This document shows, one piece after another, positions 1 to 20,000 of a stretch of DNA of 20,000 nt; positions within the stretch are counted from its first letter, which is position 1, and every line of letters starts with the position of its first letter. The stretch lies in IMG/VR virus record IMGVR_UViG_3300025141_013938; one strand, given 5' to 3'. The DNA comes from an uncultured virus (IMG/VR IMGVR_UViG_3300025141_013938) (Duplodnaviria; Heunggongvirae; Uroviricota; Caudoviricetes). Under the pieces are notes generated by a model. The model did not search any database and was not told the origin of the DNA. It worked only from the letters and a program-made list of their open reading frames with translations. The position numbers were made by a program, and so were the translations under genes.

Positions 1-11
1 CAACAGCAGGA

Positions 12-2276
12 ATGGAGCTATTCACGTCTCCACAGACTCTAGTTAATGCTGACATAAACAGCACTGGGAAGGGCGAAGATGGCGGCATATTTCAAAACTT
101 CTCAGGAATGTCTGGAGGTGTGCTAGATCCCATGCAGCCTCTTCTCACACTAGACACAATCAGCATCAGCGTGAGAGGACTAGGTCAGGCACTGCTAGCT
201 AATAGGAATGCAACAATAAGCTTCACTCTACATGATCGGTCGAGGATGTCAGACATAGCACCGCTGATATCAGCTGACTTATTCGGCACGACATATATCA
301 TGCTAGAATACGGATGGATGCATCCAAATGACTCGATGTGGTCCACACCTCTCGGCAAGCGTGGTGCTAGTGAGAGCTCTAATGTATACGGAACTCTGAT
401 CAATTCGATGAGGACACGAGGCATCTTTAACATCATGTCATCTAACTTTACAATTGGAAATGACGGTCAGGTTAAGGTGAGGATGGAGCTAGCATCTCGA
501 GGCGGCGCAGATGCTAGGTCACTTCCGATAGCTATTGGTAACGTCGTTCCAGCAGCACCTCTCAAGAGCATGATCACGACTCACCTAGCAAGGCTATTTG
601 ACTCATATAACGGGAATGATGACGCATCTAGAGAGATAAGACAGAGAATAAGTGTGTCACTTGACGCAGCTAACTCAAATAGCTCAGTTATCCCTAGAAG
701 TCTGTGGACAGAGTATCTCGCCTTGCTAAATTCTGGCAAGCAGGGAGTGCCGGCTGTGGATGATCTATACTCTATCATTAAGCTTCTCGTCGGCGACCCA
801 ACAGACCCAAATGACATAGGCCTAGTTGCAAAAAGCAATCAAACACTTATGAAAGAGCTCAGGGCACGTTCTCTAGCACTAGTTGCCCAGCCTGACGCCT
901 TTCGTAGCACATTACCTCCTCCCTTCCTTGAGGCCGTCATGGCTGCAATCTTAGCTGAAGAAGCACACGGCGGAGGAATGATTTCACTAGGGATGATCTT
1001 TCTAGCATTTGTAGGAAGGCCTCTTGCAGCGTCAGGAAGATATGATGAGGTGCAGATGATGTTCTATAGATTTAATGCTAGAGCAGGAGAGGCACGCAAT
1101 TATGACACCATCGCTAACTTCCTAGTTGACTATGCACACTTTCACATGAAGCTAATGGAGTATGCGGAGTCTTTTCCGGGAATGTCAGTTGAGGGTTTCA
1201 TTAACATGATCAATGGTGAGTTTGTCAATGATCCGACAGATCTAAACTATGGATTTGAGATGGCAACCCTGTATAGTAAGCTCAGCGACCTAGAAAAGCG
1301 GGACATGGAAGGAGCAACTGAGGCAGAGCAGCGTGAGCACCAGTCCCAGGTACACAGTGTGAGTAATAAGATCAGCGATGCTCTCATTAGGATGTACAGA
1401 GAGGGAGGAGAGCCTGTATTTATCATCCCACGTGTCGTGGCATACTTCGAGACACTTCCAGCATACTCAGTTCAGGACGACGATACATTCGTCTTAGACC
1501 CTGATAAGTCTATACTCAGGATCCACATATTTGACTCAAATTCAACACCTCACGATGACCAGAGATTCATATTAGCTGCCATGAATGACGCCGATATGGC
1601 CATAAAGATAAAGGGATCAACATCTGCAGCCGGCCCCAGCTACCGGCACCTGTATGAAGGCGTCCGGCCTAACGGCTGTGACACGTCGGTCAGTGACTGC
1701 CTAGAGAACAGAAATTCACTAAGGCAATCTACAGACTCTGCTGACAACAGGACAGAGTATATGGTATACACTGCTAACATATCTAACGCAGAGATAAAGG
1801 ACATACTCAAGAGCTCTGTTCCCAGTATGACATTTGGGTCACAGTTCAGCGCGATGCAGTCTGTATCTCTCAGCTCTAACACCTCAGGTGCTGTTAATAA
1901 CGTGCTACTACTGAATGCAATATCACAAAGAAATCAGGTGCAGCCTGGCGCAAGTAATGATCTCGAGGAGGTGAAGGTGATACCAGCATCAGCTAGGATC
2001 ACTCTCCTCGGCTGCCCACTAGTTGAGTACGGGCAGCAATTTTTTATTGACATGGGCACAGGCACCACAGCAGATAACCTATACAGGGTCACAGGAATAA
2101 CACATACGATAAGCGCAGGTAGGTTTGAGACATCACTTGACATGACATTTGTGTCAAATGGAACGATGAATACATTCAGGGGTGTCCTCGCATCAGCACT
2201 CCCACGCCTCGGGGAGATATGTAGTGCAGGTGCGGGAGATGCCTGGGGGCACATCTCCACCGCTAACATCGGATAG
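12..2276 (+). CDS. Large hypothetical phage protein, probably virion structural (baseplate hub / late-control-D-like C-terminus); may be 5'-truncated by the window edge
   Basis: 754-aa ORF; frame is open back to position 3. C-terminal ARITLLGCPLVEYGQQFFID...DNLYRVTGITHTISAGRFETSLDM resembles the GxP...YxVxxvxHxis...fxTxl ending of contractile-tail hub proteins. The CDS is solid; the function is tentative. Confidence 0.5.
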   Translation: MELFTSPQTLVNADINSTGKGEDGGIFQNFSGMSGGVLDPMQPLLTLDTISISVRGLGQALLANRNATISFTLHDRSRMSDIAPLISADLFGTTYIMLEYGWMHPNDSMWSTPLGKRGASESSNVYGTLINSMRTRGIFNIMSSNFTIGNDGQVKVRMELASRGGADARSLPIAIGNVVPAAPLKSMITTHLARLFDSYNGNDDASREIRQRISVSLDAANSNSSVIPRSLWTEYLALLNSGKQGVPAVDDLYSIIKLLVGDPTDPNDIGLVAKSNQTLMKELRARSLALVAQPDAFRSTLPPPFLEAVMAAILAEEAHGGGMISLGMIFLAFVGRPLAASGRYDEVQMMFYRFNARAGEARNYDTIANFLVDYAHFHMKLMEYAESFPGMSVEGFINMINGEFVNDPTDLNYGFEMATLYSKLSDLEKRDMEGATEAEQREHQSQVHSVSNKISDALIRMYREGGEPVFIIPRVVAYFETLPAYSVQDDDTFVLDPDKSILRIHIFDSNSTPHDDQRFILAAMNDADMAIKIKGSTSAAGPSYRHLYEGVRPNGCDTSVSDCLENRNSLRQSTDSADNRTEYMVYTANISNAEIKDILKSSVPSMTFGSQFSAMQSVSLSSNTSGAVNNVLLLNAISQRNQVQPGASNDLEEVKVIPASARITLLGCPLVEYGQQFFIDMGTGTTADNLYRVTGITHTISAGRFETSLDMTFVSNGTMNTFRGVLASALPRLGEICSAGAGDAWGHISTANIG

Positions 2277-2313
2277 CCCACAGCTAAAAATTCAATACAT
2301 GTAACTCACAGTC

Positions 2314-2321
2314 TGTATTAT
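2314..2321 (+). promoter_or_regulatory. Putative -10 element (TGTATTAT), possibly for a leaderless transcript
   Basis: TATTAT at 2316-2321 lies 6 nt before the GTG at 2328; no Shine-Dalgarno visible. Confidence 0.35.
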
Positions 2322-2327
2322 TAACAC

Positions 2328-3536
2328 GTGAAAGTCACGATACTGAACAGCACACTAGGAACACCGAGGCACCTCGTGCATGACGGAACAGAATTCTCAT
2401 GGGCGTCGAGCATTCCGAGTGACTCGTGGGTCTATCCTGGAGTCTCCGGTCACAGAGACCTGCTACCTATAGCAGAGGCTCTCGGAGAGAAGATATCAGG
2501 ATTTGAAGACACACCGCACGCAGTGGCCTGGGAGTCAATGACAAGGGGAAGGGATGTCAGGATACCATGGATGCATGCCATCCCGCCCGATCAGTTTCAG
2601 AGATACCTCTCAGGCATCCTAGATCAGCTCTGGATGATCATCAGGACAGAGAATGACAGTTACTATATGAATGAATTCGTGATCAACAGAGGGATGCTAG
2701 AGAGCCTCTGTCCGCCCATTGTCGATAAGCTTCTGATAGAGAATTTTTTGATAGACGCGACAGATAAGTCCAGAGCAGACCTTCTAAAGTTTTTACCTGA
2801 TGAAAGTGGACGTGCACCTCACTCGTCTTATACCCAGAGCAACACTGTCACGGGCCGCCTGACAGCCACGAGCGGACCTAATATCCTCACCCTGAAGAGG
2901 AAGTATAGAGGCATGATGAGATCTGAGTTCAAGAACGGATCTATCGTTCAGGCTGACATAGTGTCTCTTGAGCCCAGGATAGCTCTGTGCGTCGCACAAA
3001 AGACTCCACCTGAAGACATATATGACACTATCATGAATGACGTGCTCGGGGGAGAGGTCTCACGGTCGCAGGCTAAGATAGCAACACTCGGGTGCATATA
3101 TGGAATGAGCCCATGGACGCTATCTAAGAAGCTCCCTGAGAGTCTAGATGCCAGAGATATATTAATGAGAATTAGAGACTACTTCGACATACCACATCTA
3201 GAGAGGGGTCTAAAGAGAGAGTTCAGGGAAAAGGGCTTCATTGAAAATATCTATGGAAGAAGAGTTCCTGCCGGAGATGCACTAGTGAATCACTTTTTAC
3301 AGTCCACAGGAGCAGATGCATCTCTCCTAGCATTTAGTATGCTTAAGAGCAAGTTAGATGACCTCAACGCGAGATTTAAACCTCTCTACATCATCCATGA
3401 TGCGATCTTATTAGATCTAGATGCGTCAGCCCTAGCGTCTCTCAGAGAGATAACATCATCTGGTCTAGAGGTGCCAAAATTTAAACAAAGATTTCCTATA
3501 AAGATAGAATTTATAGGCGGAGATAAACATGAATGA
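2328..3536 (+). CDS. Minimal family A DNA polymerase (polymerase domain only)
   Basis: PolA motifs: TVTGRLT..GPNIL, motif A QADIVSLEPR, motif B RSQAKIATLGCIYG, NHFLQSTGAD, motif C IIHDAILL. No recognisable exonuclease motifs. Confidence 0.85.
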   Translation: MKVTILNSTLGTPRHLVHDGTEFSWASSIPSDSWVYPGVSGHRDLLPIAEALGEKISGFEDTPHAVAWESMTRGRDVRIPWMHAIPPDQFQRYLSGILDQLWMIIRTENDSYYMNEFVINRGMLESLCPPIVDKLLIENFLIDATDKSRADLLKFLPDESGRAPHSSYTQSNTVTGRLTATSGPNILTLKRKYRGMMRSEFKNGSIVQADIVSLEPRIALCVAQKTPPEDIYDTIMNDVLGGEVSRSQAKIATLGCIYGMSPWTLSKKLPESLDARDILMRIRDYFDIPHLERGLKREFREKGFIENIYGRRVPAGDALVNHFLQSTGADASLLAFSMLKSKLDDLNARFKPLYIIHDAILLDLDASALASLREITSSGLEVPKFKQRFPIKIEFIGGDKHE

Positions 3537-4116
3537 TCTTGAAAAGATCCAGTCAAACTGGGAAACATTTGAAAAGCTTTGTCAGAGGCTATCTGACGAC
3601 AATCTTAATTCACTGCTAGAGTCACTAGGCGAGAGGATTATAATGACACCGGCCTCTACTAGAAGAGATCAGTATGGTTGCTTCCCAGGTGGGCTAATCC
3701 AGCACTCTCTAGATGTTACGATGACCATGCGAAAACTAAATGATACCCTTGACATGGGAGTAACAACTGGCTCTATCTTAAAGGTGGGACTACTGCATGA
3801 CTTAGGAAAGGTCGGAGGCCTAGATGCACCCCTATTTCTTGAACAGGACTCAGAGTGGCATAGAGATAAGCTAGGACAGCTATATAAGTTTAATGAGGAC
3901 CTTTCTAGAGTGTCTGTCTCACATAATACACTATTCTTGCTACAGCACTTTGGGGTGCGTCTCACACGAGAGGAGTGGCTATCTATTCAGCTAGCACCTG
4001 GATCTCACTTTGAGGAAAATAGATTCTATGTCGGACATGAGCCGTCACTAGCAATTCTAACACAGCAGGCGAAGTCTATCGTTGTCCACAGGGAAAAATT
4101 AGAAAACAAACATTGA
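3529..4116 (+). CDS. HD-domain protein (phage YhaM-like group), apparently degenerate
   Basis: PAS...FPGGLIQHSLDV and GLLHDLGKVG motifs; start overlaps the end of the polymerase gene (ATGAATGA); SD-like GGAG upstream. Confidence 0.75.
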   Translation: MNDLEKIQSNWETFEKLCQRLSDDNLNSLLESLGERIIMTPASTRRDQYGCFPGGLIQHSLDVTMTMRKLNDTLDMGVTTGSILKVGLLHDLGKVGGLDAPLFLEQDSEWHRDKLGQLYKFNEDLSRVSVSHNTLFLLQHFGVRLTREEWLSIQLAPGSHFEENRFYVGHEPSLAILTQQAKSIVVHREKLENKH

Positions 4117-4145
4117 TCTGACCTTCTTGGTTTTTAATCCTCTGA

Positions 4146-4160
4146 TATAATAATTAATAT
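4146..4160 (+). promoter_or_regulatory. AT-rich promoter-like element (TATAATAATTAATAT)
   Basis: TATAAT at 4146-4151 in the short intergenic gap before ATG 4167; no clear -35. Confidence 0.3.
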
Positions 4161-4166
4161 TAGAGT

Positions 4167-5792
4167 ATGAGCAAAAGATTTAAACCAAGTCCAGTTAAGC
4201 CAGAAATGGGTGTGTGGTCCGGAAGAGGGATCGGCATTCCTGTTGTGGGAGCGATAGGCGGCGGAGATGACTATAAGCAGAAGATAGGTCGTGACAAGAT
4301 ACGGTGGGACCAGACAGGCTTCAAGGGTTCTCCTTCTCTGTCTGCTGACGCTACATACTCTGTATACCTTGCAAGGGTCAATAAGGACTGGGATGAGGAA
4401 TATGAGGCTGTAATGTTTCCCAGTCAAGAAGAGGACGATGTGAATATTTATGATATGGATGTCTCTGCCATAAGAAGCAGAAAGACTCCAAGGGATTTTA
4501 AAGTGAAGCATCCAAGAGCTCTCGGAATATCAGAACGTCACGTCTTTGACGAGAATGATGTCGTCGAGAATAGCCGATATCGTCTCACCCAGGTCACTGA
4601 GGGAATATTTACACAGATATTTGGAGATATAGCAGGAGACATAGGCGCAGCTGCTTTAGCAGCTGTACCACTCTTTGGAGTACCTGCTGCCGCTGGTCTC
4701 GCTGGCTGGAATATAAAACAGCTGAAAGATGACATGGATAATTCTGATGTCGCGATCACCGCATTCTTAAAATCACCAAGTGATGACACAGTTGAGATGA
4801 TGAATGATGAGCTAGATAGCATTACAGTTAACCTGATCGACCTCTTTCAGAGACTTCTCGAGTTAGTTCCAGATGCAGAGTGGCCGATCGGAGAGGCTGC
4901 CAGTGTGATGACATCAATAGTTAATAATCTTGTTAAGCTTAAAAGGGCTCTTCAGGTCACAGGATTAGCCACACCAAAATTTACTCACATGCCGATCGGG
5001 GGCATAGGTCCGACAGGACCAGCCACATCGCTGGCAACAAAAACAGCTGCAAAGGCAAAAGTCGCTGGAATCATCACACCAATACTCAAGTTCTTCATGG
5101 GAATTCTCGACTCTGGAGCTGCACCAAGGGTATTTAGAGATAATAAAGGTGTGATACTTGGAGTTCCGCGCAGGATGATACTTCTAGCTGACCTCATAGA
5201 TGACTATCACATTCAGGAAGACGCAGCAGCAGCAGTTGGACAGGAATTTGTTTATCAAAATAGAATAATCCCTGAGGGGGGCTATAATTCTTATGACTAT
5301 GTGAGATCTCCGATAAGATCAGGTCAGCAAGCTCCTCAACAACAAGCTTTTCGAGTTGAGGATCTAACTTTTTCAGATCCAGCTGCAGCAGTAGCTCACA
5401 TTCAACGACAGCAACAACAAGGACAACAACTATCTTTAGAGGAAAGAACTATGAGAAAAGATATGAAGAATCTAAGAAAATTCATAAGAGAGACAGTTAA
5501 GACAGCGCTAAGAGAGACATCTTATCCAGACTATCCCTCTATGCACCCTCCTAATCCCACAGGATATCAGTTCAGAAATGTTCCTGTTATCGAACCAGAG
5601 TCTCAGCAGGTCGATAAATTTGAAACACTTGATAGCTATGATGACTTCTCTGTCTCATACACAGCTGATGGAGGAGTTGTCAACTACCAGGCGAGGAATA
5701 AGCTTAAGCTCGATGAGGAGAGACATCTCGCTCTGAGAAGGTTAATTCGACAAGATATCGCTGGGATTGTCAAAGAGTCAAAAAAAAAGTAG
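4167..5792 (+). CDS. Hypothetical phage protein, probable internal head/ejection protein; 0-frame part of a putative frameshift fusion
   Basis: 541-aa ORF with Ala/Gly-rich hydrophobic helices, a Q-rich linker and repeated LRxxIR(E/Q) helices. Ends ESKKK on an A9 run followed by TAG TAG. Confidence 0.65.
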   Translation: MSKRFKPSPVKPEMGVWSGRGIGIPVVGAIGGGDDYKQKIGRDKIRWDQTGFKGSPSLSADATYSVYLARVNKDWDEEYEAVMFPSQEEDDVNIYDMDVSAIRSRKTPRDFKVKHPRALGISERHVFDENDVVENSRYRLTQVTEGIFTQIFGDIAGDIGAAALAAVPLFGVPAAAGLAGWNIKQLKDDMDNSDVAITAFLKSPSDDTVEMMNDELDSITVNLIDLFQRLLELVPDAEWPIGEAASVMTSIVNNLVKLKRALQVTGLATPKFTHMPIGGIGPTGPATSLATKTAAKAKVAGIITPILKFFMGILDSGAAPRVFRDNKGVILGVPRRMILLADLIDDYHIQEDAAAAVGQEFVYQNRIIPEGGYNSYDYVRSPIRSGQQAPQQQAFRVEDLTFSDPAAAVAHIQRQQQQGQQLSLEERTMRKDMKNLRKFIRETVKTALRETSYPDYPSMHPPNPTGYQFRNVPVIEPESQQVDKFETLDSYDDFSVSYTADGGVVNYQARNKLKLDEERHLALRRLIRQDIAGIVKESKKK

Positions 5793-5818
5793 TAGCTGTT
5801 GGAGACAGTAATACTGTC
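5780..5818 (+). other. Putative -1 recoding site (A9 run; A_AAA_AAG heptamer at 5783-5789) with downstream hairpin
   Basis: Nine As at 5780-5788 then G; the heptamer is in the correct 0-frame phase; TAG TAG follows; inverted repeat GACAGTA-A-TACTGTC at 5804-5818. Confidence 0.7.
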
Positions 5819-6862
5819 GGAGTCGGCAACAACAATACGTCGTATATAAACCTTCTTGGTGACGACATCGACGTCGGAAAGTTCGCCACAGGCGGTAAGG
5901 CCAGCTTTCAGCTAGGGGGAAAGCTGGCACAGGCCTTGCGAGGTAATCCAGACTATGTTGTAATTTTTGTGGGAATTAATAATCCTATGTCTGAAAGAGG
6001 TTGCTTTGGCAAATTCCCACGAAAAGGCACTGGGTTCACAGAAGAGTCTTGGGTGGGTGATGTAATTAATGACCTGAGGTCATATTATGCTAAAGTAAAA
6101 AACAGGGGACCACAGCTCGACCCGCCAAAGGAGATAAGGGTCATAGGAATTACTTTAGTTCCTGCTGTAGGGCGCTGGAGTAAAAAATATGATAAATGTC
6201 TAAAGAATGATCCATATGGGATAAAGTCAAGCAAGGGTGATGTCATAGATCTCGAAGATAAGGGTCAAAAGGATTGTTATCGATTACGATGTGATGCTTT
6301 AGAGGAGCGCGAGCCGGGAGTATTTACAGTCAAGCGTCCAGGTGAGGGACTCGAAAGACGTAATCCGAGTATTCTTCTCGCGCAAACTAAAAGGGTTAAC
6401 GATTGGATACGATCAAATGCTGACATAGTCATCGACGCTGCGTCAGCATTAAGTGATGAGAGTGGTATCTTACCAGCTTATGATAGTGGTGACGGCATTC
6501 ACCTAAACAATGCTGCACACCAGTGGATCGCTAGAGAGATTAGTAGAATAGTTGGACCTACTGTGGCAATAGATGATGCTGTAGAAGACAATGATGATCC
6601 TGACGATATCGTGAGAGAGTCAAAAGAGGGCGCTGATCATCCTGGTAAGTCATGTGAGGAGTCTCATCCTGAGGTGTCACATGATGACTGGGTTGAAGAC
6701 CAGGCTAATGAGGTCTCTGGTGCGGGAGGAATTGCTGGAGTTATCCTTCCACTTGGAATGTCTGCACCGTCACATGGAAGAAAGAGAAAGCCAGCTTGGC
6801 AGGCTGCAGGATCTGGATTCGCTCGGGCGACACCGGTCGGCGACATAAAGTGGAATAAATAA
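5789..6862 (+). CDS. SGNH/GDSL hydrolase (esterase) domain plus acidic/His-rich C-terminal module; reached only via the -1 frame of the upstream ORF
   Basis: Frame of the 5936 ORF extended upstream reads VVAVGDSNTVG (block I, Ser at 5807) ... FATGG ... VVIFVGINN (block III) ... GDGIH (block V, 6488-6502). No ATG/GTG/TTG between the in-frame TGA at 5714 and the GDS motif. Confidence 0.8.
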   Translation, partial: VVAVGDSNTVGVGNNNTSYINLLGDDIDVGKFATGGKASFQLGGKLAQALRGNPDYVVIFVGINNPMSERGCFGKFPRKGTGFTEESWVGDVINDLRSYYAKVKNRGPQLDPPKEIRVIGITLVPAVGRWSKKYDKCLKNDPYGIKSSKGDVIDLEDKGQKDCYRLRCDALEEREPGVFTVKRPGEGLERRNPSILLAQTKRVNDWIRSNADIVIDAASALSDESGILPAYDSGDGIHLNNAAHQWIAREISRIVGPTVAIDDAVEDNDDPDDIVRESKEGADHPGKSCEESHPEVSHDDWVEDQANEVSGAGGIAGVILPLGMSAPSHGRKRKPAWQAAGSGFARATPVGDIKWNK

Positions 6863-6870
6863 TTAAAAGA

Positions 6871-6899
6871 TGAACATTGATAGCGTCATGCTATATCAT
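6871..6899 (+). promoter_or_regulatory. Putative sigma70-like promoter TGAACA-N17-TATCAT
   Basis: Intergenic, upstream of the SSB gene; the same TGAACA-N17-TATYAT layout occurs before recA. Confidence 0.5.
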
Positions 6900-6915
6900 A
6901 TACATGTAAGCTAAA

Positions 6916-6950
6916 TTACATATTGCACATTAAACATTTAATATTTAGGA
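6916..6950 (+). repeat. Five degenerate 7-nt units (TT-N4-A) in the SSB 5' leader
   Basis: TTACATA TTGCACA TTAAACA TTTAATA TTTAGGA; the last unit runs into the SD AGGAG. Confidence 0.5.
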
Positions 6951-6959
6951 GATTTAAAA

Positions 6960-7733
6960 ATGGCAATTGACTTTGATGCAATTCGAGCAAAGCTCGATAG
7001 GTTGAGCGGAACATCTAAAAATCGCTCTGTTATGTGGCGGCCCACTGAAGGTGAGGAGCACACAGTTCGACTTCTCTCTTTCCCAGAAAATGACGGACTT
7101 CCCTTTAAGGAGCTGTGGTTTTATTATAACATCGGTGAGCAGCGCGGGCTTCTAGCTCCAAATCAGTTCGGAGATCCTGATCCCATTCAAGAGCTGATCA
7201 ACTCCCTGAGAGATGAGGGCTCTAAGGAGTCTTATGAGCTCTGCAAGAAGCTCTATCCGAAGATGCGGACATATGCTCCCGTCATCGTCAGGGGTGAGGA
7301 AGAGAAGGGAGTTCAGATCTGGGGATTTGGAAAGACTGTCTATCAGGCCCTGATGGGACTTATGCTAGACGAGGACTACGGCGACATCACTGACCCACTA
7401 GAGGGAAGAGATATCAAGGTTCTCTGCACTAAGCAGCCTGGTAAGAAGTGGGCGATGACTGAGGTCAGGCCACGAGGAAAGCAGTCACCTCTATCATCTA
7501 GCACAGATAATGCAAGCGAGTGGCAGAATAATATTCCAGATGTCTCAGAGATCTATCGCTGTAAGACATATGATGAACTATCTAAGATAGTTAATGACTG
7601 GATCAATGATGATGCATCGGGTGATGAGGAAACTGTAACTGAAACTTCAACAGAAGGAGAAACAAAGGGCTCAACCTCTTCTGGATATAGTAATATTGAT
7701 GATGCATTTGCAGACCTTATGACTGATGATTAA
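6960..7733 (+). CDS. Single-stranded DNA-binding protein, T4 gp32-like
   Basis: WRPTEGEEHTVRLL, FKELWFYY, IWGFGKTVY, YGDITDPLEGRDI motifs and an acidic tail ending IDDAFADLMTDD; strong SD; sits beside recA. Confidence 0.8.
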   Translation: MAIDFDAIRAKLDRLSGTSKNRSVMWRPTEGEEHTVRLLSFPENDGLPFKELWFYYNIGEQRGLLAPNQFGDPDPIQELINSLRDEGSKESYELCKKLYPKMRTYAPVIVRGEEEKGVQIWGFGKTVYQALMGLMLDEDYGDITDPLEGRDIKVLCTKQPGKKWAMTEVRPRGKQSPLSSSTDNASEWQNNIPDVSEIYRCKTYDELSKIVNDWINDDASGDEETVTETSTEGETKGSTSSGYSNIDDAFADLMTDD

Positions 7734-7752
7734 TATCGACGTATCTTAATAC

Positions 7753-7790
7753 GAACCTGTCAGGATCTCAGATCCTGACAGGTTCTTTCA
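7753..7790 (+). terminator. Perfect 16-bp inverted repeat, probable intrinsic terminator
   Basis: GAACCTGTCAGGATCT-C-AGATCCTGACAGGTTC followed by TTTCA, about 20 nt after the SSB stop. Confidence 0.65.
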
Positions 7791-7792
7791 TA

Positions 7793-7822
7793 TTGAACAA
7801 ATAGAGTCTTTCAAGATATTAT
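7793..7822 (+). promoter_or_regulatory. Putative promoter (T)TGAACA-N17-TATTAT
   Basis: TGAACA 7794-7799 and TATTAT 7817-7822, upstream of recA. Confidence 0.5.
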
Positions 7823-7848
7823 TTTAATGATATCAAGAGAAAATACAG

Positions 7849-9045
7849 ATGGCAAAAAATAATAGACCCAAGAAGGGAGAAAAGGTAGAAGACTTTACTT
7901 CTGACCTAATAGCTTCTTTAAATAAAGAACATGGCTCTCGTGTGGCATATAATCTTAGCCAAGATGAGTCACCCACACATGTCAGTCAGTGGATAAGTAC
8001 TGGCTCTCACTTGCTTGACTACATTTGTTCAAATAGAAGAAATGGCGGTCTTCCAGAGGGAAGAATCATAGAGATTTTTGGTCCTCCTAGCATAGGAAAG
8101 TCTCACATCGCAACACAGATAGCTAGAACAACACAGATGATGGGCGGAATTGTCGTTTATATTGACACAGAAAATGCCACGTCAGTTGAAAATTTAGGCC
8201 TGCTTGGTGTAGACGTTTCTAAGAGATTCGTGTACGTTGATACACATTGTACAGAAGAGGTTCTTTCAATTGCAGAGGCAACTATTTTAAAGGCACGTGC
8301 AATGGAAAAAGACGTTCCTGTCACAATTGTCTGGGATTCTGTTGCAGCATCATCTCCTAAGGCCGAGCTAATAGGTGACTATGATAAAGAATCAATAGGC
8401 CTTCAAGCTCGAGCGATTTCAAAGGGGATGAGAAAGATCACGGGTGTCATTGCTAATCAAAATGTTCTATTTGTAATTCTTAATCAGATAAGAACTAAGA
8501 TTGGTGTTATGTATGGTGATCCTGATATCACCCCAGGAGGCAAGGCAATTCCATTCCATGCTTCAACAAGAATTAAGCTTGGTGCGGGTCAGCAAATAAA
8601 AGATGGTGACGACGTGATCGGAATACACGTGTCAGCTAAGACAATTAAAAATAAGGTTGCACCTCCATTTAGAAAGATTAATTTTGAAATTCACTTTGGT
8701 GTGGGAATCAAGGAGCATGAGCAAATATTTGATGTGCTAAGAAAGCACGGTCCAGAAATAATAAATGACAACGAGATCTCTATTTCTGGTACGGGAGCAT
8801 GGAAGTGTATCACTATCACTGACACAAAAACAGGTGAAATTATCTCTGAAAAGAAGTTTCATAAACCAAAATTTGATGAGATAATGTCAGATCCTCAGTA
8901 TACGAAATATATTGATGATCTCTTAGAGATTGTAATGATTAAAAAATTTAATCCAGAAAACATTGATGTAGACACAGATTCTTACATTGAGGTAGAGTCT
9001 CTTGTTAATAGTATCAGTGAGGATTTCATTGATCCTGAGGCTTAG
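7849..9045 (+). CDS. recA: RecA/UvsX recombinase
   Basis: ISTGSHLLD, GGLPEGRIIEIFGPPSIGKS (Walker A), YIDTEN, VWDSVAA, GLQAR, NQIRTKIGVMYGDP..TPGGKA, KNKVAPPF. Confidence 0.95.
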   Translation: MAKNNRPKKGEKVEDFTSDLIASLNKEHGSRVAYNLSQDESPTHVSQWISTGSHLLDYICSNRRNGGLPEGRIIEIFGPPSIGKSHIATQIARTTQMMGGIVVYIDTENATSVENLGLLGVDVSKRFVYVDTHCTEEVLSIAEATILKARAMEKDVPVTIVWDSVAASSPKAELIGDYDKESIGLQARAISKGMRKITGVIANQNVLFVILNQIRTKIGVMYGDPDITPGGKAIPFHASTRIKLGAGQQIKDGDDVIGIHVSAKTIKNKVAPPFRKINFEIHFGVGIKEHEQIFDVLRKHGPEIINDNEISISGTGAWKCITITDTKTGEIISEKKFHKPKFDEIMSDPQYTKYIDDLLEIVMIKKFNPENIDVDTDSYIEVESLVNSISEDFIDPEA

Positions 9046-10004
9046 TGGAAAATACAGACAAGGTAGTGCTAATAGTTGACGCACTTAATCTATTTACGCG
9101 TCACTATGTTGCTCATCCTGCTTTAAATAGCAATGGTGGTCATGTAGGTGGCATAGTTGGATTTTTATATTCTGTTATATCACTTGTTGAAAGATATAAG
9201 CCCAGCGAAGTTGCTATTATCTGGGAAGGCGGCGGGTCCACTAGAAGGAGAGCAATATACAGTGAGTATAAGTCTAAAAGAAGGCCACAGAAACTAAACA
9301 GGTACTATGAGAAAGACATTCCAGATACTGTTGAAAATAGAAACTATCAAATTGCAACACTAGTACATCTTTTAGGATTCTTGCCAGCGATGCAGGTATA
9401 TGTTCCTGATTGTGAGGCTGATGACGTGATAGGCTACATGTCAAAGTATGCATTCAAAGATAAAAGAAAGGTAATAGTATCTTCTGATAGAGATTTCTAT
9501 CAGCTTCTCGATAATAAGACAATTATTTATTCGCCAACATGGAAAAAATTAGTGACATTTAAAGAAGTGAAAGAAAAGTTTGGAATATCTCCTGAAAATT
9601 TTTGTCTAGCAAAGGCCATATGTGGAGATCCTTCAGATAATATATCAGGAGTAAAGGGTGTCGGATTTAAAACATTGTCTAAAAGATTTCCAGAATTAAG
9701 AGAGTCAACATCTGTAGAGATATCAGATATCATAGATGTCTGTAACATGAATATCTCTGAGGGGACAAAAATAAAAGCGTACCAAGAGATAGTATCGTCA
9801 GAAGATCTTATACGAAGAAACTGGAAGCTAATATATCTTGATACCGTTAATCTTTCAGCATCACAAATACAGAAAATTAATTATTTGATTGATACTTTTG
9901 CTGTTTCTAGAAATAAAATTCATATGATGAGAGCCTTAATAAAAGAGGGAATTCAATCCTTTAACATTGATAGAGCATTTTTATCATTTAATCACATAAG
10001 GTAG
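9045..10004 (+). CDS. Stand-alone 5'-3' exonuclease / flap endonuclease (PolI N-terminal, T4 RNase H-like)
   Basis: LIVDALNLFTR, YSEYKSKR, EADDVIG, SSDRDFYQL, GDPSDNISGVKGVGFKT; GTG start overlaps the recA TAG. Confidence 0.92.
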   Translation: MENTDKVVLIVDALNLFTRHYVAHPALNSNGGHVGGIVGFLYSVISLVERYKPSEVAIIWEGGGSTRRRAIYSEYKSKRRPQKLNRYYEKDIPDTVENRNYQIATLVHLLGFLPAMQVYVPDCEADDVIGYMSKYAFKDKRKVIVSSDRDFYQLLDNKTIIYSPTWKKLVTFKEVKEKFGISPENFCLAKAICGDPSDNISGVKGVGFKTLSKRFPELRESTSVEISDIIDVCNMNISEGTKIKAYQEIVSSEDLIRRNWKLIYLDTVNLSASQIQKINYLIDTFAVSRNKIHMMRALIKEGIQSFNIDRAFLSFNHIR

Positions 10005-11384
10005 GTGAAAATGTCTGATACTGATCTCTTTAGTCAGTATGGAAAATCTTTTCAAGAAAAGATATTTCAAGCACTTTTAACAGATCATACCTGGGGTTCT
10101 CAGATGCTTGAGGTAATGACACCTGAATTTTTTGAAGTAAGGTATTTAAGATATCTTACAAAAAAATATTTTAAATACTTTGAAAAATATAAGACATTTC
10201 CAACACTTTCCTTGCTAATAACAATCATTAGAGATGATTTACGTGAGGGAAATGATATAATTTTGAGAGATCAAATAATTGAATTTCTTCACAGGTTAAA
10301 GGTTAGCCCTGATATGGGTGATCTTGCATTTGTTAAAGATAAATCACTTGATTTCTGTAGAAAACAGGCACTTAAGAGTGCACTTGAAAAATCTGTTGAG
10401 ATGGTTGCCACTGATAGATATGAGGAGGTCATATCTGTTATGAAAGATGCTATTTCAAGAGGCATGTCAAGTACATTAGGGCATAATTTTTTTGAAGATT
10501 TTGAACATAGATTTTCTAAAGTTGCAAGAGTGACTTGCCCAACTGGATTACAACAGCTTGATAAAAAAGATTTATTAAACGGCGGATTGGGTAGGGGAGA
10601 AATAGGAGTTATAACAGCTCCTACCGGGGCTGGAAAATCTCACTTCCTAGTACACCTCGGTGTTGAGGCACTTAAGGTTGGCAAGAATGTTGTTCACTAT
10701 ACATTTGAACTTTCTGAGAGAGCTGTAGGTCTGAGATATGATAGCAACCTTTGTGACATTCCAAGTAATGAAGTTATTGACAGAAAGAATGAAGTAATTG
10801 AAAAATATGAGAGCATGGATACAGGAAGGCTTATCATCAAGGAATATCCAACTGGTGCGGCGTCTGTTATGACTATTAGAAATCACATTGAAAAATTACT
10901 TCTCAAGTCATTTATTCCAGGACTAATAATAATCGACTATGCAGATATTATGAAGCCGTCGAGAAAGCTTGATTTTCTTCGTCATGAATTGAAGTTAATA
11001 TATGAGGAGCTAAGAAACTTATCAATGGATCTAAACGTTCCTGTCTGGACAGCATCGCAGGCAAATAGAGAAGCTGCTAATTCATCTGTTGTAGGGCTAG
11101 AAAATATGTCAGAGGCTTATGGAAAAGCAATGGTTGCAGATGTTGTACTCTCGCTTTCTAGAAAGCCTATTGAAAAATCATCTGGTGCTGGAAGGCTATT
11201 TGTTGCTAAGAATAGGTCCGGAAGAGACGGAATTTTATTTCCCGTATTTTTAGACACTGCTAAGTCAAAGATCTCAATTGTTGAAAGTGCAAGTGAGATG
11301 TCAATAGAAGATATTATCAACACAGACTCAGGTTCACTAAGAGATCTTTTGAGAGAAAAGTGGAAAGAGGTTAACGGTGATTAA
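10005..11384 (+). CDS. Replicative DnaB-family (T4 gp41-like) helicase
   Basis: GGLGRGEIGVITAPTGAGKS (Walker A), YTFELSE, IIIDYAD (Walker B), WTASQANR, AKNRSG; true start may be ATG 10011. Confidence 0.92.
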   Translation: MKMSDTDLFSQYGKSFQEKIFQALLTDHTWGSQMLEVMTPEFFEVRYLRYLTKKYFKYFEKYKTFPTLSLLITIIRDDLREGNDIILRDQIIEFLHRLKVSPDMGDLAFVKDKSLDFCRKQALKSALEKSVEMVATDRYEEVISVMKDAISRGMSSTLGHNFFEDFEHRFSKVARVTCPTGLQQLDKKDLLNGGLGRGEIGVITAPTGAGKSHFLVHLGVEALKVGKNVVHYTFELSERAVGLRYDSNLCDIPSNEVIDRKNEVIEKYESMDTGRLIIKEYPTGAASVMTIRNHIEKLLLKSFIPGLIIIDYADIMKPSRKLDFLRHELKLIYEELRNLSMDLNVPVWTASQANREAANSSVVGLENMSEAYGKAMVADVVLSLSRKPIEKSSGAGRLFVAKNRSGRDGILFPVFLDTAKSKISIVESASEMSIEDIINTDSGSLRDLLREKWKEVNGD

Positions 11385-11419
11385 CTATCGCTGTAAATAT
11401 TACATTATCGAGGTGTCAT

Positions 11420-13903
11420 GTGTCGACGTTTGAAGAAGCAATTAGTGCATGTATTGAATATTTTGGAGGAGATGAACTAGCTGCTAATGTTTTTGTGACA
11501 AAATATGCTCTAACTGATAAAGATGGTGTGATACATGAGCTAACACCTGATGATATGCATCACAGAATGGCACGTGAATTTGCACGAATAGAGAAAAAAT
11601 ATCCAAATCCCATGTCAGAGGAAGGGATCTATGATCTTTTCAAGGATTTTAAGTATATAGTTCCACAGGGTTCTCCTATGTCAGGTGTTGGTAACCCATA
11701 CCAGATCCAGTCACTATCTAACTGCTTCGTTATTGAGTCACCATATGACTCATATGGGGGAATTTTAAAGACTGATCAGGAATTAGTTCAAATTGCTAAG
11801 AGGCGAGGAGGAGTAGGGTTTGATCTTTCAACGATTCGACCTAAGGGCCTGTCTACTAAAAATTGTGCAAGAACAACAGACGGCATTGAGGTCTTCATGG
11901 ATCGTTTTTCTAATTCATGCCGAGAGGTGGCACAGGGTGGTCGCAGAGGTGCATTAATGCTTACGATATCTGTACATCATCCGCAGATCAGAGATTTCAT
12001 AAGGATCAAGCAAAATTTAACAAGAGTAACAGGCGCAAATATTAGTGTAAGACTGTCTGATGAGTTTTTACAAGCTGTCAATGACGATAAAAAGTTTCAG
12101 CTAAGATTTCCTGTAGATTCTGATGATCCTAAATTTTCCTCACTAGTGTCTGCAAGAGAAATATGGGAAGAAATAATTGAATGTGCACATTCTTGTGCAG
12201 AACCAGGTCTTCTTTTTTGGGACACTGCAACAAGACTGACGCCATCAGACATCTATTCTGATAAAGGGTTTGGGTCTACTTCTACTAATCCTTGTGGAGA
12301 AATTATTTTATCTCCTTATGATAGCTGTCGTCTTATGGTTATTAACCTTTTATCTTTTGTGAAGAGTCCATATACTCCCCTGGCTGAATTTGATTTTTCT
12401 TCTATGCAAAGTGTTGTTCAAAAAGCACAAAGGTTAATGGACGACATGATTGATCTTGAAATAGAACAAATTAAAAAAATTATAAAAAAGATTGAAAATG
12501 ATCCAGAGCCTTCAAGTGTTAAGAAGATTGAAAAGGATATGTGGATAAATATTAAAACACAGGCACATCTAGGTAGAAGAACTGGATTAGGCATGACAGC
12601 AGTTGGTGATACACTTGCTGCACTAGGAATTCGCTATGGGTCGCAAGAGTCTATTGATGCTGTAGAGGAATTTTATAAAAATTTAGCCATTAATTCATAT
12701 AAGTCTTCGTGTGTGATGGCAAAGGAGCGGGGAGCATTTGAAATTCATGATCACAACAAAGAGAGAGAGAATGAATTTTTGAAAAGAATATGGGGTGCAT
12801 CTCCAGATGTATATGAGCTTTCTAAAAAATATGGAAGGAGAAATATTGCTCTTACAACTACAGCTCCAGCAGGATCTGTGTCAACACTGACACAAACAAC
12901 TAGTGGGATCGAGCCAGCGTATCTAGTAAAGTATACTCGACGTAAAAAACTAACTGAGCATGATTTAGACGGTCGTGTTGACTTTGTTGATGACGTGGGA
13001 GATAGGTGGCAAGAATATGATGTTTATCATCATGGGTTTAAGCAGTGGATGGAAACTTTATCTGATGAAGAGATAAATACATCAAATATAGAAGACTTAG
13101 TTGAATCTAGCCCATATGCAAGAGCGACGTCTAGTGAAATTGACTGGGTTGCTAAGGTAAAGATGCAAGCTGCAGCACAAAAGTGGATATGTCATGCGAT
13201 TTCAAATACAACAAATGTTCCAGCTGACACTGATGTAGAGACAATAAAGAAAATCTATCTAGAGGGGTGGAAGTCTGGATGCAAGGGAGTGACAGTATAC
13301 CGCGAGGGATCTAGAAGCGGTGTGCTTATTAGATCCTTAGGGAACACTTCTAAGTTTGAGACACACGAGGCACCAGTCAGGCCTGATAAGCTTCCATGTC
13401 ATATACATCACGCATCTATTAAGGGAGAAGCATGGACAATTCTTGTAGGTACACTAGATGGAAGGCCATATGAGGTTATGGGAGGACTACAGCAGTACAT
13501 AGAGATTCCCAAGAAGTATAAGGAGGGCATAATCGTAAAGCATTCAAGAAAGACTAGAAATTCAATTTATGATCTTAGGGTCGGGAAAAATGGAGATGAG
13601 TTTATTATAAAAGATATAGTCTCAGTATTTGACAATCCAAATCATGCTGGTTTTACTAGAACTATCTCTCTCGCTCTACGACATGGTGCAAACATACACT
13701 ATGTAGTCGAGCAGCTTCAGAAGGATCGAGAGATGGATATGTTTTCATTTTCAAAGGTTATAGCGAGAGTTCTTAAGTCTTATATTAAGGATGGCACAGT
13801 TCCAGGAAAGACTGTTTGTGAAAATTGTAGTGCAGAAGATACACTCAGGTATCAGGAAGGCTGTGTGATGTGCACTGCTTGCAGTTATTCTAAGTGCGGA
13901 TAG
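11420..13903 (+). CDS. nrdJ: Class II (adenosylcobalamin-dependent) ribonucleotide reductase
   Basis: SLSNCFV, GGRRGALM, TNPCGEI, RRTGLG, APAGSVS, GIEP, KGVTVYREGSR and C-terminal CxxC...EGCxxCxxCxYSKC; no adjacent beta subunit gene; SD GAGGTG. Confidence 0.9.
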   Translation: MSTFEEAISACIEYFGGDELAANVFVTKYALTDKDGVIHELTPDDMHHRMAREFARIEKKYPNPMSEEGIYDLFKDFKYIVPQGSPMSGVGNPYQIQSLSNCFVIESPYDSYGGILKTDQELVQIAKRRGGVGFDLSTIRPKGLSTKNCARTTDGIEVFMDRFSNSCREVAQGGRRGALMLTISVHHPQIRDFIRIKQNLTRVTGANISVRLSDEFLQAVNDDKKFQLRFPVDSDDPKFSSLVSAREIWEEIIECAHSCAEPGLLFWDTATRLTPSDIYSDKGFGSTSTNPCGEIILSPYDSCRLMVINLLSFVKSPYTPLAEFDFSSMQSVVQKAQRLMDDMIDLEIEQIKKIIKKIENDPEPSSVKKIEKDMWINIKTQAHLGRRTGLGMTAVGDTLAALGIRYGSQESIDAVEEFYKNLAINSYKSSCVMAKERGAFEIHDHNKERENEFLKRIWGASPDVYELSKKYGRRNIALTTTAPAGSVSTLTQTTSGIEPAYLVKYTRRKKLTEHDLDGRVDFVDDVGDRWQEYDVYHHGFKQWMETLSDEEINTSNIEDLVESSPYARATSSEIDWVAKVKMQAAAQKWICHAISNTTNVPADTDVETIKKIYLEGWKSGCKGVTVYREGSRSGVLIRSLGNTSKFETHEAPVRPDKLPCHIHHASIKGEAWTILVGTLDGRPYEVMGGLQQYIEIPKKYKEGIIVKHSRKTRNSIYDLRVGKNGDEFIIKDIVSVFDNPNHAGFTRTISLALRHGANIHYVVEQLQKDREMDMFSFSKVIARVLKSYIKDGTVPGKTVCENCSAEDTLRYQEGCVMCTACSYSKCG

Positions 13904-13925
13904 CATAGTTATGCTTAGAGGCAAC

Positions 13926-14309
13926 ATGGCATACTCAAAAAAGGTCCTAGATCATTTTAAAAATCCCAAAAATATAGGATCTTTAGATAAAAATGATAAA
14001 AATGTAGGAACGGGAATTGTCGGAGCGCCTGAGTGCGGTGATGTAATGAAGCTACAAATTAGTGTAAAAGATTGTTGCATAGTTGATGCTAAATTTAAAA
14101 CATTTGGATGCGGTTCAGCAATAGCTGCATCATCACTTGCAACAGAAATGATAAAAGGTCGTACATTACAAGAAGCATCAACTCTCAAAAATACAGAAAT
14201 CGTTGATGAGCTCAGCCTCCCACCGGTGAAAATACACTGTTCTGTTCTAGCTGAAGAAGCTATCAAGTCAGCTATTGAGGACTACAGGAGCAAGAATGAT
14301 GAAGGGTGA
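13926..14309 (+). CDS. iscU: Fe-S cluster scaffold protein IscU
   Basis: MAYSKKVLDHFKNPKNIG, GAPECGDVMKLQI, FKTFGCGSAIAASS, LPPVKIHCSVLAE; start placed at ATG 13926 (SD AGAGG). Confidence 0.95.
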   Translation: MAYSKKVLDHFKNPKNIGSLDKNDKNVGTGIVGAPECGDVMKLQISVKDCCIVDAKFKTFGCGSAIAASSLATEMIKGRTLQEASTLKNTEIVDELSLPPVKIHCSVLAEEAIKSAIEDYRSKNDEG

Positions 14310-14315
14310 TATAGA

Positions 14316-14645
14316 ATGTCAATAACAATGACAGAGAATGCAATAAGGGCAGCATCAGATGCAGTAAATGATGATGACGCACACCCGATCGGCTTGCGAG
14401 TAGCAGTAGTCGGCGGCGGATGCTCAGGATATTCTTATGGCCTTGACTTCGTTGAAGACGATGATATAGATGAGGATGATTCTCAGCTAAAATTTGGTGG
14501 CTTAACAGTCTATCTCGATCCCCACAGCGCGCAGATGCTCGGCGAAACCGAGATCGACTACGTCGAAACACTCCAGAAGAAGGGCTTCGTGTTTAACAAC
14601 CCGAACGCGAAGACAACCTGCGGCTGCGGCTCGAGCTTCAGTTAG
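14316..14645 (+). CDS. iscA: A-type Fe-S carrier, IscA/ErpA (HesB) family
   Basis: LRVAVVGGGCSGYSY and FNNPNAKTTCGCGSSFS with all three conserved Cys. Confidence 0.92.
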   Translation: MSITMTENAIRAASDAVNDDDAHPIGLRVAVVGGGCSGYSYGLDFVEDDDIDEDDSQLKFGGLTVYLDPHSAQMLGETEIDYVETLQKKGFVFNNPNAKTTCGCGSSFS

Positions 14646-14653
14646 CTAAAAAC

Positions 14654-15256
14654 ATGAAATGGACAACTAAAGTATCTCATCTTATTAAAGAGGTTGAGCT
14701 CAGAAAAAATCCTATAATTGTGACAGTTAATAAGTTTGACGAAAAATCTGCAAAAGAGTTTCAACAGCAGATATCTATGGCACATAACACAGGTCAAAGT
14801 GTGATTCCAGTTGTGATTGATTCATACGGTGGACAAGCTTACAGCTTAATGTCTATGATTTCCGCTATAAAGCATTCAGAGATACCAGTTGCAACTATTG
14901 TTGAGGGCAAGGCGATGTCATGTGGAGCAATTTTATTCTCTTTTGGTGAGGACGGTCTCCGTTTTATGGACAGCGATGCAACGCTCATGATTCACGATGT
15001 CTCATCTATGGAGCGTGGAAAGGTTGAAGAGATCAAAGCGTCTGCAGAAGAAACTGAGAGGCTTAATCAGATTGTCTATAAGATGATGGCTAGAAACTGT
15101 GGTAAGAAAGACGATCACTTTCTAAAGCTTGTTCACAAGAAGGGACATGCAGACTGGTTTTTAAATTCAGAAGAAGCTAAGAAGCATAACCTAGCAAATC
15201 ACATAAGAATCCCTAAGATTAACATTAATATTGCAGTTGACATAGACTTTGAATAA
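14654..15256 (+). CDS. ClpP-family serine protease
   Basis: IDSYGG, GKAMSCGA (Ser), LMIHD (His), ADWFLNSEEAK (Asp region). Confidence 0.85.
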   Translation: MKWTTKVSHLIKEVELRKNPIIVTVNKFDEKSAKEFQQQISMAHNTGQSVIPVVIDSYGGQAYSLMSMISAIKHSEIPVATIVEGKAMSCGAILFSFGEDGLRFMDSDATLMIHDVSSMERGKVEEIKASAEETERLNQIVYKMMARNCGKKDDHFLKLVHKKGHADWFLNSEEAKKHNLANHIRIPKININIAVDIDFE

Positions 15257-15268
15257 TAGGAGTTTAAA

Positions 15269-15505
15269 GTGACACAAAGAGAAATAATAGAAGAGTTTGT
15301 AGAAAAACTCATAAGAATAGAGAATGAAAAAAAGCTTCTCCAAGATGAGCAAAAAGATCTATTTACGTCTTATAAGGACACACTTGATATAAAAGCAATA
15401 AGGGCAGCTATTCAAATAGCAAAAATAAAGTCTAGGCTCGGCGATTCTGAATACGCAATGGAAGATATGCTAGACACTGTAGAAAAGAAAATATCACTTT
15501 CTTAA
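15269..15505 (+). CDS. Small DNA-binding protein, GapR/DUF2312 (T4 DsbA-like) family
   Basis: 78 aa; EEFVEKLIRIENEKKLLQDEQKDLF...LDIKAIRAAIQIAK resembles the family pattern; GTG start with SD AGGAG. Confidence 0.65.
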   Translation: MTQREIIEEFVEKLIRIENEKKLLQDEQKDLFTSYKDTLDIKAIRAAIQIAKIKSRLGDSEYAMEDMLDTVEKKISLS

Positions 15506-15518
15506 GGGAGAAAGACTG

Positions 15519-16460
15519 ATGGATAAAGACTTTTATAATAAGTCAAGCTCTGACAGCCTCGGGTGGGACCCATCTTGGTTCGGTTGCGAAGAGTTTGACG
15601 TGAATTTAGTGAATGCCGTTCAAAAGTGGCAAAGAAAAAATGGATTAACAGCTGATGGTCTTGTTGGGCCTATGACGTATAGGCGCGTGTGGACAGAGAG
15701 AGAAGCTAATATATCAGATTCATTTCCATCGCTGAAAAGCTATAGAGGCGGTGATAAGCATATTGTTCATAACGGACATTTTATTCCAATTGAGTGGACT
15801 AAAGTGATTCTCTGGGATGAATCTACAGGGTTCAAGTCAAACAAAGGATGCTACACTGACTATTCTGGAAAGCCGGATAGAAAGCCTACATTTTTTGTAA
15901 ATCACTGGGATGTGTGCTTAAGTTCAGCATCGTGTGCAAAAGTTTTAAACAAAAGAGGAATATCAGTTCACTTTCTTATTGATAATGATGGAACAATTTT
16001 TCAGACATTAGATACACAGCATAAAGCGTGGCACGCGGGTATTCCAAGATATGAAGGTGGGAACCCTAAGGGAATCGGTGTAGAAATTAGCAATGCATAT
16101 TACCTCAAGTATCAAGACTGGTATGTCAATCACGGATACGGAAAACGACCAATTCAGGAAAATGGATTAGTTCACGGAAGGGTGAGAGCTCCATTTTTAG
16201 ATTTTTATCCCATACAGATCGAAGCTCTGAAAGCATTATGGAAGGCAATTCACGTTGGGCTCGAAATTCCGCTAGAATATCCAAAAGATTTAAATGGACA
16301 ATTTGATACTGGGCTTAATAAGGATTGTGAGAGAGGAAAGTTTCATGGATTCTGTAATCACTATAACTTCATTAAATCAAAAATTGACTGTGCTGGACTA
16401 GACCTACCAGAACTTCTAGAGGACGTAAAAAACACACCTGACTATTGTTTAGACAGCTAG
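15519..16460 (+). CDS. Modular endolysin: peptidoglycan-binding domain + N-acetylmuramoyl-L-alanine amidase (Amidase_2)
   Basis: AVQKWQRKNGLTADGLVGPMT (PG-binding); VNHWD, SVHFLIDNDGTIFQ, AWHAG, GVEISN, NHYN...KIDC (Zn ligands H/H/C). Confidence 0.85.
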   Translation: MDKDFYNKSSSDSLGWDPSWFGCEEFDVNLVNAVQKWQRKNGLTADGLVGPMTYRRVWTEREANISDSFPSLKSYRGGDKHIVHNGHFIPIEWTKVILWDESTGFKSNKGCYTDYSGKPDRKPTFFVNHWDVCLSSASCAKVLNKRGISVHFLIDNDGTIFQTLDTQHKAWHAGIPRYEGGNPKGIGVEISNAYYLKYQDWYVNHGYGKRPIQENGLVHGRVRAPFLDFYPIQIEALKALWKAIHVGLEIPLEYPKDLNGQFDTGLNKDCERGKFHGFCNHYNFIKSKIDCAGLDLPELLEDVKNTPDYCLDS

Positions 16461-16468
16461 GAATATTT

Positions 16469-16888
16469 ATGTCTGCATATTGGCAAACTATGAAACTATT
16501 ATCTACTCATTTATGTAAGACGAGCGATATAGGATTTCACGGAAATTTATTTGGAGGTCAATTATTAGCGTGGCTTGACGAGGCAGGAGCTGCTCTCTCT
16601 GCAGAATTTGCAGAGACAGGACGCATAGTCACAAAGCATATCTCTGAGGTGAACTTTCAAAGCCCTGTTAGACCTGGTCAGCTCATTAAAATTTATGGAA
16701 AAATTAAAAAGGTTGGGAATACTTCTTTAACTTTAGAAGTAGAAGCAAGAAGACATAGCATATATAATGGAACTCAAAAACCTGTATGTAGGTGTGAGAT
16801 GACATTTGTTAGAATAGACGGAGACGGAGAACCAGTACCAATTCCTCCTCACATCCACAAAAAATTTGAAGATACCAGCGCTGAGTAA
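16469..16888 (+). CDS. Hotdog-fold acyl-CoA thioesterase (YciA-like)
   Basis: DIGFHGNLFGGQLLAWLDEAG, VNFQSPVRPG, VGNTS, MTFVRID..GEP; start at ATG 16469 (SD AGGA) or 16490. Confidence 0.85.
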   Translation: MSAYWQTMKLLSTHLCKTSDIGFHGNLFGGQLLAWLDEAGAALSAEFAETGRIVTKHISEVNFQSPVRPGQLIKIYGKIKKVGNTSLTLEVEARRHSIYNGTQKPVCRCEMTFVRIDGDGEPVPIPPHIHKKFEDTSAE

Positions 16889-16954
16889 TTTAATTTAACT
16901 TATTTTTTAAAATTTGATACAAAATAAGCATGCTTGTTTTTCTTTGTGTAATGA

Positions 16955-17290
16955 ATGCTTAATAGATTCTTCATTTTCATGTTAGGATTTATAGTAGTTT
17001 CAAATTTAATAGATGCAATTGCAACAGCTGTCTGGGTTAACATGGGGCTAGCAACTGAATTTAATCCTCTCATGGCAGGAATTTTAGACTCAGGTCCGGG
17101 AAAATTTATTTTAATTAAGATGATTTTAATTAATTTATGTGTCTATCTTCTCTGGAGGTTTAAAGATAAAAGTTTATCAAAGTGGCTTGTCACACCAGTT
17201 TTTCTTATTTATACTTATATACTTCTTATTCACCTCTATATTTTATCACAGGCCTTAGGTCCGTGGAGACATCTTCATGCATTATCATAG
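16955..17290 (+). CDS. Small membrane protein, DUF5658-like
   Basis: About three hydrophobic segments; D.IAT...G.ATEFNPLM...FILIK pattern. Confidence 0.6.
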   Translation: MLNRFFIFMLGFIVVSNLIDAIATAVWVNMGLATEFNPLMAGILDSGPGKFILIKMILINLCVYLLWRFKDKSLSKWLVTPVFLIYTYILLIHLYILSQALGPWRHLHALS

Positions 17291-17323
17291 ATAAACTAGG
17301 CTATAAAATGATGATCATCAGTG

Positions 17324-17329
17324 TATAAT
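17324..17329 (+). promoter_or_regulatory. Consensus -10 (TATAAT) just before the glycosylase ATG, possibly leaderless
   Basis: TATAAT ends 5 nt before ATG 17335; no SD. Confidence 0.4.
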
Positions 17330-17334
17330 ATTTT

Positions 17335-17754
17335 ATGTGGATACCCCCTAAGTCTCCTTATAATCTTATTCAAGAACATCTTTGGGATGATCCTTGGAAG
17401 ATTTTTGTTGCATGTATATTTTGTAATCTAACCAGAAGGGTAGATGCAGAACCCTATATATGGAAATTTTTTCAACACTATCCTAATGAATATCACGCTG
17501 CAAGTGCTAAGATAGAGGAATTAAAAAATATGATCAAACCTCTAGGTCTATCAGAAAGACGATCTAAGGCCCTTATTAATATGTCTGATGATTATATCAA
17601 GAAGGACTGGCGGAGTTCACCAGATGTTCTCTATGGGATTGGTAAGTATGGCTCAGATGCTTATCAGATATTCTGTGAAGGAAAGTGGAGAGAAGTAGAG
17701 CCAGCAGATCATGCTTTAAATGATTATCACAAATGGCTCGAGGAGCGAAAATGA
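17335..17754 (+). CDS. MBD4-like HhH-GPD DNA glycosylase (catalytic domain only)
   Basis: WIPPKSPYNLIQE..WDDPWK..ACIFCNLT, KPLGL..RR, LYGIGKYGSDAYQIFC, EPADHALNDYHKWL parallel the vertebrate MBD4 glycosylase domain end to end (recalled, not aligned computationally). Confidence 0.85.
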   Translation: MWIPPKSPYNLIQEHLWDDPWKIFVACIFCNLTRRVDAEPYIWKFFQHYPNEYHAASAKIEELKNMIKPLGLSERRSKALINMSDDYIKKDWRSSPDVLYGIGKYGSDAYQIFCEGKWREVEPADHALNDYHKWLEERK

Positions 17755-18557
17755 ATAGAGAAGAAGAGAAAGAACTATTTTTAAATTTAAGAGACGAAGA
17801 GAAAGAACTATATAATGATTTTTTCTTCAAGGCCAGTGATGACTTCACAATGTGGCGAGACGGAGAAAAAACATATAGCAAGGATGAATCAAAATTAGGA
17901 CGTGACTGGATTTATATCTATCAGGATAAAAAAGCATTTGAAGTCTTAACGTATCTCAGAAAATCAGCTGAGCAAGAATTGAAAATACTTGATGTAGGAA
18001 GTAAATTCTATGCTGCTCTATTTTTTTCTGCTATTGGAAGAACCATGTATCTGGAACCTAGAATGGAGGATATATTCGGTGGTCAGTGGCCCTTCTTCTC
18101 GCAGCTAAATATGGGATTTATTAAAGGAGAGGCTCAGGACATAGCAGCACCCGATAAATCTTTTAATGTAGTAACATGCCTTCACGCAATGGAACATTTT
18201 GGACTTGGAAGGTATGGAGATACAATAGACTATTATGGTGATCAAAAAGGATTAAGAGAATTTAACAGAGTCCTAGACGATAATGGACATCTCATTCTTT
18301 CTGTACCTGTAAATGAAAATGCTCGGATAGATTTTAATGAACAGAGAGTATATAACCCTGATATGGTTGATGAGATGCTAGATAACGCTGGGTTTAAGGT
18401 GTTATCTAGAATCTATATCGTATCGCTAGGACTTCTGCGGGGTCATGATGGTGAAATTTTTGAGCCGACATCAAATGATAGAAAAATTTTACGATGTGTC
18501 AAGGAAGATCATCAGGCCGCATATATGACGTTATCAACTAAAATAAGAAACTTCTAA
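17751..18557 (+). CDS. SAM-dependent methyltransferase-like protein, DUF268 family
   Basis: ILDVGS (motif I), CLHAMEHFGLGRYGDTIDYYGD, LILSVPV...FNEQRVY; start moved to ATG 17751 (SD GAGGAG, ATGA overlap with the upstream stop). Confidence 0.75.
   Translation: MNREEEKELFLNLRDEEKELYNDFFFKASDDFTMWRDGEKTYSKDESKLGRDWIYIYQDKKAFEVLTYLRKSAEQELKILDVGSKFYAALFFSAIGRTMYLEPRMEDIFGGQWPFFSQLNMGFIKGEAQDIAAPDKSFNVVTCLHAMEHFGLGRYGDTIDYYGDQKGLREFNRVLDDNGHLILSVPVNENARIDFNEQRVYNPDMVDEMLDNAGFKVLSRIYIVSLGLLRGHDGEIFEPTSNDRKILRCVKEDHQAAYMTLSTKIRNF
17757..17811 (+). repeat. 22-nt direct repeat at 33-nt spacing inside the CDS
   Basis: AGAGAAGAAGAGAAAGAACTAT (17757-17778) and AGAGACGAAGAGAAAGAACTAT (17790-17811); encodes REEEKEL / RDEEKEL. 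Confidence 0.8.
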
Positions 18558-18567
18558 GAAGTTTCTG

Positions 18568-18603
18568 GCGGGTCCTGCAAGAGCAGGACCCGCTTTTTAT
18601 TTT
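18568..18603 (+). terminator. Rho-independent terminator
   Basis: GCGGGTCCTGC-AAGA-GCAGGACCCGC 11-bp stem followed by TTTTTATTTT. Confidence 0.9.
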
Positions 18604-18616
18604 GGCATCTCTTGTT

Positions 18617-18645
18617 TTTACACATCACGATTTTGTATTTATTAT
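18617..18645 (+). promoter_or_regulatory. Sigma70-like promoter TTTACA-N17-TATTAT
   Basis: Near-consensus -35/-10 with a 17-nt spacer, after the terminator and before the SD GGAG and ATG 18670. Confidence 0.6.
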
Positions 18646-18669
18646 ATGTGTGTGGAGAAATAGAAAAAT

Positions 18670-19041
18670 ATGAACATCAATAATACACTAATAGAAGACC
18701 TTACCCAGCTACGTGACAGTTGTAGTCAATTTTTATCCTCTAAGGATAGAGATCAGGCATACAGTGTAATATACGATAATGTAAAACAGTTAGGCACACA
18801 GGAAGTAATAAGGACAAAAGAAGAAGATGAAAATATTTCAGAGCATGTGGCATCATTTGTAAATAAGCTTCTTTCAATGATTAATAATATTAAAAAGATG
18901 GAAGATTTTTCTATGCAGAAGGCTATTGCTAAGATAGAGCTAGCTGATGAAATAATCAGTAAGGCTTCACTAGAGATAGAAAGACGGCAGCTAGAAAATC
19001 AGCTAGATGATGAAGAAGATCCACAACAATTAGATGAATAG
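18670..19041 (+). CDS. Hypothetical helical/coiled-coil protein
   Basis: 123-aa ORF with its own promoter and SD; acidic tail; no recognised family. Confidence 0.65.
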   Translation: MNINNTLIEDLTQLRDSCSQFLSSKDRDQAYSVIYDNVKQLGTQEVIRTKEEDENISEHVASFVNKLLSMINNIKKMEDFSMQKAIAKIELADEIISKASLEIERRQLENQLDDEEDPQQLDE

Positions 19042-19143
19042 TAGCTGACTCTTTTGATAGATATTAAAAGATGGCAATCAATCTGATAAAATCTGTTTAT
19101 TCAGCTAGCATACACATCGCTGATTCTTTTACAGGTTATCTAT

Positions 19144-19386
19144 TATGGGACAATGGATGAGATCTTCGAGTTTCTAACACTTAGGCAGACAGGTAAGATT
19201 GATAGAAATATTCCAGCTGTCCTATTTGGTAAGGACTTCTGGGATGATGTTATTGACTTCGAGGCGCTAAAGGATTGGGGAGCCATTGGTGAGAACGACG
19301 ATGATATGTTCCTGATAACGAACTCAGTGGACGAGGCCCTGGAACACCTCTCACAGAAGATGGAAGTCGCGCCAGTAGAATATTAG
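19144..19386 (+). pseudogene. C-terminal fragment of a LOG-family (nucleotide phosphoribohydrolase) gene
   Basis: Frame reads YGTMDEIFEFLTLRQTGKI...PAVLFGKDFW...LITNSVDEA. The PGG half of the PGGxGTxDE motif and the whole N-terminal half are absent (upstream reads QVIY). Confidence 0.7.
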
Positions 19387-19848
19387 CCCGTCGAAGTCGT
19401 GGTTTCCATCCTCAGGGGCAAACAGCTCCATTCGCTGGCCTTCCCATTCTATCCAGACTCCAGCAGTTGTCCGGCTCCATGGCAGGATATCACTGTAGTC
19501 GGACAGTGTGACACAGCCCCAGTCTTCAGCAACCTGCTGGCCAAAGACATTATCAAGCAATGTGATACCTGTATTGAAGTTAGTGTGGTAGGCACACATC
19601 TTAGCCTCAAGATCGCTAAGCCAGAATATGACATATCCCGTGATGACATCATTGTCTAGGAGGCCATCGCATGCGATGCTGTACTCCTCCCATCTCATGT
19701 GGGTGCATGCCACGTCAGCCGTCACATCAGGCTCTGAGTATTCAGCGAGATTCGCATCATCAATTGTGAGGATTGGTTCTGGCTCGACACACGATACAAG
19801 GATGACTGTTAATAAAAGTACTAAGAGTCTCCAACTATACGACGCCAT
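19351..19848 (-). CDS. Hypothetical lipoprotein
   Basis: N-terminus MASYSWRLLVLLLTVILVS-C fits a signal peptide II with a lipobox-like LVSC; acidic, Trp/Cys-rich mature part; AT-rich upstream region. Confidence 0.6.
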   Translation of the reverse strand: MASYSWRLLVLLLTVILVSCVEPEPILTIDDANLAEYSEPDVTADVACTHMRWEEYSIACDGLLDNDVITGYVIFWLSDLEAKMCAYHTNFNTGITLLDNVFGQQVAEDWGCVTLSDYSDILPWSRTTAGVWIEWEGQRMELFAPEDGNHDFDGLIFYWRDFHLL

Positions 19849-19939
19849 GTAAATAAATATGATATAAGTCGCACATAATTCATTATAATATTCTAATAGA
19901 ATAATAATAAGTCACATTATATTAAATTTAGGAGAATAT

Positions 19940-20000
19940 ATGATAACTATTAATAGACCCACAGGCGCTTTGATCGCCTCTTTTTTTACGCTTGCGTTAT
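19940..20000 (+). CDS. Start of a gene running off the window (possible signal peptide)
   Basis: SD AGGAG 19930-19934, ATG 19940, MITINRPTGALIASFFTLAL... open to the window end. Confidence 0.5.
   Translation, partial: MITINRPTGALIASFFTLAL

Follow-up and report, generated by a model that had tools for sequence, protein, structure and literature searches.

In Escherichia coli dnaX and in the IS3 family, -1 ribosomal frameshifting takes place on the heptamer A_AAA_AAG, at sites that need a hairpin downstream as well as a Shine-Dalgarno-like element upstream. In phage lambda, the tape-measure gene is immediately preceded by the G/GT pair, which carries a heptamer of the G_GGA_AAG type. Other described systems lengthen or shorten a product at its C-terminal end. 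As treated in the relevant passages of PMC5009743, transcription of Thermus thermophilus dnaX slips on nine consecutive A/T, while slippage in Shigella spa13 adds a C-terminal extension of 112 aa. The same passages describe frameshifts at the 3' ends of genes that extend capsid or tail proteins, often by Ig-like domains, in phages T3 and T7 (gene 10), Lactobacillus phage A2 and Listeria phages A118, A500 and PSA.

The window analysed here, a stretch of 20 kb in total, contains a gene whose 3' end reads GAG TCA AAA AAA AAG TAG TAG (Table 1). The initial annotation had described this gene as ending in an A9 run with A_AAA_AAG in phase, and the sequence confirms it: the heptamer, of the X_XXY_YYZ slippery form, lies at 5783-5789 in phase with ORF 4167-5792. 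The A9 is the single run of at least nine A in the window, which has no run of at least nine T, and TAG is the usual stop at the corresponding place in homologues. Translation also bears out that the -1 frame continues without a start codon as VVAVGDS... and that the called 308-aa ORF lacks the serine of GDS. No stop interrupts this frame between the TGA at 5714-5716 and its terminal stop codon at 6860-6862, and its translation includes ...RVKKKVVAVGDSNTVG...FVGINNPM...DGIH...; since the TGA closes it upstream, any change of frame must occur 3' of that codon. The first ATG, GTG or TTG in the -1 frame is a TTG at codon 74 (5936), there being none in 5717-5935, and this TTG probably does not serve as a start, since its product would miss the nucleophile serine of GDS.

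Table 1. Features of the recoding region, in window coordinates.
Feature	Position	Strand	Remark
ORF 4167-5792	4167..5792	+	zero-frame gene, short product of 541 aa (P0001)
TGA, last upstream stop of the -1 frame	5714..5716	+	from translation of the -1 frame
A9 run, proposed slippage site	5780..5788	+	exactly 9 bases
-1-frame extension	5789..6862	+	357 codons plus stop; would be readable only after a shift
SGNH/GDSL esterase domain (predicted)	5789..6541	+	Pfam, motifs, predicted fold
Tandem TAG TAG, zero-frame stops	5790..5795	+	directly 3' of the slip site
Inverted repeat GACAGTA-A-TACTGTC	5804..5818	+	overlaps the GDSNTV codons; probably no stimulator
TTG start used by ORF finders (308-aa ORF)	5936..5938	+	improbable as true start
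Acidic linker (..DDAVEDNDDPDDIVRESKEGADHPGKSCEESHPEVSHDDWVEDQ..)	6542..6685	+	same linker in an SGNH-less relative
Conserved family tail (..GGIAGVILPLGMSAPSHGRKRKPAWQAAGSGFARATPVGD..)	6686..6859	+	tail HMM match

The -1 frame encodes what is predicted to be a complete SGNH esterase. Catalytic blocks I (VAVGDS, with GDS at 5801-5809), III (FVGINNPM, containing GINN and fitting GxN) and V (DGIH, fitting DxxH) are all in the translation and align with those of relatives. Pfam Lipase_GDSL_2 (PF13472) matches with 58.9 bits against a cut-off of 32.9 (E 1.2e-15), and Lipase_GDSL (PF00657) with 31.8 bits against 23.6, the latter from profile position 1. Both matches start at residues 25-27 of the -1 frame, that is, at base 5789, straight after the A-run, and the domain boundary does fall at the slip site as had been noted. 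In the structural model (pLDDT 58.7 overall, 70-91 in the core) the beta-1 strand occupies extension residues 2-6, and Foldseek paired the model with SGNH carbohydrate esterases at a probability of 1.00 and modest TM-scores of 0.2-0.55. The nearest relatives of the domain, P0021 (55% identity) and P0022 (52%), for which we had protein sequences only, carry SGNH and tail in a single ORF called from downstream of the GDS. A profile search of viral contigs with the SGNH alignment recovered only the window's own lineage.

The esterase is followed in the same frame by a linker and a tail that belong to the family of the upstream gene. The family tail, of 60-100 aa, comprises an acidic linker and a G-x-x-x-P-L-G motif and is start-less: extension ORFs have no ATG, GTG or TTG ahead of it, with the sole exception of one TTG in L074. 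The tail HMM, from nine loci, picked out 67 stretches in 65 ORFs, the window's included; built from other loci, it matches residues 324-376 of the window's -1 frame (E 2e-11). A PHROGs search of seven tail peptides returned nothing below E 0.05. Of the 83 family representatives extending into the C-terminal domain, 20 have linker and tail in frame, and the tail is fused in frame in distant relatives; it is evidently a real peptide. One relative, P0107, is 91% identical to the C-terminus of P0001 and continues ESKK-VV-TGEDESSEDIVRESKEG... with no SGNH domain (it is a 98-aa fragment of uncertain sequencing quality, used here for the absence of SGNH and not for run length). In the window, the SGNH domain lies nested, with the slip site on one side of it and the family tail on the other.

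This nesting bears on whether the SGNH ORF might be expressed alone, from TTG 5936 or a non-canonical start, independently of the upstream gene. ORF finders do call the 308-aa ORF, and farther SGNH relatives are indeed independent genes with their own ATG (M..KIVAVGDS). Such expression is nonetheless extremely improbable in our view: besides the missing block I serine and the lack of start codons noted above, a simple scan found no promoter-like sites between 5792 and 5936, and at the end of the ORF lies the family tail, in other loci a shifted or in-frame continuation of the upstream gene.

Homologous loci allow the arrangement to be followed across the family. Our 78 sources comprise 77 loci and the window, and the C-terminus of the homologue is present in 68; because IMG/VR and the metagenome collections share assemblies, the loci and pairs counted here are not all independent. 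An uninterrupted A9-A12 run ends the homologous gene of about 500 aa in 60 of these 68, the tail lying in the -1 frame in 54, in the +1 frame in five, and being cut by the end of the locus in one. In the remaining eight, the final 70 nt of the ORF contain no A9-A12 run and the tail is in frame. When loci are grouped by 95% flank identity, 32 lineage groups result, with A9 in 11, A10 in 13, A11 in six and A12 in two, and none shorter; the window and all 32 groups possess the run of at least nine A, roughly the length of the RNA:DNA hybrid, that we took as the mark of transcriptional slippage. For eight of the lineage groups, the -1 frame does not open until 2 nt inside the A-run. Lysine codons at the site are AAA rather than AAG in a ratio of 96:8, against 510:512 elsewhere in the same genes, and other KKK tracts in these genes are interrupted by AAG in 14 of 15 cases, which points to conservation of the site at the nucleotide level beyond the needs of the protein. 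The junction run is the sole run of at least nine A in 34 of 35 loci examined. The A-run, the nearby stop and the shifted, start-less continuation are retained in homologues, as the initial annotation had proposed to check, and the A-run looks like a conserved family-wide recoding site in related uncultured marine phages.

Two explanations place the frame difference in the DNA itself. The first is an assembly or sequencing error, or else a recent inactivating 1-nt deletion that has turned a continuous 898-aa gene into a pseudogene. Homopolymers are prone to errors, and one base restores a single ORF; however, the A9 is identical in four assemblies of the window's lineage (G001, L002/L004, L003 and the Logan contig of run X4). 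Among Logan contigs from four runs, that of X4 spans the A-run gap-free and the others cover parts or relatives. The same split recurs among 32 lineage groups whose protein identity falls as low as about 30%, and the frame of SGNH plus tail is open and conserved at 52-55% identity. Nor are homologues of the upstream protein plain fusions of about 898 aa: 19 of the 19 found are 484-547 aa long. Error in the assembled contigs and plain fusion had both been raised as possible refutations of recoding, and neither was borne out by the four assemblies and the 19 homologues; the error or pseudogene explanation appears already largely refuted, and we regard it as very improbable.

The second explanation is variation of the A-run in the DNA, by replication slippage in a manner resembling phase variation, such that A9 genomes make the short product, A10 genomes make the fusion, and assemblies display the majority. 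Consistent with this, relatives occur in -1, +1 and in-frame configurations, and near-identical contigs differ by indels in other A-rich stretches of the tail (L006/L032 versus L031; L043 versus L044). Logan contigs of two runs end 13-18 nt upstream of the A-run, which proves nothing alone. Run length is, on the other hand, the same in 60 of 60 locus pairs, from several metagenomes, whose two flanks are each at least 95% identical, and the A9 recurs in the four assemblies, although a stable consensus is still compatible with minority variants. On balance we consider variation in the DNA improbable.

Recoding during expression is the reading we prefer. Standard decoding would stop at TAG 5790 and give the 541-aa product, while a fraction of expression would enter the -1 frame within the A9 run and give a product of about 898 aa (541 + 357), in which the 541 residues are followed by the SGNH esterase domain, the acidic linker and the conserved C-terminal tail; the transframe peptide is predicted to read ...ESKKKVVAVGDSNTVG... 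The initial annotation had proposed recoding as the link between the 541-aa protein and the SGNH frame, and the conserved run, the stop and the start-less continuation support this. What the sequences show is the anatomy of the locus, its conservation, the codon bias, the lack of starts and the in-frame homologues; that a shift occurs, its mechanism and ratio, and all functions are what we infer. Separately, read-through of TAG was considered and rejected: the zero frame beyond TAG TAG meets TAA after about 20 codons and encodes neither SGNH nor tail.

As to mechanism, the initial annotation had pointed to A_AAA_AAG as the classic bacterial -1 frameshift motif, to a hairpin after it, and to A9 runs as supporting transcriptional slippage. 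Under a classical -1 ribosomal frameshift, of the dnaX/IS3 kind, tRNA-Lys would slip on the heptamer, aided by the stop and/or a helix at 5789-5833, with transcripts remaining faithful. An in-phase A_AAA_AAG with TAG TAG immediately behind it is what this mechanism would use, and a hairpin lies 15 nt downstream; a -1 shift is required in 54 of the 59 homologues with a shifted tail, G is the commonest base 3' of the run, and any run of at least nine necessarily includes a usable heptamer. Against it, the inverted repeat is present as described, but its role as a stimulator does not stand: a fold of 5770-5860 gave z = -1.11, with 25 of 200 shuffles equally stable, and no conserved downstream structure was detected among 29 loci (mean z -0.26; 2 of 29 below -2), and we reject the hairpin as a stimulator because its stability in the window is at chance level and homologues conserve no structure. 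Inspection, by eye only, of the 24 nt preceding the run in 29 loci showed no evident conserved GGAGG-like Shine-Dalgarno element. Runs are never shorter than nine though seven would do, several lineages have T or C directly 3' of the run, and phase differs. Five loci in four lineage groups (L041 versus L043/L044, L026, L074) require a +1 shift, a configuration kept in diverged lineages, and L073 has an A9 with the tail in frame. We judge the classical ribosomal mechanism rather unlikely, and less likely than slippage on the whole run.

Because runs are always at least nine long, the 3' base and phase vary, shifts in both directions are found and no hairpin is conserved, we take transcriptional slippage, rather than classical -1 ribosomal frameshifting, as the probable mechanism. 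The likeliest route would be realignment of RNA polymerase on the A9:T9 hybrid, with some transcripts gaining one A; ribosomes may contribute by slipping -1, or by sliding, on the lysine codons AAA AAA AAG. Bacterial RNA polymerase slips efficiently on nine A/T according to the part of PMC5009743 concerned with it, although that may not be the polymerase of this phage's host. The ancestral layout would have been main protein, A-run and shifted tail of 60-100 aa, and in the window's clade an SGNH gene would have been captured between slip site and tail, with the consequence that the esterase would be made only within the long isoform. Taken as a whole, the proposal that the A9 is a conserved programmed slippage site at which a fraction of expression shifts, most likely during transcription, and that SGNH was captured ahead of the tail, seems to us moderately probable.

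Thermus dnaX resembles this locus in its 9-base homopolymer, its setting among replication genes and its two products with a common N-terminus, as predicted here; in both, a dedicated RNA stimulator would be unneeded and insertion and deletion frames would both be usable. In Thermus, as far as the account in PMC5009743 extends, the zero-frame product, tau, is the long one and slippage truncates, whereas here the zero frame is short and slippage would add up to 357 residues; the Thermus protein is a clamp-loader subunit, whereas P0001 has no recognisable family and no AAA+ match in Pfam. E. coli dnaX and IS3 share with the window the same heptamer in phase, but the family keeps a run of at least nine and not the heptamer, and downstream structure is neither significant nor conserved. 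With the capsid and tail extensions of phages the locus would have in common a frameshift at the 3' end of the gene and a minority long form with an extra domain, and relatives of the Ig-like extensions likewise lie in -1, +1 or in frame, as if direction were indifferent, in the portion of PMC5009743 that treats them. It differs in having a long homopolymer as slip site, a carrier that lies among replication genes and is not recognised as belonging to capsid or tail, and, in place of an Ig-like domain, a cargo predicted to be a catalytic SGNH esterase nested ahead of a conserved tail. In spa13 the product gains roughly 100 aa, which matches the ancestral tail here in size, according to the section of PMC5009743 on that gene, but spa13 is a bacterial secretion-system gene with no sequence relation to ours. 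As with lambda G/GT, a conserved -1 shift close to a phage gene's 3' end would set the ratio of two products, though the gene here lies between HD and gp32 genes and shows no chaperone similarity. We found no description of the P0001 family or of a frameshift-added phage SGNH domain in the open full-text literature.

The carrier protein belongs to an uncharacterised phage family of 136 representative clusters (50% identity), which has a helical bundle besides a conserved, disordered N-terminus, and whose C-terminal domain ends in ESKKK; the AlphaFold model of P0001 (pLDDT 64.4) has helices at 145-357. Pfam and PHROGs searches with P0001 and 32 diverse relatives identified no family beyond four marginal matches. 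One of the four was a weak tape-measure match in P0161 (E 2.4e-4). Foldseek of the P0001 model against PDB and BFVD gave nothing at E<=0.001, sequence and profile searches of PDB with the carrier protein nothing meaningful, and the ESM Atlas a best score of 0.78, to unnamed viral clusters and with no function. Among cultured phages, we found no relatives of the window DNA, and none of P0010 by tblastn (50,697 phage records); the best match there of the RecA/UvsX neighbour is merely 36% identical. The window comes from a T4-like myovirus and the carrier gene lies in its replication module, between HD-phosphohydrolase and gp32 genes both in the window and in all four other loci examined, with DNA polymerase A and RecA/UvsX also as neighbours. 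The suggestion that the carrier is a probable virion protein is unsupported, given this position and the empty family, fold and atlas searches. On the same grounds, namely no Pfam or PHROG family, no fold match and the HD-gp32 position, the locus does not join the capsid and tail carriers, nor is it a G/GT chaperone pair directly upstream of a tape-measure gene, since DNA polymerase A, HD, gp32 and RecA/UvsX genes adjoin it.

The initial annotation had further seen in the junction a slot for enzymatic cargo. An enzyme does sit there, but SGNH is the single kind of cargo seen, inserted in one small clade, and the ancestral extension is the 60-100-aa tail, so that a general slot is weakly supported. 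A broader reading, possible but somewhat doubtful, is that in a whole lineage of uncultured T4-like marine myoviruses the poly(A) of at least nine acts as a transcriptional-slippage isoform switch for a conserved replication-module gene, that the tail is a docking module, and that the junction has at least once admitted an SGNH enzyme, which would be confined to the rare long isoform. The logic would be like that of dnaX tau/gamma, but with the product lengthened instead of truncated. These phages also carry IscU and IscA genes about 8 kb downstream of the carrier gene. For lambda, IscU and TusA are described as competing for IscS in the pertinent part of PMC3296357; speculatively, phage IscU/IscA could alter thiolation of host tRNA-Lys and hence the rate of frame change on lysine codons.

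If the proposal is correct, it would add a phylogenetically deep recoding family, with 32 lineage groups and 136 protein clusters at 50% identity, from phages known from metagenomes only. In these phages the product is systematically broken up or cut short by gene callers, and in the window pipelines would annotate a nucleophile-less 308-aa esterase where the true product is probably an 898-aa fusion. The natural series from A9 to A12, with -1, +1 and in-frame continuations, offers material on how homopolymer length and context affect the slippage ratio. For the phages themselves, it would mean that an enzyme domain can come under recoding control, and the putative two-isoform design marks a conserved carrier protein among replication genes as deserving experimental study.

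At its 3' end, the open reading frame for the 541-aa protein P0001 reads TCA AAA AAA AAG TAG TAG, with an A-run of nine bases and no more. The open stretch of the -1 frame begins just past TGA 5714-5716. Its translation includes ...KKKVVAVGDSNTVG... and, further on, FVGINNPM and DGIH, and its earliest ATG, GTG or TTG is the TTG at 5936; the initial annotation had described the sequence in just these terms, and the description is confirmed. Pfam models for GDSL/SGNH esterases have their position 1 at VAVGDS, directly 3' of the run (PF13472 scores 58.9 bits, its cut-off being 32.9), and a product initiated at TTG 5936 would be without the nucleophile. The proposed hairpin fared less well: the inverted repeat exists, overlapping the GDSNTV codons, but its stability does not exceed that of shuffled sequence (z -1.11). 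No second run of nine or more A's, and none of nine or more T's, occurs in the 20 kb window.

The A9 is not an artefact. It recurs in G001, the IMG/VR record nearest to the window, in two further IMG/VR contigs with different metagenome identifiers (L002/L004 and L003), and in one Logan contig of sequencing run X4 that is gap-free across 5752-6048; all are assembled contigs, and they answer the concern that the run might be an assembly error.

A word-indexed search returned 19 homologues of P0001, each of 484-547 aa and none near the 898 aa expected of a plain in-frame fusion; in an alignment of 14 sequences all end in ESKKK plus 0-3 residues. An exhaustive profile search extended the family to 136 representative clusters at 50% identity, and the family alignment served to retrieve 25 viral and 52 metagenome loci, some being identical assemblies present in both collections. 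The homologue's C-terminal domain is present in 68 of 78 sources (77 loci and the window), and in 60 of these 68 the homologue ends in an unbroken run of A9-A12. A conserved peptide, the tail, follows in the -1 frame in 54 of the 60 and in the +1 frame in five, the last locus stopping right past the zero-frame stop. The other eight lack such a run in the last 70 nt of the ORF and carry a tail in frame; in one of them, L073, an A9 lies a little farther 5', where the homologous junction reads ETKKK.

Nine tail peptides, read out of the loci by coordinates, were combined into a profile, which matched 67 stretches in 65 ORFs, among them the window's -1 ORF at residues 324-376 (E 2e-11). The tail comprises an acidic linker, a small-x-[IV]-[AG]-G-x-x-x-P-[LM]-G motif, a second Gly-rich element and a basic end, and ahead of it the shifted ORFs contain no ATG, GTG or TTG except one TTG (L074). 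When loci were clustered at 95% identity of both 100-nt flanks, 32 lineage groups resulted, with runs of nine (11 groups), ten (13), eleven (6) and twelve (2) bases; within each of the 60 locus pairs whose two flanks both reach 95% identity, run length is the same. In eight groups the base ahead of the run and the run's first two A's make a TAA that closes the -1 frame, so the frame change there would have to lie inside the run or in the handful of bases left ahead of the zero-frame stop. With few exceptions this stop is a TAG whose next base is A or G. Read in the -1 frame, these bases become xTA GAx (Leu/Val/Ile, then Asp/Glu), so that one stretch codes both for the stop and for the extension's opening residues. 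The near-identical L006/L032 and L031 differ by a second frame break at the tail's GRKRR/GKKKK stretch, so A-rich parts of the tail vary as well, unless they are mis-assembled.

Among 83 family representatives that extend as far as the C-terminal domain, 63 end within 10 residues past it and 20 run on in frame into the acidic linker and tail. One tail type (..KKFY.DME.AYHGKIIG..) is in frame in L027, L028, L059, L069 and L070, whereas in L072 it occupies the -1 frame and follows an A9. Judged from these sequences, tail and upstream protein appear to belong to one polypeptide.

The nearest relatives of the window's SGNH domain, P0021 (55%) and P0022 (52%), have SGNH and tail in one ORF, called from a start 3' of the GDS motif. 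P0002, which is homologous to P0001 at 73% identity and ends ESKKK, and P0022 have one contig record each, of 15,107 nt in both cases; we infer that the contig is one and the same. Remoter SGNH relatives are independent genes starting M..K[IV]VAVGDS; four stand-alone relatives of 517-520 aa (P0024, P0025, P0027, P0028) have SGNH fused to a conserved C-terminal region of ~300 aa (..LLKPGPNGW..HDIMAHIQH..). P0107 is a fragment of 98 aa that shares 91% identity with the end of P0001 and runs on as ESKK-VV-TGEDESSEDIVRESKEG...; it therefore has the window's linker and no SGNH domain. In the predicted model of the window's SGNH domain, which matches carbohydrate acetyl-esterases and other SGNH enzymes, residues 2-6 of the extension form the first strand. 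The SGNH domain is probably an insertion into the shifted extension. A slot for enzymatic cargo had been envisaged; SGNH is the only kind of cargo seen among the loci. The 317-aa shifted extension of L043 continues into an apparent next gene (..MNKLMEGWNAY..), and the near-identical L044 ends after the tail's basic end, the difference being an indel in the A/G-rich sequence there. Because L044 ends normally, the L043 extension appears to be a further indel joining tail to next gene.

Lysine codons were surveyed in 35 distinct loci. Away from the slip site AAA and AAG are used 510 and 512 times, whereas inside it the counts are 96 and 8, with AAG confined to the 3' edge. Elsewhere in the genes there are 15 KKK tracts, 14 of them interrupted by AAG; 34 of the 35 loci have no run of at least nine A's besides the one at the junction, and in-frame relatives without a long run have mixed codons at the equivalent lysines. 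Selection thus seems to act on the nucleotides of the slip site. The one other such run, in L019, lies at the very start of a RecA/UvsX-like gene.

We consider it highly probable that some programmed frame change happens at the A-run; given that, it would probably occur in transcription rather than translation. Slippage by RNA polymerase and by the ribosome is inseparable by sequence because any run of at least nine A's contains a usable heptamer. The family pattern favours slippage on the run as such. It comprises the minimum length of nine, which according to PMC5009743 is long enough for efficient slippage by bacterial RNA polymerase, a 3' base that may be G, T or C, a run phase that differs between loci, a +1 configuration kept in diverged lineages (L041 against L043/L044; also L026 and L074), the in-frame A9 of L073, and the finding of no conserved downstream structure across the family loci folded. 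Ribosomes can also slide on consecutive AAA codons, and such sliding is a further possibility.

Some 8 kb 3' of the slip site, an IscU gene (NifU_N, E 2.6e-50) and the gene for an IscA-like Fe-S assembly protein stand side by side; in G003, the contig of L019, an IscU gene likewise lies ~7 kb 3' of the junction. IscU and TusA compete for IscS, and in lambda frameshifting is restrained by tRNA-Lys thiolation (both according to PMC3296357); any tie between the IscU/IscA genes and slippage at the lysine codons is wholly speculative.

The initial annotation's probable virion protein is unsupported: family, fold and atlas searches give P0001 no function, and its neighbours are replication genes, in an order common to the window and all four other loci examined. 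By position only, the carrier would be a replication protein. In its predicted model the first 140 residues are disordered, yet highly conserved; residues 145-357 form a confidently modelled helical bundle, and a hairpin and a helix make up the C-terminal part. Upstream, the tail genes of G001 form a module of T4-like type, which encodes a gp15-like sheath stabiliser, two paralogous sheath proteins, a tube protein and a baseplate hub.

Coordinates of features, with the order of genes around the slip site (1-7)
Feature	Sequence	Coordinates	Remark
1, 650-750-aa ORF			no assignment; precedes DNA polymerase A in every locus examined
2, DNA polymerase A	window	2328-3536	only ~400 aa (polymerase domain)
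3, HD-like protein			Pfam HD below cut-off in window and L019; no match in L007
4, slip-site gene (P0001 family)	window	4167-5792	
5, gp32-like SSB			
6, RecA/UvsX			
7, 5'-3' exonuclease			scanned in window and L010 only; ORF of similar size at this position in L007, L014, L019
A-run	window	5780-5788	
-1 frame stop	window	6860-6862	
SGNH domain	window	5789-6541	then linker, family tail
Inverted repeat	window	5804-5818	
IscU and IscA-like genes	window	13911-14645	
ClpP-like protease, Amidase_2 with peptidoglycan-binding domain, 4HBT thioesterase, methyltransferase	window	14654-18557	Pfam matches; also an HhH-GPD-like protein, below Pfam cut-off
IscU	G003	G003:C1:58512-58883	
Adjoining tail-sheath paralogues	L082 (G001, upstream of window)	2069-8334	unusually long, 1062 and 1014 aa; then tube protein, gp26/T4_baseplate-like hub protein and three large family-less ORFs (813 aa, 1223 aa, window's ORF 12-2276)
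Shifted extension	L043	5757-6749	
Shifted extension	L044	5757-6050	
Second frame break compared	L006/L032	5389-5617	
Second frame break compared	L031	5389-5616	
Second A-run	L019	5932	

Full-text searching of an open literature library found no published description of the slip-site family, and the gene is absent from the cultured phages in a collection of 50,697 records. By analogy, the functionally closest kinds would be slippage of the Thermus dnaX type, which takes place on a nine-base run, and the 3'-end frameshifts by which phage proteins gain C-terminal domains, where it likewise makes no difference whether the arrangement is -1, +1 or in frame (both in passages of PMC5009743). The slip-site gene nevertheless differs from both in its carrier and genomic context, and in that the long homopolymer would be obligatory and a catalytic domain nested.
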